NCBI GenBank assembly: GCA_041485465.1
Contig: JBGPJO010000002.1
Span: forward strand, 6,629-70,628
Direction of reading: 5' to 3'
Source of the DNA: Minisyncoccia bacterium
GTDB lineage: Bacteria > Patescibacteriota > Minisyncoccia > Phycocordibacterales > JAKFXT01
DNA: 64,000 bases
A program made the translations under genes and the position numbers. Under the pieces are notes generated by a model. It did not search any database, had not been told where the DNA came from, and saw only the letters and a program-made list of their open reading frames with translations. Below are positions 1 to 64,000 of this stretch, in pieces; position 1 is the stretch's first letter, and each line of letters starts with the position of its first letter.

Positions 1-147
1 TGGAATTTTTGGAATACGCCATTGTGCCCCCGAACGTTGCACTAACAATCGTCTCTGCACGGAAATAAAAACAAAAACTCCCCCTTAGGGGAGTTTTTGA
101 CAGTCGGCTTGTTTTTGAGTAATTTTGGGATAGAAGAGGAGGCAGCC

Positions 148-420
148 ATGGATGATGCAAAGATACGCAAGGTTCTCAGGATGTACAGAAGAGAGCTGAT
201 TAAGCGCGGTGCGAAGCCAGTCAGCATCCATCACGAAAAGATCCCGCGGACTTCCGACGAAAAGCTGGATCACATTCTCGGTATGATTCCGAAGATGTAC
301 AAGTTTTTGAATGAGGGACGACGGGAGAAGGTTATGCGGTGGCTGGGCTTCATACAGGGAGTACTTTGGGCAACCAAGGTCTATTCTGTCGATGAGCTCA
401 AGAACCATAACCGGCCATAG
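148..420 (+). CDS. hypothetical protein (90 aa)
   Basis: ORF with AGAGGAGG Shine-Dalgarno 6 nt upstream of the ATG at 148. It follows a bidirectional terminator hairpin at about 70-100. No motif is recognisable. Confidence 0.4.
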   Translation: MDDAKIRKVLRMYRRELIKRGAKPVSIHHEKIPRTSDEKLDHILGMIPKMYKFLNEGRREKVMRWLGFIQGVLWATKVYSVDELKNHNRP

Positions 421-458
421 TCGGTATTATTCAGAAAGTTTTTGTAAAGGAGGTGCAC

Positions 459-575
459 ATGAAAGTGGGGACTAAAAAATGCACGCGTCACGCCGCATTA
501 CCCATTATCTTCATCGCCATCTTTGCTCTCGCCTCTTTCAGTGCCCATGAAATCAAGGGGCAAGGAGGCGACTAG
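459..575 (+). CDS. small hydrophobic peptide (38 aa, MKVGTKKCTRHAALPIIFIAIFALASFSAHEIKGQGGD)
   Basis: Strong AAAGGAGG Shine-Dalgarno 7 nt upstream, a single transmembrane-like segment, and an intrinsic terminator at 617-648. Confidence 0.35.
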   Translation: MKVGTKKCTRHAALPIIFIAIFALASFSAHEIKGQGGD

Positions 576-616
576 CGTAGCAAATACATTCACATGATCT
601 GATCGCAATCTCAAAT

Positions 617-648
617 GATCCGCAACACTGCCGCGGGTCATTTTTTTT
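617..648 (+). terminator. rho-independent terminator (GATCCGC/GCGGGTC stem followed by T8)
   Basis: Hairpin followed by the run ATTTTTTTT. Confidence 0.5.
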
Positions 649-695
649 CCACACTCTTTCCACTTCTCGCGCACCCTTAAAAAGGCCTCTAATGT

Positions 696-724
696 TTGAC
701 TAGTTAAAACCTTTTAGCTATAGT
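696..724 (+). promoter_or_regulatory. sigma70-like promoter TTGACT-17 nt-TATAGT
   Basis: Near-consensus -35 and -10 hexamers with 17-nt spacing, upstream of the tuf leader. Confidence 0.5.
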
Positions 725-881
725 GTTCTGACCGCATTTTTCTCTATAATATGAATGCGTGCCCCGCCTCCGGCGGGGCGTGCTGCCTCACGGCAGTTTT
801 ATTAGTTGTTATTAATTTGTAGTTTTGAGAGGCAAGCAACCGTTCTCGCGGGCTTACCTTTCGAAAGTACCAAAGAAAATT

Positions 882-2081
882 ATGGCAGAATCAAAAGCCT
901 TCGATCGCAGCAAGCCACACGTCAACGTCGGCACGATCGGTCACGTCGACCATGGTAAGACCACTCTTACCGCCGCAATCCTCCACGTGCTTAACATGTC
1001 CGGAAAGGAGGTGAAGCTTAAAGGTGTCGACCAGATTGACTCCGCGCCTGAAGAAAAAGCGCGCGGTATTACCATTAATATTTCGCACAACGAGTATTCA
1101 ACCGATACTCGCCACTACGCGCACATCGATGCTCCGGGTCACGCCGATTACATCAAGAACATGATCACCGGCGCGGCCCAAATGGACGGCGCAATTCTTG
1201 TTGTTGCCGCAACTGACGGCGTCATGCCGCAGACCCGTGAACACGTCCTTCTTGCAAAGCAGGTCGGCGTTCCGAAAATCATCGTTTTCCTTAATAAGGT
1301 TGACATGGTGCCCGATAAAGACCTTATTGATCTCGTCGAAGAAGAGGTCCGCGAGCTTTTGACGAAACAAGGTTTTGACGGCAAAGACGCTCCGGTTATC
1401 CGCGGTTCAGGCCTTAAAGCTCTTGAATCAAAGTCGGTAACCGACGAATATGCGCAGAAAATTATCGAACTGACAAACGCTCTTGATACCTACATCCCAA
1501 TCCCGGTGCGCGAGCTCGACAAGCCATTCCTCATGCCGGTTGAAGACATCTTCTCGATTGAAGGCCGCGGTACCGTTGTCACCGGCCGCATCGAGCGCGG
1601 AAAAATCAAAGTGGGCGACGAAGTTGAGGTCATCGGTTTTAAAGACACTCTTAAAACAACCGTTACCGGTATTGAAATGTTCAACAAGTCGCTTCAAGAA
1701 GGTCTTGCGGGAGACAATGCGGGAATTCTTGTTCGCGGTTTGAAAAAAGAAGACATCCACCGCGGTCAGGTTCTTGCAAAACCGGGCTCCGTTACTCCTC
1801 ACACCGAATTCGAATCCGAAGTGTACATTCTCACCAAAGAAGAAGGGGGCAGGCACACGCCGTTCTTCACTGGGTATAAGCCACAGTTCTATATTCGGAC
1901 GACTGACGTTACCGGCGAGGTGGCTCTTAAAGAGGGAGTCGAGATGGTCATGCCGGGCGATACCGTCACCTTCAAAGTGAAGCTTGTCGCGCCAGTTGCT
2001 CTTGAAGAAAAACAGCGCTTCGCTATTCGCGAAGGCGGCAAGACAGTTGGTGCAGGTGTTGTCACTAAAGTTATAGCGTAA
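882..2081 (+). CDS. tuf: elongation factor Tu
   Basis: [11 protein letters not shown]-loop, DCPGHADY motif and NKVD motif. Full-length match to EF-Tu. The ATG at 882 gives the canonical MAESK...[12 protein letters not shown]-terminus. Confidence 0.95.
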
Positions 2082-2089
2082 GGATTCTC

Positions 2090-2488
2090 ATGGCAGAGAA
2101 GGCGACAAAAACAGCACTGAGAACAGCACCGAGAAAAAGAGCGGCTCCAAAGGCTTCAACCAAAATTCCAGCCAAAGAAGACTTTGGCAAGCTCCGCATC
2201 AGGGTACGCGCCTACGAGCACAAGATTCTTGATGCTTCCGTAAAACAAATCATCGACACGGCGCTCCGCTATGACGCGAAAGTGGAAGGACCGGTACCGC
2301 TTCCGACTGAAATAAAAAAATATACGGTCAATCGTTCGACCTTTATCTTCAAAAACTCGCGAGAACAATTTGAAATGCGGGTTCACAAGCGCTTGATCGA
2401 CATCATCAATCCTTCAGTCAAAGTGATTGAAGCGCTCACCAACTTGAGCCTCCCTTCAGGAGTCTCAATTGATGTGAAGATGATGTAA
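2090..2488 (+). CDS. rpsJ: 30S ribosomal protein S10 with a basic N-terminal extension
   Basis: RIRVRAYEHKILD...IINPSVKVIEAL is S10-like. Position after tuf matches the conserved operon order. Confidence 0.9.
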   Translation: MAEKATKTALRTAPRKRAAPKASTKIPAKEDFGKLRIRVRAYEHKILDASVKQIIDTALRYDAKVEGPVPLPTEIKKYTVNRSTFIFKNSREQFEMRVHKRLIDIINPSVKVIEALTNLSLPSGVSIDVKMM

Positions 2489-2681
2489 GTTAAAAAAGAA
2501 AACCATCAAAAAAGCCCTAACCTGGAGGGCTTTTTTGTTTGCATTTTTAAATGGCTCATGTATACTCTTCGCAACTCGCAAGAGTAGATCTATGTCCCTC
2601 CGTTAAGGCGTTCGGGACCAATGGACAATTATTCCGCACGGAATCGTCCATTGCGGATTTTTTGTTGACTATATTTATATT

Positions 2682-3296
2682 GTGAAATTCATTCTCGGCA
2701 CAAAGCAATACATGACGCAGGTGTTTGATGAAAAAGGCGTGGTCACGCCCGGCACTGTTGTTTCCTGCGGTCCGGTCACCGTAACTGCCGTCAAAAACTC
2801 CGAGAAAGACGGATACAAAGCGGTTCAGGTTGGCTTTGGTGTTGCAAAAGAAAAAAATGTTTCAAAACCACAGCTCGGTCATTTCAAAGGAAAGGGCCCG
2901 TTCAAGCATCTTAAAGAATTTAAGGCTTCCGAAGGAACATTTGAAGTCGGTTCGACTATTGATGTTTCAACATTTAACGAAGGGGATACCGTTTCTGTTT
3001 CGGGAATTTCAAAGGGTAAAGGTTTTCAGGGTGTGGTCAAGCGCCATGGCTTCCATGGAGGTCCTCGCACTCACGGGCAGAAGCATTCCGAGCGCGAGCC
3101 GGGGTCAATCGGCGGTGGCGGACGCGCGGGGGGTCGCGTCATCAAAGGTATGCGCATGGCGGGAAGAATGGGGGGAGACCGCATATCGGTTGCGAACCTG
3201 CGCGTTATCAAAGTTTTCCCAAAGACGAACGAGATGATTATTTCGGGAGCGCTTCCCGGCGCGCGTGGCACCTTGCTTGAAATTGTTTCTATATAA
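2682..3296 (+). CDS. rplC: 50S ribosomal protein L3 (GTG start)
   Basis: GTKQYMTQVFDEKG...FQGVVKRHGF motifs match L3. Position in the S10 operon is as expected. Confidence 0.9.
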   Translation: MKFILGTKQYMTQVFDEKGVVTPGTVVSCGPVTVTAVKNSEKDGYKAVQVGFGVAKEKNVSKPQLGHFKGKGPFKHLKEFKASEGTFEVGSTIDVSTFNEGDTVSVSGISKGKGFQGVVKRHGFHGGPRTHGQKHSEREPGSIGGGGRAGGRVIKGMRMAGRMGGDRISVANLRVIKVFPKTNEMIISGALPGARGTLLEIVSI

Positions 3297-3303
3297 ATAA
3301 AAA

Positions 3304-3963
3304 ATGGAAGCGAAAATTTACAACCAAAAAGGAAAAGAGGCGGGGAAAATAAAACTTCCCGAGGAAGTTTTTGGCCTTCCCTGGAACGCCGACCTAGTAC
3401 ACCAGGTTATTACCTCGATGGAATCAAGCGGGCGTTTTGGCACTGCTCACACGAAAGATCGCGGTGAGGTTAGGGGCGGTGGCAAAAAGCCATGGCGGCA
3501 GAAAGGCACGGGGAGAGCGCGGCACGGTTCGATCCGTTCTCCTATTTGGAGGGGTGGAGGTATTACCCACGGTCCGCGAGCTGAGAAAAACTACGAGCGC
3601 AAAGTTAATCGGAAGATGAAGCTAAAAGCGCTTCATACGCTTTTATCGCGAAAGTGGAAAGACGGAGAAATAATTTTCATGGACAGCCTCTCCCTTTCAG
3701 CGCCAAAAACCAAGGAAGGAAAGGAAATTCTTTTGAATCTCGCCGGTATCGCGGGATTCGAGGGAATCATGAAAAAGAAGAAAAACGCGCTTTTACTTGC
3801 AATCGACAAGAAAAACGCGCCGGTTGAAAAAAGCTTCCGTAATTTCGCGAATGTTGAAGTCTCCGAAGTGAGGAATCTCAATCCGGTTGCCCTTGCCACC
3901 TACCGCTTTGTCGCAATTGTTAATCCCGAAGAGTCGCTTAAATCGTTCGCAAGGAAGATATAA
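3304..3963 (+). CDS. rplD: 50S ribosomal protein L4
   Basis: KPWRQKGTGRARHGS motif. Confidence 0.9.
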   Translation: MEAKIYNQKGKEAGKIKLPEEVFGLPWNADLVHQVITSMESSGRFGTAHTKDRGEVRGGGKKPWRQKGTGRARHGSIRSPIWRGGGITHGPRAEKNYERKVNRKMKLKALHTLLSRKWKDGEIIFMDSLSLSAPKTKEGKEILLNLAGIAGFEGIMKKKKNALLLAIDKKNAPVEKSFRNFANVEVSEVRNLNPVALATYRFVAIVNPEESLKSFARKI

Positions 3964-3971
3964 TCAACACC

Positions 3972-4349
3972 ATGGCAATTTTTGGAGGAAAAAAGAAAAC
4001 TGAAATGAAAAAAGACGCCCCGAGTGCCGCTATCGAGCGCGAAATGGGAAATATTGTGCGCGAAGAGAGGGAAACATTTCCGTCGCGCGTCATTATACGG
4101 CCGCGCATTACCGAAAAGGCGACAGCCAAGTCAGAATCGGGTGTGTATACGTTTGATGTCGAAAAAAGTGCGACGAAAAATTCAATTGCCTCTGCCATAA
4201 AAAATCTTTTCAAGGTGACGCCGGTTAAGATCGCGATTGTTCCTATCAAAAGCAAGAATATATTCTCTCGCGGTAAACGCGGCAGGACGAAAACCGGCAA
4301 GAAAGCGTATGTCTATCTGAAGAAGGGAGATGTCATCGAATTTGTCTAA
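3972..4349 (+). CDS. rplW: 50S ribosomal protein L23
   Basis: RPRITEKA...YTFDV pattern, with the gene order expected for L23. Confidence 0.85.
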   Translation: MAIFGGKKKTEMKKDAPSAAIEREMGNIVREERETFPSRVIIRPRITEKATAKSESGVYTFDVEKSATKNSIASAIKNLFKVTPVKIAIVPIKSKNIFSRGKRGRTKTGKKAYVYLKKGDVIEFV

Positions 4350-4358
4350 AGAAAAATC

Positions 4359-5204
4359 ATGAAAACATACCGACCAACAACCCCCTCACGCCGCAACATG
4401 ACCACGATTTCAAATCGTGAGCTAATAACGCGCGACCATCCGGAAAAGTCTCTCGTTTCCGGTGGAAAACGCGGTGTCGGGAGAAATGCTTTTGGCCGGA
4501 TTACGGTTCGCCACAAAGGGGGCGGACACAAGCGCCGCTTCCGTGACATCGATTTTCTTTTCGATAAAATAGATATTCCGGGGAGGATCGCGTCAATTGA
4601 ATATGATCCCAATCGCTCTGGTCTCATTGCGCTTATCATCTATAAGGATGGCGAGAAACGTTACATGCTCGCGCCTCAATCACTGAAAGTCGGGGAGACG
4701 ATTCTTGCGGGAGAAAAAGCGCCACTGACGCCGGGTAATCGTCTGCCGCTTAGAAATATTCCGATCGGCACATTTGTTTATAATATTGAACTCAAATCGC
4801 GCGGCGGAGCGAAACTCTGCAGAAGCGCGGGAAACTATGCCGAAGTGATCGCTCACGACATGGGCTACGCCAACGTGAAGTTGCCCTCGACTGAAGTGAG
4901 AAAAATTCCCGAAAATGCTTGGGCTTCAATCGGCGAGGTTTCAAACGAGGAGCATCACTTGGAAAATATCGGCAAAGCGGGACGCTCTCGCTGGATGGGT
5001 ATTCGTCCGACCGTTCGCGGTACCGCTATGAATCCGGTTGACCATCCTCATGGCGGGGGCGAAGGACGCCAAGGACGCGGATTGCGCCGTGCCAAAAGCG
5101 CGTGGGGCAAGCCGACAGGCAAGGGGCAGAAGACAAGGACGCCGAAGAAATACTCAAATCGACTTATCGTCTCTCGCCGTAAGGTTGGCAAAAAGCGAGA
5201 ATAA
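4359..5204 (+). CDS. rplB: 50S ribosomal protein L2
   Basis: GRNAFGRITVRHKGGGHKRRFR, HPHGGGEG and SNRLIVSRRK motifs. Confidence 0.95.
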   Translation: MKTYRPTTPSRRNMTTISNRELITRDHPEKSLVSGGKRGVGRNAFGRITVRHKGGGHKRRFRDIDFLFDKIDIPGRIASIEYDPNRSGLIALIIYKDGEKRYMLAPQSLKVGETILAGEKAPLTPGNRLPLRNIPIGTFVYNIELKSRGGAKLCRSAGNYAEVIAHDMGYANVKLPSTEVRKIPENAWASIGEVSNEEHHLENIGKAGRSRWMGIRPTVRGTAMNPVDHPHGGGEGRQGRGLRRAKSAWGKPTGKGQKTRTPKKYSNRLIVSRRKVGKKRE

Positions 5205-5212
5205 GAAAAAAA

Positions 5213-5241
5213 CATCGCGCCCCTCGCGATGTTTTTGTTTT
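5213..5241 (+). terminator. intrinsic terminator after rplB (CATCGCG/CGCGATG stem plus TTTTTGTTTTT)
   Basis: Perfect 7-bp stem followed by a T-run. It is followed directly by a TTGACA hexamer. Confidence 0.6.
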
Positions 5242-5298
5242 TGACAATAAGAGAAAATCTAGTAGTTTGAAAGGAGAAAACAGATTGCGAGGGATGTC

Positions 5299-5574
5299 AT
5301 GGACCAAAATGGCGAAGAGTCTTCTTATCGCTACACAGTTACTTGGAAGCCGACGGGTGAAAAACTTCACATCTGCTCAGAAGAAGAGCTGAAGAGAGAA
5401 ACAATCTTTATCATTCCTAAACGGTTGGGGAGTGAAACCCTCCTTTCGTCCTGCCGAAAATTCACCGTTTTTGTGTGCTTGCTTAACGGCACAAAGATCA
5501 AACTTGACGTTTCTCTTGATGATGAAGCAAACACTAGTTCGTTACGTGGTCAAGAGAAGGCGAAAATTCCATGA
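5299..5574 (+). CDS. hypothetical protein (91 aa), first gene of an inserted cassette
   Basis: GAGGGA Shine-Dalgarno 4 nt upstream. It overlaps the next ORF by 4 bp (ATGA). No homology is recognisable. Confidence 0.4.
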   Translation: MDQNGEESSYRYTVTWKPTGEKLHICSEEELKRETIFIIPKRLGSETLLSSCRKFTVFVCLLNGTKIKLDVSLDDEANTSSLRGQEKAKIP

Positions 5575-5870
5575 GTGGTCCTCTCGGGAGGGTAACGTCG
5601 GTTGTTGCCAAAGAGCGCAAGGGAAGGGTAATTTTTATCCACACGATTAAGATCCACACGAAAAAATACCACCGCAAAAGCTATTTCTACCTCCTAACCT
5701 TTCGCGAAATAGAAAAAGGATCACTGATCAAGATCCTCATACCCTCAGAGGTTCCAAGCATCCAAGTCTATGTGCCGTGGAATTGCCTTGAGTATTCTCT
5801 CCCGATAGGCAATACGGGAGTAGATTGGCAGGGAAAAATTTGTCTTTTCCGAAAAGTCCTAACGGGGTAG
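5571..5870 (+). CDS. hypothetical protein (99 aa), second gene of the inserted cassette
   Basis: Translationally coupled to the upstream ORF. Its stop codon lies inside the terminator stem at 5864-5897. Confidence 0.4.
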   Translation: MSGPLGRVTSVVAKERKGRVIFIHTIKIHTKKYHRKSYFYLLTFREIEKGSLIKILIPSEVPSIQVYVPWNCLEYSLPIGNTGVDWQGKICLFRKVLTG

Positions 5871-5897
5871 CAATTTGACACTGCTACCCCTTTTTTG
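5864..5897 (+). terminator. intrinsic terminator (GGGGTAGCA/TGCTACCCC stem plus T6)
   Basis: 9-bp perfect stem followed by TTTTTTGT. Confidence 0.65.
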
Positions 5898-5973
5898 TAC
5901 TATGCACAGGCCTCATTTGGCGAAGGCACGTACCCCGTAAGGGTGTGCTTTTTATTTTATCTTGCATTAGATA

Positions 5974-6333
5974 ATGACGCGATCACTCAAAAAAGGACCA
6001 TACCTTGACCCGAAACTTTTGAAAAAGATTGAGGGTAAACGGCCTGAAAATGTCGGGGTTATTAAGACCTGGGCACGCCGTAGCCAGATTTCTCCTGAAA
6101 TGGTCGGTTTCAAGTTTGGTGTTCACAACGGCAGAGACCATATCGAAGTTTTGGTGACGGAGGATATGGTCGGGCATCGTCTCGGCGAATTTTCTCTGAC
6201 GCGCAAGTTTCTCCGTCACGGCGGCAAGATGCAAAAGGAACTTGAGCAGAAGAAAAAAGAAGCCGAAATTGCCGCAGCGCAGTCGGCGAAGGCATCGACC
6301 ACTGAAAAAGCGCCCGCTGCTCCGGCAAAATAA
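5974..6333 (+). CDS. rpsS: 30S ribosomal protein S19 with an Ala/Lys-rich C-terminal tail
   Basis: [14 protein letters not shown]...GHRLGEFS motifs. Confidence 0.9.
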
Positions 6334-6340
6334 TTAACTT

Positions 6341-6664
6341 ATGAAAGCAGTGCTTAAAAACTATCGTCAGTCGCCGCGCAAGGTTCGTCTCGTGGCGAAT
6401 CTGATAAAAGGAAAGTCCGCCGACCGCGCTTTGCTTGAACTTTCCTATCTTCCGAAGCGTGCGGGGAAACCCCTCGAGAAGCTTTTGCGCTCGGCGGTTG
6501 CAAACGCGAAGCGGGACGGATTGACTGCTGAGGACCTGATCATAAAAAAGATGACCGTTGATAAAGGCATTGTTTTGAAACGCATGATGCCACGCGCCCG
6601 CGGTTCCGCCGCCCAAATTTTAAAAAGAATGAGTCATATTACCCTCGAACTTTCCCGTAAATAA
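6341..6664 (+). CDS. rplV: 50S ribosomal protein L22
   Basis: SPRKVRLVANLIKG...MPRARGSA motifs. Confidence 0.9.
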   Translation: MKAVLKNYRQSPRKVRLVANLIKGKSADRALLELSYLPKRAGKPLEKLLRSAVANAKRDGLTAEDLIIKKMTVDKGIVLKRMMPRARGSAAQILKRMSHITLELSRK

Positions 6665-6668
6665 TTGT

Positions 6669-7334
6669 ATGTCACACACCGTACATCCATACGCACATCG
6701 CCTCGGCATCATCAGGGACTGGAAATCCCGGTGGTTTTCGGTGGGTGAGAGATATCGCGCGTATCTGCGCGGCGACGTTCTCTTGCGCGAGTATCTTGAG
6801 AAGCGGCTCCGTGGTTTTTATGTAAGCGATATAGAAATCGAGCGCGGCGAGAAAACACTCCGCATCATTATCAAGACTTCACGCCCCGGCATGATCATCG
6901 GAAGGAGCGGCGAGGGCTCGGACAAACTCCGCAAAGATATCGCGTCTCTCATGGAGAAAAAGAAACTGCCGAAGCCAAAAGAACTTAAAATTGATATCGA
7001 GGAAGTCCGTTCGCCCGAATCAAACGCCCACATTGTCGCTTTTATGGTTGTTGAAGGCCTTGAGAAGCGTTTGCCATACCGGAGAGTTTTGAAGCAGATC
7101 GTCGAGAAGGTGATGGCGAATCGGGACGTCAAAGGAGCGCGTGTTCTCATTTCCGGGCGCCTCGGCGGTACCGACATTGCCCGCGCGGAGGGAATTAAAA
7201 AGGGGCGCGTTCCGCTTCAGACATTTCGCGCTGATATTGATTTCGCCCGTGAGCGAGCGCACCTTCCCTATGGCGACATCGGCGTCAAGGTTTGGATTTA
7301 TCGAGGTGAAATTTTCGATAAAGATAAAAAGTAA
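6669..7334 (+). CDS. rpsC: 30S ribosomal protein S3
   Basis: KH-domain and S3 C-terminal motifs (GIKKGRVPLQTFRADIDFA). Confidence 0.9.
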   Translation: MSHTVHPYAHRLGIIRDWKSRWFSVGERYRAYLRGDVLLREYLEKRLRGFYVSDIEIERGEKTLRIIIKTSRPGMIIGRSGEGSDKLRKDIASLMEKKKLPKPKELKIDIEEVRSPESNAHIVAFMVVEGLEKRLPYRRVLKQIVEKVMANRDVKGARVLISGRLGGTDIARAEGIKKGRVPLQTFRADIDFARERAHLPYGDIGVKVWIYRGEIFDKDKK

Positions 7335-7337
7335 GGT

Positions 7338-7763
7338 ATGTTATTCCCGAAGAAAGTAAAATACAGGAAATGGCACAGCGCGCGGCGAAATCCAAAAAAG
7401 TCGTGGGTTGAGACGCGCGGTACCGAACTTTCTTTCGGCTCCTATGGCTTGAAGGCGCTCTCCGCCGGGCGCGTCCGCTCCAACCAAATCGAATCGTCGC
7501 GCAAAGTGATCGCACGGGCAACCGGCAAAGTCGGCAGAATGTGGATCCGGATTTTTCCGGATTTTCCCTTTACCGCAAAGGCCGCGGAAGTCGGCATGGG
7601 AAAGGGTAAGGGAGATCCGCAGGGCTATCAGTTCCAAGTTCGGCCGGGGAGAATTCTTTTTGAAGTTGACGGACTCTCTGCCCCTGTTGCCAAAAACACC
7701 CTTCGTAAAGCCGGCGCCAAGCTCCCTATAAAAACTAAAGTAGTGGCGCGCGCCGAAGCGTAA
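7338..7763 (+). CDS. rplP: 50S ribosomal protein L16
   Basis: MLFPKKVKYRK...GMGKGKGDPQGY motifs. Confidence 0.9.
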   Translation: MLFPKKVKYRKWHSARRNPKKSWVETRGTELSFGSYGLKALSAGRVRSNQIESSRKVIARATGKVGRMWIRIFPDFPFTAKAAEVGMGKGKGDPQGYQFQVRPGRILFEVDGLSAPVAKNTLRKAGAKLPIKTKVVARAEA

Positions 7764-7767
7764 TTAT

Positions 7768-7947
7768 ATGAAAGACAGCAAGAGTAAAAACAAGGAAGAG
7801 CTTTTGAAAGAACTCAAAGAGAAAGAAACGGCACTTCGGACATTTCACTTTAGCATCTCGGGAAGCAAGACGAGAAATGTGCGGGAGGGCAGAAACATTC
7901 GTCGCACGGTCGCCCGAATTCGAACTCTCCTCAAGTCAATTAATTAG
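7768..7947 (+). CDS. rpmC: 50S ribosomal protein L29 (59 aa, below the ORF-track cutoff)
   Basis: Manually translated as MKDSKSKNKEELLKELKEKETALRTFHF... Position between rplP and rpsQ fits L29. Confidence 0.7.
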   Translation: MKDSKSKNKEELLKELKEKETALRTFHFSISGSKTRNVREGRNIRRTVARIRTLLKSIN

Positions 7948-7948
7948 C

Positions 7949-8203
7949 ATGGAACAGCACGGAATACAAAAAAATAATCCTCAGGGAAAGCGTCTCGACG
8001 GAGTCGTCGTCTCAAACAAGATGAAAGACACGATTGTTGTTCGGGTTGATCGCTATGTCAAGCACCCCAAATATGGAAAATTCTACACGATGAGCTCCCG
8101 CTTCAAGGCGCACGATCTTGGCAACACGAAGGCAATCGGAGACAAAGTAACGATAGAAGCCTGCCGCCCCCTCTCGAAAGATAAGTATTTTAAAGTTATT
8201 TAA
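7949..8203 (+). CDS. rpsQ: 30S ribosomal protein S17
   Basis: GKRLDGVVVSNKMKDTIVVRVDR motif. The internal ATG at 7949 was chosen. Confidence 0.85.
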   Translation: MEQHGIQKNNPQGKRLDGVVVSNKMKDTIVVRVDRYVKHPKYGKFYTMSSRFKAHDLGNTKAIGDKVTIEACRPLSKDKYFKVI

Positions 8204-8208
8204 CGATT

Positions 8209-8580
8209 ATGATTCAGCCCCGAAGCATTGTGCGCATAGCGGATAATTCAGGCGGAAAAATCGGCCGGGTTTTTAAGGTGCTTGGTTCAACGAGGAAACG
8301 CTACGCGAGAATTGGTGATGTTGTGGTGCTCTCCGTCCAAGTCGCCGAACCGCGTAAAGCCGTAAAGAAAAAAGAAATTCTTCACGCGGTTGTCGTGCGG
8401 CAAAGAGATGCTTTCAGGAGAAAGGACGGCTCATACATCCGTTTTGACGAAAATGCCGTTGTCATAGTTGAAAAAGGGAAGAAAGAACCGAAGGCGGGGC
8501 GTGTGTTCGGTCCAATCCCGCGTGAGCTCGGCGAAGCCGGGTATCAAAAAATTATTTCGCTTGCTCCCGAAGTTGTATAG
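8209..8580 (+). CDS. rplN: 50S ribosomal protein L14
   Basis: MIQPRSIVRIADNSGGK is an L14 N-terminus. Confidence 0.9.
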   Translation: MIQPRSIVRIADNSGGKIGRVFKVLGSTRKRYARIGDVVVLSVQVAEPRKAVKKKEILHAVVVRQRDAFRRKDGSYIRFDENAVVIVEKGKKEPKAGRVFGPIPRELGEAGYQKIISLAPEVV

Positions 8581-8590
8581 AAACATTGCC

Positions 8591-8902
8591 ATGAAAATTA
8601 AGAAAGGAGACACGGTCATAGTCATTTCAGGAGCCGATAAAGGGAAAAGCGGTAAAATTTTACATGTCTATCCGAAAAAAGGGAAAGTTTTGGTAGAAGG
8701 GGTCAACCTCAAAAAAAGGCACCGGAGAAGCCGCCGCAGCGGAGAAAAAGGTCAGATTATCGAGAAACCGAATCAAATTGACGCTTCAAACGTTATGTTT
8801 CTTGATCCGAAACAAAATGTGAAAACGCGCATTGTAATCTCCCGTGAGGGCGGTAAATCGGTGCGTATCGCGAAAAAGAGCGGCGCGGTGATTGAAAAAT
8901 AA
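8591..8902 (+). CDS. rplX: 50S ribosomal protein L24
   Basis: MKIKKGDTVIVISGADKGKSGKIL (KOW motif). Internal ATG chosen. Confidence 0.85.
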   Translation: MKIKKGDTVIVISGADKGKSGKILHVYPKKGKVLVEGVNLKKRHRRSRRSGEKGQIIEKPNQIDASNVMFLDPKQNVKTRIVISREGGKSVRIAKKSGAVIEK

Positions 8903-8903
8903 T

Positions 8904-9449
8904 ATGGAACAGATAAAAGAAAAAACAGCAAAAGCATTCAACGCGCTCAAAGGGAAACTTCATTATACAAATCCCATGCAGGCGCCGCGGCTTGTCAAAA
9001 TTGTTGTCTCAACCGGCGTTGGTTCGCTCAAGGATAAGAAAAAACTCGAACTCATTCTTGATCGCCTCTCTAAAATCACCGGACAAAAAGCTTCGCCGCG
9101 CGGGGCGAAGAAAGCGATAGCGACATTTAAAAGCCGGATTGGCGACATCGTCGGTTATCAGGTGACGCTTCGCGGATCGCGCATGAACGGATTTTTGGAC
9201 AAGTTTTTAAACGTCGCATTGCCCCGTACTAAAGATTTCAGGGGTCTCTCTCGGGGATCCGTTGATGAAATGGGCAATATTACTATCGGCATTAAGGAAC
9301 ACACTATTTTTCCGGAAACGGCGGACGAAGATTTGAAGGACGTCTTTGGCCTCTCGATCACAATCGTGACAACCGCCAAGTCGAAGGACGAGGCGCTCGC
9401 CTATTTGGAGCATCTCGGCTTTCCGTTACGGAAAGGCGAGAAAAAATAA
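8904..9449 (+). CDS. rplE: 50S ribosomal protein L5
   Basis: L5 motifs PRLVKIVVSTGVG...FRG. Confidence 0.9.
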   Translation: MEQIKEKTAKAFNALKGKLHYTNPMQAPRLVKIVVSTGVGSLKDKKKLELILDRLSKITGQKASPRGAKKAIATFKSRIGDIVGYQVTLRGSRMNGFLDKFLNVALPRTKDFRGLSRGSVDEMGNITIGIKEHTIFPETADEDLKDVFGLSITIVTTAKSKDEALAYLEHLGFPLRKGEKK

Positions 9450-9544
9450 GGCTTCTTTGTTTGACAGAAGCTCTTTCGCTTGGTAGCATAGCGCAAAAGC
9501 GAAGAGACGCTTTTTATTTTTCGTCAAATTTTCACCTGCTTTTT

Positions 9545-9730
9545 ATGGCAAAAACATCAACTAAATATCGCGCCACGAGGAAGCCGAAATTCAAGTCGCG
9601 TGTTGTTCGGCGTTGTTTCAAATGTGGCAGAAAGCGCGCCTTCATGCAGGACTTCAACCTCTGCCGTATCTGTTTCAGAGAACTCGCAAACGAGGGTAAA
9701 ATTCCCGGTATCAAAAAATCATCATGGTAA
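9545..9730 (+). CDS. rpsN: 30S ribosomal protein S14 type Z (61 aa, zinc-binding)
   Basis: MAKTSTKYRATRKPKFKSRVVRRCFKCGRKRAFMQDFNLCRICFRELANEGKIPGIKKSSW contains CxxC...CxxC. Confidence 0.85.
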   Translation: MAKTSTKYRATRKPKFKSRVVRRCFKCGRKRAFMQDFNLCRICFRELANEGKIPGIKKSSW

Positions 9731-10116
9731 GCGACCCGATTGCAGATTTAATAAACCGATTAAAAACCGCGCAGATGGCGGGGAGGCCTTCGATTTCGGT
9801 TCCGTTTTCAAACTTGAAATTCGCGATTGCGGAGTTACTCGCGCGTCATGGTTTTGTCGGTGAGGTTTCAAAGCGCGGTAAGAAAGTCAAGAAGTACGTT
9901 GATCTTACATTAAAATATGAAGAGGGGAGGCCAGAAGTTTCCGGTGTGAAGCGTCTCTCAAAGCCTTCGAAAAGAGTATACCTCGGGGCTTCAGATATAA
10001 GACCGGTAAAATATGGTCACGGACTCCTGGTGCTCTCGACTCCAAAAGGTCTCCTGACCGATAAAGAAGCCCGTAAAGAAAAAGTCGGAGGAGAAGCCCT
10101 TTTTTCCATCTGGTAA
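9724..10116 (+). CDS. rpsH: 30S ribosomal protein S8
   Basis: DPIADLINRLKTAQMAG motif. Overlaps the rpsN stop codon. Confidence 0.9.
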   Translation: MVSDPIADLINRLKTAQMAGRPSISVPFSNLKFAIAELLARHGFVGEVSKRGKKVKKYVDLTLKYEEGRPEVSGVKRLSKPSKRVYLGASDIRPVKYGHGLLVLSTPKGLLTDKEARKEKVGGEALFSIW

Positions 10117-10121
10117 TAATT

Positions 10122-10652
10122 ATGTCGCGAATCGCAAAACAACCGATTAAGATTCCGGAAAAAACCGAAGTTAATGTTTCGGGCGGTCAGGTGACGATTA
10201 AAGGCCCGAATGGGCAGCTTTCGCGCACGTTCGGAAATGAGGTGATGATTTCGGTACAAGGTGGCGAGATCACCCTTACCCCGAAAGAAGACATAACAAA
10301 TATCGCGCTGTGGGGAACGTACGCTTCACACATCAAGAACATGCTTGCCGGAGTGAACAAGTCTTTTTCAAAAGAACTCGTTCTTGAAGGTATCGGGTTC
10401 AAATCCGAAGTATCGGGGGATACACTGACGCTCGCGCTCGGATTTTCCCATCCAGTAAAAATAAAAATTCCCAAGACCTTGGAGGTAACTGCAGAAAAAA
10501 ACATCATCACGATTACCGGCCCTGACATTGAGGAAGTCGGACGGTTCACCGCCTTCGTTCGCGATCAAAAAAAGCCGGAGCCGTATAAAGGCAAGGGACT
10601 CCGCTATCGCGATGAAGTGATACGGCGCAAAGTCGGCAAGAAAACCGTCTAA
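10122..10652 (+). CDS. rplF: 50S ribosomal protein L6
   Basis: Duplicated alpha/beta L6 domains (SRIAKQPIKIPE...). Confidence 0.85.
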   Translation: MSRIAKQPIKIPEKTEVNVSGGQVTIKGPNGQLSRTFGNEVMISVQGGEITLTPKEDITNIALWGTYASHIKNMLAGVNKSFSKELVLEGIGFKSEVSGDTLTLALGFSHPVKIKIPKTLEVTAEKNIITITGPDIEEVGRFTAFVRDQKKPEPYKGKGLRYRDEVIRRKVGKKTV

Positions 10653-10655
10653 AAC

Positions 10656-11006
10656 ATGAAAACATCACAAACAAAAAAAATAAAAAGAAATCGACGGCAC
10701 GCCCGAGTGCGTGCCAAAGTTTTTGGTACCGAAACTCGTCCGCGGCTCGCTGTCTTCAAATCGAATCGCTACATTTACGCTCAAATTATAAATGACGAAA
10801 AGGGAAAGACACTCGTCGCGGCATCATCTCTTAAAGACAAGAAAGGCACGATGCGTGAAAAGGCTGAGAACGTCGGTAAAAAAATAGCCGCTCACGCACT
10901 TCAGAAAAAAATCAAGAAAGTCGTTTTCGATCGCGGAGGATTTCTCTATGCAGGGAATATTAAAGTGCTTGCGGAGAGCGCGCGATCGGAAGGGCTTTCA
11001 TTTTAA
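10656..11006 (+). CDS. rplR: 50S ribosomal protein L18
   Basis: [20 protein letters not shown] motif. Confidence 0.9.
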
Positions 11007-11015
11007 ATTTTATCC

Positions 11016-11633
11016 ATGGATGAAGAAAAACAATTAATCACAGAAGAGACCCCCACAGAAGCGGTGCCGACCGTTGAGGCTACGCCGATCCCCACTCCCG
11101 CCCCTGTTTCAGAGACTCCGCGAATGGATAGGAGAGGCGAGCGGGGATCGAGGAAAAATCTTCGCCGCCCTCCTCGCCGTGCCGAGCGGGCACGCCCTGA
11201 ATTTGATCAAAAAATTCTTTCGCTCCGCCGGGTAACACGCGTTGTCGCCGGCGGTCGCCGCTTCAGCTTTGCTGTTTCGCTCGTTGCCGGAAACAGAAAG
11301 GGTATGGTTGGTGTCGGGACGGGAAAAGCGGGGGATACCGCGCTTGCGATTGAAAAAGCCTTTCGTGAAGCCAAAAAAAATATGCGAATGATTCCGCTCA
11401 CCAAAAGCATGTCGGTACCGCACGACACTGAAGCGAAATACGCAAGCTCCATCGTTAGAATCATGCCTGCCCCCGGGCGTGGTATTGTCGCGGGCGGAGC
11501 GGTCAGGAGCATCCTTGAATACGCGGGCATTAAAGATGTCGGCGCAAAGGTTCTCTCGAGAAGCAAGAATGCCCTGAATAACGCACGGGCAGCGCTCAAA
11601 GCGCTTGAGCTGATGCATCCGCGCAAGAAATAA
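11016..11633 (+). CDS. rpsE: 30S ribosomal protein S5 with an acidic/Pro-rich N-terminal extension
   Basis: RRFSFAVSLVAGNRKGMVGVGTGKA motif. No rpmD (bL30) ORF lies between this gene and rplO. Confidence 0.9.
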   Translation: MDEEKQLITEETPTEAVPTVEATPIPTPAPVSETPRMDRRGERGSRKNLRRPPRRAERARPEFDQKILSLRRVTRVVAGGRRFSFAVSLVAGNRKGMVGVGTGKAGDTALAIEKAFREAKKNMRMIPLTKSMSVPHDTEAKYASSIVRIMPAPGRGIVAGGAVRSILEYAGIKDVGAKVLSRSKNALNNARAALKALELMHPRKK

Positions 11634-11639
11634 ATCTCT

Positions 11640-12080
11640 ATGCAACTTCACCAAATCAAAAGAAGGACAAAAAATAAAAAGCGGGCGGCAGTCGGCCGCG
11701 GTGGAAGGCGCGGTAAGACGTCAGGCCGCGGCACCAAAGGCCAGAAAGCGCGGGCCGGACACAAATTGCGCCCCGAGCTTCGGGATATCATTAAACGTCT
11801 CCCGAAAATACGCGGCCGCGGTAAAAATTCTTTTAAGTCGATTACGGAAAAACCCTTTGTCATCAATATCGATCGTTTGGTAAAAATCTTCGAGAAAGGA
11901 GAGGCAATAAGTCCCGAATCGCTTACTGCGAAAGGCATTGTCAGGATGGTTAATAGTCGCTCGCCGCGAATTAAAATTTTAGGCGACGGGGAGGCGACAA
12001 AAGCGCTCACCATTGTCAACTGCCAAGTTTCGCTTCCGGCGAAAATTAAAATCGAAAAGGCTGGCGGCTCTATTTCTTAA
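11640..12080 (+). CDS. rplO: 50S ribosomal protein L15
   Basis: GRGGRRGKTSGRGTKGQKARAG motif. Confidence 0.9.
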   Translation: MQLHQIKRRTKNKKRAAVGRGGRRGKTSGRGTKGQKARAGHKLRPELRDIIKRLPKIRGRGKNSFKSITEKPFVINIDRLVKIFEKGEAISPESLTAKGIVRMVNSRSPRIKILGDGEATKALTIVNCQVSLPAKIKIEKAGGSIS

Positions 12081-12083
12081 TCT

Positions 12084-13355
12084 ATGGAAACACTTCTCTC
12101 AAAATTATCTCTTGTTATAAAGGATAGAAGTCTCCGTAATCGTCTTTTTTTCCTGCTCGGTATGCTTGCCTTGTTTCGCGTTCTTGCGACTATTCCTGTG
12201 CCGGGGGTTGATGTTACACGACTTCACCAGCTTTTTTCCAATAACCAGCTTCTCGGACTGCTCAATATTTTCTCCGGCGGTGGGCTTAACAATCTCTCGA
12301 TTATTATGCTTGGTGTCGGACCGTACATCACCGCTTCAATCATCATGCAGCTTTTGACGGTACTCTCTCCGAGATTGAAAAAACTCTACATGGAAGAAGG
12401 GGAAGCCGGACGAAAGCGCTTCGGCCAATACTCGCGGATTTTGACGGTGCCACTCGCACTTATCCAGGGTTTTGGCTTTTTGGTGCTTTTGGGACGTCAG
12501 GGTATTATCGGAAGTCTTACTCCTTTTGATTTTGGCGTTAACCTTGCCGTTATTACCGGCGGCTCGCTCCTTCTCATGTGGTTGGGAGAGCTTATCACCG
12601 AATTCGGCATTGGAAACGGCGTCTCGATTATCATCTTTGCGGGTATTGTCGCTCGCCTTCCAACGGATCTCTCTCAGCTCATCTTTGCCTTTGACCCTTC
12701 CCAGATTCCTCTCTATATCGCTTTTGTCGCGATTGCCATTGTCATTATTGCCGCGGTTGTAATGGTGACCGAAGCCGAGCGCCCGATTCCCGTCACCTAT
12801 GCGCGCCGCGTTCGCGGCTCGAAAGTCTACGGCGGTATCTCGACCTATTTGCCTCTTCGGGTCAATCAGGCGGGTGTTATCCCGATTATCTTTGCGCTCT
12901 CGCTCCTTCTTTTCCCCCAGTTGATTTTCAATTTCCTCGCTCAGGCAGGCAATGCCATTTTGAATAAAATAGGAACGATAGCTTCAGGAGCGCTTGGCAA
13001 TCAATGGATTTATGGCGGTCTCTACTTTCTTCTTGTGTTCATCTTCACCTATTTCTATACGGCGGTGACATTCGATCCCGATTCAATATCGAACAATCTT
13101 CAGAAAAGTGGCGCCTTCATTCCTGGCGTTCGGCCCGGCCCCTCAACGTCGGCTCATATCAGTAAGATTCTCGTTCGGATTACCTTTGTTGGCGCTCTCT
13201 TTCTTGCCGTTATCGCCATTCTTCCCTTGGTGATGCGCGGGGTTAGTGGTATTCAAGGCCTTGCGCTTGGCGGCACGGCGCTCCTTATCGTCGTCTCTGT
13301 CGTTCTTGATCTCATCAGAAAAATCGACGCCCAGGTTTCGATGCGTGAGTACTAA
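12084..13355 (+). CDS. secY: preprotein translocase subunit SecY
   Basis: 10 transmembrane segments and SecY signature regions. Position after rplO is as expected. Confidence 0.9.
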   Translation: METLLSKLSLVIKDRSLRNRLFFLLGMLALFRVLATIPVPGVDVTRLHQLFSNNQLLGLLNIFSGGGLNNLSIIMLGVGPYITASIIMQLLTVLSPRLKKLYMEEGEAGRKRFGQYSRILTVPLALIQGFGFLVLLGRQGIIGSLTPFDFGVNLAVITGGSLLLMWLGELITEFGIGNGVSIIIFAGIVARLPTDLSQLIFAFDPSQIPLYIAFVAIAIVIIAAVVMVTEAERPIPVTYARRVRGSKVYGGISTYLPLRVNQAGVIPIIFALSLLLFPQLIFNFLAQAGNAILNKIGTIASGALGNQWIYGGLYFLLVFIFTYFYTAVTFDPDSISNNLQKSGAFIPGVRPGPSTSAHISKILVRITFVGALFLAVIAILPLVMRGVSGIQGLALGGTALLIVVSVVLDLIRKIDAQVSMREY

Positions 13356-13385
13356 AAGCGTTACCTCTCTGTTACTATAGGGCTC

Positions 13386-13982
13386 ATGAATCCGCAAACG
13401 TTTATATTTATCGGGCGCTCTGGTTGCGGAAAAGGCACTCAAGCAAAGCTTTTAATCGACTATCTCAAAGGGCACGACCAGGCGCACTCTGTTTTTTATC
13501 TTGAATCGGGCGCGGTGTTTCGAAAGCTGATAGCGGAAAATACCCACACAGCAAAATTGGCAAAAAGAATTTATGAGGCCGGAGGCCTTCAGCCGGAATT
13601 TTTAGCCGTATGGGTCTGGGCGAACCTTCTTATTGATACTATGACCGGCGAAGAACACTTGGTGATTGACGGTACACCGCGTAAGCCGCGCGAAGCTCAT
13701 GTCCTTGATTCCGCCTTTAAATTTTACAAGCGCGAGAAACCAACCGTGGTACATCTTGATGTCTCCCGCGAGTGGTCAGTTTCAAAATTAACCGACAGGA
13801 ATCGTCCTGATGATAATCCCGGTGACATTGAAGCACGACTCAATTGGTTTGAGAGCGAGGTTATGCCTGCAATCAATTTTTTCAGAGGAAATTCATATTA
13901 TCGGGTACTTGATATAAATGGCGAGCAGCCGATTGAAAAAGTGCACGCTGATGTTGTAGCTTCAATTGAATGGCCAAAGTAA
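13386..13982 (+). CDS. adk: adenylate kinase
   Basis: GRSGCGKGTQA P-loop, with the position after secY expected for adk. Confidence 0.85.
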   Translation: MNPQTFIFIGRSGCGKGTQAKLLIDYLKGHDQAHSVFYLESGAVFRKLIAENTHTAKLAKRIYEAGGLQPEFLAVWVWANLLIDTMTGEEHLVIDGTPRKPREAHVLDSAFKFYKREKPTVVHLDVSREWSVSKLTDRNRPDDNPGDIEARLNWFESEVMPAINFFRGNSYYRVLDINGEQPIEKVHADVVASIEWPK

Positions 13983-14737
13983 AAAAAGAGGAAGAAATAA
14001 AAATTATGCGTGAGGGGGGTAAACGTCTTGCTTCCGTATTGCGCGAGGTTGTTGGCATTGTAAAAGTTGGGGTGAGTACGGACGAACTCAATACCCTTGC
14101 TGAGAAAAAAATTCGCGAGAGGGGTGATGAGCCGGCATTTTTAGACTACACGCCGTGGGGCGCCAATCGACCGTATCCGGCGACACTCTGTGTTTCTCTG
14201 AACGATGAAGTGGTCCACGGCATACCGAACGAAAGAAAAAGAATCCTAAAAGAAGGAGATATCGTCAGCCTCGATATAGGCCTGAAACACAATGGATTAT
14301 ACGTCGATATGGCGGTTACGGTTCCTGTCGGGAAAATCGATGAAAAAGCGAAGAAACTAATCGAAGCGACAAAAGAGTCCCTCAATCGCGCGATTGCCGT
14401 CTGTCGGGACGGGGCCGACTTGAACGACATTGGCCGGGCGATTGAAAAATACGCAAAGCCGTTCGGCTACGGAATCGTTGAGGATTTGGGAGGACATGGT
14501 GTCGGGCGAAAAGTCCATGAGCCGCCCTATATTCAGAATTATGCGGTCAAAGGGCAGAGTGAAAAACTAAAAACAGGCATGACGCTTGCACTTGAGCCGA
14601 TGTTAAATGAAGGCACACCTGAGGTGGTGCTTGACAAAGACGGCTATACGTATAAAACCGCTGACGGGAAGAGGAGCGCTCACTTTGAGCATACGATCGT
14701 TATTACACAAAACGGGGCGGAGATTTTGACAAAATAG
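13970..14737 (+). CDS. map: methionine aminopeptidase type I
   Basis: Metal-ligand motifs VHGIPN...DIGL...HFEHT. Confidence 0.9.
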   Translation: MAKVKKEEEIKIMREGGKRLASVLREVVGIVKVGVSTDELNTLAEKKIRERGDEPAFLDYTPWGANRPYPATLCVSLNDEVVHGIPNERKRILKEGDIVSLDIGLKHNGLYVDMAVTVPVGKIDEKAKKLIEATKESLNRAIAVCRDGADLNDIGRAIEKYAKPFGYGIVEDLGGHGVGRKVHEPPYIQNYAVKGQSEKLKTGMTLALEPMLNEGTPEVVLDKDGYTYKTADGKRSAHFEHTIVITQNGAEILTK

Positions 14738-14764
14738 TTTTGAAATTAATTTATACGATATATT

Positions 14765-14821
14765 ATAAATTTGAGAAAATAAAAGGACCCGTGCGCGAGG
14801 AGGAAGTTTGCGCACGGGTCC
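14765..14821 (-). terminator. intrinsic terminator for minus-strand transcripts (12-bp perfect stem plus T-run)
   Basis: GGACCCGTGCGC/GCGCACGGGTCC stem. The minus strand continues with TTTTATTTTCTC. Confidence 0.55.
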
Positions 14822-14890
14822 CGGGTTGTGTGGTCGGCCTAGTGGCCGTTGACGTCGCCATGGAGCGATGTGAGAATTTGGAATCCCACA

Positions 14891-14974
14891 TCAGTCTCCC
14901 TCATCGTTGTTTGGGAGAACAGCCACCCTGTCAACGCCGACGATGTCACCATCAACGGGCAAAAGCTGTTTCAT
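14891..14974 (-). CDS. acidic micro-ORF (27 aa, MKQLLPVDGDIVGVDRVAVLPNNDEGD)
   Basis: GGAAGGAGG Shine-Dalgarno 6 nt upstream. Candidate promoter TTGCGT-16 nt-TATCAT. Terminators lie on both sides. Confidence 0.35.
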   Translation of the reverse strand: MKQLLPVDGDIVGVDRVAVLPNNDEGD

Positions 14975-15044
14975 CGCACACCTCCTTCCAAAATTAATGA
15001 TACTTTTTTTCTTTTTCTTACGCAACAGAAGTTCTGACTTTGTT

Positions 15045-15072
15045 ATAAAAAAGCGGTTCCATGCGGAACCGC
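15045..15072 (-). terminator. intrinsic terminator after the Zn-ribbon gene (GCGGTTCC/GGAACCGC plus T6)
   Basis: 8-bp perfect stem immediately after the stop codon, with a T-run on the minus strand. Confidence 0.55.
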
Positions 15073-15354
15073 CTAGTTCTCCATGTCATGGAGAGTATTG
15101 ATATCTTGCTGGGTTAAGTTATTTTCTTCTTCCCAACTGAAATGTCCGTGGCAACGTGGGCAAAGCCTGCCAGGTTGCCACAACAAGTATTTGAAGAGTC
15201 GCCGCAACCTATTTTCATAAGAGATCGGTAATCCCCATTCCCCGACATATCGTTGTCCTGCACAGCGCCAGCACCACTTGATCCGCCGAAATTCATCTCC
15301 GGCACTTCTTAGCTTGAAGCGGAATAACCAGTAAAATTTCACCCAAGATTTCAT
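15073..15354 (-). CDS. Trp-rich putative zinc-ribbon protein (93 aa; CxxC...CxxCH)
   Basis: AAGAGGAGG Shine-Dalgarno 7 nt upstream of the internal ATG at 15354. Motifs WCWRC and CPRCH. It overlaps the ndk upstream region on the opposite strand. Confidence 0.4.
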   Translation of the reverse strand: MKSWVKFYWLFRFKLRSAGDEFRRIKWCWRCAGQRYVGEWGLPISYENRLRRLFKYLLWQPGRLCPRCHGHFSWEEENNLTQQDINTLHDMEN

Positions 15355-15432
15355 TTTGAACCTCCTCTTTCGGAGGCTAGCAAAATTTGCAAATAATACA
15401 AGGAACGCTATAATACCGAGCATTATTTTGAT

Positions 15433-16038
15433 ATGGCCCACATCAAAGAAGAAAAAACACTTGTCGTGACGAAGCCCGATACCCTTCAGAGGACTCTTCT
15501 CGGAGAGATCATAAAGCGCTATGAGCGTCTCGGATTAAAGCTTGTCGGCATGAAGATGCTTGTACCGAAAGCTGACTTTATTGAAAAACACTACACCCTT
15601 GATCCCAATTGGCGACGCATTACCGGAGAGAAAGCCATTAAAGGCTACAAAGATAAGGGACTGACGCCGCCATCTGAAGACCCGCTTGAAATCACTGCTG
15701 TGGTTCTTGAGAATCTGAAAAAATATATGACGAGCGGGCCGGTCATTGCCATGGTTTGGCAGGGGGCGCATGCGGTAAAGATCGTCCGCAAAGTGACTGG
15801 TGGCACCGAACCCCTTTCGTCCGACGTCGGTACTATTCGCGGCGATTTTGTCATAGATTCGTACCAGATATCGGATACCGATAAGCGCGCTGTGAGAAAC
15901 CTTGTCCATGCCTCGGGGTCGCCGGAAGAAGCAGAGCTTGAAATACGGCACTGGTTTGAGGATGGAGAGCTTATCAAGTATCGCTTGGTGCAGGATGAGA
16001 TTCTCTACGACGTCAATTTAGACGGCATTCTCGAATAG
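15433..16038 (+). CDS. ndk: nucleoside diphosphate kinase (long form)
   Basis: NDK fold motifs VTKPD...NLVHASGS. Contains insertions relative to the 140-aa form. Confidence 0.75.
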   Translation: MAHIKEEKTLVVTKPDTLQRTLLGEIIKRYERLGLKLVGMKMLVPKADFIEKHYTLDPNWRRITGEKAIKGYKDKGLTPPSEDPLEITAVVLENLKKYMTSGPVIAMVWQGAHAVKIVRKVTGGTEPLSSDVGTIRGDFVIDSYQISDTDKRAVRNLVHASGSPEEAELEIRHWFEDGELIKYRLVQDEILYDVNLDGILE

Positions 16039-16202
16039 ATTTTCTTGACAATCAATTACCTCGGCGAGACAATATAAAAGGATCATTCGCATATTATCCA
16101 CAAAACAATTTTTAGGGATCCTCAGATAAAATAAACCGTGGTTTGTTTTTGCGGGAACCCACCTAAGTTTTTCTTAGGGTAATTATGCAGATGGTCCTCA
16201 TG

Positions 16203-16230
16203 AAAACCCGACGGTAAGCGTCGGGTTTTC
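16203..16230. terminator. bidirectional hairpin terminator (AAAACCCGACG/CGTCGGGTTTT)
   Basis: A-run, perfect stem, then T-run. Confidence 0.5.
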
Positions 16231-16271
16231 ATTTCTCGGATGGACCAAGGAGAGGGTATAATAAGCCTTCT

Positions 16272-16676
16272 ATGCAGGGGAAATCATTTCTTACATTCTT
16301 CTTTTTCCTCTCGATTATTATCGGACTTTTTCAAGTTATTGCCGTTAGGTTAAATTTGTACTTCGAATTACCCTGGTCTGACAGCGTCATTCACTTCTTG
16401 GGAGGAATTTGGGTTGCCTCCGCCGCTTTTGTTTTTTATCGGTTTGCTAAAAGCGATTCCGTTGTTAAGGAGAAAACGATCTATGCTCTTCTTCTCGCCG
16501 CCGCCCTTACTGTCGGGATTTTTTGGGAGTGTATAGAATTATATCTCGGGGTGACTTTTACAAGGACTTCCCACTATTTTTTAAACGCCGCTTCGGACAT
16601 ATTTTTTGATATTCTGGGAGCACTTCTCGCTTCTTATTTGATTGTAAGCTGGTATCAACGTCATGAGAGAATCTAA
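16272..16676 (+). CDS. small integral membrane protein (4 transmembrane segments)
   Basis: Hydrophobic segments. Overlaps the next gene by 14 bp. Confidence 0.5.
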   Translation: MQGKSFLTFFFFLSIIIGLFQVIAVRLNLYFELPWSDSVIHFLGGIWVASAAFVFYRFAKSDSVVKEKTIYALLLAAALTVGIFWECIELYLGVTFTRTSHYFLNAASDIFFDILGALLASYLIVSWYQRHERI

Positions 16677-18027
16677 ACTCACTTTCATAAGCGGAGTCGG
16701 GGAAGTAACCGGCTCGAATTTTCTTGTCGAGGGCGGGGGTGTGAAAATTCTTGTCGACTGCGGGTTAATTCAGGGCGTGCAATTTGCCGAGAAAGAAAAT
16801 AGGTCTTCTTTTCCGTATGATCCCCGAGCAATAGATTTTCTGATTGTCACTCATGCCCACCTTGATCATATTGGCCGGATTCCGAAACTCGTTAAAGACG
16901 GTTTTCGCGGCGTGATTTATAGCACTGAGGTGACGCGACAGATTGCCGAACCGATGTTTGAAGATGCTCTCTCACTTCTTGGCATGGAAGCGCGACGGGA
17001 AGGAGTGCTGCCGCTTTACGAGAAAAAAGATGTCGAGGATGCTCTTTCTTTGTGGCGAGGCGTTTCTTATCATAAAGAAGTTTCTCTTAAAGATGGTTTT
17101 TCTTTTTATCTTAAGGATGCGGGACATATTTTGGGTTCGGCGATGGTCGAGCTTCGGCGTGATGACAAAAAAATTGTTTTCACGGGTGATCTCGGTAATT
17201 CCCCCTCACTGCTTCTTAAAGATACGGAAGTTGTCGACGATGCTGATTATTTAGTGATGGAAAGCGTATATGGCGATCGGAATCATGAGCCGAAAGACGA
17301 GCGCGATCGTCGTTTCGCCGAGGTAGTACGAGAGACAATCGCCCGCGGCGGAGTGGTAGTGATACCCGCATTTTCGCTTGAGCGCACCCAAAATATCCTC
17401 TATTCCCTCAACAACCTGGTCGAGAGCGGCCAGATTCCGTCCGTTCCGGTTTTTCTCGATTCACCTCTTGCGATCAAAGTGACGGAGATTTACAAACGGG
17501 AGGTGGGAGATTTTAAAAAAGAGGTACAGGAAGAAATACGGGGCGGAGACGATATCTTCAACTTTCCGAAACTCTCCTTTACCCTCACAAACCATGAGTC
17601 AAACGCAATCAGTCACGTCAAAGGGCCCAAAATAATTCTTGCCGGCTCCGGCATGTCCGCGGGTGGCCGAGTGACGAAACACGAAAAGGAATTCCTGCCT
17701 GACCCAAAGAGCACCATCCTTCTCGTCGGTTACCAGTCAATCGGAACCGTCGGCCGTTCTCTTGAAAATAAAGTGAAAGAGATTTCGATAGAGGGGCAGG
17801 AGATTACCGTTCGGGCTCATATCGAGAATATTCGGGGTTTTTCGTCTCATAAAGATTCCGATTCGCTTATTAATTTTGCGGCGGAAACCAAAGGCAGAGT
17901 CAAAAAAATATTTGTGGTGATGGGAGAGCCGAAAGCATCGCTTTTTTTAGTTCAGCGTCTTCGTGACTATGCCGATCTTCCGGCGCTCTACCCAGAGCGT
18001 GGCGTGCCCTATCCGCTTGAGCTCTGA
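16663..18027 (+). CDS. beta-CASP family metallo-beta-lactamase ribonuclease (RNase J/CPSF-like)
   Basis: HAHLDHIG (HxHxDH) motif and the beta-CASP C-terminal region. Confidence 0.75.
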   Translation: MRESKLTFISGVGEVTGSNFLVEGGGVKILVDCGLIQGVQFAEKENRSSFPYDPRAIDFLIVTHAHLDHIGRIPKLVKDGFRGVIYSTEVTRQIAEPMFEDALSLLGMEARREGVLPLYEKKDVEDALSLWRGVSYHKEVSLKDGFSFYLKDAGHILGSAMVELRRDDKKIVFTGDLGNSPSLLLKDTEVVDDADYLVMESVYGDRNHEPKDERDRRFAEVVRETIARGGVVVIPAFSLERTQNILYSLNNLVESGQIPSVPVFLDSPLAIKVTEIYKREVGDFKKEVQEEIRGGDDIFNFPKLSFTLTNHESNAISHVKGPKIILAGSGMSAGGRVTKHEKEFLPDPKSTILLVGYQSIGTVGRSLENKVKEISIEGQEITVRAHIENIRGFSSHKDSDSLINFAAETKGRVKKIFVVMGEPKASLFLVQRLRDYADLPALYPERGVPYPLEL

Positions 18028-18068
18028 ATTCAATAAAGTTTTAGTGCGCCATGGTACAATAGTTTTCT

Positions 18069-18695
18069 ATGGATCAACGAATGACTCAGATGAAATACAA
18101 ACTCTGCGTATCGGGCGCGGCTGAGACGGGACATTGCGGACTTGATGCTTTTGATAAAGGAAAAGAGCTTGGTATTGAAATTATCCGCCAAGGCGGAATT
18201 ATTATCACCGGTGCCACGACCGGTTTCCCGACCTGGGCGGCAATGGGGGCAAAAGAACAAGGGGGAATCTCGATCGGCTTTTCCCCGGCTTCGACCGAAA
18301 AAGAACACATTGAAGCGTATCGTCTGCCGCTTGATTATATGGACGTGATTGTGTACACGGGCTTTGGCTATTCAGGCCGGAATCTTATTCTCACGCGCTC
18401 CTCGGACGCAGTGTTTATCGGCTGCGGACGGATTGGGACGATCAATGAATTCACGATTGCCTACGAAGACCAAAAACCAATCGGAATTTTAAAAGGTAGC
18501 TGGGAAACCGATGAAGTCATTGCCGATATTATGGCGAAAGGTTATCGGGTGAACGAGAAAGTGCTTTTTGATGAAGATCCGAAGCGACTTGTCGAGCGGG
18601 TTGTCGCGCTTGTTAAAAAAGACAAAGAGTTATCGGAACATGTATATAAGAATGATGATTTCGTCGGCGGAAAAGTCGGAAACGTTATTCTTTAG
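18069..18695 (+). CDS. LOG/TIGR00725-family Rossmann-fold protein
   Basis: GGxxGxM and SDAxIxxPGGxGTxxE-like motifs (SDAVFIGCGRIGTINE). Confidence 0.55.
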   Translation: MDQRMTQMKYKLCVSGAAETGHCGLDAFDKGKELGIEIIRQGGIIITGATTGFPTWAAMGAKEQGGISIGFSPASTEKEHIEAYRLPLDYMDVIVYTGFGYSGRNLILTRSSDAVFIGCGRIGTINEFTIAYEDQKPIGILKGSWETDEVIADIMAKGYRVNEKVLFDEDPKRLVERVVALVKKDKELSEHVYKNDDFVGGKVGNVIL

Positions 18696-18697
18696 AA

Positions 18698-18730
18698 AAT
18701 AAAAAATCCCCCACACGGGGGATTTTTTAT
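18698..18730. terminator. bidirectional terminator (ATCCCCCACACGGGGGAT flanked by A8/T8)
   Basis: Perfect hairpin between the convergent LOG and rplT genes. Confidence 0.7.
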
Positions 18731-19077
18731 TTGGCTGCCGCTTTATGAAGTAGGCGGTCAAAGGTTGCCGTATTATGTTCGGCAAGATGAGCAAGTATTT
18801 TCCGATCAAGCATGATCTTCTTCAATTTCAAGGCATGTATGAACTTGCTGTATGAAATGCCGCGTCCTTTGAGCTCCGCGCCGATTTTTATATTCCAAAG
18901 TCTTCGAAAATCATTTTTCTTCGTTCTTCGGTGAGCGAAAGCGTATTTACCGGCATGGACGATTGCCTCGTTTGCCGCGCGTTCCTTTTTCGAACGACCA
19001 AAGCGATATCCCTTCACTTTACGAAGGGTATTGCGGCGGTTTTTGAGTGCGTGTACTCCTCCTTTGACTCTTGGCAT
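18727..19077 (-). CDS. rplT: 50S ribosomal protein L20
   Basis: MPRVKGGVHALKNRR...AHRRTKK motifs. Confidence 0.9.
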   Translation of the reverse strand: MPRVKGGVHALKNRRNTLRKVKGYRFGRSKKERAANEAIVHAGKYAFAHRRTKKNDFRRLWNIKIGAELKGRGISYSKFIHALKLKKIMLDRKILAHLAEHNTATFDRLLHKAAAK

Positions 19078-19081
19078 AGTA

Positions 19082-19285
19082 TTAAATGTTAACTAAAAAG
19101 CGGCGCTTGGCGTGCGTTGTAAGATAAAGCGTGGTTGAGCGTTTTCCGGCAAGTTGTTTTTTTCTGCTTTGCTTTGCCCGAAAATGGTTTTGGTGTCCTC
19201 CCCGTGCGACAATTTTCCCGTTCTTTGTCACCTTAAGACGTTTGCTGTATGACTTATTTGTTTTCATGTTATTTCTTTCGCTCAA
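19082..19285 (-). CDS. rpmI: 50S ribosomal protein L35 (start may be the internal Met at 19267)
   Basis: Basic 61-67-aa protein between infC and rplT. Confidence 0.8.
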   Translation of the reverse strand: MSERNNMKTNKSYSKRLKVTKNGKIVARGGHQNHFRAKQSRKKQLAGKRSTTLYLTTHAKRRFLVNI

Positions 19286-19781
19286 TGACGAGGCTGAGCC
19301 CCTTCGGTCCTTTTTTTAGACTCTCCGCGATTGCATGTTCGACGGTAATGAGCCGGAGTACCCGTTCGAGCCTCTCTTTGAGGAATTTCTGATCGAGATA
19401 TTTTGAACGTCCCGGAAGAAAAAGGTCTACTTTGACCCGGTGACCCTCTCCCAACCACGCGGAGGCTTTTCTGGCTTTGAGATCGAGATCGTGCTCTCCC
19501 GTGCCGATTTTTACTTGAATGCTTTTGACTTCGACATTCTTGGTTTTTCCCTTTATTGCCTTCTGTTTCTTATTCTGTTCGTACTGGAATTTACCATAAT
19601 CGGCTATTTTTGCAATGGGAGGCAGGGCATTCGGGGAGATCTCGATCAAGTCGAGTCCAAACTCGGAGGCTTTTTGGAGGGCTGACTCGGTTGAAATGAC
19701 GCCAAAGTTTTCTCCTTCAGGGCCGATCAGTCGGACTTCAGCCGCCCTAATTTGCCGATTAACACGGGTGTATTGTTTCAA
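19269..19781 (-). CDS. infC: translation initiation factor IF-3
   Basis: IF3 N- and C-terminal domains. Part of the infC-rpmI-rplT operon. Confidence 0.9.
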   Translation of the reverse strand: MKQYTRVNRQIRAAEVRLIGPEGENFGVISTESALQKASEFGLDLIEISPNALPPIAKIADYGKFQYEQNKKQKAIKGKTKNVEVKSIQVKIGTGEHDLDLKARKASAWLGEGHRVKVDLFLPGRSKYLDQKFLKERLERVLRLITVEHAIAESLKKGPKGLSLVIERKK

Positions 19782-19850
19782 CGTTAAGAGTGATTAATTT
19801 CTTATAAACTAAATCGAGCATAGTATTGCATGAAAATTGTTAGTTCGCAA

Positions 19851-19882
19851 TGAAAAAACAAGGGGCGTGCAAAGCACGCCCC
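19851..19882 (-). terminator. intrinsic terminator (GGGGCGTGC/GCACGCCCC plus T-run on the minus strand)
   Basis: 9-bp stem directly downstream of the 19919 minus-strand ORF. Confidence 0.55.
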
Positions 19883-19918
19883 TAATTGTCAGTGTAAGTA
19901 TTTCAGGAGGGTACTCCG

Positions 19919-20167
19919 TTAACCATAGAGTATCCAGATCGATACGAAGAACAGCACTGCGCCCCCCAGAGTGATGCCGAAGAGAAAGTCTTTTGTTCTT
20001 TTGGTGAAAGGGATGATCTGATTTTCTTCGTGCATCCCGCACCACTCAGCGACCTTTAATGCTAAGCGGGTCAGTCTTTCCCGCATGAGCAAAAAAGAGC
20101 CCATCACCATCATAATGGAGCCCAGATAGACGCCCGAAAAATAGAAGAATGTCTTTGTGAAAACCAT
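19919..20167 (-). CDS. small membrane protein (82 aa, 2 transmembrane segments)
   Basis: AGGGA Shine-Dalgarno, two hydrophobic helices, and its own terminator. Confidence 0.45.
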   Translation of the reverse strand: MVFTKTFFYFSGVYLGSIMMVMGSFLLMRERLTRLALKVAEWCGMHEENQIIPFTKRTKDFLFGITLGGAVLFFVSIWILYG

Positions 20168-20250
20168 CTCAATTTCCCTTCTTTCATTTGGCCGATGGTT
20201 GTTGAATCTTTTTTAATTATATTACAAAATTTAATTTTGTCAATCCCTAG

Positions 20251-20293
20251 ATTTCTGAAAAAAATAAAGAGCCGCAGGCACGCCTGCGGCTCT
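20251..20293 (-). terminator. intrinsic terminator (GAGCCGCAGGC/GCCTGCGGCTC plus T-run)
   Basis: 11-bp stem directly after the 20301 ORF. Confidence 0.55.
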
Positions 20294-20300
20294 CGGGGTA

Positions 20301-20489
20301 TCAATCAACATTTTTTTCTTGAGGATCGCAGTCGCCGAAGAGAAAAGGAACCAGTTCCTTAAAAGCCTGGCGGCTTTCTCTGCTCCCCATCCATATGAGG
20401 ACATCATTTTCCTGCGAGCCGCCCGTCCTCTCTTCCGGGCCTTTGGCGCGATAGCCGAATCCACCCGGCTGGTTGTCGAATTGGGGCAT
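20301..20489 (-). CDS. hypothetical small protein (62 aa)
   Basis: GGGAGG Shine-Dalgarno 5 nt upstream, with its own terminator. Confidence 0.45.
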   Translation of the reverse strand: MPQFDNQPGGFGYRAKGPEERTGGSQENDVLIWMGSRESRQAFKELVPFLFGDCDPQEKNVD

Positions 20490-20722
20490 AGAAACCTCCC
20501 TAGACTGTTTCGAATCAGCGAGCCTTACCAGTGTTGTAATAAAGATCGCTGTTGCCGACGAATTTGTTGCCGACGTAGTAATAGTCGCAGGCGTATTCGA
20601 ATTCGCGTTTGCCGATTCTCTGCCATGACCTAAGAGTGATGGTCCCTCGCATTTCTTCCTCCCAAAAGTTCAAAGATCGAAAAAGAACAACACGAGTCAA
20701 TCATGCCTGCTTGATAAAACAG

Positions 20723-21123
20723 GGTGGAGATGGGCGGAATTGAACCGCCGTGCAAGCGAGATTTGAATATGCATCTACAAAATTTAGCGAGTTTGTTTTG
20801 TTTCGAGACGTTTCAATCGAAAGCCCGCAAAAGCTGAAACACTCTAGCCGCTTTTTTTAATCCCTCGTGCGCGGCGCACTCGGGACGATCCTGATTGATA
20901 TCACCTCACACCGCTCTTTCAGGAAAAGAAGCGGGGAGATGTCGCTTAGACGTTAGCGTAAGCGAAAGCAAGGTCGTTTGCCGTAAAGTACGGCGAAACA
21001 ATTGACTTTGCCCGAATAACTAAGTTGTTTACACTTAATCGTTTCCGGAAAATATTAGGAGATATCCGGAGAACTCCACTTTGCACATATTCAAGGACGC
21101 ACCTGTCGATGCCTGGCATCCCC
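20723..21123 (-). ncRNA. ssrA: tmRNA (SsrA)
   Basis: 5' GGGGATG pairs with 3' CATCTCC-A-CC. tRNA-Ala-like T-arm GGCGGTTCAATTCCGCC. Located immediately downstream of smpB. Confidence 0.75.
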
Positions 21124-21133
21124 ATAGTGGGAC

Positions 21134-21202
21134 GAGAATTCCCAGAGTCATTTTAAAACCCTACCCTACCCATACCTTTTTAAAATGACTCTGGGAATTC
21201 TC
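21134..21202. repeat. 22-bp perfect inverted repeat with 25-nt loop between smpB and ssrA
   Basis: GAGAATTCCCAGAGTCATTTTA...TAAAATGACTCTGGGAATTCTC. Confidence 0.8.
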
Positions 21203-21648
21203 TATTCATTTTTCAATGACCGTCTGATTTCTCTATCAGTTTCACGACGTTTTATGGATTCACGCTTATCATGCTTCTTTTTACCGCGCACGATACCGAT
21301 TGAGACTTTGATTTTTCGATTTTTATTATACATCGAAAGTGGCACTACGGTCAATCCTTTCTTCATTTCGGCGGAAGCAACACGAGCGATCTCTTCTTTT
21401 TTGAGGAGCAGCTTACGATTTCTATCCGGTTGATATCGTTCGTCGACATTTTTTGGCTGGTAGGGGGGAATTGTTGTGCCAATTAAAAACGCTTCGCCGC
21501 CGCGCACAATAACTCGCGCTCCTTCGAGCGATCCCTGCTTGTTTCTCAAGCTTTTTACTTCGTGTCCCAAAAGCTCGATACCCGCCTCGAGCGTTTCGAG
21601 GACTTCGTAGTTAAAATGGGCTTTTTTGTTCTCGATCAAACTCATCAC
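21202..21648 (-). CDS. smpB: SsrA-binding protein SmpB
   Basis: KKAHFNYEVLETLEAGIELLGHEVKSLR is an SmpB N-terminus. Confidence 0.9.
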   Translation of the reverse strand: MMSLIENKKAHFNYEVLETLEAGIELLGHEVKSLRNKQGSLEGARVIVRGGEAFLIGTTIPPYQPKNVDERYQPDRNRKLLLKKEEIARVASAEMKKGLTVVPLSMYNKNRKIKVSIGIVRGKKKHDKRESIKRRETDREIRRSLKNE

Positions 21649-21742
21649 GAGGCCAGTTTAGCACAAAAGAAGCCCAGGTCTTTACTTTTCTTGCCGAAAA
21701 GTTTAAACTCGCTTTCCTAACTTTTTTCTGTATACTGGCCGT

Positions 21743-23668
21743 ATGTTTGACGAGAAAGACAAGAAAAATAAAAATAAAAACAAGCGAAACATCGGCGGTT
21801 TTCTGCCGCCAACGTCATTTTGGGGTAATATCGCCTCGCTTATCCTCATTTTCCTGATAATCATTTCACTCTATTCGCTTATCGCGGATTATCAAAAACA
21901 GACTCCGGAGATCGCGCTCTCTCAAGTGGCAGGCGACATCAATGCCGGAAAAATACAGACGATTGTTGTTGAGGGAGATGAGCTCACTCTTACCTATACG
22001 GACAAATCGGAAAAGAAATCAAAAAAAGAATCGGGGGTCGCAATTACGGAAACTCTTAAAAATTACCAAATCCCTCAGGATAAGCTTGCGGTGGTTAATA
22101 TTGAGGTGAAAAATCCGAGCGGTTTCAGTTTCTGGGCCATAACCCTCGCACCGTTCCTGCTTCCGATTGCGTTCATCATCTTTTTTATCTGGTTTTTGTC
22201 GCGGCAGGTGAAAGGCGCGGGCATGCAGGCGTTCACCTTCGGACAGTCGCGCGCCCGAATCATTAATCCTGAGGATAAGGGGCGGAAAATTACTTTTAAA
22301 GATGTTGCCGGCGTGAAAGAAGCGAAAGAAGAGCTCACTGAAATCGTTGATTTTCTTCGCAATCCGAAAAAATTCCTCGATATCGGCGCGCGGATTCCGA
22401 AAGGGATTCTTCTCATGGGGGCCCCCGGTACGGGGAAGACACTTCTTGCCCGCGCGGTTGCGGGGGAGGCAGGGGTACCATTTTTCTCGATTTCCGGATC
22501 CGAGTTTGTTGAAATGTTTGTCGGTGTCGGCGCTTCGCGCGTTCGTGATCTTTTCCAGCTTGCCAAGAAGGCGGCCCCGGCCATAATTTTTGTTGATGAA
22601 ATAGACGCAGTTGGCCGTGTCCGAGGCACGGGGGTTGGTGGCGGAAACGATGAGCGCGAACAAACACTGAACCAGATTCTCGTTGAAATGGATGGATTTG
22701 AGCCGACTGAAAAAGTGATCGTCATCGCCGCGACAAATCGCCCCGATGTTCTTGATCCGGCGCTTCTTCGCCCAGGACGTTTCGACCGAAGAGTGGTGCT
22801 TGATCTTCCGGACCGAGAGGGGAGGGAAGAGATTCTTAAAATTCATGCCGGAGAAAAGCCGCTTCACGAAGATGTTAATTTGAAAGTCATTGCCGAGCGC
22901 ACACCAGGATTTTCCGGGGCTGATCTCTATTCTTTGATGAATGAAGCAGCAATTCTTGCCGCGCGTGAAAATAGAAAGAAAGTCACCCAGTATGATTTGA
23001 TTCGGTCAATTGAAAAAGTGATGCTTGGTCCTGAGCGCAAGAGCCATCTGCTTACCACGAAAGAAAAAGAAATCACGGCATATCACGAAGCGGGGCATGC
23101 CCTTGTCGCGTCCGTCCTTCCGTATGCCGATCCGGTTCACAAAATTTCAATTATTTCGCGTGGCCATGCGGCGGGGTACACCCTGAAGCTTCCGCTTGAA
23201 GATAAGAGAATGCAGTCGAAGAAAGAATTTATCGATGACATCGCGGTTAGTTTGGGAGGCTATGTCGCCGAAGAAATGATATTTGGTGATTTGACGACAG
23301 GGCCGTCGAACGATCTGCAGGTCGCAACCGCGCTTGCCCGCGACATGGTCGCAAAATATGGCATGTCGGATCTCTTGGGACCGGTTGCGTTTGAAGGCTT
23401 AGGCGGAAGGATTTTATTCGGTAGGAGTGTGGTTCACGATGAATATTCCGAAGAAATTTCCGCGAAAATCGACGCCGAGATCTCGAAGATCATGAATGAA
23501 GCAAAAAAGACTGCGACAAAAGTTTTGACCGAACATCGCACGGCACTTGATGCGATCGCGAAGAAGTTGATTGAGGTTGAGGCGGTTGAAAAAGACGAAT
23601 TTGAAAAAGTATTGATTGCAAACGGTATTATGCCGAAAAAGAAACTTGATATCGAGCATCAGGTATAA
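21743..23668 (+). CDS. ftsH: ATP-dependent zinc metalloprotease FtsH
   Basis: Walker A GAPGTGKT, second region of homology, and HEAGHA zinc motif. Confidence 0.95.
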
Positions 23669-23706
23669 AAAAAGAAGGCCCGCGCATAGCGCGGGCCTAT
23701 TTTATT
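23669..23706. terminator. bidirectional terminator (GGCCCGCGC/GCGCGGGCC)
   Basis: 9-bp stem between the convergent ftsH and pyrC genes. Confidence 0.65.
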
Positions 23707-24793
23707 CTTGAACACTCCAGGCGATTTCCTCGTTCGCACGGAACGGGACGACGCCGCCGACAACGCCGCCATAGAGCGCGGGCACCCTCCAGGGTTCTTT
23801 GGTGAGGGTGGTTGTCCCTTCATTTGGAAGCAAACCGTAAAAATTTGCCCCCCATCTCGACGTAAAGGCTTCAAGCATCGATAACCGATGTTCTGCGGCG
23901 AATACTTCAGCGCACAGCTCAATTGCCGCATGAGCGTTAAAGATCCCCGCTTTTCCGCATTCGCAATACTTTTTCTCTTTAGAGTGCGGGGCTGAATCGG
24001 TACCGAGGAAGAAGCAGGAAAGTCCCGATACCGCAGCTTCTCGGAGTGCTAAGCGGTCTTTTTCCTCTTTTGCGATGGGGAGGCAATACTGATCCGGCCG
24101 TATGCCGCCGCGGAATATGTCCCGCCGATCAATGATGAGGTGGTGCGGTGTTATGGTCGCTGCGGTCGGGCTTTTGCGGGAATATTCTTCTCGTACGAAC
24201 CGGATTCCCTCTCCCGTAGTGACGTGCTCGAACACGATTTTGAGACCAGGGAATTTTTTTCTTATTCCCGCTATGATCGGGATGAAACGCTTTTCCCGAT
24301 CGAATGGATCAATTTCCTCGCTCTTTTCGTCGACAACAAGTTCGCCATGAATGAGAAGGGGAATGCCCATCCGCTCCATGACCTCGAGGACTTTATAGGT
24401 CTTCTTGATCTCGGTCACGCCACTCTCCGAATTAGTGGTGGCGCCCTTGGGATAGAGTTTCACCGCCTTTATGACGTTTTCCGCGAAACCGTGAGCGATA
24501 TTGTGCGGGTCACTCTGGTCGGTGAGGTAGACGGTCATAAGTGGCATGAAGCCACTGCCTGGCGGAAGAGCTTCCACAATTTCTTTCCGGTACGCTTCCG
24601 CGTACTGCCAGGTTAGAACCGGCGGAGTAAGATTCGGCATGATGATGGCTCGCGCGAAGCGCTTTGCCGTGAAAGGAAGGACAAGCTTCATCATCTCACC
24701 GTCTCGCACATGCACGTGAAAATCGTCCGGGCGGCGAATCGTTATAGATTGGTCGCCTTGTGAGCTTATTTTCATGAAAAAGAACTCCTTCAA
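23702..24793 (-). CDS. pyrC: dihydroorotase, homodimeric (E. coli PyrC) type
   Basis: Near-collinear match to E. coli PyrC: RRPDDFHVHVRDGEMMKLVLP...MPNLTPPV. Confidence 0.8.
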   Translation of the reverse strand: MKEFFFMKISSQGDQSITIRRPDDFHVHVRDGEMMKLVLPFTAKRFARAIIMPNLTPPVLTWQYAEAYRKEIVEALPPGSGFMPLMTVYLTDQSDPHNIAHGFAENVIKAVKLYPKGATTNSESGVTEIKKTYKVLEVMERMGIPLLIHGELVVDEKSEEIDPFDREKRFIPIIAGIRKKFPGLKIVFEHVTTGEGIRFVREEYSRKSPTAATITPHHLIIDRRDIFRGGIRPDQYCLPIAKEEKDRLALREAAVSGLSCFFLGTDSAPHSKEKKYCECGKAGIFNAHAAIELCAEVFAAEHRLSMLEAFTSRWGANFYGLLPNEGTTTLTKEPWRVPALYGGVVGGVVPFRANEEIAWSVQE

Positions 24794-24892
24794 GTGAACG
24801 TAGCTTCCGCGACCTTACCAAGCTCGTCTGTTTTTTGCAAACAAAAAAAAGGCTGGCGCAGAGCGCCAGCCTGGTGTGCGTGCAACTTTTGA

Positions 24893-25084
24893 TCAGGTGC
24901 GACTAGTAGGGGGAAGATCGCCTGGCGACACTTTATCGGCTTGTCGGGGCGAAAAACTCTGGGTCTCAGAGGTCGTGGGAACGGCCTCTGAGACAAGGGA
25001 ATTCCCGGACCCTTTCTTTTTGTCTTTTGTGTCGCTCACACCTGCCCTTTCACCACTGACGAATTGTCCCGACCACTTTGACAT
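24893..25084 (-). CDS. small Ser/Thr/Pro-rich hydrophilic protein (63 aa)
   Basis: AAGGGGGG Shine-Dalgarno. Downstream hairpin GGCTGGCGC/GCGCCAGCC with a T-run. Confidence 0.4.
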   Translation of the reverse strand: MSKWSGQFVSGERAGVSDTKDKKKGSGNSLVSEAVPTTSETQSFSPRQADKVSPGDLPPTSRT

Positions 25085-25153
25085 AGCATAACCCCCCTTG
25101 TTGTTCGTTGCAGCCTTCCTGATTTTAAAGTAGATTCAAGAACGACGCAACCA

Positions 25154-25690
25154 ATGAAATTTCTTTTCGACATTTTCCCGATACTACTCTTCTTTATCGT
25201 CTATAAATTTTTCGGTATCTATACCGCGACTGGGGTTGCGATCGCGGCCTCTCTTCTCCAAATAGGTTTTGTTTTCGCTTTAGGCAAAAAGATAGAATAT
25301 ACGATGTGGGTCAACCTTATTGTCATTTCTCTCTTCGGTGGTATGACCCTCATCTTTCACAATGAGATTTTTATAAAATGGAAGCCGACGATTCTCTATC
25401 TGACGTTCGCCCTTTCCCTCCTGATCTCTGATCTTTATTTCAAGAAGAACCTTCTGAAGACGCTGATGCGCGAAGGGCTTGAGCTTCCCGAAAAAGTCTG
25501 GAGGGGGATGAATAGCGCCTGGATTCTTTTTTTCAGTCTGCTTGCGGCGGTCAATCTGATCGTCGCCTATACGTTTTCGACCGACACGTGGGTCAATTTC
25601 AAATTATTCGGCCTTATCGGCCTCACTATAATTTTTATTGTAGTCCAAAGCTTCTTTATCGCGCGCTACGTCACTATTAAAGAGCAGTGA
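25154..25690 (+). CDS. yciB: intracellular septation protein A (YciB/IspZ family)
   Basis: Collinear similarity to E. coli YciB (FHNEIFIKWKPTILY..., WVNFKLFGL). Confidence 0.7.
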   Translation: MKFLFDIFPILLFFIVYKFFGIYTATGVAIAASLLQIGFVFALGKKIEYTMWVNLIVISLFGGMTLIFHNEIFIKWKPTILYLTFALSLLISDLYFKKNLLKTLMREGLELPEKVWRGMNSAWILFFSLLAAVNLIVAYTFSTDTWVNFKLFGLIGLTIIFIVVQSFFIARYVTIKEQ

Positions 25691-25707
25691 GGAACTTAGG
25701 GGCACTC

Positions 25708-25959
25708 TTAGTGATGATTTATTGTTTCCCTAATCTGTTTAAAACTTTTGATTCCGTAGAGAAAGATAATAAATGAAATAACGAGCGTCACCGCTCCAAG
25801 CGGGAGTCCAACAATAGGGGATGTAAATTTGAATATAAAAGCGGCAAGTACGACAACGCCGAGCGCTGTCCTCGTGTAGGCAAGAAACGTCCGCTGGTTG
25901 GCGAGGTGTGTTCGATGTTTATCGAGACCGTTTCTGTTTGTTCCGTTTCGAGCCATCAC
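25708..25959 (-). CDS. DUF202/YidH-like small membrane protein
   Basis: LANQRTFLAYTRTAL motif followed by two transmembrane segments. Confidence 0.5.
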   Translation of the reverse strand: MMARNGTNRNGLDKHRTHLANQRTFLAYTRTALGVVVLAAFIFKFTSPIVGLPLGAVTLVISFIIFLYGIKSFKQIRETINHH

Positions 25960-25985
25960 TCTTTACTATATAGTATACAGTATAG

Positions 25986-26058
25986 TGCGCGTGCCTGGAC
26001 TCGAACCAGGGACCAGTCGTGTATAAGACGACCGCTCTACCATCTGAGCTACACGCGC
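25986..26058 (-). tRNA. tRNA-Ile (anticodon UAU)
   Basis: Manually folded cloverleaf: acceptor GCGCGTG/CACGCGC, D-arm GCTC/GAGC, anticodon loop CTTATAC, T-arm CCTGG-TTCGAGT-CCAGG. Confidence 0.7.
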
Positions 26059-26081
26059 AAACCCCCTATACTATACAGCTC

Positions 26082-28235
26082 CTATTCAAAGTGCAAAGAT
26101 TCGGTCTGTAACCGAAGGCGCTCTTTAAGCAGGGGATAATTTTCAAGATCTTTATCTTTTTCGATCAGTTTCCGTGCCTCGACCCGCGCCGCTTCAACCA
26201 TTTTTATATTCTTTATTGCTTCCATGCCGACGTCGCTGATACCCCACTGGCGCCTGCCGTAAAGCTCTCCCGCGCCGCGAAGTCCCAAATCAAGTTCGGC
26301 AAGCTCGAAACCATTTTTAGCCTTCACCAGAGCTTTCAAGCGATCCATCGACTTACCTCCCTTGATCTCGCTGAATAAATAACAAAACGGCTGATGATTA
26401 CTTCTTAAAACTCTGCCGCGGAGTTGATGCAGCTGGGCAAGTCCGAAGCGCTCCGCCCCTTCGATTATAATATTGGTCGCGTTTGGCACGTTTACGCCGA
26501 CCTCGACGACCGAGGTTGCGACTAAGATATTTATTTCGTGATTTTTAAACGACAGCATCACCTCGTCTTTCTCCTTGGGCTTCATTTTGCTGTGAAGGAT
26601 TGCAATCTCAAACTCGGGGAAGACTTCCTCTTTGAGTCGCTTTGTTTCCGCCTTGACCGATTTTGCTTCAAGCGCGAGTTCTTTCGTCGGATCGGGCTCG
26701 TCTATTCTCGGACAGATGATATACGCTTGGCGTCCGTCTTTCAGTTCCTTCCGAATTTTTTCATAGACGTCTTTTCTTTTTTCCGGAGGGACGATTTCGG
26801 TATTGATCGGCTTTCTTCCTTTCGGCATTTCATCAAGAAGGCTTAAATCAAGGTCACCGTAAATGCTGAGCGCAAGCGTTCTTGGGATCGGTGTTGCCGT
26901 CATTGAAAGAAGATGCGGCAGGATATCGCCTTTTCGCGCAAGATTTTTTCTTTGCGCCGTGCCGAAGCGGTGCTGTTCATCGATAATAATGTAGGCGAGA
27001 TCTTTGAATTTTACCGTCTTTTGAATAAGGGCATGGGTGCCAAGAAGAATGGCGATCTCGCCGTTTAGGACCCACTTTAAAAGCTGGGTGCGAGAGATAT
27101 TCGTCCACCCTGAAGGGTTTACCTTTGAAGGAAACTTTCGGCAACCGGAACCCGTGATAAGGGCGATGTTTATGGGGAGATGCTTGAAATATTCGATGAA
27201 TGATTCGAAGTGTTGAGAAGCAAGAATCTCGGTTGGCGCCATATAGGCGACTTGGAGATTGCCGAAGTCTTTTTCCGAGGGCCGGGTCGTCACCGCTGCA
27301 TAGGCAGAGACGGCGGCAACCGCCGTTTTCCCCGACCCGACATCACCCTCGAGGAGTCGCGACATGGGGTGCCCCGCTTCAAAATCTTTCAAGATCGTTT
27401 CGATCACCCGCTCCTGAGCGAGAGTTGCCTCAAAGGGAAAGCGCTTGATGAAATCGCTTATCTCGGATTTTGATTTTTTGATTATGAACGACCTTTTTTC
27501 CTCGTATTCTTTGCGTTCTCTGAATTTCTCGAGCTGAATAAAAAAAATTTCCTCAAACGAAAAACGCTTCCTCGCGGCAAGCGCCGCGCTCTCTTTTTTG
27601 GGCGTGTGAATGAAAATTAAAGCGGTTTTTAAGCCGGGCAAATGATAGGTGTCCAAAATATCCTTCGGGATCGGGTCATGAAGAGAGTTCAAAAAACTTT
27701 CCGAGAGGATTTTTTTTATGGCGTGGTAGAACCAGCGTGAGGTAATGCCGCGGCTCTCCGCATATGTCGGATAGAGTGCCGCTCCACCCTCCCCCTCAAA
27801 GAGCGACTCGGCGCTTCCCGAGGGAAGTCCCAGCAACTTTTCGATCTCGGGATTTGCAAAATATAATTCTCCTTTTCTTTCCGCCACCTTTCCGACGACC
27901 CTAACCGGGGATCCCTCGCCGATCATTTTTGCAAGATACGGCTGGTTGAACCACACCGCTTTTATTCTTCCCGTTTGATCTTCAATTACGCCATCGGCCA
28001 TCGGAATGCGTTTTCTGAAGGCCTTGCCAAGTTTCAGGTTTCTTATAATGCCATAAAGCGCCACCTCATCGCCCTTTCTAAGCTCGCGCACGGTTTTGTG
28101 AGGAACGGGCTTCGCGTAGTGGGTCGGGAAGTGGTAGAGAAGGTCACTTAACGTTCGTAGTCCGAGTTTTTTGAGAGCGGTTTTCTGAAGACTTGTCAGT
28201 TTAAAAACTTCCTCCATTTCCGTCTCACGTGTCAT
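26082..28235 (-). CDS. recG: ATP-dependent DNA helicase RecG
   Basis: Wedge domain, helicase motifs GDVGSGKT and DEQHRFG. Confidence 0.9.
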   Translation of the reverse strand: MTRETEMEEVFKLTSLQKTALKKLGLRTLSDLLYHFPTHYAKPVPHKTVRELRKGDEVALYGIIRNLKLGKAFRKRIPMADGVIEDQTGRIKAVWFNQPYLAKMIGEGSPVRVVGKVAERKGELYFANPEIEKLLGLPSGSAESLFEGEGGAALYPTYAESRGITSRWFYHAIKKILSESFLNSLHDPIPKDILDTYHLPGLKTALIFIHTPKKESAALAARKRFSFEEIFFIQLEKFRERKEYEEKRSFIIKKSKSEISDFIKRFPFEATLAQERVIETILKDFEAGHPMSRLLEGDVGSGKTAVAAVSAYAAVTTRPSEKDFGNLQVAYMAPTEILASQHFESFIEYFKHLPINIALITGSGCRKFPSKVNPSGWTNISRTQLLKWVLNGEIAILLGTHALIQKTVKFKDLAYIIIDEQHRFGTAQRKNLARKGDILPHLLSMTATPIPRTLALSIYGDLDLSLLDEMPKGRKPINTEIVPPEKRKDVYEKIRKELKDGRQAYIICPRIDEPDPTKELALEAKSVKAETKRLKEEVFPEFEIAILHSKMKPKEKDEVMLSFKNHEINILVATSVVEVGVNVPNATNIIIEGAERFGLAQLHQLRGRVLRSNHQPFCYLFSEIKGGKSMDRLKALVKAKNGFELAELDLGLRGAGELYGRRQWGISDVGMEAIKNIKMVEAARVEARKLIEKDKDLENYPLLKERLRLQTESLHFE

Positions 28236-28262
28236 GCGGCACAGTATACCCTAGGAAAACAA

Positions 28263-28291
28263 AAAAGCCCCGATTCGAGGGCTTTTTTGTT
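28263..28291. terminator. bidirectional terminator (AAAAGCCC/GGGCTTTT)
   Basis: Hairpin between recG and the downstream minus-strand genes. Confidence 0.5.
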
Positions 28292-28774
28292 TTAATTTAC
28301 AACAACAATGCCTGTTTTCGACGTGTCATTGATGTTCTGATAGAGCCAGACGCCCTTTTTTGAAAAATTAAAATCAAATGTCCCGTTTTTCCCGACAGCG
28401 GTACTTTGTTTGAATTCGCTGTAGAGAGGCGGTCCCGAACTCTCAACCCACGCTATCATCATTACCTTGTTGCTCGATTTGTTTATGAATCGAACGGAGG
28501 TACCGGCTTTGACTGTGAGTGTATTTGGCGTGAAGCCATCCGAAGTGTACGTGACAAGAGAATCATACCCTTTGGGTTTTAAAGAGCCCCCTTGGGACGT
28601 GACGCCAGGGGACTGGGTAACCGTGGTGTTCTCGCTTACGTTCGAGCTTGTTGTCGTTCCCGTTTGATTGCTTGCTGACTTTCCCACAAAGAAACGATAA
28701 CCACCGATGAGGAGCGCGAGCCCGACTACGAAGATGATGATACACGTAATGAAAATTTTAGGATTATCAACCAT
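28292..28774 (-). CDS. membrane-anchored secreted protein with cupredoxin-like beta domain (no Cu ligands)
   Basis: N-terminal transmembrane segment, Ser/Thr linker, and a LTVKAGTSVRFINKSS plastocyanin-like strand pattern with no His or Cys. Confidence 0.4.
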   Translation of the reverse strand: MVDNPKIFITCIIIFVVGLALLIGGYRFFVGKSASNQTGTTTSSNVSENTTVTQSPGVTSQGGSLKPKGYDSLVTYTSDGFTPNTLTVKAGTSVRFINKSSNKVMMIAWVESSGPPLYSEFKQSTAVGKNGTFDFNFSKKGVWLYQNINDTSKTGIVVVN

Positions 28775-28970
28775 GTTTGATTTGTGTCGATGTTGATACG
28801 TTTTCCGTCGTTGTTCCCTCCGGGGTTTTTATGTTTGTCGTGTCGGGGGCGCTTGGGAAGAGGGTCTTTATGGTCGCGGGAACCCCCATTGTTTTTGCCG
28901 TGTAGAAATAGCCGGCGCCGAGGATTAAAATAAAAATTACCAATCCTGCGGCGTATGAAAAGATATTCAT
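28767..28970 (-). CDS. small membrane protein (67 aa)
   Basis: Single transmembrane segment plus a Thr-rich tail. Overlaps the downstream gene. Confidence 0.35.
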   Translation of the reverse strand: MNIFSYAAGLVIFILILGAGYFYTAKTMGVPATIKTLFPSAPDTTNIKTPEGTTTENVSTSTQIKHG

Positions 28971-29011
28971 GAAACTGGTTTTCTTAGGTCGCTTCTCCTT
29001 AGAGTGTACAC

Positions 29012-29722
29012 TTAAACGTTTGGCACTTCAATAATAAGTAAAGAGCTATTGTGAGAGGCCTCAATCTGAAGCGCCGAGGTTCCAAAGACACCGAGGGCGT
29101 CGCGTTTTAAGAGTGTTTCATCAAGGACGCGTATGTTTCCCTCGACGACGAACAAGAAAATACCGTTTTCTTTTTCAAAAAGTTCGTAGGAGATTTTTTT
29201 GTCTTTTTCAAATTCTCCGAGAGAAAAATAAGCGCGCTGATTTATAAAAAGTGCGTCTTTGTGCCGCGGCGAGACAACTAACTGAAATTTATTTTTTCTC
29301 CCCGTTAAATCGAATTTCTTTTGGTCATAGGAGGGAGCGATATTTTCTTTCTCCGGCAGTATCCAAATCTGAAGCAGGCGGACGGCCTCTTCTTTCGGGT
29401 GGTTGAACTCGGAGTGGGTAATGCCGGAGCCCGCCGACATGATCTGGACATCTCCCGCCCTGATCACGCCCTTGCCCCCGAGCGTATCTTTATGCTCGAG
29501 CGCTCCTTCAAACGGAATAGTGACAATCTCCATGTCGGCGTGCGAGTGGAGGGGAAATCCTCCGCCGCCTAAAATCGTGTCGTCGTTTAAAACGCGGAGC
29601 GCCCCGAAACGGATCCGCCTCGGGTCATAATAGTCCGCAAAGCTGAATGAATAGTTAGTTTGAAGCCAGCCGTAGTTGGCGTGACCGCGAGATTCTGCTC
29701 TGTACACTTCTTTTTTCATCAA
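29012..29722 (-). CDS. pirin-family cupin protein
   Basis: ESRGHANYGWL..FSFADYYDP...HSHADMEIVT metal-binding motifs. Confidence 0.8.
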   Translation of the reverse strand: MMKKEVYRAESRGHANYGWLQTNYSFSFADYYDPRRIRFGALRVLNDDTILGGGGFPLHSHADMEIVTIPFEGALEHKDTLGGKGVIRAGDVQIMSAGSGITHSEFNHPKEEAVRLLQIWILPEKENIAPSYDQKKFDLTGRKNKFQLVVSPRHKDALFINQRAYFSLGEFEKDKKISYELFEKENGIFLFVVEGNIRVLDETLLKRDALGVFGTSALQIEASHNSSLLIIEVPNV

Positions 29723-30510
29723 TACGGACGCTTCACATTCTCCTGAAGATAACGGGTGAAACGGATGACGGCAAAGCGTGGTAAAAAACGCTCGGCAAAA
29801 ATGAAAAGTTTGTTGAGCCAGCCGTAGATTGCGACCCGCTTGCCTTTCATCATCGCTTTGTAGCCGAAAAGCGCCACATCGGCTGGCGAGGGAAGAACTT
29901 TATTTCTGATAAGGCGGGTATTGTGGATGCCCGCGACCGACTGGAAATGGGTCGCGGTTGGTCCCGGGCAAAGCGTCGTCACCGTAACGCCGGTATTCCT
30001 CAGTTCGTCCGCGATTGCCTCGGAAAAATTCAAGACGAACGTTTTGGTCGCGTAGTACACCGCCATTTTTGGTCCGGGCTGAAAGGCGGCGGTTGAAGCG
30101 ACATTTAAAATTTTGCCCTCGCCCTGGCTCACCATTCGCGGTAAAAACCGCTTAGTGAGATACACGACGGCGATCATATTCACCTCCATCATCTGGTGTT
30201 CGCGACTCCACGGTGTCTGGTAGAAGTTGCCGAAATCGCCGAAGCCTGCGTTGTTGACCAAGACGTCGATATGACGCTTTTGCTCTCGAAGGGCGTGATA
30301 TATGGAATCGATATTTTCAATTTTTGAGAGATCATGATCGAAAATTTGGACATTGACTTTGTGATGGTGCTCCTCGATCAGTTGCTTGACGTGCTCAAGC
30401 CCTTCGCGGCCGCGCGCAACGAGCACGAGATCGTAGCCGTCTTTGGCAAAGAGTTTGGCGAATTCTCTCCCGATGCCGCTTGAGGCTCCGGTGATGAGCG
30501 CGGTTTTCAT
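29719..30510 (-). CDS. short-chain dehydrogenase/reductase (SDR)
   Basis: TGASSGIG cofactor-binding motif and YxxxK catalytic motif. Confidence 0.85.
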   Translation of the reverse strand: MKTALITGASSGIGREFAKLFAKDGYDLVLVARGREGLEHVKQLIEEHHHKVNVQIFDHDLSKIENIDSIYHALREQKRHIDVLVNNAGFGDFGNFYQTPWSREHQMMEVNMIAVVYLTKRFLPRMVSQGEGKILNVASTAAFQPGPKMAVYYATKTFVLNFSEAIADELRNTGVTVTTLCPGPTATHFQSVAGIHNTRLIRNKVLPSPADVALFGYKAMMKGKRVAIYGWLNKLFIFAERFLPRFAVIRFTRYLQENVKRPY

Positions 30511-30547
30511 GGGGTCAGTATACCAGATGCCGTTTTCGATTTTTTGA

Positions 30548-31093
30548 TTATTTCTCGGCGGTCATCACGAAATACGGCGGGAGATTCCGGACAACATACT
30601 CAACTTTTACCTGATGGAAATATTTTTTAAGAAGCGGCAAGACGAGCGGGGAGTATTGATAGACGATGAAGCGCCCTTCGGGTGAGAGATTTTTCGCCGT
30701 ATTAGAAATGATCTTTTCGCGGGTTTTTGGTTTGAAAAAAGAAAGGGGAACGCCGGAAACAGCTACGTCCGCTTCGCTAAAGCCAAAGTGGCCGAAGTCT
30801 TCCGAGAGGAGGACAACGTCGCCTTCTATTATAGAGAGCCGCTCGTCTTTTATTTTACGGAGATGAGCGAGCAGATTTTCGTTTATCTCGACGGCGGCGA
30901 GTTTGCCTTCAGGCGACAGCTTCTCGAGAATTTTTTTGGTGACTTTACCTTCGCCCGCCCCATATTCGACGACGAGCCCGGCATCTCTTTTAATATTTTT
31001 GACAACAGCCTCGACGGTGAATCTTGAGCTTATGGTAATAGCGCCGATGCGATAATCTTTTGCCACCGTTTTTAGGAATTCAATGTTTTTCAT
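30548..31093 (-). CDS. class I SAM-dependent methyltransferase (KsgA-like fold)
   Basis: VVEYGAGEGKVT matches the G-x-G SAM-binding motif I. GGGAGATGGGAAG Shine-Dalgarno before the ATG at 31093. Confidence 0.55.
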   Translation of the reverse strand: MKNIEFLKTVAKDYRIGAITISSRFTVEAVVKNIKRDAGLVVEYGAGEGKVTKKILEKLSPEGKLAAVEINENLLAHLRKIKDERLSIIEGDVVLLSEDFGHFGFSEADVAVSGVPLSFFKPKTREKIISNTAKNLSPEGRFIVYQYSPLVLPLLKKYFHQVKVEYVVRNLPPYFVMTAEK

Positions 31094-31210
31094 TATCTTC
31101 CCATCTCCCAAACGGGTAATTTCAATTTTATCACACCACACCCTTTTTCTTCGCAAAAACCCTTCGGTATGTTAGCGTTCGGGGAGACTCTTTCACAAAG
31201 GGAGGCTTCA

Positions 31211-32221
31211 ATGAAGCTTCGTGATATAGATTTCGGCTCGGTTCTTGTGGCCTCGGGTACCAGGGGCTTCTTCGGAGAGGGATATTGGTTCCACCGATTG
31301 TGGCCCATACGAGGGTGGTACGATTTTTCGGGCTCAACGCTCGTTGCCAAGACGACGACCCTTAACCTGGAGCCAGGCAAAATGCCGCTTTCGAAAGATT
31401 TTCCCTTCGCTCCTAAGGGACTTTTCCCGAAATGCGTCTGGATCAATTTCGAGGACGGCTATGGACTGAATGCAATCGGTCTTTCCGGTCCCGGCGCAGA
31501 AGCAATCCTTCGCTTCGGGATAAAATGGGGCGAGTGGGCAAAGCTCGGCGGCCCGTTCATGGGATCGTTTGCTCCCGGAGGAAAGACGTCGAGAGACCGC
31601 CTGGAGGAAATGATTTCTTTCGTCGAAATGCTCCGGGACCGGCTCCGGCACTTTCCACGCATGCGGCATCTCATGGGCCTTCAGATCAACATCTCATGTC
31701 CCAATACCGGCACCGATCCGAACGTGCTCATCAAGGAGGCGAAAGGTTTTCTCGACGCGGCGGGGACGCTCGGCATTCCGCTTGTCCTGAAAATAAATCT
31801 TCTCGTCTCTGTCGAGACGATCAGAGAGATCGCCTCGCATCCGCACTGCGACGCGATTTGTCTTGCAAACACAATCCCCTTCGGAGCACTACCCGAGCGG
31901 ATTCACTGGGATGAACTTTTCCCCCACGGGTCCCCCCTTAAACGCTTTGGCGGCGGCGGACTCTCGGGACGGCCGCTTCTTCCGCTCGTCGCTGAGCGAG
32001 TCAGGGAGATCAGGATGATGGGAATAAACACTCCACTTAATGTTGGCGGCGGCATCCTTCACCCCGATGACGTCGACCTCCTTGTTGAGGCAGGACTTCG
32101 GCGCGGTAAGGATTCGATTTTCATCGGATCGATTGCAATGTTGAGGCCGTGGTGGATCAAGGAAACGATCAAAAGAGGGCACAAGCTTCTCGACGAAAAA
32201 AATAAACGGCTTATTGCTTAA
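31211..32221 (+). CDS. pyrD: dihydroorotate dehydrogenase-like TIM-barrel flavoenzyme (class 1, SCPN active-site loop)
   Basis: LQINISCPNTGTDP matches NLSCPNVPG. Also GGGLSG and NVGGGI motifs. AAAGGGAGG Shine-Dalgarno. Confidence 0.6.
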   Translation: MKLRDIDFGSVLVASGTRGFFGEGYWFHRLWPIRGWYDFSGSTLVAKTTTLNLEPGKMPLSKDFPFAPKGLFPKCVWINFEDGYGLNAIGLSGPGAEAILRFGIKWGEWAKLGGPFMGSFAPGGKTSRDRLEEMISFVEMLRDRLRHFPRMRHLMGLQINISCPNTGTDPNVLIKEAKGFLDAAGTLGIPLVLKINLLVSVETIREIASHPHCDAICLANTIPFGALPERIHWDELFPHGSPLKRFGGGGLSGRPLLPLVAERVREIRMMGINTPLNVGGGILHPDDVDLLVEAGLRRGKDSIFIGSIAMLRPWWIKETIKRGHKLLDEKNKRLIA

Positions 32222-32225
32222 GACT

Positions 32226-32258
32226 CCGGCCCCGCCTAAGGCGGGGCCGTTTTATTTT
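32226..32258 (+). terminator. intrinsic terminator (CCGGCCCCGCC/GGCGGGGCCG plus T-run)
   Basis: Perfect hairpin followed by TTTTATTTT. Confidence 0.7.
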
Positions 32259-32296
32259 GAGGGGGAATATGATAGTTTTGATCCGAGACTATATAT

Positions 32297-32386
32297 GGAG
32301 ATGTGGCTGAGTGGTCGAAAGCGGCACCGTGCTAAGGTGTTAGGGGTTTACGCCCCTCGTGGGTTCGAATCCCACCGTCTCCGCCA
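32297..32386 (+). tRNA. tRNA-Ser (anticodon GCU), type II with long variable arm and encoded CCA
   Basis: GGAGATG acceptor, anticodon loop GTGCTAA, variable stem GGGG/CCCC, T-arm GTGGG-TTCGAAT-CCCAC. Confidence 0.8.
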
Positions 32387-32570
32387 GGAGTTTAAAACGA
32401 AGTTTTAAAGAGGGATTCGAAGCCCTTCTCCCATATTTACGAGTGATTCTTATCATGAGTAAATGAGAAAGGGGTACTGCGGCAGTAGGCCGAGAAACTC
32501 CCTCCCCCTCCGCCAGATTTCCAACTTTGAACCCAAGTAAAATAAGGGTTTTATTGGTAAAATAAAGATT

Positions 32571-33410
32571 ATGTCAAAATTACTCACCAAAAAAGAAGCT
32601 GTTGAATTTCTTGGTCTCGATGACAAGACTTTTGATAACTACTTCAAAAATGCGGCGGAGTTTCCATGCCTTGATCGGAACGGTGGCAGAGGCCGTTTTT
32701 ACTTTGACGAAGACACCCTACGCAAATGGAAAGATAGTCTGGCATGGAGAACTGTTGATTTGAGTAAAGATGACTATGCCCTGTGTTTAGATTTTGCACT
32801 TGCACAACACTTTCGCAATTATGTGCAATCAGATTTTGGTACTGGACGACAAAGAGAGTTCGGACAAAAAATAACAAATTGGGTCAAAGGACAACTCGGA
32901 GAAGTTGCTGTAAAGAAATTCTTAAAAAGAGAGTTTAATATAGATATTGAACTCGATTTTGATATTCGCGATAAGATTGTTTTGCAAGATATTACAGCCG
33001 TTAAGGAAAATGGGAAGATGAGAACGCCCAAAATAGGCATCGGCATAAAGTCGTCTAAACCAAAAAGTGCTTTCTTGGTACTCGGAGAAAATGAGATAAG
33101 GATAAAAGAGCGTAGATCAGATATTTATATCTACTGTCGCCCGAATATTCCCGATGACCATCTTTTAAGACTAACAAAAGAGGAAGTGAACGAAGCTGTA
33201 AAAAATAAACCCCATTATTCAAAATATAAAGATTTGATGCCCGACTTTATAAATATACCCTGTGAGGTTGTAGGCTGGTGTCATTACACTGACTTGAGAG
33301 AAACAAAATCAATTCCCGGACAAGAATTTGACGGCATACGATTTGTTAAAGAGTCCGGTCTCTTGAGAAAATCAAAGAAAGATTGGGAAGAGCTTATAAA
33401 GCAACTCTAG
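32571..33410 (+). CDS. putative restriction endonuclease-like protein with N-terminal excisionase/MerR-type HTH
   Basis: N-terminus LTKKEAVEFLGLDDKTF is HTH_17-like. The central D...ELDFD...IGIKSSK stretch is compatible with a PD-(D/E)xK fold. Converges on, and overlaps, the C5-MTase gene by 17 bp. Confidence 0.4.
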   Translation: MSKLLTKKEAVEFLGLDDKTFDNYFKNAAEFPCLDRNGGRGRFYFDEDTLRKWKDSLAWRTVDLSKDDYALCLDFALAQHFRNYVQSDFGTGRQREFGQKITNWVKGQLGEVAVKKFLKREFNIDIELDFDIRDKIVLQDITAVKENGKMRTPKIGIGIKSSKPKSAFLVLGENEIRIKERRSDIYIYCRPNIPDDHLLRLTKEEVNEAVKNKPHYSKYKDLMPDFINIPCEVVGWCHYTDLRETKSIPGQEFDGIRFVKESGLLRKSKKDWEELIKQL

Positions 33411-34539
33411 CTCCCACCTCTACTCCATCAAATAAACTCGCCATCTCTTGTGCGTTAGCTTCCCCGTTAGTCATTTTTGACTCAACAAATTCATAAGGGA
33501 TTCCTGCAAAAGTTTTTAGCACAGCAGAAATCACGGCCTGTGCTCCGACCGGAGGCACTGCCATGCCAATTTGTTTCCTTGCACTTTCCTTTGAACCTTC
33601 AAATACGAAACTATCGGGGAAAGATTGAAGTCGTGCTCTTTCTCGGTTTGTTAGTGCACGATGCTCTGACCAGTGGTAGACATGTGTTCCGCCGCCTCCG
33701 CTCCCTGTAATAGTGTAAGAAGGCTTTTTGGGGTCTAGCCGTTTATAAATCTGACTCATGCGAGCACCTTTTACATTTAACCTCAAATGTTGCGGTATAC
33801 CCTCATACCAAGCATTTTCTCCGGCAGGAATATGTTTTAGCCGCTCAATAACGCCCGCAGATTGCTTAGTAAGCTCGTGATTTTGCGCGTCATCTGATAT
33901 TCGCGGATTTTCTATTGCTTCGCGCGCACTCATATAATTATTCTTTGTAGTCGGAGCAGGAACTTTGAATCTCAAACCCAAATTTTTTCTTATGCCGATA
34001 ATGACAATACGATGCCTTTGTTGCGGTACTCCATATTCTTCAAACTTGTATAAGTGTGGTGTGAGAACATAGCCCTTTCCTGCTGAACCGAGGTCTTTCA
34101 AAATTTGCTTGAAAGCGTTACCTCCATTTGCGCTCTGTAGGCCACTGACATTTTCTGCAATGAACCACTTTGGATTGTGTGTGTTTATTGCCCTGACTCC
34201 ATGAGAATAAAGAGGGCCAAATTTTCCATCAAAACCTTTCTGTTCACCAACGACACTGAAATCATTACAGGGAAATCCAAAAGCAAGCACATCAAACTTC
34301 GGCACTTTTTCAAAATCTATTTCTTGAACAGGGGCACAAACAACATTTTTTTCGTTTCCGTTGTGAATATTGCGAGCATATGTTTTACAAGTATCGGCAT
34401 CGTAATCGTTTGCCCAAACAGGCTCGATACCATAGATAGTATTTTCGTTTTCAGCAAAAGATCGGATTGCGCCGAAAGCAAGTCCCCCAGGGCCGGAAAA
34501 TAATTCTGCTAATTTAAATTTGATTTGTTTTTTATTCAT
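33394..34539 (-). CDS. DNA (cytosine-5)-methyltransferase
   Basis: Motif I FSGPGG, motif IV GFPCNDFS, motif VI ENV, motif VIII QRHR, motif X GMAVPP. Confidence 0.85.
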   Translation of the reverse strand: MNKKQIKFKLAELFSGPGGLAFGAIRSFAENENTIYGIEPVWANDYDADTCKTYARNIHNGNEKNVVCAPVQEIDFEKVPKFDVLAFGFPCNDFSVVGEQKGFDGKFGPLYSHGVRAINTHNPKWFIAENVSGLQSANGGNAFKQILKDLGSAGKGYVLTPHLYKFEEYGVPQQRHRIVIIGIRKNLGLRFKVPAPTTKNNYMSAREAIENPRISDDAQNHELTKQSAGVIERLKHIPAGENAWYEGIPQHLRLNVKGARMSQIYKRLDPKKPSYTITGSGGGGTHVYHWSEHRALTNRERARLQSFPDSFVFEGSKESARKQIGMAVPPVGAQAVISAVLKTFAGIPYEFVESKMTNGEANAQEMASLFDGVEVGARVAL

Positions 34540-34567
34540 AATATCTCTATTCCTATTTTACCATTTA

Positions 34568-35191
34568 TTAAATTTCTCGCCTAAGCACCCCAACAACTTT
34601 ACCCTGTATTTCAACATTCGTTTCGTAAAATGGCTTCATATATTTATTCGCCGGAACAAGTCTTATGCGCTTTTTCTCCCGATAGATCTTTTTAAGTGTA
34701 ACAGCATCTTTATCCGGTAGATACACAACTGCTTTTTCTCCATCATCAACTGTTTGCTGTTCACGAACAATTACAACGTCACCGTCCGATATACCTTCCT
34801 CAATCATACTTGTTCCGGCAACTTTCAGAGCATAGTAATTGGCGCCTCTTGAAAGCATACTGCGCGGGACTTCTATCGGCTCGGGGTTTCTGATTGCCTC
34901 AATTGGCCCTCCGGCGGCAATAAGCCCCATGAGCGGTATTTCTACCAAGTCTCTTTTTTGATCATTGAACGCTTGAATCGAACGCCTTTTGCCTTTATCC
35001 GCAGAAAGCAAATTTTTCTTTCTCAGATAGGAAATATGTTGGTGAATTGTTGGAATAGAAACCCCAAAATTCTTGGCTATCTCGCCAAGAGAGGGAGAGT
35101 AGTCCTTTTCTCTTTGAAACCTTGCGACAAATTGGAGAATTTCTGATTGTCGCTTTGATGGCTTACTTGACCCCATTGACTTCTTTCTCAT
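34568..35191 (-). CDS. lexA: LexA-type autoproteolytic repressor (wHTH plus S24 peptidase)
   Basis: AAG-G cleavage site (LIAAGGP), Ser in VAGTSM, Lys in TLKKIY. Lies directly upstream of the MTase and is co-oriented with it. Confidence 0.75.
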   Translation of the reverse strand: MRKKSMGSSKPSKRQSEILQFVARFQREKDYSPSLGEIAKNFGVSIPTIHQHISYLRKKNLLSADKGKRRSIQAFNDQKRDLVEIPLMGLIAAGGPIEAIRNPEPIEVPRSMLSRGANYYALKVAGTSMIEEGISDGDVVIVREQQTVDDGEKAVVYLPDKDAVTLKKIYREKKRIRLVPANKYMKPFYETNVEIQGKVVGVLRREI

Positions 35192-35197
35192 ACTTAG

Positions 35198-35205
35198 AGT
35201 ATACT
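35198..35205. promoter_or_regulatory. 8-bp palindrome AGTATACT, candidate operator in the lexA-like/clpP-like divergent region
   Basis: Perfect palindrome 7 nt from the lexA-like start codon. Confidence 0.25.
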
Positions 35206-35255
35206 ACCTAAAGATAACCTAAACAAGTCCGGTTATCCACATAATTTAAACCAAT

Positions 35256-35456
35256 ATGAAATTAGGAAAACATCAAAAAACAGAGGAGGGTCGCTTTAGA
35301 AAAGAGCGATCCGACTCATCTATGGATAAACTCCGTAAAGAGTACCCGGTGTTAAATAAATTGCACGGCAACATTAAGACCTTGGGTGGTGCAGAAAAAG
35401 CACTGGGCGTCGACTCTCTTTCTCAAGTATTAAAGGAGGCTAGAAAGATCAAATAA
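35256..35456 (+). CDS. small basic hypothetical protein (66 aa)
   Basis: ORF divergent from the lexA-like gene and immediately upstream of the ClpP-like gene. Confidence 0.35.
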   Translation: MKLGKHQKTEEGRFRKERSDSSMDKLRKEYPVLNKLHGNIKTLGGAEKALGVDSLSQVLKEARKIK

Positions 35457-35460
35457 AGAC

Positions 35461-36075
35461 ATGGAACCAGAGCAAAGCCTAAAAACTCAACACATTTGGT
35501 GTAGTGCCACTCTTACCAAAAAGATGGAGGATGTGTTAATCGGTTTTATTTGTAATCAAGCACAAAGCTCAGCCGGAATTTCAGAATACATCATTTACCT
35601 CTCAACGCTTGGTGGTAGCCCATTTTGCGCAGTTAATCTTTATAATTTCATAAAATCAATTCCACAAAAAACGACTGTCTATAACATGGGAAATGTTTTT
35701 TCGGCAGGCGTACCATTTTTCCTAGGTTTCCAAAATAGGATAGGTGTACCTGATTGTAGTTTTATGATTCATCAAACAACATTACCCAGAACTGCACTAC
35801 CGGAACAATTCAATCTTTTTGATCTTGATACTCAAAAAGCCACGTTACTTGGTGCTGACGACAAAACACAAAAAATAATCCATAAGGAGACTTCTGGCAA
35901 AGGGACAAAGTCTCTGACATTGCCAGTAATAAAGAAGGCTTTTCAAAACACCACTACATATACTGCGACCGAAGCACAGAAGTATGGATTTATAGATAAA
36001 ATAGAACTTCCGAAACTTCCAGATACGGGTGTTTTATATATAACAGACCAACACCTAGCAACACTTCCGGGCTAA
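35461..36075 (+). CDS. ClpP-fold (S14 family) serine peptidase, orphan
   Basis: Collinear with ClpP: IIYLSTLGG, NMGNVFSAGV (Ser), MIHQT (His), C-terminal YGFIDKI. The catalytic Asp position is not conserved. Confidence 0.6.
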   Translation: MEPEQSLKTQHIWCSATLTKKMEDVLIGFICNQAQSSAGISEYIIYLSTLGGSPFCAVNLYNFIKSIPQKTTVYNMGNVFSAGVPFFLGFQNRIGVPDCSFMIHQTTLPRTALPEQFNLFDLDTQKATLLGADDKTQKIIHKETSGKGTKSLTLPVIKKAFQNTTTYTATEAQKYGFIDKIELPKLPDTGVLYITDQHLATLPG

Positions 36076-36272
36076 GCCAATTTAGTTTATCGAATAATCC
36101 ACCGCATTTTGTCCTTTGATCGATTTCGGCTTTGGCACCTCAAACCATTGAGGATGTTGCTTGAACATAGCTCGCAATTCACGTATGCTTTTATCGATAT
36201 CTTCGAATTTTAGCCACCTTTTCGGTTCAAAGTTGCGGACATCGTCCCCGCACAAATTCCAAGAAAGCAAAA

Positions 36273-36506
36273 TTGTTAAAAGTAGCGAGCTTGGATTTTG
36301 CCGAGGATGATGAGCTGATAAAAGAAATCAAAGCCGACTATGACTTCATTCGTAACAAACTTATCACACAAGGTTTTAAAGCTTTGACCGGAAAAGATGG
36401 CAAATGGATACAAGCTCGTACAAAAGGCCCTGGGCATGGCTCAGTAAGTCGTGCATTTTATGCGCGAACATCTTTTGTGAAAAAGATTTTTGAAATTGCG
36501 AGTTAA
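36273..36506 (+). pseudogene. possible gene remnant (77-aa ORF with TTG start) at the island edge
   Basis: No Shine-Dalgarno. AT-rich context. An adjacent 62-aa ORF lies on the opposite strand. Confidence 0.2.
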
Positions 36507-36600
36507 AGATTTTTATGCAACTTCATCTTTCACAAAACAAAACGACTACAATAGTATAAAATCGGTCAAATCTGGAAAATTTAAAATCATTGATTCCTAA

Positions 36601-36642
36601 TAATTAAAGAAACAAATACCCCGACACGTATGCGTGTCGGGG
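36601..36642 (-). terminator. intrinsic terminator after the HAD hydrolase gene (CCCCGACACG/CGTGTCGGGG)
   Basis: 10-bp stem, with a T-run on the minus strand. Confidence 0.6.
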
Positions 36643-37419
36643 TCAAAAATAGAGATGCTTGAGCTCGCCGTCATGATTTTTTTCAACCCATTGGGGAAAC
36701 TCATCTACCGAGGGAAGAATATTCTGAAGTTGAACTCTCTTTCCACCGAATCTTTTTGTCGAGTGATGGAGAAGATAGGGACCGGTTTGTACGACTAGCG
36801 TTGTGATACCCGCTCGGTGTCCTGTCTCGATGTCGCTCGGAGTATCGCCAATAAACACGACTTCCTCTTTTCGGATTCCGAACTTCTCTTCAAACACTTC
36901 AAGTGTTGGTCGAAGTGCGCGGGGATCGGGTTTGAGGTGGGTAACATCCTCCCGTGTGGTGACCACGGCAAACTCGGGGAGTAGGTCTACCCGATCAAGC
37001 ATGGTATTCACATTCTCGCGGTGACGCGAGGTAAGTAAGGCGCCTTTGAAGTCGTTGCGACGGCACCAGGAAAGGGTAGATCGAGCACCTGGAACAAGCT
37101 CTGGAGGCTGTTTATTATCCCAGCGAATCCAGTGCTCGTTGAACTTTCTGGCAAGACTCTCATTGATACCTAAGCTTTCTTGAAGAAGTTCAATTGCGGG
37201 CTTTCCCCACAGGGAGGTTAACCTCTGGCGCTCCTCGCGGCCAAAAGGAATTTCTTCCATCGCACAGAGCGCAGCAATTTTACGTAAACCTCCTCGGAAA
37301 GAATCGAGGAGGACACCATCGTAGTCGTAGATGACTCCTCGAATAAACATAAGCCTTTCCTTCCATAGAAAGAACTCGCGAACTTCCCGGAGTCTAACGA
37401 GGGGAGCGCCTGTCGTCAA
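36643..37419 (-). CDS. HAD-superfamily hydrolase (phosphatase)
   Basis: Motif I DYDGVLLDS and downstream HAD motifs. Confidence 0.7.
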   Translation of the reverse strand: MTTGAPLVRLREVREFFLWKERLMFIRGVIYDYDGVLLDSFRGGLRKIAALCAMEEIPFGREERQRLTSLWGKPAIELLQESLGINESLARKFNEHWIRWDNKQPPELVPGARSTLSWCRRNDFKGALLTSRHRENVNTMLDRVDLLPEFAVVTTREDVTHLKPDPRALRPTLEVFEEKFGIRKEEVVFIGDTPSDIETGHRAGITTLVVQTGPYLLHHSTKRFGGKRVQLQNILPSVDEFPQWVEKNHDGELKHLYF

Positions 37420-37485
37420 TTAAAAAAAGTTCGCTCTCATGGGGTTATTTAATGGTATAATAAAAATAATTTTTTAGATCCTCCC

Positions 37486-38610
37486 ATGGAAATTCCCTTT
37501 AAAAATTTACTCGAGGGCCTTTTTGAAAAGAAAACGGATAGCGTCGTCGGTGTTGATTTCGGCTCATCCGCGATCAAACTCGTCCAACTGAAGAAAAGGG
37601 GGGGACGAGCGGTCCTTGAAACCTACGGCGAGCTCTCGCTTGGCCCGTACGCCGGGATTGAAACCGGGCGCGCCACCAATCTTCCCGTTGAAAAGCGGGT
37701 CGAGGCGCTCCGCGACTTGATGCGTGAGGCGAATGTCACGACAAAAAGCGCCGGCCTCTCGATTCCTTTGTCCGCAACGCTCCTCTCGCTTATTGAAGTG
37801 CCGACTCTCGATGAAAAGCGGATGGCGGAGATGGTGCCGATTGAAGCGCGCCGTTACATTCCCGTGCCGATTTCCGAAGTGACGCTCGACTGGTGGGTGA
37901 TACCGCAATCCCAAGAACCCCTCGCCGCGCCCGAGGGCGTCCTAGATCATCAGCAGGACCAAAACAAGTCCGAGGTGCTCTTGGTTGCGATTTTAAATGA
38001 CGCGATCGCGCGTAACAAACGGATCGCTCAGGATTTGAATCTCGAGAATGTTTTTTATGAGATTGAAATTTTCGCGGCCGCACGCGCCGCGCTTGATCAG
38101 GGCATTCATCCGGTGATGGTGCTTGATATGGGCGCGGGTTCGACGAAGCTCTACCTTGTCGAGCACGGTATTGTCAAAGATTCGCACATTATCAATCGCG
38201 GCTCACAAGACATCACCCTTGCCCTCGCTTCGACCTTGAGTATTCCGATTGCACAAGCCGAAGAAACAAAGCGCGCAATCGGACTTTCAAAAGCTCCCGA
38301 ACATAAGGCGATACATGACGCGATCTCGATTGTTCTTGGCAATATTTTAAGCGAGGCAAGCAGAGTGATGCTTACCTTCGAGAAGCGCACCAACAAAACC
38401 TTAAGCAAAGTGGTTCTGACAGGGGGAGGTGCGGTCCTTAAAGGCTTCGTTGAAGAAGCGCAGATATTTTTTAAAACGGAGACCGTTGCCGCCACGCCTT
38501 TTGAAAAAGTGGTCGCCCCGGCATTTCTCGCCGATATTTTGAAGACTATCGGCCCCGAGTTTGCCGTTGCCATGGGAATTGCGCTTAGGAAGCTTACCCA
38601 AGCTGAATAA
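37486..38610 (+). CDS. pilM: type IV pilus assembly protein PilM (actin-like ATPase)
   Basis: VGVDFGSSAIKLVQL is an N-terminal actin-fold motif. Followed by the pilN and pilO genes. Confidence 0.8.
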   Translation: MEIPFKNLLEGLFEKKTDSVVGVDFGSSAIKLVQLKKRGGRAVLETYGELSLGPYAGIETGRATNLPVEKRVEALRDLMREANVTTKSAGLSIPLSATLLSLIEVPTLDEKRMAEMVPIEARRYIPVPISEVTLDWWVIPQSQEPLAAPEGVLDHQQDQNKSEVLLVAILNDAIARNKRIAQDLNLENVFYEIEIFAAARAALDQGIHPVMVLDMGAGSTKLYLVEHGIVKDSHIINRGSQDITLALASTLSIPIAQAEETKRAIGLSKAPEHKAIHDAISIVLGNILSEASRVMLTFEKRTNKTLSKVVLTGGGAVLKGFVEEAQIFFKTETVAATPFEKVVAPAFLADILKTIGPEFAVAMGIALRKLTQAE

Positions 38611-38651
38611 CTTTCGTTGTTGACAGCATTTCGTTTGCTATACTTAATAAA

Positions 38652-39305
38652 ATGGATTTTGGTACACAGCAGAACACGACGTTCATTCCGAAACAACCGC
38701 TCGCTCCGATTACGCCTTCGGCCTACCGCAGGCATACCATTTCGATTGCCACCCTTGTTTCTGTTACTGTTTTCGCCGCGGCAATTATCCTTGCGGGCGG
38801 GGTTTTCGCCTATAAGGCCTATCTCGGAAGCGCCCTTGCCGATAAAAAAGCTTCGCTCCAAAAGGCAAGCAGTGCCTTTGAGCCCTCTTTGATAGAGGAG
38901 CTGAAGCGGCTCGATAAGCGAATTGAACACTCGAAAGCTGTTCTTGCAAACCATGTCGCTCTGTCTTCGTTTTTTGATCTGTTACAGAGTGCTACCATCC
39001 AGAATGTACAATTCAAGTCTTTAAATCTGACAACAATTGAAGATGGAAAAATCACAATCTCTTTAAATGGCATTGCCAGAAGTTATGGATCGGTTGCGTT
39101 GCAGTCGGATTCTTTTAATAAAGCAAAAGGTCTCAAGAACCCCGTATTTTCTCAACTCAATCTCGATCCCGCTGGCAACGTCTCTTTTGCCATAAATGCT
39201 CTGCTTGATCCTTCGGTCTTCACCTACTCAAACTTGGTCTCAGGAGGAACCGATACCACTTCGCCTGGAACAGACGCTTCAAGTACTCCCTCGAACAATC
39301 AATAA
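38652..39305 (+). CDS. pilN: PilN-like bitopic membrane protein
   Basis: Single transmembrane segment plus a periplasmic domain. Position is as expected. Confidence 0.55.
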   Translation: MDFGTQQNTTFIPKQPLAPITPSAYRRHTISIATLVSVTVFAAAIILAGGVFAYKAYLGSALADKKASLQKASSAFEPSLIEELKRLDKRIEHSKAVLANHVALSSFFDLLQSATIQNVQFKSLNLTTIEDGKITISLNGIARSYGSVALQSDSFNKAKGLKNPVFSQLNLDPAGNVSFAINALLDPSVFTYSNLVSGGTDTTSPGTDASSTPSNNQ

Positions 39306-39310
39306 ATAGC

Positions 39311-39847
39311 ATGATACGAAACGCACTTCCAATTCTTCTTCTCCTCGCCGCAATCGCGCTTTTCGTTACGTATATTGATCCGACCTATCAAGATACCAAG
39401 ATTATTAAGACCGAAGTGGCAAGCTATGACGACGCGCTTAATAAATCGAAAGAACTTTTACGTATCCGTGACACCCTACTTGCCAAATACAACACGTTTT
39501 CAACGGATGATTTGAAGCGCCTTGAGCTTCTTTTGCCCGATACCGTCGACAACATCAGGCTCGTGCTCGACATTGACACCATCGCGTCTAAGTACGGTCT
39601 TACCATTACCAATCTCAATCTCTCCCAATCACTGCCGACTGACGCAAGCTTCAACCCCACGAGCAATGAGATCAAGTCAGTCGATCTCTCGTTTGCGGTT
39701 TCGTCCGATTATCCGACGTTTCTAAAATTTATACGCGATCTTCAGGACAGTCTTCGTATTATCGACATTCTCAATATAGGCTTTACTGTCACTGACAAGA
39801 CAATTAACACTTACAATGTAACCATAAGGACCTATTGGTTGCCATAA
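39311..39847 (+). CDS. pilO: PilO-like bitopic membrane protein
   Basis: Transmembrane segment, coiled coil and beta domain. Position is as expected. Confidence 0.55.
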   Translation: MIRNALPILLLLAAIALFVTYIDPTYQDTKIIKTEVASYDDALNKSKELLRIRDTLLAKYNTFSTDDLKRLELLLPDTVDNIRLVLDIDTIASKYGLTITNLNLSQSLPTDASFNPTSNEIKSVDLSFAVSSDYPTFLKFIRDLQDSLRIIDILNIGFTVTDKTINTYNVTIRTYWLP

Positions 39848-40212
39848 CTATGTCGTTCATCAAAAACAATTTAAAGAACATTATCATTGCGCTTATCGTC
39901 TTGATCGGCGGCTATTATCTGTATTCATACTTCTTTCCCGGAACTGATACGACACAGACCCTCTCGGTAACCTCTCCCGCGAGTGTTGACACTTCAATCG
40001 GCGGAGAATTGTTGTTGGTGCTCACGGACTTAAAAACGCTCAAGCTCGACGACAGCATCTTCAGCGATCCGGAGTTCAAGAATCTCAGAAACTTCAGGGT
40101 CGAACTTAATCCGGAACCGGTTGGGCGCGATAATCCGTTCGCACCGATCAGCGGATCGGGAAGTTCCGGCAACTCCGGCATTCAGATAAAGAATTTCAAG
40201 ACAAGTAACTAA
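39835..40212 (+). CDS. PilP-like or unknown pilus-assembly protein (125 aa, one transmembrane segment)
   Basis: Overlaps pilO and precedes pilB. Confidence 0.35.
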   Translation: MVAITMSFIKNNLKNIIIALIVLIGGYYLYSYFFPGTDTTQTLSVTSPASVDTSIGGELLLVLTDLKTLKLDDSIFSDPEFKNLRNFRVELNPEPVGRDNPFAPISGSGSSGNSGIQIKNFKTSN

Positions 40213-40227
40213 CAGAGTATTTCATGT

Positions 40228-41955
40228 ATGGATCCGCTCCACGCGCTCGCCAAAAAGAATATTATCTTCGAGGAGGATATTCCTCGGATTGAAGAGGAAG
40301 TCAGGATATCGGGCAAGACACTTGAAGAGGTACTCAAAGGACGCGGTATAAACGCGGAAGATTTTCTTTCCGCAAAGGGCGAATACATGAATATTCCCGA
40401 GCGCGCGCTCGACACGCATGACATTCCCTTTGAGGTCCTTCGCTACATTCCCGAAGAGTCAGCCACGCATTATAAATTTGTGCCGATCGGGGTTACCGAC
40501 GGAGTCCTTGAAGTGGGAATCCTTAATCCCGATGATATAGAGGCGCGTGACGCTCTTAATTTCATCTCATCAAAAGTCGGTTTGCCCTACAAGCTTTTTC
40601 TGATCACCGAGGAGGATTTCGAGAAGGTGCTCCAGATTTACAAAGGGATCTCAGGCGAAGTAACGAAGGCGCTCGGCGAATTCGAGATAGGAGGGCCGGG
40701 GCAGGCGGCAACCGAGATTAAGGCAGTTGAGGAACTTTCCCACGGGGATAAGGACACCGGATCGAAATATGTCGAAGACGCGCCCGTCACCAAAATCGTC
40801 GATACCATTCTCCGCTATGCGATCGAGGGCAATGCCTCTGATGTCCACATTGAACACATGGGAGATAAGGTGAGGGTTCGTTTTCGCGTCGACGGCGATC
40901 TGCACACAAGCTTGGTTCTTCCCATAAATGTGCAGCGGGCAGTTGTGGCACGCATCAAGATTCTTTCGAACATGAAGCTCGACGAGAGGCGTAAGCCCCA
41001 GGACGGAAGATTTTCGGCAAAAATCGAAGGCCGCGAAGTCGATTTTCGGGTCTCGACTTTTCCGGCTTATTACGGAGAAAAAGTGGTAATGCGCATTCTC
41101 GACAAAGAAAGGGGTATCCGAACACTTGAGGATCTCGATCTTTCGAAGAATAATCTTGAAATGATCAAGCGCGCGATTGAAAAACCCTACGGTATGATTC
41201 TTCTTTCCGGGCCGACCGGGAGCGGTAAATCAACGACGCTCTACGCCATGTTAAACGCGCTTGATAAGGAGACGAAAAATGTTCTTTCGCTCGAAGACCC
41301 CGTCGAATTTAACATTCCGGGCGTTTCGCAGTCACAGGTTTTTCCGGAAATCGGCTACGATTTCGCAACCGGCTTGCGGACGACACTCCGCCAAGACCCC
41401 GACATCATCATGGTCGGAGAAATTCGCGATAAGGAAACCGCCGGGCTTGCGATCCAGGCGGCCTTGACCGGACACCTTGTGCTTTCGACCATTCACACCA
41501 ATAACGCAACCGGCGTTATTCCGCGTTTGATCGATATGGGAGTCGATCCGTACCTGATCGCGCCGACCCTTATTCTTGCGGTTGCCCAGCGCCTTGGCAG
41601 AAAATTATGCAAGGGGGCGGGCAAACCGGTCCCGATTGAAGGATCGCTTAAATCGTGGATTGAAAAACACGTTGCAGATATGCCGGAGGAGTACAGAAAA
41701 CAAATGCCGACCTCGGGCAATCTTTATGAAGCCGCGCCGTCGCCTGAATGTTCAACTGGTACGCGCGGCCGTATCGCCGTTTTTGAGATGTTTGAGATGG
41801 ACAAGGAGATAGAACAGATTATCAATAAGAACCCGACTGATCTTGAAATTCAGAGAATTGTCCGCAAGAAAGGTATGTTCACGATGCAGGAGGACGCAAT
41901 TATGAAATCCGCGAACCGTCTCTTACCATTTGAAGAGGTCAACGCACTCGCCTGA
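40228..41955 (+). CDS. pilB: type IV pilus assembly ATPase PilB/GspE
   Basis: Walker A LLSGPTGSGKSTTL, Asp box, Walker B and His box. N-terminal GspII domain. Confidence 0.9.
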   Translation: MDPLHALAKKNIIFEEDIPRIEEEVRISGKTLEEVLKGRGINAEDFLSAKGEYMNIPERALDTHDIPFEVLRYIPEESATHYKFVPIGVTDGVLEVGILNPDDIEARDALNFISSKVGLPYKLFLITEEDFEKVLQIYKGISGEVTKALGEFEIGGPGQAATEIKAVEELSHGDKDTGSKYVEDAPVTKIVDTILRYAIEGNASDVHIEHMGDKVRVRFRVDGDLHTSLVLPINVQRAVVARIKILSNMKLDERRKPQDGRFSAKIEGREVDFRVSTFPAYYGEKVVMRILDKERGIRTLEDLDLSKNNLEMIKRAIEKPYGMILLSGPTGSGKSTTLYAMLNALDKETKNVLSLEDPVEFNIPGVSQSQVFPEIGYDFATGLRTTLRQDPDIIMVGEIRDKETAGLAIQAALTGHLVLSTIHTNNATGVIPRLIDMGVDPYLIAPTLILAVAQRLGRKLCKGAGKPVPIEGSLKSWIEKHVADMPEEYRKQMPTSGNLYEAAPSPECSTGTRGRIAVFEMFEMDKEIEQIINKNPTDLEIQRIVRKKGMFTMQEDAIMKSANRLLPFEEVNALA

Positions 41956-41990
41956 TCAAAAGAAGTTTCTGGTATACTAAAAGAAAGAAT

Positions 41991-42383
41991 ATGAGCTCCA
42001 CCAAGGGAAAAATATTGATTGTTGACGATGACAAATTCCTGCTTGATATGTACGCCATCAAATTTAAGGAAGCGGGATTCGATGTTTCCCTCTCGCCCTC
42101 AGGCGATGATACTATCAAAAAAATTGCGGACGGACTTATTCCCGATGTCATTCTTCTTGACATTGTAATGCCGGGCATGAGCGGCCTTGAATTGCTGGGG
42201 CAGTTGCGTAAAGACTCAAAAATTAAAAACGCGGCGATCATTGTGCTTTCGAATCAGGGTCAGCCGGGGGATATTGATGAGGCGAAAAAGCTCGGTGTTG
42301 ACGGCTACATCGTTAAGGCAAGCACCATTCCTTCGGAAGTACTCGACATGGTTGTGAAAACATTAGAAAAAAAACATGGCTAG
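41991..42383 (+). CDS. CheY-like response regulator receiver (single domain)
   Basis: ILIVDDD...LLDIVMPGMSGLEL...KLGVDGYIVK. Confidence 0.8.
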   Translation: MSSTKGKILIVDDDKFLLDMYAIKFKEAGFDVSLSPSGDDTIKKIADGLIPDVILLDIVMPGMSGLELLGQLRKDSKIKNAAIIVLSNQGQPGDIDEAKKLGVDGYIVKASTIPSEVLDMVVKTLEKKHG

Positions 42384-43452
42384 CAACGACTATCAAAAAG
42401 AACTCGACGATCTTGTTCAGGTAGTGGTAAACGAGGGAGCGTCCGACCTCCACCTCTCCGCGGGGAGACGCCCGGCAATCCGGGTTTCAAGTTTTCTGAC
42501 ACCGCTTCTCAAAGAGCGTGAGATGACGGCGGACGACATGCTCGGTTTTATTGGAAGGATGCTTACCCCTGAGCACAAGGATCTTTTTTTGAAAAACAAA
42601 GAAGTTGATTTTGCTTACAGTCATAAAGGCTTGAAGGAAGCGCGGTTTAGGGGTAACGCCTATTTCCAGCAAGGGCTGATCAGCATCGCCCTTCGCCTTA
42701 TTCCGAAAAAAATCCGCAATATCGTCGAACTCAATCTTCCTCCCATTCTTGAGACGTTTGCACGAAAGCCCCAGGGATTTTTCCTCTGTGTCGGCCCTAT
42801 AGGCCAAGGCAAATCAACAACCTTGGCGGCACTTGTTGATGTTGTTAATAGCGAGCGAGCGGAGCATATTTTGACGATTGAAGATCCGATCGAATATATT
42901 TTTGAAGAAAAGAAGTCGATTATCGATCAACGCGAAGTGAGAACCGACACAATCGATTTCGCGACCGCCCTGCGCTACCTCTTTCGTCAGGATGTTGATG
43001 TCGCAATGATAGGCGAAATGCGCGCTCTTGAGACGATATCAATCGCCGTGACGGCCGCCGAAACGGGGCATCTGATTTTCTCGACGCTCCATACCAATAA
43101 CGCCGCTCAGACCATTGACCGTATCATCGATTCCTTCCCGGCAAACCAACAAGAACAAATTCGGGTACAGCTCGCAGCCTCTCTTTCCGGCATTTTTTCG
43201 CAACGGCTTATCCCGCGGATCTCAGGAGGACTTATTCCCGCCTATGAGCTCCTGATCAACAATAACGCGGTTTCCAATTTGGTCCGCGAAAAACGCAGTC
43301 ACGAAATCAATACCGTGATTGAAACCAGCTCTTCTGAAGGCATGATCGACTTGAACCGCTCACTCGCTGATCTTGTCAAAAGGGGAGAGATTACGGTTGA
43401 GAACGCCTACCTCTACTCGCTTAATCCGAAAGTACTTGACCGCTTCATTTAA
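42376..43452 (+). CDS. pilT: twitching motility ATPase PilT
   Basis: Walker A GPIGQGKSTTL and the PilT signature region. Confidence 0.9.
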   Translation: MASNDYQKELDDLVQVVVNEGASDLHLSAGRRPAIRVSSFLTPLLKEREMTADDMLGFIGRMLTPEHKDLFLKNKEVDFAYSHKGLKEARFRGNAYFQQGLISIALRLIPKKIRNIVELNLPPILETFARKPQGFFLCVGPIGQGKSTTLAALVDVVNSERAEHILTIEDPIEYIFEEKKSIIDQREVRTDTIDFATALRYLFRQDVDVAMIGEMRALETISIAVTAAETGHLIFSTLHTNNAAQTIDRIIDSFPANQQEQIRVQLAASLSGIFSQRLIPRISGGLIPAYELLINNNAVSNLVREKRSHEINTVIETSSSEGMIDLNRSLADLVKRGEITVENAYLYSLNPKVLDRFI

Positions 43453-43461
43453 GATTTTGCC

Positions 43462-44667
43462 ATGCTTTTCAAATACAAGGCGATAGAAAACTCAGGGAAG
43501 GAAACCGAAGGAACGGTTGATGCAGTAAACGTTGATGTCGCGATCTCGTCGCTTCAACGGCGCGGACTGGTTGTCTCTGCCATTAATTCGGCCGAGAAAA
43601 CTTCGTTCTTACAATCACGGATTGCTCTTTTTGATCATATCCCGATGAAGGATGTGGTCATTTTCTCACGGCAAATCGCGACCCTCTTTGAAGCGCAGGT
43701 TTCGGCCCTTCGGGCTTTTCGCCTGCTTGCCCTTGAATCACCCAATCAGAATCTGCGTAAACGTCTCGCGGAAGTGGGGGATGATCTCCAGGCCGGTGTG
43801 CCCATTTCAAAGGCGCTTGAGAAGCACCCGGATGTTTTTTCAAATTTTTACGTTTCAATGGTGCGCTCCGGCGAAGAGGCAGGAAAGCTCTCTGAAAGTT
43901 TTCTTTACCTTGCGGATTATCTCGACCGGACATTTGAAGTTACCTCAAAGGTGAAAAACGCCCTCATCTACCCGGCTTTTGTTGTTATTACATTTACGGC
44001 GGTCATGATTTTGATGCTCACTGTCGTTATTCCGAAAATCAGCCAGATTATCCTTGAATCGGGACAGACGCCGCCGATCTATACCCAGATTGTTCTCTCG
44101 ATCAGCGCTTTTTTTGTCAATTACGGAGCCTTTATTCTTATCGCTCTCATCTTCGGAGCATTCCTTCTTTTCAGATATGCCCAAACCCCAGCAGGGAAGG
44201 AATCACTCTCCCAGTTTAAGCTTTCCCTTCCGTTTATCGGCACTTTATATAAGAAATTATATCTTTCGCGAATTGCCGATAATTTCAGCACGATGCTTGC
44301 TTCCCGTATTCCTATTCTCCGGGCAATTGAAATTACCGCATCAATTGTCGATAATCGCATTTATGAAGAGGTTCTTCAGGTGGCAGCACTTAAAGTCAAG
44401 GCGGGCGCACCGCTCTCCGAAGCTCTCTCCGGAAATGATGAAATCCCCGGAATAATGATTGCCATGTTTAAAGTCGGGGAGGAATCGGGGGAACTTGTCA
44501 AAATTTTAGAGACCATGTCGCGCTTTTATTCCCGCGAAGTCACCAGCTCGATTGACACTATTGTCAGTCTGATTGAGCCGGCGCTTATTGTTTTTCTCGG
44601 TGTCGGTGTCGGCGTTCTTTTGGCGGCTGTTTTGATTCCCATTTACAACATTTCCTCGAGTTTCTAA
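43462..44667 (+). CDS. pilC: type IV pilus platform protein PilC/GspF
   Basis: Duplicated GspF domains. Confidence 0.9.
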   Translation: MLFKYKAIENSGKETEGTVDAVNVDVAISSLQRRGLVVSAINSAEKTSFLQSRIALFDHIPMKDVVIFSRQIATLFEAQVSALRAFRLLALESPNQNLRKRLAEVGDDLQAGVPISKALEKHPDVFSNFYVSMVRSGEEAGKLSESFLYLADYLDRTFEVTSKVKNALIYPAFVVITFTAVMILMLTVVIPKISQIILESGQTPPIYTQIVLSISAFFVNYGAFILIALIFGAFLLFRYAQTPAGKESLSQFKLSLPFIGTLYKKLYLSRIADNFSTMLASRIPILRAIEITASIVDNRIYEEVLQVAALKVKAGAPLSEALSGNDEIPGIMIAMFKVGEESGELVKILETMSRFYSREVTSSIDTIVSLIEPALIVFLGVGVGVLLAAVLIPIYNISSSF

Positions 44668-44872
44668 GATTTTGAAGGATAAAGGAGTCCTATTTTGTTT
44701 GCTTTTGTTATCCACAAGGGGGTAATAAAAGGCTTTTCGCTCATACTATAATGGAGACATTGAAAAACGAGCGTCCCGAGGACGAGGCGCGAGGTCGTTG
44801 TAGGAAAAGGAAGTAAGCATAGAAAGGTCATCGGGCGAAAGTCCGAATTATTAAAAAAATATTTATCAAACT

Positions 44873-45373
44873 GTGAATACAAAGAAAGGTTTTACCCTTA
44901 TTGAACTTCTGGTCGTTATTGCGATTATTGGTATTCTCTCGTCGGTCGTCTTGGCGTCACTCAACACGGCACGCGCTAAAGGAGCCGATGCCGCGATCAA
45001 AGCAAACATGGCAAATATCCGGGCGCAGGCTGAAATCGTCTACGACTCGAAAAGTTGTTACGCTGACGGTACGGCAGGTAGCTGCGTGGCAGGAGCCTTT
45101 GCGGCTGCGGCATGTGCGGCTACCCCCGGCACATTGTTTGCCGAGCCGACAGTTGCCCAACAGCTGACATCCGCTGGAAACGCAAGCTCAGCCACCGGAG
45201 AGGCCGGGGCCAACTGCGTCTCGACTGCAAACCAGACGGCGTGGGCGGCTGCAACCCCTCTTAAGGCTGACAACACCAAAAGCTGGTGTGTCGACTCAAC
45301 AGGAGCTTCACGTCAAGTGACTCCGGCAGGTGCTGACAAAGGCTTTGCCGCGGCAGGGGCAGCGTGCAAGTAA
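44873..45373 (+). CDS. pilA: type IV pilin (major pilin candidate; GTG start)
   Basis: Class III leader KKG|FTLIELLVVIAIIGIL with Glu at +5. Confidence 0.85.
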   Translation: MNTKKGFTLIELLVVIAIIGILSSVVLASLNTARAKGADAAIKANMANIRAQAEIVYDSKSCYADGTAGSCVAGAFAAAACAATPGTLFAEPTVAQQLTSAGNASSATGEAGANCVSTANQTAWAAATPLKADNTKSWCVDSTGASRQVTPAGADKGFAAAGAACK

Positions 45374-45395
45374 AAGAACTCTTCTTATCCAAAGA

Positions 45396-45424
45396 AAATC
45401 CCGCTTGATGCGGGGTTTTTCTTT
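45396..45424 (+). terminator. intrinsic terminator after pilA (CCCGC/GCGGG plus T-run)
   Basis: Hairpin followed by GTTTTTCTTTT. Confidence 0.5.
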
Positions 45425-45478
45425 TGGGATATTCCACTTTCCCAAAAAGTTCTCCCAGTGCATAATTGTAAGGAACAC

Positions 45479-46006
45479 ATGAACAATGCAAAGAAAGGTT
45501 TTACCCTTATTGAACTTCTGGTCGTTATTGCGATTATCGGCATTCTTACCACGATAGTTGTTGCTTCCCTTAATACGGCACGTGTAAAATCAAGAGATAC
45601 CGGCCGGGTTCAGGCAGTGCGACAAGTCAGGAATGCTCTTCAGGTTTTTTTCAGCACAAACGGATATTTTCCGGCCGGGGATGAAACAACTCTTGCGGCC
45701 GCTCTTGTTCCCACATACATTTCTTCGATTGGAACGCCGACCGGGGATACCATTAAATATCAAGCGCTGAGCAACCCCGCTACCGGTGGGGCCTGCAACT
45801 CAGGCACCAACTGTCAGTCCTATCACATCGGTATCACACTTGAAGGTGGCGCAAATAGCGGAGTGCTTCTTGCCGACAAAGACGGGCAAAATGTAGCTGG
45901 CCCGACAAACGGTACGACGATTGACGGCGTAAGTACGACGGCAAATTGCGGCCCTGACGCTCTCGCAACTATTCTGACCGATCTTTGCTACGATATTGTC
46001 CCCTAG
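45479..46006 (+). CDS. type IV pilin paralogue
   Basis: KKGFTLIELLVVIAIIGIL leader. Confidence 0.8.
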   Translation: MNNAKKGFTLIELLVVIAIIGILTTIVVASLNTARVKSRDTGRVQAVRQVRNALQVFFSTNGYFPAGDETTLAAALVPTYISSIGTPTGDTIKYQALSNPATGGACNSGTNCQSYHIGITLEGGANSGVLLADKDGQNVAGPTNGTTIDGVSTTANCGPDALATILTDLCYDIVP

Positions 46007-46017
46007 GGATTTTTCTC

Positions 46018-46521
46018 ATGCAATCAAGGAGAACAAACGACAAAGAGGGCTTCACACTTGCCGAGCTTCTTGTTGTCATGGCGATCATCAGTCTCATTTC
46101 CGCTATCGTCATTTCAAATACGATTAATAGTCGCTCAATCGCGCGCGACAGCGCCCGGGCTTCCGATGTCACTTCAATTCAAAACGGTCTTAATCTCTAC
46201 TTTGTCGACCATAGAAATTATCCGCCGACGCTTGCCCCTCTTGTGCCGACCTATATGAGTGCTATCCCGATAGATCCTTTAACGGGGGGCAGTTATAATT
46301 ATGCGGCAATCGACACTAACGGAAATCCATCAACCTGCGAGTCCTACCACGTCGGTGCGGCGGTTGAAAATAGCGGCTTTGTCGGTCTCAATCAAGATGC
46401 CGATGCACCGGCCGCTCCTTTGGTCTGCACGGGAAGTGCGAATGATTTTAACGGCACGGCGGCAAATTGCGTTGGTATCAATCCGGGTTCTCCCGATACT
46501 TGCTTTGATTTAGAACTCTGA
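46018..46521 (+). CDS. type IV pilin paralogue
   Basis: KEGFTLAELLVVMAIISLI leader. Confidence 0.75.
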   Translation: MQSRRTNDKEGFTLAELLVVMAIISLISAIVISNTINSRSIARDSARASDVTSIQNGLNLYFVDHRNYPPTLAPLVPTYMSAIPIDPLTGGSYNYAAIDTNGNPSTCESYHVGAAVENSGFVGLNQDADAPAAPLVCTGSANDFNGTAANCVGINPGSPDTCFDLEL

Positions 46522-46528
46522 AACAGCC

Positions 46529-47368
46529 GTGGTTAATTTCCCAGATCTTATCGCTCTTTTTTTCTTCATTCTCGGCGCAATCGCCGGCAGTTTTCTTAAT
46601 GTGGTTATTATTCGTTTTGGCACAGGGCGTACGCCCTCAGGCAGATCACACTGCCTCTCGTGCGGTAAAACACTAGGTGTCATTGATCTTATTCCGATTT
46701 TGAGTTTCCTTGCTCTTCGGGGGAGGTGTCGGAGCTGTGGGAGCTTGATATCGATTCAATATCCGATTGTCGAGGCGGCAACAGGGCTTTTCTTTCTTCT
46801 TACCTATTTTAAATTCGAGGGCTCCTTTCAAATACTTTCTCTCTTCGATTGTTTGAAGGTAGCCCTCGCTCTTTTTATTGAGATGGTTTTGATTGTTATC
46901 GCGGGCTATGACATTCGCCATAAAATAATTCCCGACAGCCTTGTCTATATTTTTATTATCTCTGGCCTTGTGATCGCCTTCTCACGCTTTATGGTAGGGA
47001 TACAGTTTGGTTTTGACGTCTTTCTTCTCCTGGATCTTCTCTCGGGACCACTTCTTTTTCTTTTTTTCTATATTCTCTGGAAAATTTCGGGCGGCAGATG
47101 GATGGGGCTCGGAGACGCGAAGCTCTCGCTCGGTATCGGCCTTGCTTTGGGATTTCTTTCCGGACTCTCCGCGATCATCTTTGGATTTTGGATCGGTGCG
47201 GTTGTTGGTATACTACTCATTGTTTTTTCGAAGCTTCTCCCCCCGCTTCGTTTGAAGGGCTCTTCAATTGCCGTTACAATGAAGACGGAAATCCCGTTTG
47301 CCCCGTTCCTTATTCTTGGAGCGGCAATCGCGTTTTTCTCAGGACTTAATGCATTTTTCATTTTTTAG
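46529..47368 (+). CDS. pilD: prepilin peptidase PilD (A24 family; GTG start)
   Basis: CLSCG...CRSCG zinc-binding tetracysteine and catalytic Asp-containing transmembrane core. Confidence 0.85.
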   Translation: MVNFPDLIALFFFILGAIAGSFLNVVIIRFGTGRTPSGRSHCLSCGKTLGVIDLIPILSFLALRGRCRSCGSLISIQYPIVEAATGLFFLLTYFKFEGSFQILSLFDCLKVALALFIEMVLIVIAGYDIRHKIIPDSLVYIFIISGLVIAFSRFMVGIQFGFDVFLLLDLLSGPLLFLFFYILWKISGGRWMGLGDAKLSLGIGLALGFLSGLSAIIFGFWIGAVVGILLIVFSKLLPPLRLKGSSIAVTMKTEIPFAPFLILGAAIAFFSGLNAFFIF

Positions 47369-47381
47369 AAATCCGGGGAAG

Positions 47382-47942
47382 ATGACTTCCGGCTTTACGC
47401 TGGTTGAGATGATAGTGTCGCTCAGTATCTTTGCTGTTATCACGGGCGTGGTGCTCGCGCATTACAAGGATTTTAGCGGCGGCATTGTACTCTCGAATCT
47501 TGCCTATGAGATGGCGACAACCATCCGCCAAGCCCAAGTCTACGGTATTTCCGTGAAGGGGGCAGGACCGTCCACCTTTAATCTTCGGTATGGCGTTCAC
47601 CTTGTCTATCCGACTAATAACACCTTCATTTTATTCGCCGATCTTGATGGCAATCAGCAGTATTCGGGTTCATCCGAAATCGTCGAAAATTTGACCCCAA
47701 GTCAAGGGAACATCATCAGTGATTTCTGCGGTACTCTTGCTACCGGAGTTTCCGAATGCGCTGCAAGTGATCCCTTATTGACCTGGCTTGATATTACATT
47801 TTTACGTCCGAATCCGGATGCGATTTTCTTAAATAGTAAAGGGGCATTGTATCAGTCGGCCTCGATTATTGTTAAATCTCCTATAACAGGAAGGATAAAG
47901 ACGATTGTCATCCGCTCGACAGGTCAAATTTCCGTTAACTGA
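47382..47942 (+). CDS. minor pilin/pseudopilin
   Basis: SGFTLVEMIVSLSIFAV leader. Confidence 0.7.
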   Translation: MTSGFTLVEMIVSLSIFAVITGVVLAHYKDFSGGIVLSNLAYEMATTIRQAQVYGISVKGAGPSTFNLRYGVHLVYPTNNTFILFADLDGNQQYSGSSEIVENLTPSQGNIISDFCGTLATGVSECAASDPLLTWLDITFLRPNPDAIFLNSKGALYQSASIIVKSPITGRIKTIVIRSTGQISVN

Positions 47943-47950
47943 CCACTATA

Positions 47951-48541
47951 GTGTATACAAAGATTCGAAAAAAAGTAGTAAGCGGTTTTACTCTCATAGA
48001 AATGATGGTATCGGTTTCGATTTTTGCAATTGTCATGCTGATGGCAACCGGCGCACTGCTTTCAATTATTGATACTAATCGTAAAGCCCAATCCCAACAA
48101 ACTTCTTTTACCGAGCTTAATTTTGCACTCGAAAGCATGTCGAGGGCAATCAGGGTTGGTTCGACCTTTCGCTGCATCCCCGACTCGTACTCAAATATCA
48201 ACATCGATCAACCGCAGGATTGTGCGGGCGGTGGCGGAGCCTTTGCTTTCGAGGCTTTCAATGGCTCTCCGGCAAACCCGAATGACCAAATCGTTTATCG
48301 TCTAAACGGCACCCAGATTGAACGTTCGCTCCAAGGCGGGGGAGGTAGCAGTTTCGTGCCAGTCACTTCTCCGGAGATAGTGATTCAAGATCTTTCGTTT
48401 TACACTCGAGGCTCAGTCTCAGGAGATGGTCTTCAGCCGCTTGTTCTTATTTCAATCTACGGCTATGCCGGATCGACGACGAAAACGAGAGTCGATTTCA
48501 ATGTTCAAACAACAATCACCGAGCGTCTGCGCGATTTGTAA
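47951..48541 (+). CDS. minor pilin/pseudopilin
   Basis: SGFTLIEMMVSVSIFAI leader. Confidence 0.7.
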   Translation: MYTKIRKKVVSGFTLIEMMVSVSIFAIVMLMATGALLSIIDTNRKAQSQQTSFTELNFALESMSRAIRVGSTFRCIPDSYSNINIDQPQDCAGGGGAFAFEAFNGSPANPNDQIVYRLNGTQIERSLQGGGGSSFVPVTSPEIVIQDLSFYTRGSVSGDGLQPLVLISIYGYAGSTTKTRVDFNVQTTITERLRDL

Positions 48542-48542
48542 T

Positions 48543-49085
48543 ATGTATACAAGGGAAAAAAATGAATTACGGAGGGTCTCCCAAAAAGGCGGCTATACGC
48601 TTCTTGAAACCCTTATCGCTATATTTATTTTAACTCTTGTCATTGTCGGGCCGATGTCTGTTGCCTCTCGAACACTTTTTTCGGCGACTATCGCGAGACA
48701 GCAGGTTATCGCTTTTTATCTTGCCCAGGAAGCGATCGAGAGCATTAGAAATATCAGAGACCAAAACTCTCTGAGCGGAAGCTGGCTCACTGATTTGCCG
48801 GCATTGGGGCAAAATTTCACTATTGATGTTACCGCCATTAATCCCGGTACGAATAAGCCGACCATGACTCTTTGTGCGGCGAGTTGTCCTCCGATTAATT
48901 ATGATCTCGCGACCCATTTGTATCAATATCAAACAGGAACACCGAGCGATTTTACTCGTACTGTTCGGATTGATTCGGTTCCCGATAAAACTGATGAAGT
49001 GGCGGTTTCCGTAACCATCGATTGGAGTGTTGGAAAAATCCCGCGAAGTTTTACCGCCCGGGAAAACATTTTTAACTGGCAATAG
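48543..49085 (+). CDS. minor pilin/pseudopilin
   Basis: KGGYTLLETLIAIFIL leader. In-frame ATG at 48543. Confidence 0.65.
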   Translation: MYTREKNELRRVSQKGGYTLLETLIAIFILTLVIVGPMSVASRTLFSATIARQQVIAFYLAQEAIESIRNIRDQNSLSGSWLTDLPALGQNFTIDVTAINPGTNKPTMTLCAASCPPINYDLATHLYQYQTGTPSDFTRTVRIDSVPDKTDEVAVSVTIDWSVGKIPRSFTARENIFNWQ

Positions 49086-49086
49086 T

Positions 49087-49611
49087 ATGAAACGCATGCG
49101 ATCAACTGAGAGGGGTTCAACGCTTTTTATTGCCGTTCTTCTGTCATCCCTTCTTCTTGCGATCGGCTTCTCGCTTGCCAATTTCGCCACCAAGCAAATT
49201 ATTATTTCAACTGCCGGCCGCGAATCCCAATTTGCTTTCTACGCGGCCGACACCGGCGTTGAGTGTGCTCTTTACTGGGATTTCAAGGCGCCTTCCGGAA
49301 GCGCCTTTGCTACTTCAAGCGATTCTGTTACCTACGGTCTAGTTCCCTCTTCCGGAATAAAGTGCAACAGTCACGACATTGCGGCCGGGCCACCAGTTGA
49401 AACTATTATTACAAATGGAAATCGGGCGACTACGACCTTTGGGTTCGATTTTTCTCCGCAACCATATTGTGCGATTGTTGTTGTCGGGAAATCTCCCGGA
49501 GCAACGATAATCGAATCTCACGGGTATAACATCGGCACGCTCTCATCGGGCCCCGCCTGTCTTACGGATAATCCGCGACAGATCGAACGTGCTATCAGGG
49601 TTCGCTACTAG
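49087..49611 (+). CDS. pilus-associated protein with atypical leader (PilX-like)
   Basis: RGSTLFIAVLLSSLLLAIG is an N-terminal hydrophobic segment. It is the last gene of the pilin array. Confidence 0.45.
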   Translation: MKRMRSTERGSTLFIAVLLSSLLLAIGFSLANFATKQIIISTAGRESQFAFYAADTGVECALYWDFKAPSGSAFATSSDSVTYGLVPSSGIKCNSHDIAAGPPVETIITNGNRATTTFGFDFSPQPYCAIVVVGKSPGATIIESHGYNIGTLSSGPACLTDNPRQIERAIRVRY

Positions 49612-49640
49612 TTTTTCCAGACTTTCGGTACTATAGAGGA

Positions 49641-51668
49641 ATGACGGAAAAGCCCATACATAGAGCCTCAAAAGAAGTTACTCTGCGCGCCAAAAAACTG
49701 CGGGAGACGATTGATCACTACCGGTACCTCTATCATGTGCTTGATACGGTGGCAATTCCGGAAGAAGCACTCGATTCTTTAAAACACGAGCTTTTGAAGC
49801 TTGAAGAAGTATATCCGGAGCTTATCACGCCAGATTCTCCGACCCAACGTGTCGGCGGCATACCGCTTAAGGAATTCAAAAAAGTTAAACACAAGGTGCC
49901 GCAGTGGTCTTTCAACGATGTTTTTTCTCCCGGAGAGTTGAGAGAATTTGACACCAAGGTCAAACGTTTCTTGAAAGACTCTACACCAACCTATACTTGC
50001 GAGCTTAAAATCGACGGACTCAAAGTAATTTTCGAATATGAGAAAGGGATTTTCACAAGGGCAGCGACTCGCGGGGATGGCGTTATCGGTGAAGAGGTCA
50101 CCCATAATGTACGAACGATAGAATCACTGCCGCTTAAGCTCTTAAAACCGGTTGATATTGTTGTTGAGGGCGAGGTCTGGATGAAAAAATCAACACTTCA
50201 AAACCTCAATCGCGAGCGAAAAAAGAAGGGGGAAGAACCATTTGCAAATCCCCGAAACGTTGCCGCCGGTTCCATCCGCCAGCTTGATCCGAAAATCGCC
50301 GCCTCGCGCAAACTCGAAGTGTATATCTATGACGCCGATCTCTCTTCGGTTCCAATTCCCGGCAGCCAGCATAAAGAACTTGAGTTTTTACGGGAACTCG
50401 GTTTTAAAGTCAATCTGAATTTCAAGCATGTTACTTCAATTGAAGAAGCGATTTCTTATTGGCAAGACTGGAAAAAACGCGCGCCGAAAGAAGAGTATCA
50501 AATTGACGGCATCGTTGTTAAAGTTGACGAAAAAAAAATACAGGAGCGCCTCGGTTACACAGGAAAAGCGCCGCGCTTCGCGATCGCTTTTAAATTTCCG
50601 GCCGAGCAAGTAACGACTCGGGTTCAAGGTATTACTGTTCAAGTCGGCCGGACCGGCATCTTGACTCCCGTTGCCCATCTCAAACCCACGTTGGTCTATG
50701 GTTCGGTCGTCTCCCGAGCGACGCTTCACAATGAGGATGAGATCAGAAGGCTTGATGTCAGAATCGGGGATACCGTTATTCTTCAGAAGGCGGGTGACGT
50801 CATTCCCGACGTTGTTTCGGTCCTTAAAGAAATGCGGACCGGTAAGGAAAAAATCTTTCACATACCAAAGAAATGTCCCGAATGCGACTCTCTTGTCAGA
50901 AAGAAAAAAATCGGCAGTGGGGAAGAAAGCTCCGGGTATTACTGCCTCAATCCGAAGTGCCCGGCAAAAGACAGGCGGCGTCTGTACCACTTCACTTCAA
51001 AGCACGCCTTCGATATCGAGGGATTAGGACCTAAAATCATAGATCTTCTGGTCGAGAATCAGCTCGTATCGACCTATGATGATTTTTTCACTCTCGAAAA
51101 GGGCGACCTCTTGGCGCTCCCGCGCTTTGCCGAAAAATCGGCTGATAATTTGCTTTCCGCGATTTCAAAAGGGAAGCATGTGGAATTACCGTGGCTCATT
51201 ATTGCTCTCTCGATTCCACAGGTAGGGGAAGAAACCGCTTACGATCTCGCCTTGCGGTTTAAAACGATTGAAAAACTAGTTCACGCTTCAAGAGAAGAAT
51301 TGCGAAGCATCGAGGGCGTCGGCGATGTCGTCGCTGATTCAATTACCGCATGGTTTTCCGATTCTCATAATAAAAAAATGCTTGAAAAACTACTCGCTGT
51401 TATTTCCGTCAAAAAAACGGAAGCCGCGGCTCTACAGGGAGGGAAATTTTCCGGAAAAACAGTCGTTCTGACCGGTACACTCTTGAATTTTTCGCGTGAT
51501 GAGGCGAAAGAGCTCATTCGGAAAGCGGGCGGCGACGTTTCGGGAAGCGTTTCCCAAAAAACGGATTTTGTCGTCGCTGGCGAGAATCCCGGTTCGAAGT
51601 TTGATGATGCCAAGGAATTCGGCGTCAGGGTTCTCTCCGAAGACGAGTTTATGAAAATGATCAAATAA
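49641..51668 (+). CDS. ligA: NAD-dependent DNA ligase LigA
   Basis: Adenylation motif KIDGL, Zn-finger CPECDS...C, and HhH and BRCT C-terminal regions. Confidence 0.95.
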   Translation: MTEKPIHRASKEVTLRAKKLRETIDHYRYLYHVLDTVAIPEEALDSLKHELLKLEEVYPELITPDSPTQRVGGIPLKEFKKVKHKVPQWSFNDVFSPGELREFDTKVKRFLKDSTPTYTCELKIDGLKVIFEYEKGIFTRAATRGDGVIGEEVTHNVRTIESLPLKLLKPVDIVVEGEVWMKKSTLQNLNRERKKKGEEPFANPRNVAAGSIRQLDPKIAASRKLEVYIYDADLSSVPIPGSQHKELEFLRELGFKVNLNFKHVTSIEEAISYWQDWKKRAPKEEYQIDGIVVKVDEKKIQERLGYTGKAPRFAIAFKFPAEQVTTRVQGITVQVGRTGILTPVAHLKPTLVYGSVVSRATLHNEDEIRRLDVRIGDTVILQKAGDVIPDVVSVLKEMRTGKEKIFHIPKKCPECDSLVRKKKIGSGEESSGYYCLNPKCPAKDRRRLYHFTSKHAFDIEGLGPKIIDLLVENQLVSTYDDFFTLEKGDLLALPRFAEKSADNLLSAISKGKHVELPWLIIALSIPQVGEETAYDLALRFKTIEKLVHASREELRSIEGVGDVVADSITAWFSDSHNKKMLEKLLAVISVKKTEAAALQGGKFSGKTVVLTGTLLNFSRDEAKELIRKAGGDVSGSVSQKTDFVVAGENPGSKFDDAKEFGVRVLSEDEFMKMIK

Positions 51669-51685
51669 GGTACTATACGCCGACA

Positions 51686-51970
51686 ATGATTTCTGACGAG
51701 ACAATAAAAAAATTGCTCTCACTCGCTCGGATTGAGGTCTCGGACGAGGAGAAAGAAAAACTTCGCCAAGATGTCGAAAACATTTTGGGGTATGTCGGCG
51801 AAATTGAAAAGGCGGCAGTTCAGATTGATTCTACGCCAAAGGCAGGAGAACTTAAAAATGTCATGCGCGAAGACAAAGAACCTCACGAGAGCGGGCTCTA
51901 TAGTGAAAAAATTCTTAGGGAGGCTCCGGAGCGGAAAGATGATTACATCTCGGTGAAGAAAATACTGTAA
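51686..51970 (+). CDS. gatC: Asp/Glu-tRNA amidotransferase subunit C
   Basis: LARIEVSDEEKEKL...VMRED GatC pattern. Located upstream of gatA. Confidence 0.8.
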   Translation: MISDETIKKLLSLARIEVSDEEKEKLRQDVENILGYVGEIEKAAVQIDSTPKAGELKNVMREDKEPHESGLYSEKILREAPERKDDYISVKKIL

Positions 51971-53391
51971 TGAATACCTTAATTCAAAATTTAACCCTCG
52001 ATGACGCTCGGAAAGGCCTTTTGGAAAAGAAATTTTCCGCTCGGGAGCTTGCGGAGAGTTCTCTTTCTGTTATTAAGGAAAAGGATTCTGAAATTCACGC
52101 TTTTCTTGAGGTCTTTGAAGATGTTTTGTTGCAAGCCGATCGTGCCGATACAGCTATTGCGGCAGGGGAAAGGGGAGCGCTTCTTGGGATTCCTCTTGCC
52201 ATCAAAGATAATATTTTGATTGACGGAAGAAAAGCGAGCGCCGCATCGAAAATTCTTGAAGGATACACCGCATCCTATGATGCAACCGTTATAGGAAAAC
52301 TGAAAAATGAGGGGGGAATATTTATTGGCCGTACCAACATGGACGAATTTGGCATGGGAAGTTCGACTGAAAACTCAGCGTTCGGTCCCACTAAAAATCC
52401 CTTTGATACCTTGCGTGTTCCTGGCGGGTCCTCAGGCGGTTCCGCAGCGGCGATTTCAATGGGCGCTACTTTGGCGGCTCTCGGAACCGATACCGGTGGC
52501 TCCGTCAGGCAGCCGGCAAGCCTCTGCGGTCTTGTCGGGCTGAAGCCGACTTATGGCGCGCTTTCGCGCTTTGGCGTGATCGCGCTCGGTACGTCGCTTG
52601 ACCAGGTGGGACTGCTGACAAAAACTGTTGCTGACTCCGAAATTCTCTTCTCGATTTTGCGCAGCCACGATCCGCTTGATAGTACTTCTTTACCGGACTC
52701 TTTTTTTAAAAAGCACTCGATTACAGAGAGGCTCTCGATAGGAATTCCGCGCGATCTTCTCGGCGAGGGGATTGACAAAGAGGTGCGGCGCATCTTTGAA
52801 GCGGCGGTTTTAAAATTTAAATCGCTTGGCTTTACGGTAAAGGAAGTAAGCTTGCCAAACGCGCGTTATGCGCTCTCGATATATTACATAGTGCTGCCGG
52901 CTGAAATTTCAGCGAACCTGGCACGTTATGATGGCATGCGCTTTGGCGTGAGGGAGAGAGGAGAAAATCTTCTTCAGGATTATCTAAAGACCAGGGGGTT
53001 GGGTTTTGGTAGAGAGCCGCGGCGCCGTATTATTTTGGGGACCTATGTACTCTCCCATGGTTACTATGACGCCTACTACAATAAAGCGACGGCCCTTCGG
53101 GAACTTTTAAGGAAAGATTACGAAAATGCTTTCCGTGAAGTTGATATACTGATAACACCGACCGCTCCCACATCAGCATTTAAAATCGGAGAGAAGACTA
53201 ACGATCCGCTCACCATGTACCTTGAAGATATTTTCACCACCCCTGTCTCCCTTGCCGGCATCCCCGCGCTCTCGATTCCCGGAGGTATGACATCTAGTAA
53301 CCCTTCGCTTCCGGTTGGCATCCAGCTCATTGCTCCTAACACCCGTGAGGACCTTCTTTTTCATGTGGGCAAACTGTTTGAAAAAGCCTAA
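51970..53391 (+). CDS. gatA: Asp/Glu-tRNA amidotransferase subunit A
   Basis: Amidase signature GGSSGGSAAAISMG. Confidence 0.9.
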   Translation: MNTLIQNLTLDDARKGLLEKKFSARELAESSLSVIKEKDSEIHAFLEVFEDVLLQADRADTAIAAGERGALLGIPLAIKDNILIDGRKASAASKILEGYTASYDATVIGKLKNEGGIFIGRTNMDEFGMGSSTENSAFGPTKNPFDTLRVPGGSSGGSAAAISMGATLAALGTDTGGSVRQPASLCGLVGLKPTYGALSRFGVIALGTSLDQVGLLTKTVADSEILFSILRSHDPLDSTSLPDSFFKKHSITERLSIGIPRDLLGEGIDKEVRRIFEAAVLKFKSLGFTVKEVSLPNARYALSIYYIVLPAEISANLARYDGMRFGVRERGENLLQDYLKTRGLGFGREPRRRIILGTYVLSHGYYDAYYNKATALRELLRKDYENAFREVDILITPTAPTSAFKIGEKTNDPLTMYLEDIFTTPVSLAGIPALSIPGGMTSSNPSLPVGIQLIAPNTREDLLFHVGKLFEKA

Positions 53392-53396
53392 ACGCT

Positions 53397-54371
53397 ATGG
53401 CGGAAGAAAGAGAAAGAGAAAAAAAACCTTCGGGAGAAATTACGGCAATTGAGGTAATGATCGGGGTCGTCATTTTGTTTTTTATTTTAAGCGTCATTTT
53501 TCAGAATATAAGCGCAGGTATTCAAAATGCAAAAGAGGGTACAATTTTTGGCGATCTTAAATTCATCTTTTCAAAAACCGAACAGGCGATCCAACCTCTT
53601 CAGGGAACGGGAGCGCCCGTCTTTACAATCGGAGAGCGTGTCAGGAATTCTGCCCCTTCTATTCTTTTTGATTATCCGGGTGGTGCACCTCTTAAAGGCA
53701 TCGCCGAAGGCAAAGCGGGGGCTATTGTTGGAGGTCCCGTCCCGTACGGAAATAATACATGGTGGCAGATTCAGTATGATGACGGATCCGTAGGCTGGGT
53801 TGTCGAGAATGCTCTTTCCTCGGAGGCACTGGGCGTCACCCCCGAAAGCCTCCCCCGAATGGAAGGCCCGCTTCTCTTATTCTATTCGGCATATAAAATC
53901 ATCGCTCTCTTAGTTTCTTTCCTGCTTCTTGTCGGTATCGGCTATTCGGTCATACGTCTTTTCCAGATCAGGAATGAAGAGAATTTGAAACTTGAAAGCA
54001 GAACGCTTTTAAATGATGCCTATCCTTTCGAAGAGGCTTCTTCTCAAGAACTGCCGGGAAAAGCGAAATGGGATGTGGTAAAAAGGCACATCGATTCTCC
54101 CTCGGAGAGCGACTGGCGGCTTGCCGTTCTTGAAGCCGATATTTTGCTTGACGAGCTTGTGCGGGAGAAGGGCTGGCTGGGAGAGAATTTGGGGGAGCGT
54201 TTAAAAGGAATAGATAAAAGCGAGTTCCGAACACTCGATAAAGCTTGGGACGCTCATAAAATTAGAAATACGATTGCCCATGAAGGCGCGAACTTCGCCC
54301 TCTCGAATAGGGAAGCGCGCCGGGTGATCGGACTTTTTGAAGAAGTTTTTAAGGAATTTAACTATATTTGA
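53397..54371 (+). CDS. membrane protein with SH3-like extracytoplasmic domain and C-terminal Rx4H (HEPN-like) domain
   Basis: Two transmembrane segments. The NTWWQIQYDDGSVGWVVENAL stretch is SH3b-like. The C-terminal KIRNTIAHEG stretch contains an R-x4-H motif. Confidence 0.4.
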   Translation: MAEEREREKKPSGEITAIEVMIGVVILFFILSVIFQNISAGIQNAKEGTIFGDLKFIFSKTEQAIQPLQGTGAPVFTIGERVRNSAPSILFDYPGGAPLKGIAEGKAGAIVGGPVPYGNNTWWQIQYDDGSVGWVVENALSSEALGVTPESLPRMEGPLLLFYSAYKIIALLVSFLLLVGIGYSVIRLFQIRNEENLKLESRTLLNDAYPFEEASSQELPGKAKWDVVKRHIDSPSESDWRLAVLEADILLDELVREKGWLGENLGERLKGIDKSEFRTLDKAWDAHKIRNTIAHEGANFALSNREARRVIGLFEEVFKEFNYI

Positions 54372-54440
54372 CTTTAAATTTTAAGCGTGCTATAATTAAA
54401 AAAGAAGCGTATCGTAGCAAAATCTTTAAGGGAGGTTGCT

Positions 54441-54866
54441 TTGGGTACTCTAAGTCGCGGGGCGGTAACGATCGCCATCCTGACGACCAATAAGAAGGTC
54501 GTCCTCGTCCGTGATCCATCGAAACCGCGCCCTCTCTATTGGAAGTTCTGCGTCGGGGGAATTGACCCGGGAGAAACTCCGGTAGAGGTGGCCCTCCGCG
54601 AGATGGACGAAGAAATCGGACTGACATGGGTCCAGCCTGATCAATTAGTTCTCCTTGGCAAAGAAAATCGAGGGGACCACGGGATGTATTTTTTCGGGAC
54701 CATAATTGATACTCTGGGTATTCCCTATCTTCCCAAAAAGGGAAGGACAGGAGAAGATGTCGGAGTTTTCGATTTAGCGGAGCTTGATTGGATGCGCGAT
54801 TTCGCTCCTTGGAATCGAGCATTTATTTCCTCGCTAAGAAGCCCTTCAGTGGTTTCGGCCGCCTAA
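54441..54866 (+). CDS. NUDIX hydrolase
   Basis: Nudix box GGIDPGETPVEVALREMDEEIGL. Confidence 0.8.
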   Translation: MGTLSRGAVTIAILTTNKKVVLVRDPSKPRPLYWKFCVGGIDPGETPVEVALREMDEEIGLTWVQPDQLVLLGKENRGDHGMYFFGTIIDTLGIPYLPKKGRTGEDVGVFDLAELDWMRDFAPWNRAFISSLRSPSVVSAA

Positions 54867-54902
54867 GATTCCGCAGTCTGCGGAATCTTAGGCGGTTTTT
54901 TC
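54859..54902 (+). terminator. intrinsic terminator (17-18-bp stem plus T6)
   Basis: CCGCCTAAGATTCCGCAG/CTGCGGAATCTTAGGCGG followed by TTTTTT. Confidence 0.7.
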
Positions 54903-54909
54903 TTTTCTG

Positions 54910-54982
54910 AGCCAGAGGCCGGGATTGAACCGGCGACCTGCGCGTTACGAATGCGCTGCTCTACCAACTGAGCTACTCTGGC
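54910..54982 (-). tRNA. tRNA-Thr (anticodon CGU)
   Basis: Cloverleaf with acceptor GCCAGAG/CTCTGGC, anticodon loop TTCGTAA and T-arm GCCGG-TTCAATC-CCGGC. One 31-39 A-C mismatch. Confidence 0.7.
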
Positions 54983-54998
54983 ACTCGGGGAATCCCGG

Positions 54999-55071
54999 AG
55001 CCGATGGCCAGAATTGAACTGGCGACCTACTCCTTACCATGGAGTTGCTCTACCAACTGAGCTACATCGGC
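54999..55071 (-). tRNA. tRNA-Thr (anticodon GGU)
   Basis: Acceptor GCCGATG/CATCGGC, anticodon arm ACTCC-ATGGTAA-GGAGT, T-arm GCCAG-TTCAATT-CTGGC. Confidence 0.75.
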
Positions 55072-55234
55072 GAACTGTATGACCGGACCTGGCTACAACT
55101 CTCGGATCGCCCGCACTCGCCTCGGTCGTAGCCCCGACTCGCGGTTTTGCGTACTCGCAAAACAACGCTCCGTCGCGAGTAACCTCGCTCCTATAGTACA
55201 AAAGTTGCTAGAAGCATCTAACAACTTTTGTACT

Positions 55235-55312
55235 ATGGCGCAGTCGACGGGACTTGAACCCGCAACCTCTCGCGTGACAGGCGAGTGCTCTAACCAGGTT
55301 GAGCTACGACTG
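55235..55312 (-). tRNA. tRNA-Asp (anticodon GUC) with encoded CCA
   Basis: Acceptor GCAGTCG/CGACTGC, anticodon arm CTCGC-CTGTCAC-GCGAG. Confidence 0.75.
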
Positions 55313-55374
55313 CATCTATTGATGCCTCTATTGAACGGCACTACAGTATCATTAAAAACCTCCTCCCTCAATGT

Positions 55375-55632
55375 TTATTTTTTCGCGGCATTCTGGAGCT
55401 CCCTCTGGAGTTTCATAAGTTCCTGGTCATCTTTAATCTTTTCTTGTCTTAACCGAGATGTTTCAGATTCAAGTTTTTTTGATTCAATTTCGATTTTCCG
55501 TATCTCTCCTTCCAATTTAGCTATCTCACCCTTCATCTTTGCGAGCTCACTCTCCTTTTGTCTCAGTTCAGACTCATCTTTTTGGATTTCTTCCCGCAAC
55601 TCCTCTATTGCTCTTCCAATATTGCTATTCAT
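55375..55632 (-). CDS. coiled-coil hypothetical protein (85 aa)
   Basis: Heptad-rich Glu/Lys/Leu sequence between the tRNA genes. Confidence 0.4.
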   Translation of the reverse strand: MNSNIGRAIEELREEIQKDESELRQKESELAKMKGEIAKLEGEIRKIEIESKKLESETSRLRQEKIKDDQELMKLQRELQNAAKK

Positions 55633-55682
55633 AGTGAAAACACCAGTTAAGATTAATCTCTTTGATTGTACTACAAAATGTT

Positions 55683-55755
55683 GGTGCCGGTGAGTGGAAT
55701 CGGACCACTGTTTAAGGCTTATGAGTCCTTCGTTCTACCATTGAACTACACCGGC
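55683..55755 (-). tRNA. tRNA with anticodon CAU (elongator Met or Ile2) with atypical T-loop TCCGATT
   Basis: Acceptor GCCGGTG/CACCGGC-A-CC, D-arm GTTC/GAAC, anticodon loop CTCATAA, T-arm AGTGG/CCACT. Confidence 0.55.
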
Positions 55756-55839
55756 TAAAAGTCGACTCAAAATAACATTTTTGACTTCTTTTTTAAAGTG
55801 CTGCAGTATACGGAAGGATTTCCTGAGAGAGGGGTCACG

Positions 55840-56070
55840 ATGCAGACATTCGAACAAATGACGCCCGATGACCATTTTATTTTGATCAAAGATGATGGAA
55901 AACCATCCGGTATCTGTAAGAAAACTCGGGACGGCTGTTCTGAGACGGTTCCGTACTTTGACCAGCATGGTTCGTTGAGGAATACCGGAGCTTACGAAGT
56001 GGTTCCCACCCCGAAACCTGATCATCCGGTGCAGAGGGTACGCTTTGGACTTTACGAAGAGGGGAAATAA
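55840..56070 (+). CDS. hypothetical protein (76-90 aa)
   Basis: ORF followed by terminator 56082-56116. Confidence 0.35.
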   Translation: MQTFEQMTPDDHFILIKDDGKPSGICKKTRDGCSETVPYFDQHGSLRNTGAYEVVPTPKPDHPVQRVRFGLYEEGK

Positions 56071-56081
56071 CCAACCAAAGA

Positions 56082-56116
56082 CCCGCCATGAAAATGGCGG
56101 GTCTCTTATTTCTTTG
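56082..56116 (+). terminator. intrinsic terminator (CCCGCCAT/ATGGCGGG plus T-rich tract)
   Basis: 8-bp stem with GAAA loop. Confidence 0.6.
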
Positions 56117-56187
56117 TTGCGGGGGTGGGATTTGCACCCACGTCTTCAGGTTATGAGCCTGACGAATTACTGTTACTCTACCCCGCT
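56117..56187 (-). tRNA. initiator tRNA-fMet (anticodon CAU; A1-A72 unpaired)
   Basis: Near-collinear with E. coli tRNA-fMet (AGCGGGG...GTCAGGCTCATAACCTGA...CCCCGCA-A). The D-loop AACAGTA lacks G18G19, and the T-loop is TGCAAAT. Confidence 0.6.
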
Positions 56188-56268
56188 ATAAAACGCGATT
56201 ATACAGCATGAGGTGATTAATGAAAAGAGGGCCGCTCTCTGTAAGCCCCATCTGCTATAATCGTTAGA

Positions 56269-57132
56269 ATGGATGAAAAAGAGAGGCGTATTCTAGAAAT
56301 TGAAACGGAAATAAACACTCCCTCTTTTTGGGAAAATAAAGAACGTGCTCAGACACTCCTCCGCGAGCTTAAAGATCTCAAAGAAAAAGAGCCTGAAGGC
56401 TATGATGAAAAAAGCGCGGTTTTGACGGTCTTTGCGGGAGCAGGGGGCGATGACGCCGAGGATTTTGCCCGGATGCTTAAAGACATGTATCTTAAATTTT
56501 TTGAAAAACAAGGCTTTAGTGTCCGGGTTCTTCATAAAAACGAGAATGATCACGGCGGATTCAGGAACATCACCGTTGAAATAGACGGCAAGGGGGCCTA
56601 CGGGCTCCTCAAAAGAGAGTCGGGAGTACACCGTCTTGTCCGGATTTCTCCCTTTAGTGCAAAAAAATTACGCCATACCTCGTTTGCCATGGTCGAATTC
56701 ATCCCGAAGTTCGAAAAAGTGGGAAATGAGGATATACCGGAAGACGAAATTAGTGTAGAATTTGCTCGTTCAAGCGGTCCCGGCGGCCAGAACGTCAACA
56801 AAAGGGAAACGGCGGTCCGCATTGTCCACGTGCCAACCAAACTTTCCGTTCACGTCGAATCAGAACGCTCTCAAGCCCAGAATAAAGAAAAAGCACTTGC
56901 TCTCCTTAAGGGGAAACTGTGGAAATTGCGCGAGGAAGAGCGGCATGAGAGAGAAAAAGGCATGTACATTTCAAAAACGACGGAGGCAAAATGGGGCAAC
57001 CAGATCCGCTCCTACGTTCTTCACCCCTACAAACTGGTGAAAGACCACCGAACCAATACGGAAATCCACGACATCGATAAAATTCTTGCCGGCAATATCG
57101 AAGAATTTATAGAAGCCGAAAAGAATTTATAA
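56269..57132 (+). CDS. prfB: peptide chain release factor 2, compact form with no programmed frameshift
   Basis: SPF tripeptide (RISPFSAKK) and GGQ (SSGPGGQNVNK). TATAAT -10 hexamer upstream. Confidence 0.85.
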   Translation: MDEKERRILEIETEINTPSFWENKERAQTLLRELKDLKEKEPEGYDEKSAVLTVFAGAGGDDAEDFARMLKDMYLKFFEKQGFSVRVLHKNENDHGGFRNITVEIDGKGAYGLLKRESGVHRLVRISPFSAKKLRHTSFAMVEFIPKFEKVGNEDIPEDEISVEFARSSGPGGQNVNKRETAVRIVHVPTKLSVHVESERSQAQNKEKALALLKGKLWKLREEERHEREKGMYISKTTEAKWGNQIRSYVLHPYKLVKDHRTNTEIHDIDKILAGNIEEFIEAEKNL

Positions 57133-57148
57133 GTTACAATAAATTATC

Positions 57149-57346
57149 ATGGGGCATCATCTGACAGTTCGAGGAACATTTAAAAGCGATAAGTACGATT
57201 GGTGCAAGGAAGGATTTTTCGCTCTGAAGTTTACCGATCGTGCCGCGCAAGAAGCGATTCTCACATACGCTAAACTGACCACAGATAAAGAACTGGCGGA
57301 TGATTTGAGAGTTGTCGTTCAAAACATGCGGGAGAGTAAGCAATGA
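57149..57346 (+). CDS. small hypothetical protein (65 aa) overlapping the ftsE start
   Basis: ORF with a 4-bp ATGA overlap with ftsE. Confidence 0.3.
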   Translation: MGHHLTVRGTFKSDKYDWCKEGFFALKFTDRAAQEAILTYAKLTTDKELADDLRVVVQNMRESKQ

Positions 57347-58017
57347 TTTATTTCGACAATGTTTCAAAAGAATATCCGACTTCCGGTTTTGTTCTCTCCG
57401 ACATCATTCTTAACATCAACCCGAAAGAGTTTATCTCAATCGTCGGTCCATCGGGCGCTGGCAAGACAACCCTCTTGAAGCTTCTACTTGCCGAAGAGCG
57501 GCCGACCTCCGGCCAGGTTTTTTTTGAGTCAATGAACGTTCACTTGCTTAAAAATGAAGAAGTGAACAATTACCGCCGCAGAATCGGTACGGTTTTTCAG
57601 GATTTTAGACTGCTTCACGATAAGACCGCTTACGAAAATATCGCCTTTGCGATGGAAGCGGCGGGGCGGAGCGATGAAGAAATAGCGGCTGATGTGCCGC
57701 ACGTTCTTGAGCTCGTCGATCTTGGCAATAAAATGTGGAATTTCCCCAGCCAACTCTCCGGTGGCGAGAAACAGCGAGTCGCAATTGCACGGGCAATCAT
57801 CAATCAGCCGGATGTCATTATCGCAGATGAGCCGACGGGAAACTTGGACCCAGTTAATACGAATGATGTTGTCCAGATTTTGAAAAAAGTGAATGATCTC
57901 GGCACGACCGTTATCCTCACCACCCATAATAAAAACGTTGTAGATTCGCTGAAGAAGCGGGTCATCACCCTTGACCAAGGGCGGATTGTGAGGGACGACA
58001 CGAAAGGCACATATTAG
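57343..58017 (+). CDS. ftsE: cell division ATP-binding protein FtsE
   Basis: Walker A GPSGAGKTT, ABC signature LSGGEKQR, Walker B IIADEP. Confidence 0.9.
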   Translation: MIYFDNVSKEYPTSGFVLSDIILNINPKEFISIVGPSGAGKTTLLKLLLAEERPTSGQVFFESMNVHLLKNEEVNNYRRRIGTVFQDFRLLHDKTAYENIAFAMEAAGRSDEEIAADVPHVLELVDLGNKMWNFPSQLSGGEKQRVAIARAIINQPDVIIADEPTGNLDPVNTNDVVQILKKVNDLGTTVILTTHNKNVVDSLKKRVITLDQGRIVRDDTKGTY

Positions 58018-58046
58018 CCTCCGCCTTGCTCTGGTAAAATACCTAT

Positions 58047-58973
58047 ATGCTTTTAAGCAAGATGAAACGAATACTGCGCTCGGGTTTTGTTTCTTTTTGG
58101 AGAAACAGTTTCGTCTCGCTTGCTTCCGCCCTGATCATGACTGTGACTCTTTCCGTCATCGGCATTTTGGTTTTTGCGAATGCGGTGTTGAACACTTCGC
58201 TTGTTTCTCTTCGCGACAAGGTCGACATCAATATTTATTTCGTGACCGGAGCTGATGAAGGTAGCATTCTCTCGCTTAAAAAAGACGTTGAGGCGCTTCC
58301 TGAAGTGGCGAGCGTTCAATATGTTTCGCGGGATCAGGCACTTGCCGATTTCAAGACGCGCCATGAGAACGATCAACTGACACTCCAGGCGCTTGATGAA
58401 TTGGGGGACAATCCACTTGGCGCGATGCTCAATATCAAAGCGAAAGAAACATCTCAGTATGAAAGCATCGCAAAATTTCTTGAGAGCAAAAATGCGCTTT
58501 CAAAAGGTGGAACACAAATCATCGACAAGGTGAACTACTATCAAAATAAAACAGCAATCGACAAGCTAAGCGCGATCACTTCTTCCGCCCGCTCACTTGG
58601 TCTCGCGCTCGTCTTTGTCTTTTCTTTCATTTCAATCATGATCACCTTCAATACGATTCGTCTTGTGATCTACAACTCACGCGATGAAATCTCAGTGATG
58701 CGCCTGGTCGGCGCATCAACGCGCTACATTCGCGGACCTTTTGTTGTTTCGGGGATAATGTACGGAGTGATCGCGGGAGTACTCACCTTGCTACTCTTTT
58801 ACCCTTTTCTTTTGTGGCTCAATCCGAAATTACTCAGTTTCTTCTCCGGTTTCAGCTTGCTTTCCTACTACGGACATAATTTCATTCAAATTTTTGTGAT
58901 TATCGTCGGCACGGGGATAATTCTCGGCGCGATTTCGAGCTATATGGCGGTACGGCGGTATTTGAAAATTTAA
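58047..58973 (+). CDS. ftsX: cell division permease FtsX
   Basis: Four transmembrane segments plus a periplasmic domain. Located downstream of ftsE. Confidence 0.85.
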   Translation: MLLSKMKRILRSGFVSFWRNSFVSLASALIMTVTLSVIGILVFANAVLNTSLVSLRDKVDINIYFVTGADEGSILSLKKDVEALPEVASVQYVSRDQALADFKTRHENDQLTLQALDELGDNPLGAMLNIKAKETSQYESIAKFLESKNALSKGGTQIIDKVNYYQNKTAIDKLSAITSSARSLGLALVFVFSFISIMITFNTIRLVIYNSRDEISVMRLVGASTRYIRGPFVVSGIMYGVIAGVLTLLLFYPFLLWLNPKLLSFFSGFSLLSYYGHNFIQIFVIIVGTGIILGAISSYMAVRRYLKI

Positions 58974-58976
58974 GAA

Positions 58977-60629
58977 ATGAAAAAAGGGAATCATAAATAT
59001 GTGTTCGTGATTGGCGGCGTGATGTCGGGTGTCGGCAAGGGAGTTGCCACCTCGTCAATCGGCAAGATTCTCCAGGCCAAAGGCTTCAGAGTAAACCCGA
59101 TCAAAGTCGATCCGTACCTGAACGTCGACGCAGGCACTATGAACCCCACCGAACACGGTGAGGTTTTCGTTTTAAAGAGCGGGCTTGAGACTGATCAGGA
59201 CATGGGTAACTATGAGCGCTTTCTCGGAATTGAACTTCGCGAGGAAAACTACATGACAAGCGGCATGATTTACAAGGGGGTACTTGAGCGGGAGAGGAAT
59301 CTCGGTTACAAAGGCAAGTGCGTTGAGGCGATTCCGCATATTCGGGATGAAATCATCCGCAGGATTGAGCTCTCCGCTGACGTTAATGGATCAACGGTGA
59401 GCGTCATCGAAATCGGTGGCACCGTTGGCGATTATCAAAATATTCTTTTTATTGACGCCGCCCGGGTGATGAAGCTGAAGAATCCCGATGATGTAATTTT
59501 TGTATTGGTCACCTATCTTCCGATACCGAACAAGATCGGTGAAATGAAAACCAAGCCGTCGCAAAACGCGGTGCGGCAGTTAAACTCCTACGGTGTCCAG
59601 CCGGATATCATTATCGCCCGGGCAGAAGTGTCACTTGATCGGAAGCGTAAGGAAAAAATCGCGATGTCCTGCTCGGTGCAGCCGGAAAATGTCATTTCCG
59701 CGCCTGACATCGACTCGATTTACGAAGTGCCGCTTAATTTCGAAAAGGACAAGCTCGGAGAAAAAATCGTCAAACTCTTTAAAGAGAAAGACAGATCGTC
59801 TTTACGGGAGATGGGAAAGTGGCAGGCGTTTATAAAAAAAATTACGAAGGCGAAAAGCGAAATCAATATCGCCATTGTCGGAAAATATTTCGACACGGGG
59901 GATTTTATGCTCTCGGACGCATATATTTCGGTGATCGAAGCGCTTAAATTTTCCGCTTATCATCTCGGTAGACGTCCGAAGCTTACTTGGCTTAATTCGA
60001 AAGATTTCGAAATCGGAAAAACGCGCGTAGCGGATTTAAAAAAGTATGATGGCATTATTGTCCCCGGCGGCTTTGGGGATACTGGCATTGAAGGAAAAAT
60101 AAAAGTTATCCGCTACGCGCGGGAGAACAAGATTCCGTACCTCGGGCTTTGTTATGGCATGCAGCTTGCCACCGTTGAATTTGCACGGAACGTCGCGGGA
60201 CTCAAGGGCGCGAACACGACGGAAATAAATCCGGAAACGAAATACCCAATTATCGACATCATGCCGGATCAGAAAGAAAAGCTTGCGCGGAAAGATTACG
60301 GCGGTTCGATGCGGCTCGGAAGCTACTTGGCGGTTCTAAAGAGGGGGACTGTCGCGCGTGACGCCTATGGCAAGGAGTTGATAGAAGAGCGCCACCGGCA
60401 CCGCTTCGAGGTAAACCCCGAATACATCGAGAAAATAGAGAAGCACGGTATGGTATTTTCCGGAAAATCTCCCGATGGGAGGTTGATGGAGATTGCGGAA
60501 TTGCCGCGGAGAATGCACCCGTTTTTCCTTGGTACGCAATTTCACCCGGAATTCAAAGCCCACCCACTCTCCCCCCATCCATTGTTTACGGAGTTTCTGA
60601 AAGCCGCAATCAAGCGGAAGAAAAAATAA
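58977..60629 (+). CDS. pyrG: CTP synthase
   Basis: N-terminal KYVFVIGGVMSGVGKG and the GATase triad region GLCYGMQLA. Confidence 0.95.
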   Translation: MKKGNHKYVFVIGGVMSGVGKGVATSSIGKILQAKGFRVNPIKVDPYLNVDAGTMNPTEHGEVFVLKSGLETDQDMGNYERFLGIELREENYMTSGMIYKGVLERERNLGYKGKCVEAIPHIRDEIIRRIELSADVNGSTVSVIEIGGTVGDYQNILFIDAARVMKLKNPDDVIFVLVTYLPIPNKIGEMKTKPSQNAVRQLNSYGVQPDIIIARAEVSLDRKRKEKIAMSCSVQPENVISAPDIDSIYEVPLNFEKDKLGEKIVKLFKEKDRSSLREMGKWQAFIKKITKAKSEINIAIVGKYFDTGDFMLSDAYISVIEALKFSAYHLGRRPKLTWLNSKDFEIGKTRVADLKKYDGIIVPGGFGDTGIEGKIKVIRYARENKIPYLGLCYGMQLATVEFARNVAGLKGANTTEINPETKYPIIDIMPDQKEKLARKDYGGSMRLGSYLAVLKRGTVARDAYGKELIEERHRHRFEVNPEYIEKIEKHGMVFSGKSPDGRLMEIAELPRRMHPFFLGTQFHPEFKAHPLSPHPLFTEFLKAAIKRKKK

Positions 60630-60639
60630 ATAAAATACC

Positions 60640-60912
60640 GTGGCCATAATTGAAAAGAAAATCTGGCCGGAGAATTTCAAAAAGGTGCTTTCCGGAGAAA
60701 AGACCTATGAGCCGCGCCTTTCTGATTTTGCGATACAAGAAGGCGATGAACTGCTTCTGCGCGAGTGGAATCCGGGGGCAGGCAAATACACCGGCCGAAG
60801 TATCAGGAAGAGAGTGAAAGACATCCTCAAACTTTCGCCCTCCGAAATGAGAAAATATTGGTCGCAGGATGAAATCGAAAAGCACGGCATTCAAGTCATC
60901 CGATTTGAATAA
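60640..60912 (+). CDS. ASCH/DUF3850-like small protein
   Basis: EKKIWPENFKKVLSGEKTYEPRL...GDELLLREW PUA-like pattern. Confidence 0.45.
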   Translation: MAIIEKKIWPENFKKVLSGEKTYEPRLSDFAIQEGDELLLREWNPGAGKYTGRSIRKRVKDILKLSPSEMRKYWSQDEIEKHGIQVIRFE

Positions 60913-60969
60913 GGCGGGGTTTAAATAAAAATTCCCAACAAAGCGCTTTTGTGTTACAAATTCTGGTAT

Positions 60970-61040
60970 TGCGGGATCGTCTAACGGTAGGACAACAGAC
61001 TCTGGATCTGTTTATCTAGGTTCGAATCCTAGTCCCGCAG
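60970..61040 (+). tRNA. tRNA-Gln (anticodon CUG) with U1-A72
   Basis: Acceptor TGCGGGA/TCCCGCA, anticodon arm ACAGA-CTCTGGA-TCTGT, T-arm CTAGG-TTCGAAT-CCTAG. Confidence 0.8.
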
Positions 61041-61135
61041 CCCTTCTTCACTTCGTTCATCAGGGCCTTCGGCACTGATACAAAAAGAGCGAAGAAGGCT
61101 CTGAGAAGTTTTACTTCGAAGAGCATTGATTCAAC

Positions 61136-61381
61136 ATGTCTTATTTCGTCTACGTCCTAGAGTGTGCCGACAAATCTTTTTATGTCGGATGCACCAATAA
61201 CTTAAAGAGACGACTAGAGCAACATAACGACTCCAAATGGGGAGCACACTACACTAAAATCTGCCGACCAGTGATGTTAAAATATTCTGAAACATTCTCA
61301 ACTCTGAAAAAAGCTCGAAGACGAGAAGCTGAAATTAAGAGATGGCGACGAGAAAAGAAATTAAAGTTAATAAACAGCTAG
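61136..61381 (+). CDS. GIY-YIG nuclease domain protein (UPF0213-like)
   Basis: YFVYVLEC...YVGCTNNLKRRLEQHN. Confidence 0.75.
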   Translation: MSYFVYVLECADKSFYVGCTNNLKRRLEQHNDSKWGAHYTKICRPVMLKYSETFSTLKKARRREAEIKRWRREKKLKLINS

Positions 61382-61426
61382 CCGGTTTGAGACAGGTTCG
61401 GAGTCCAGGGTGTATAATCATTAAAT

Positions 61427-61882
61427 ATGGTAAAAGTAATTGGGATAGATCATTTGGTGGTTGGAGTTAGTAACATCAAACGCTCGAAGGAGTTTTATAG
61501 GAGGGTACTTGGTTTTTTGGGTTTCAAAATGACGGATGATTATGGGGCGGCGGTCGGTTTTAAATACGACAAGAACGGCCTCAAGACACGTTTTTGGATA
61601 ACCTTAGCTGATAAAGTGGGTCGCAAGCACAAGCACCGCAAGGGGGAGGTGGGATTTCATCACTACGCGTTCGAGCTTGGTTCGCGGAAAGACGTCGATG
61701 AACTTTATACTAAGGTACTGAAGCCTAATAAAGTAAAAATAATCGACAGGCCGCAGGATTTTCCGCAATATGGCAAAGGCTACTACTTCGTGAGCTTTAT
61801 TGACCCGGACAATATCAAACTCGAGGCGATGGTCTTTCGTCCCGACCAGGTTCCGAAGGAAAAAAGAAGAAATAAGAACTAG
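61427..61882 (+). CDS. VOC-family (glyoxalase/bleomycin-resistance fold) protein
   Basis: IDHLVVGVSNIKRSKEFY...GFHHYAFEL. Confidence 0.65.
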   Translation: MVKVIGIDHLVVGVSNIKRSKEFYRRVLGFLGFKMTDDYGAAVGFKYDKNGLKTRFWITLADKVGRKHKHRKGEVGFHHYAFELGSRKDVDELYTKVLKPNKVKIIDRPQDFPQYGKGYYFVSFIDPDNIKLEAMVFRPDQVPKEKRRNKN

Positions 61883-61904
61883 TTTGGCTGGCTTTTAATT
61901 CCAC

Positions 61905-62897
61905 GTGAAAAATTATTTAGATAAAAATTCTTCGCTTCTGATACTTTTCGGTTTCGTAGTAATTTTTTTCGTTGGTTTTGGTATCGGACGAATTACCGAG
62001 CAACCGGTAACGGTAACTAATAACAAAGTTCTGCGCGAGGATGGGTATACTTACATCTCCCCGGTCCTTCTTTGTAATATAAACGATCCGAGTGAAGCGA
62101 ACAGAGACGCTGTGCTTCAAAGTCAGATTCAAACGTATCTTGATGGGGCATCCGAGAAGGATGTGTCGGTTTTCTATCTCGATTTTCACAACGGGAAATG
62201 GATGGGCATTAGTGAAAACGAAAATTTTTCTCCGGCAAGTATGCTCAAAGTGCCGACCATGGTTGCAATTTACCACTATGCAGATTCTCACCCGGGGTTT
62301 CTTAACAAAGAGATCTATTATGATGGCAGTTTCGACGACAACAAGGCCGAATATTTTAAATCAGGGAAGGCTATCAAACCAGGCCAGTCATATACACTTG
62401 ATACGCTTATCGATTATATGATCAACTATTCGGACAACAATGCCACTCGTCTCCTCGACACTACAATTCCTGCCAAAGATATCGACGACGTCTACAATGA
62501 TCTGCGCATTCAGCTTCCTTCCGGTCCGGCTATTGATTTTATGTCGACCAAGACCTACGCACTCTTTCTCCGATTACTTTACAATAGCACCTATTTGACG
62601 CGCGAGATGTCAGAAAAAGCCTTAAAGGTAATGGTTGGGCCGGATTTTCCAGAAGGATTAGTGGGTGGGGTGCCGTCTTCTGTTGAAGTGGCGCAGAAAT
62701 TCGGCGAACGTGAGATCCTCGCGCCCGACGGGACCATTCAATCGCACGAAGTACATGATTGCGGTATCGTGTATGGTCCTTCAAACAACACCTACATACT
62801 CTGTGTGATGACGCGCGGCAAAAATTTTGATGTTCTTGCTTCAGAAATCAAAACTATCTCCAAAATTACATACGACAAACTCGCCCTCCCAAATTAG
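61905..62897 (+). CDS. membrane-anchored class A beta-lactamase-like serine hydrolase
   Basis: SMLK (SxxK) and SDN motifs. N-terminal transmembrane anchor. Confidence 0.65.
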   Translation: MKNYLDKNSSLLILFGFVVIFFVGFGIGRITEQPVTVTNNKVLREDGYTYISPVLLCNINDPSEANRDAVLQSQIQTYLDGASEKDVSVFYLDFHNGKWMGISENENFSPASMLKVPTMVAIYHYADSHPGFLNKEIYYDGSFDDNKAEYFKSGKAIKPGQSYTLDTLIDYMINYSDNNATRLLDTTIPAKDIDDVYNDLRIQLPSGPAIDFMSTKTYALFLRLLYNSTYLTREMSEKALKVMVGPDFPEGLVGGVPSSVEVAQKFGEREILAPDGTIQSHEVHDCGIVYGPSNNTYILCVMTRGKNFDVLASEIKTISKITYDKLALPN

Positions 62898-62925
62898 AGA
62901 TCAGTGCTTGCCCGGAAGGTATTAA

Positions 62926-62954
62926 TTGACAAAATTATACTTTTGGGATATACT
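62926..62954 (+). promoter_or_regulatory. consensus sigma70 promoter TTGACA-17 nt-TATACT
   Basis: Perfect -35 hexamer, 17-nt spacer, and a near-consensus -10 hexamer, upstream of the helicase leader. Confidence 0.55.
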
Positions 62955-63126
62955 AACATTATAACTGAATCTCATCGGTTTTTTGTTTTTAAGGAGGGAG
63001 TTTCCTAAAAATATTAAAGTAAAAAGCCCTTAGTGGGGCTTTATCTAAGACCTCTCGAGACAACCTAGTCAGTATATTTATTCTAAAGACTAGAGGTTAT
63101 GGGGCGAAAGCCCGTTAGATAAAGCT

Positions 63127-64000
63127 ATGCATAATAGAAGCTTCAATAGGAATGGAGGAGTGAGAAAATCACCCTCTACATTCCAGAATCAGACTAAGAA
63201 CTCGCCATTTCAAAAGCGAGCCTCTTCGCATTTCAATCGGGGCGGAGGAGGCCAGAGAGGCAGGGTGAGGCAGCACGGAGAAAAAATCGATTACGCCAGA
63301 TTTATCAACAAGGCGCTTGAAGGCGGGGAGGCGCTACAGGCATCTCCCATTAACAGGTTTGAGGATTTTAAAATCGATGAGCAATTAAAAAGAGCCATAG
63401 CTCTGCGTGGCTACGGTACGCCGACTCCCATCCAAGACCAGGCCATCCCGCACGTTCTTCAGGGCATCGATATTTTGGGTCTTGCCAACACCGGCACGGG
63501 AAAAACTGGCGCATTTCTCATTCCACTCATCAACAAAGTGCTGTTGAACCGCACGGAACGCATTTTAATTATGGCACCAACAAGAGAGCTTGCCATTCAG
63601 ATTAATGAAGATCTGAGAGGGTTCACTGTTAAGATGCATCTCAAGGAGAAAATCTTTTCTGTCTGCTGTGTCGGTGGTATGAACATTGGACGGCAGATTT
63701 CTGAGTTGCGGTATGCTAATAACTTTATTATTGGCACGCCGGGGAGGCTTAAAGATTTGATTGAGCGCAGAATGATAAATCTTTCTCTTTTTAATACCGT
63801 TGTGCTTGATGAGGCTGACCGGATGCTTGACATGGGTTTTGTGAACGATATGCGGTTTCTCATAGCGAAGATGCCGAAGAAACGCCAGACACTTTTCTTT
63901 TCAGCTACGGTTTCTTCTGAAATTGAAAAACTTATCAAAGAGTTTCTTACTAATCCAGTGAGGATTTCCGTTAAAACGAGAGATACGTCAAAGAATGTTG
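63127..64000 (+). CDS. DEAD-box ATP-dependent RNA helicase (5' partial, runs off the window)
   Basis: Q-motif GYGTPTPIQ, motif I ANTGTGKT, DEAD and SAT motifs. Arg/Gly-rich N-terminal tail. Confidence 0.85.
   Translation, partial: MHNRSFNRNGGVRKSPSTFQNQTKNSPFQKRASSHFNRGGGGQRGRVRQHGEKIDYARFINKALEGGEALQASPINRFEDFKIDEQLKRAIALRGYGTPTPIQDQAIPHVLQGIDILGLANTGTGKTGAFLIPLINKVLLNRTERILIMAPTRELAIQINEDLRGFTVKMHLKEKIFSVCCVGGMNIGRQISELRYANNFIIGTPGRLKDLIERRMINLSLFNTVVLDEADRMLDMGFVNDMRFLIAKMPKKRQTLFFSATVSSEIEKLIKEFLTNPVRISVKTRDTSKNV

Follow-up and report, generated by a model that had tools for sequence, protein, structure and literature searches.

Anatomy of the interval between rplB and rpsS

The window, by which we mean the whole 64,000-nt stretch of DNA that was analyzed, contains the ribosomal-protein genes rplB and rpsS, separated by a 769-nt spacer after which rpsS starts at position 5974, where the initial annotation had placed it. 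Two short open reading frames, ORF1 and ORF2, occupy 74% of this spacer. The features of the locus are as follows:

4359–5204, + strand: rplB (ribosomal protein L2); from the ORF list, with Pfam L2 domains annotated on an identical contig
5208–5241, + strand: T1, predicted terminator; 12-bp hairpin AAAAACATCGCG/CGCGATGTTTTT followed by a T-run, from folding
5241–5268, + strand: P1, candidate sigma-70-type promoter of the cassette; TTGACA, 16 nt, TAGTTT, from the clade matrix
5299–5574, + strand: ORF1, an orphan of 91 aa; from the ORF list
5571–5870, + strand: ORF2, an orphan of 99 aa; from the ORF list
5864–5896, + strand: T2, predicted terminator of the cassette; GGGGTAGCA/TGCTACCCC hairpin (5864–5890) followed by T6, from folding
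5875–5903, + strand: P2, predicted rpsS promoter; TTGACA, 17 nt, TACTAT, from the clade matrix
5922–5957, + strand: rpsS 5′ leader hairpin and U-tract; from folding and an alignment of 85 leaders
5974–6333, + strand: rpsS (S19); from the ORF list and comparison with relatives

The upstream transcription unit closes with rplB, whose 3′ end is the conserved left border of a variable slot; rpsS opens the downstream transcription unit and forms the right border. The genes, overlap, hairpins and TTGACA hexamer of the initial annotation are all present, shifted by a few bases at most. The two ORFs have the reported lengths and share the reported ATGA, a 4-nt overlap of the ORF2 start with the ORF1 stop that suggests translational coupling. 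The hairpin of the terminator described after rplB maps to 5208–5236, and the stop codon of ORF2 (TAG, 5868–5870) does sit inside the second terminator, within the 5′ arm of T2.

T1 and T2 each consist of a G+C-rich hairpin followed directly by a U-tract, the form of an intrinsic terminator, and both are predicted to act as such. The T1 hairpin has a folding energy of −16 kcal/mol (z = −5.0) and a shape that is bidirectional, and the T2 hairpin has an energy of −16.5 kcal/mol (z = −3.6). For promoters, we used a matrix built only from the rpsS promoters of 87 relatives, with which approximately 128,000 positions of the window were scanned. P2 is the top-scoring site of the whole window (22.4 bits) and P1 the third-best (15.5 bits; 3 of the ∼128,000 positions score equally well or better), so that the TTGACA noticed earlier downstream of rplB, at 5241, is one half of a TTGACA-16-TAGTTT site. 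P1 was not called by a generic consensus promoter scan of the window. Both sites combine a spacing within 16–18 nt with a match to the lineage's own promoters, and are predicted to be of the sigma-70 type. The −10 element of P1 ends 30 nt 5′ of the ORF1 ATG, and the −35 element of P2 is located in the loop of T2; P2 itself belongs to the rpsS unit rather than to the cassette. With a promoter-like site and a terminator of its own, and with T1 bracketing it on the rplB side, the segment has the makings of the autonomous unit that was originally proposed. The P1 layout is not general, because no more than about 5 of the 65 filled slots among relatives have a strong P1-type promoter shortly after rplB, and we reject it as a general feature of such slots.

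The rplB–rpsS junction among relatives

To our knowledge, nearly all other bacteria have rplB next to rpsS, and the original description of the arrangement as “highly unusual” holds for bacteria at large. It does not hold within the clade, where the two genes are never adjacent (gap of at least 62 bp) and their junction is the single hypervariable spot of the S10 cluster. Across the 109 non-redundant relatives of our main gap comparison (Patescibacteria of the Paceibacteria type), the median L2–S19 gap is 464 bp (range, 62–3720 bp), and the gap exceeds 150 bp in 83 genomes and 1 kb in 23. The remaining S10-cluster junctions have medians of 73 bp or less each, and gaps above 150 bp occur in 22 of 101 cases for S10–L3, in 7 of 118 for L3–L4, and in at most two cases each for all others. 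Of 135 relatives, 86 (64%) have a terminator-like hairpin after rplB, compared with 0–5% at the control junctions (after L23, S19, L22 and S3). A literature search found no description of the rplB–rpsS junction in CPR bacteria.

The right-hand side of the junction is conserved. Comparison with relatives identifies 5875–5952 of the window as a clade-conserved rpsS promoter and leader, and most relatives have a promoter equivalent to P2 at 27–53 nt 5′ of rpsS (scores of 9 of 12 or higher in 85%, versus 20% of shuffles). The third hairpin of the initial annotation, given as 5917–5955, is a real conserved element 5′ of rpsS (approximately 5922–5952), but it lies outside of the cassette. It is a single short stem, located 6–8 nt past the −10 element at the extreme 5′ end of the predicted transcript. 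In the alignment of 85 leaders, 79.7% of the alignment cells in the stem are paired, versus 31–50% when it is slid, and there are 35 double-change (compensatory) cells where 14.5 are expected, a number reached in none of 500 shuffles. The hairpin and its U-tract would be compatible with attenuation, and could equally serve as a 5′ stabilizer or as a stop for read-through from the cargo. Like the Rfam r-leader families (e.g., the E. coli S10/L4 leader), this is a conserved structured 5′ UTR element of a ribosomal-protein unit; unlike them, it has only a single short hairpin, no known protein ligand and no matching Rfam family (no match in the window at E-values up to 10 or, at gathering thresholds, in any of six relatives).

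The conserved rpsS promoter and the frequent terminator after rplB place the cassette between two transcription units, and the original view that it splits an operon is not sustained. Judged from these predicted signals, the S10 cluster appears to be cut into separate transcription units after rplB throughout the Paceibacteria-type Patescibacteria. Since the junction is a routine, fast-changing slot between separate units in this clade, the cassette is no isolated case of an operon being invaded.

Turnover in the slot is rapid. Pairs of relatives with L2 identities of 95–98% differ by having empty or filled slots (96 versus 1537 bp, 151 versus 1304 bp, and 66 versus 1283 bp), and when filled and empty relatives are compared, homology extends up to the rplB stop codon and is picked up again from the −35 element of rpsS. 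The cargo is mostly unrelated between genomes and is heterogeneous, including many orphans, diacylglycerol kinase and one MazF pair; the last is a genuine PemK/MazF pair in exactly the rplB–rpsS slot of one relative (L104). According to Pfam, PemK occurs in 2 of 138 gap ORFs, and a reverse-transcriptase domain is present in one relative's gap. The gaps of some relatives contain long, hairpin-like conserved non-coding elements. We found no mobility genes or target-site repeats at the slot. The initial annotation had named conserved residence of the two ORFs in the ribosomal operon of related genomes as an outcome that would count against it; this is not what is seen, because relatives carry different cargo.

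Accessory-gene hotspots flanked by core genes are a general concept from bacterial pan-genome studies, and the slot has the corresponding properties: variable, often orphan content at a fixed site, and empty and filled states in close relatives with breakpoints at the edges of conserved flanks. It differs from hotspots in general in that the flanks are two ribosomal-protein genes that are neighbors in nearly all other bacteria, and in that the cargo is mostly 0.3–3.7 kb in size and lacks integrases, recombinational exchange being only inferred. Published insertions in the ribosomal supercluster are similar in that extra genes without mobility functions occur at unit boundaries while the flanking ribosomal genes remain collinear. 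However, those insertions lie between canonical operons (e.g., str and S10), whereas here the boundary is within the canonical S10 operon, and the slot is clade-wide, is bordered by a promoter and leader that are conserved, and changes its content rapidly within 95–98% L2 identity.

The two open reading frames

We consider it probable that the 770-bp segment is a species-specific accessory mini-operon that fills a clade-wide cargo slot. Both of its ORFs are orphans that match no family, defence system or structure. As the initial annotation had noted, neither protein carries a recognizable motif: Pfam, NCBIfam, PADLOC and PHROGs yield no family and only noise for both ORFs (PAZ_4, E = 0.1; GH92, E = 0.05), the PADLOC-DB defence models give zero families for either at E-values up to 10, and sequence searches of the PDB with the two proteins gave no matches. 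In a word-indexed search of 5.8 billion proteins, each ORF matches only itself. An exhaustive HMMER search with ORF2 returned only weak, repeat-inflated matches, among which P0003 was rejected as a homologue (a 17-repeat Flg_new protein whose score is the sum of 8 weak matches), as was P0004 (low-complexity repeat sequence). A Listeria-Bacteroides repeat (Pfam Flg_new) in ORF2 itself was likewise rejected, there being no Pfam match and only 20.8% probability in hhalign against the repeat alignment. Both ORFs are absent from 160 related loci, and the cassette is known from DNA-identical copies on five contigs of one population only. The closest relative found (L005) has 82% L2 identity, and its contig ends at rplB; a metagenome scan for closer relatives gave at most 73% identity.

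The coding signal of the two ORFs is moderate, and the main alternative, which we regard as possible if somewhat unlikely, is that they are non-functional, being chance, decaying or proto-gene frames in a fast-evolving spacer where only the terminators and promoters matter. Their wholly orphan status is what this alternative would predict, as is that of many gap ORFs in relatives. The codon scores (0.11 for ORF1 and 0.144 for ORF2) fall in the zone where real genes (5th percentile, 0.057) and shadow ORFs (95th percentile, 0.153) overlap, but in both cases the annotated frame clearly outscores the other five. When the 769-nt spacer was simulated with a Markov model, 24% of runs contained a single ORF of 91 aa or more, but just 0.28% contained two such ORFs on the same strand. 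The ribosome-binding site that was proposed earlier does exist as a GAGGG located 5 nt 5′ of ORF1; it is no evidence of translation, however, because the real genes of this genome are essentially devoid of Shine-Dalgarno motifs (5 of 52, versus 16% at random positions), and we rejected it as an indication of coding. The AlphaFold model of ORF1 is poor and looks unfolded (pLDDT 42), but that of ORF2, from its single sequence, is an all-beta structure of intermediate quality (pLDDT 62.8, pTM 0.52) that would be less expected of a chance frame. Also speaking against non-functional frames are the ATGA overlap, typical of coupling junctions, and the way in which the ORFs fit precisely between one of the top-ranking promoter-like sites and a strong terminator.

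At the other extreme, the locus might be a dedicated “landing pad” in the ribosomal supercluster, composed of the rplB 3′ end and a promoter/hairpin insulator, which Paceibacteria-type CPR bacteria would maintain and where genes would continually be captured, tried and discarded by recombination. ORF1-ORF2 might then be a working module built from wholly new protein families (for example, a toxin-antitoxin or defence pair, or a ribosome-associated factor). We think this unlikely.

The narrower proposal that the ORF1-ORF2 pair represents a new family of type II toxin-antitoxin modules, with ORF2 as a basic toxin and ORF1 as its antitoxin, stabilizing itself in the slot, seems to us quite improbable. 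Its attraction is in the layout, that of small, adjacent, co-directional and overlapping genes in one predicted operon flanked by P1 and T2, which is also the layout of MazEF/PemIK. In addition, ORF2 is basic (pI about 10) and ORF1 near-neutral (pI 6.6), and the PemK/MazF pair of L104 shows that real modules of this kind can occupy the same slot. The proteins themselves, however, bear no sequence likeness to toxin or antitoxin families, and the model of ORF2 no likeness of fold: the family libraries matched no toxin, antitoxin or defence model, including those of the toxin superfamilies MazF/PemK, RelE/ParE, PIN, HicA, Doc, Fic and GNAT. The best PDB matches of the ORF2 model are FN3-type sandwiches (E about 0.03), which suggests only a generic beta-sandwich of FN3/Ig-like appearance, unlike the MazF, RelE, PIN, HicA or Doc folds. 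The libraries detect no DNA-binding domain in ORF1, and its model is too weak to add to this. Finally, toxin-antitoxin families are typically widespread and mobile, with a patchy but wide distribution across genomes and mobile elements, whereas this pair is not spread across genomes and was not found in phages, plasmids or the related loci. The toxin-antitoxin or selfish-module idea of the initial annotation thus finds no support for ORF1-ORF2 in any of these comparisons.

A reading of the segment as a structured non-coding RNA, or as what is left of a mobile element (insertion sequence, MITE or intron), with incidental ORFs, is very improbable and was rejected: the reverse-transcriptase domain and hairpin-like elements in relatives' gaps would fit it, but Rfam is blank for the window, the folding z-score of 5237–5863 is only −1.84, the segment is not flanked by terminal repeats, either inverted or direct, it occurs only once in the window, there is no transposase or integrase, and the segment has no similarity to phage or plasmid records, which also led us to reject a phage or plasmid origin.

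A cargo slot between ribosomal-protein units

The preferred reading, an accessory mini-operon in a clade-wide slot, can be put together from the predicted signals as follows. Transcription of the rplC-rplB unit would stop at T1. P1 would then drive a bicistronic mRNA of approximately 620 nt for ORF1 and ORF2, with the ATGA overlap permitting translational coupling, and this transcript would end at T2. P2, with its −35 element in the T2 loop, would restart transcription for rpsS and the downstream genes, giving an mRNA that begins with the leader hairpin and U-tract. Our best guess is that the ORF1-ORF2 pair is expressed but non-essential, and that ORF2, judging from its model, is a small basic beta-rich protein. 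The slot itself would be the unconstrained stretch from the rplB stop codon to the −35 element of rpsS, with extremely conserved sequence to either side, an arrangement that would allow cargo to be gained and lost quickly. The cargo would be swapped through the conserved flanks, most likely by homologous recombination, as inferred from the breakpoints only.

Few features of bacterial and archaeal genomes are as conserved as gene order in the S10 cluster, and adjacent ribosomal genes routinely serve as a syntenic block for the binning and phylogeny of uncultured bacteria. In a large uncultured clade, this cluster is systematically split at rplB–rpsS by a fast-turnover slot with cargo of up to 3.7 kb, next to a promoter and leader hairpin of the rpsS unit that are conserved elements previously undescribed. 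The slot explains the frequent assembly breaks at this junction, which in some samples fall at 5770/5771 of the window, and a single cassette found there should not be read as an exceptional intrusion in this clade. It also provides a defined and easily found site at which to study gene gain, loss and possibly birth in reduced-genome symbionts.

Gene Order and the rplB-rpsS Junction

In the window, the translation genes are arranged as listed below, with a 769-bp spacer between rplB (L2) and rpsS (S19). We use the term slot to refer to this gap in any genome, and the term cassette for the two ORFs that fill it in the window.

Translation-gene cluster and anatomy of the rplB-rpsS spacer (window coordinates)
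825-2081: tuf
2090-2488: rpsJ
2682-3296: rplC
3304-3963: rplD
3972-4349: rplW
4359-5204: rplB, followed by the 769-bp spacer
5208-5236: T1, predicted terminator; hairpin (12-bp stem, -16 kcal/mol, z = -5.0) and U-tract
from 5241: P1, promoter-like site; TTGACA, 16 nt, TAGTTT, with the -10 ending 30 nt before the ORF1 ATG
5299-5574: ORF1, 91 aa, overlapping ORF2 by ATGA
5571-5870: ORF2, 99 aa, with its TAG stop inside the 5' arm of T2
5864-5890: T2, predicted terminator; hairpin (-16.5 kcal/mol, z = -3.6), then T6
5875-5903: P2, predicted rpsS promoter; TTGACA, 17 nt, TACTAT, with the -35 in the T2 loop
about 5922-5952: third hairpin and U-tract, upstream of rpsS
5974-6333: rpsS, followed by rplV, rpsC and so on

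The spacer thus contains what the initial annotation described, namely two ORFs overlapping by ATGA, three U-tract hairpins, and an ORF2 stop codon within T2. Its assumption of an adjacent, co-transcribed rplB-rpsS pair does not hold for this clade, because the L2-S19 gaps are large and the other junctions are tight. A search with the window L2 protein returns only Patescibacteria (CPR) of the Paceibacteria type (66-82% identity), labeled Nomura-, Adler- or Kaiserbacteria or Paceibacterota. When all cluster junctions were measured across 145 non-redundant loci, the L2-S19 gap had a median of 464 bp (range 62-3720, n=109), exceeding 150 bp in 83, 400 bp in 62 and 1 kb in 23 of the 109, while the median is at most 73 bp at all other junctions. 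S10-L3 is a weaker second variable site (>150 bp in 22/101, up to 3164 bp), L3-L4 gaps exceed 150 bp in 7/118, and the remaining junctions have at most two such gaps each. rplB-rpsS is the sole hypervariable junction of the cluster in this clade.

Other parts of the window have features of their own. In the rpsJ-rplC spacer (193 bp, 2489-2681), a hairpin resembling a bidirectional terminator (2507-2537) is followed by a weak promoter-like site (2538-2566). A minus-strand ORF at 85-408 (within 72-724) encodes a 107-aa orphan with no Pfam family; its terminator occupies 99-72 (minus strand), and tuf is preceded by a promoter-like site at 696-724. Because fusA (upstream, present on contig L001) and tuf flank this ORF, the str cluster is also interrupted by an orphan gene. 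At 11633-11640, rplO directly follows rpsE with no rpmD (L30) gene between them; rpmD absence is a known CPR trait, and is consistent with the taxonomic assignment.

Conserved Elements Bordering the Slot

In 86 of 135 relatives, the first 80 nt after the rplB stop contain a terminator-like hairpin and U-tract, compared with 0-5% after the control genes L23, S19, L22 and S3. On the other side, the relatives have a sigma-70-type promoter consensus upstream of rpsS (ATTTGACTTT, 16-nt spacer, TGCTATTAT), with 27-53 nt between its end and the ATG; a score of 9/12 or better is reached by 85% of loci (20% of shuffles), and 10/12 or better by 51% (3.6% of shuffles). A leader hairpin starts 6-8 nt past the -10, and its stem has compensatory variants (AGCTC/GAGCT, GGCTC/GAGCC, CCCGC/GCGGG, CGCGC/GCGCG and GCGCC/GGCGC). 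Across 85 aligned leaders, pairing is seen in 79.7% of alignment cells, versus 31-50% for slid partners, and both sides are changed in 35 cells, versus 14.5 expected (0/500 shuffles as high). The hairpin matched no Rfam family. The shortest gaps (65-215 bp) consist only of the rplB stop, terminator, promoter, short U-tract hairpin and rpsS start.

A matrix built from relatives alone places 5875 first among about 128,000 window positions. Judged by sequence, 5875-5903 and the 5922-5952 hairpin are the clade's predicted rpsS promoter and leader, and belong to the rpsS unit rather than the cassette. The hairpin (5917-5955) had been proposed as a possible attenuator for the downstream ribosomal genes; it is indeed a conserved, covarying element, but could act as an attenuator, a 5' stabilizer, or a stop for cargo read-through, and because the predicted transcript opens with it, the latter two roles fit at least as well as attenuation.

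Two complementarities represent possible alternative pairings: the T1 3' arm (5221-5236) is 81% complementary to 5278-5293, which covers a GAGGG before ORF1, and the T2 5' arm (5858-5869) is 92% complementary to 5931-5942, part of the leader hairpin. Between rplE and rpsN, at 9461-9514, the site ranked fourth in the window by the clade matrix is of promoter type (TTGACA and, 17 nt on, TAGCAT with a TG extension), and a small hairpin and T-run follow it (9495-9514). This arrangement looks like that of the rpsS promoter and leader, and points to a further internal restart within the spc region.

Turnover and Cargo of the Slot

Genome pairs with 95-98% identical L2 have an empty slot in one member and a filled slot in the other (L029, 96 bp, and L023, 1537 bp; L027, 151 bp, and L013, 1304 bp; L155, 66 bp, and L109, 1283 bp; L057, 86 bp, and L144, 785 bp). 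In these, similarity stops at the rplB stop codon and restarts at the rpsS -35, so that the post-rplB terminator falls within the variable segment. From these breakpoints, the variability would be best explained by lack of constraint on the terminator-promoter interval, together with recombination via the extremely conserved flanks.

Slot ORFs of different genomes are mostly unrelated to each other. Applied to 138 gap ORFs (minimum length 90 aa), Pfam identified prokaryotic diacylglycerol kinase (5), DUF3298 (3), PemK/MazF, PAP2 and FtsW/RodA (2 each), single examples of BacA, DEAD helicase, reverse transcriptase and SAICAR synthetase, and also glycosyltransferases, a list that is indicative only, because rearrangement may have affected some of the loci that lack a detected rpsS. 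Many gap ORFs have no family, including 7 of 10 checked individually. The diacylglycerol kinase gene occurs in several species (L019 4939-5331; L045 8036-8428; L058 5610-6020; L070 5966-6358), mostly directly upstream of the rpsS promoter; PAP2, BacA, FtsW and glycosyltransferases are likewise envelope-related.

Three distinct conserved non-coding sequences, each about 55-110 nt long, are found repeatedly in different relatives' slots; small RNAs and miniature mobile elements are possible identities. The first starts ATATTACACAACATATTCAAAATTCTGCAACTAGATTTTAAATGAC (L031, L010, L101, L143; upstream of the rpsS promoter), the second starts TATTTGTCAAGGTTCTGGAATTGCCTAGGATTTATGAGGG (L094, L036, L028, L093), and the third forms a long hairpin, CAAGAACAATATTTTTGTCGGTACGGATTTTTTGAAGCTTAAAAAATCCTG...CGTTCTTG (L034, L049, L077, L044). 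Two other assemblies of the window sequence (L001, L002) both stop at 5770-5771, about 200 nt into ORF2, which may reflect strain-level slot heterogeneity or one sample assembled twice; the contig of the closest relative (L005) also stops at rplB.

The Cassette and Its Interpretation

The cassette is probably a mini-operon of orphan genes specific to this species, sitting in a cargo slot that is shared across the clade and separates two transcription units. In this arrangement, T1 would terminate the rplC-rplB unit, P1 to T2 would express ORF1-ORF2, with translational coupling through the ATGA overlap, and P2 and the leader hairpin would restart transcription of the rpsS unit. P1 ranks third among the promoter-type sites of the window (15.5 bits, relatives' rpsS matrix), and the predicted P1 and T2 enclose both ORFs, in agreement with the earlier proposal of an autonomous unit. 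Of 65 filled slots, only about 5 have a second promoter of comparable strength shortly after rplB, and the P1-type layout is one variant among several. The cassette DNA is identical on four other metagenome contigs. Neither protein had a match in Pfam, NCBIfam, PADLOC or PHROGs, among PDB sequences, in phage or plasmid records, or in 160 related loci, and a search of 5.8 billion proteins gave self-matches only. Two matches from the exhaustive HMMER search with ORF2 were treated as unsupported. One is to a protein of 1712 aa that carries 17 Listeria-Bacteroides repeats; this match is spread over 8 stretches, none of which exceeds about 28 bits by pairwise BLASTP, and a profile test gave only 20.8% probability. 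The other is to a low-complexity repeat.

That the ORFs are instead non-functional or nascent is rather unlikely. Their codon scores (ORF1, 0.11; ORF2, 0.144) are intermediate between real genes (0.26 ± 0.12, 5th percentile 0.057) and shadow ORFs (-0.09 ± 0.16, 95th percentile 0.153), and in both the annotated frame clearly outscores the other five. A same-strand pair of ORFs of at least 91 aa arises in 0.28% of Markov-simulated spacers, and a single such ORF in 24%. The claimed ORF1 ribosome binding site is present as GAGGG, but carries no information, as Shine-Dalgarno motifs are essentially missing from the genes of this genome (5/52 long ORFs in the window, versus 16% at random positions, and none of the ribosomal-protein genes inspected).

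Still less probable is a novel toxin-antitoxin pair, the likeness noted initially. The layout is right, and such pairs do land in the slot: between its rplB and its rpsS promoter, and on the same strand as the operon, L104 (5986-6568) has an 82-aa gene without a family followed after 1 nt by a PemK/MazF toxin (Pfam E = 3.4e-28), a genuine toxin-antitoxin pair whose partner protein is apparently unclassified. For ORF1-ORF2, however, sequence, fold and distribution lend no support. Single-sequence AlphaFold gave pLDDT 42 for ORF1, which is near-neutral, and an all-beta model for the strongly basic ORF2 (pLDDT 62.8, pTM 0.52), with FN3-type sandwiches as top PDB matches that are not significant (TM about 0.55-0.6, E about 0.03). 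A non-coding RNA or mobile-element remnant is highly improbable; the 5237-5863 stretch shows no notable folding (z = -1.84), and the cassette is not flanked by repeats.

The closest published concept to the slot is the accumulation, in Gammaproteobacteria, of small multigene insertions without mobility genes between concatenated translation operons (PMC6735719). In contrast to these, the slot boundary lies inside the canonical S10 operon, and the slot is clade-wide, with a conserved promoter and leader and fast turnover. Our literature search found no description of the rplB-rpsS boundary. We consider the slot to be a more valuable result than the cassette, which is an uncharacterized orphan pair.
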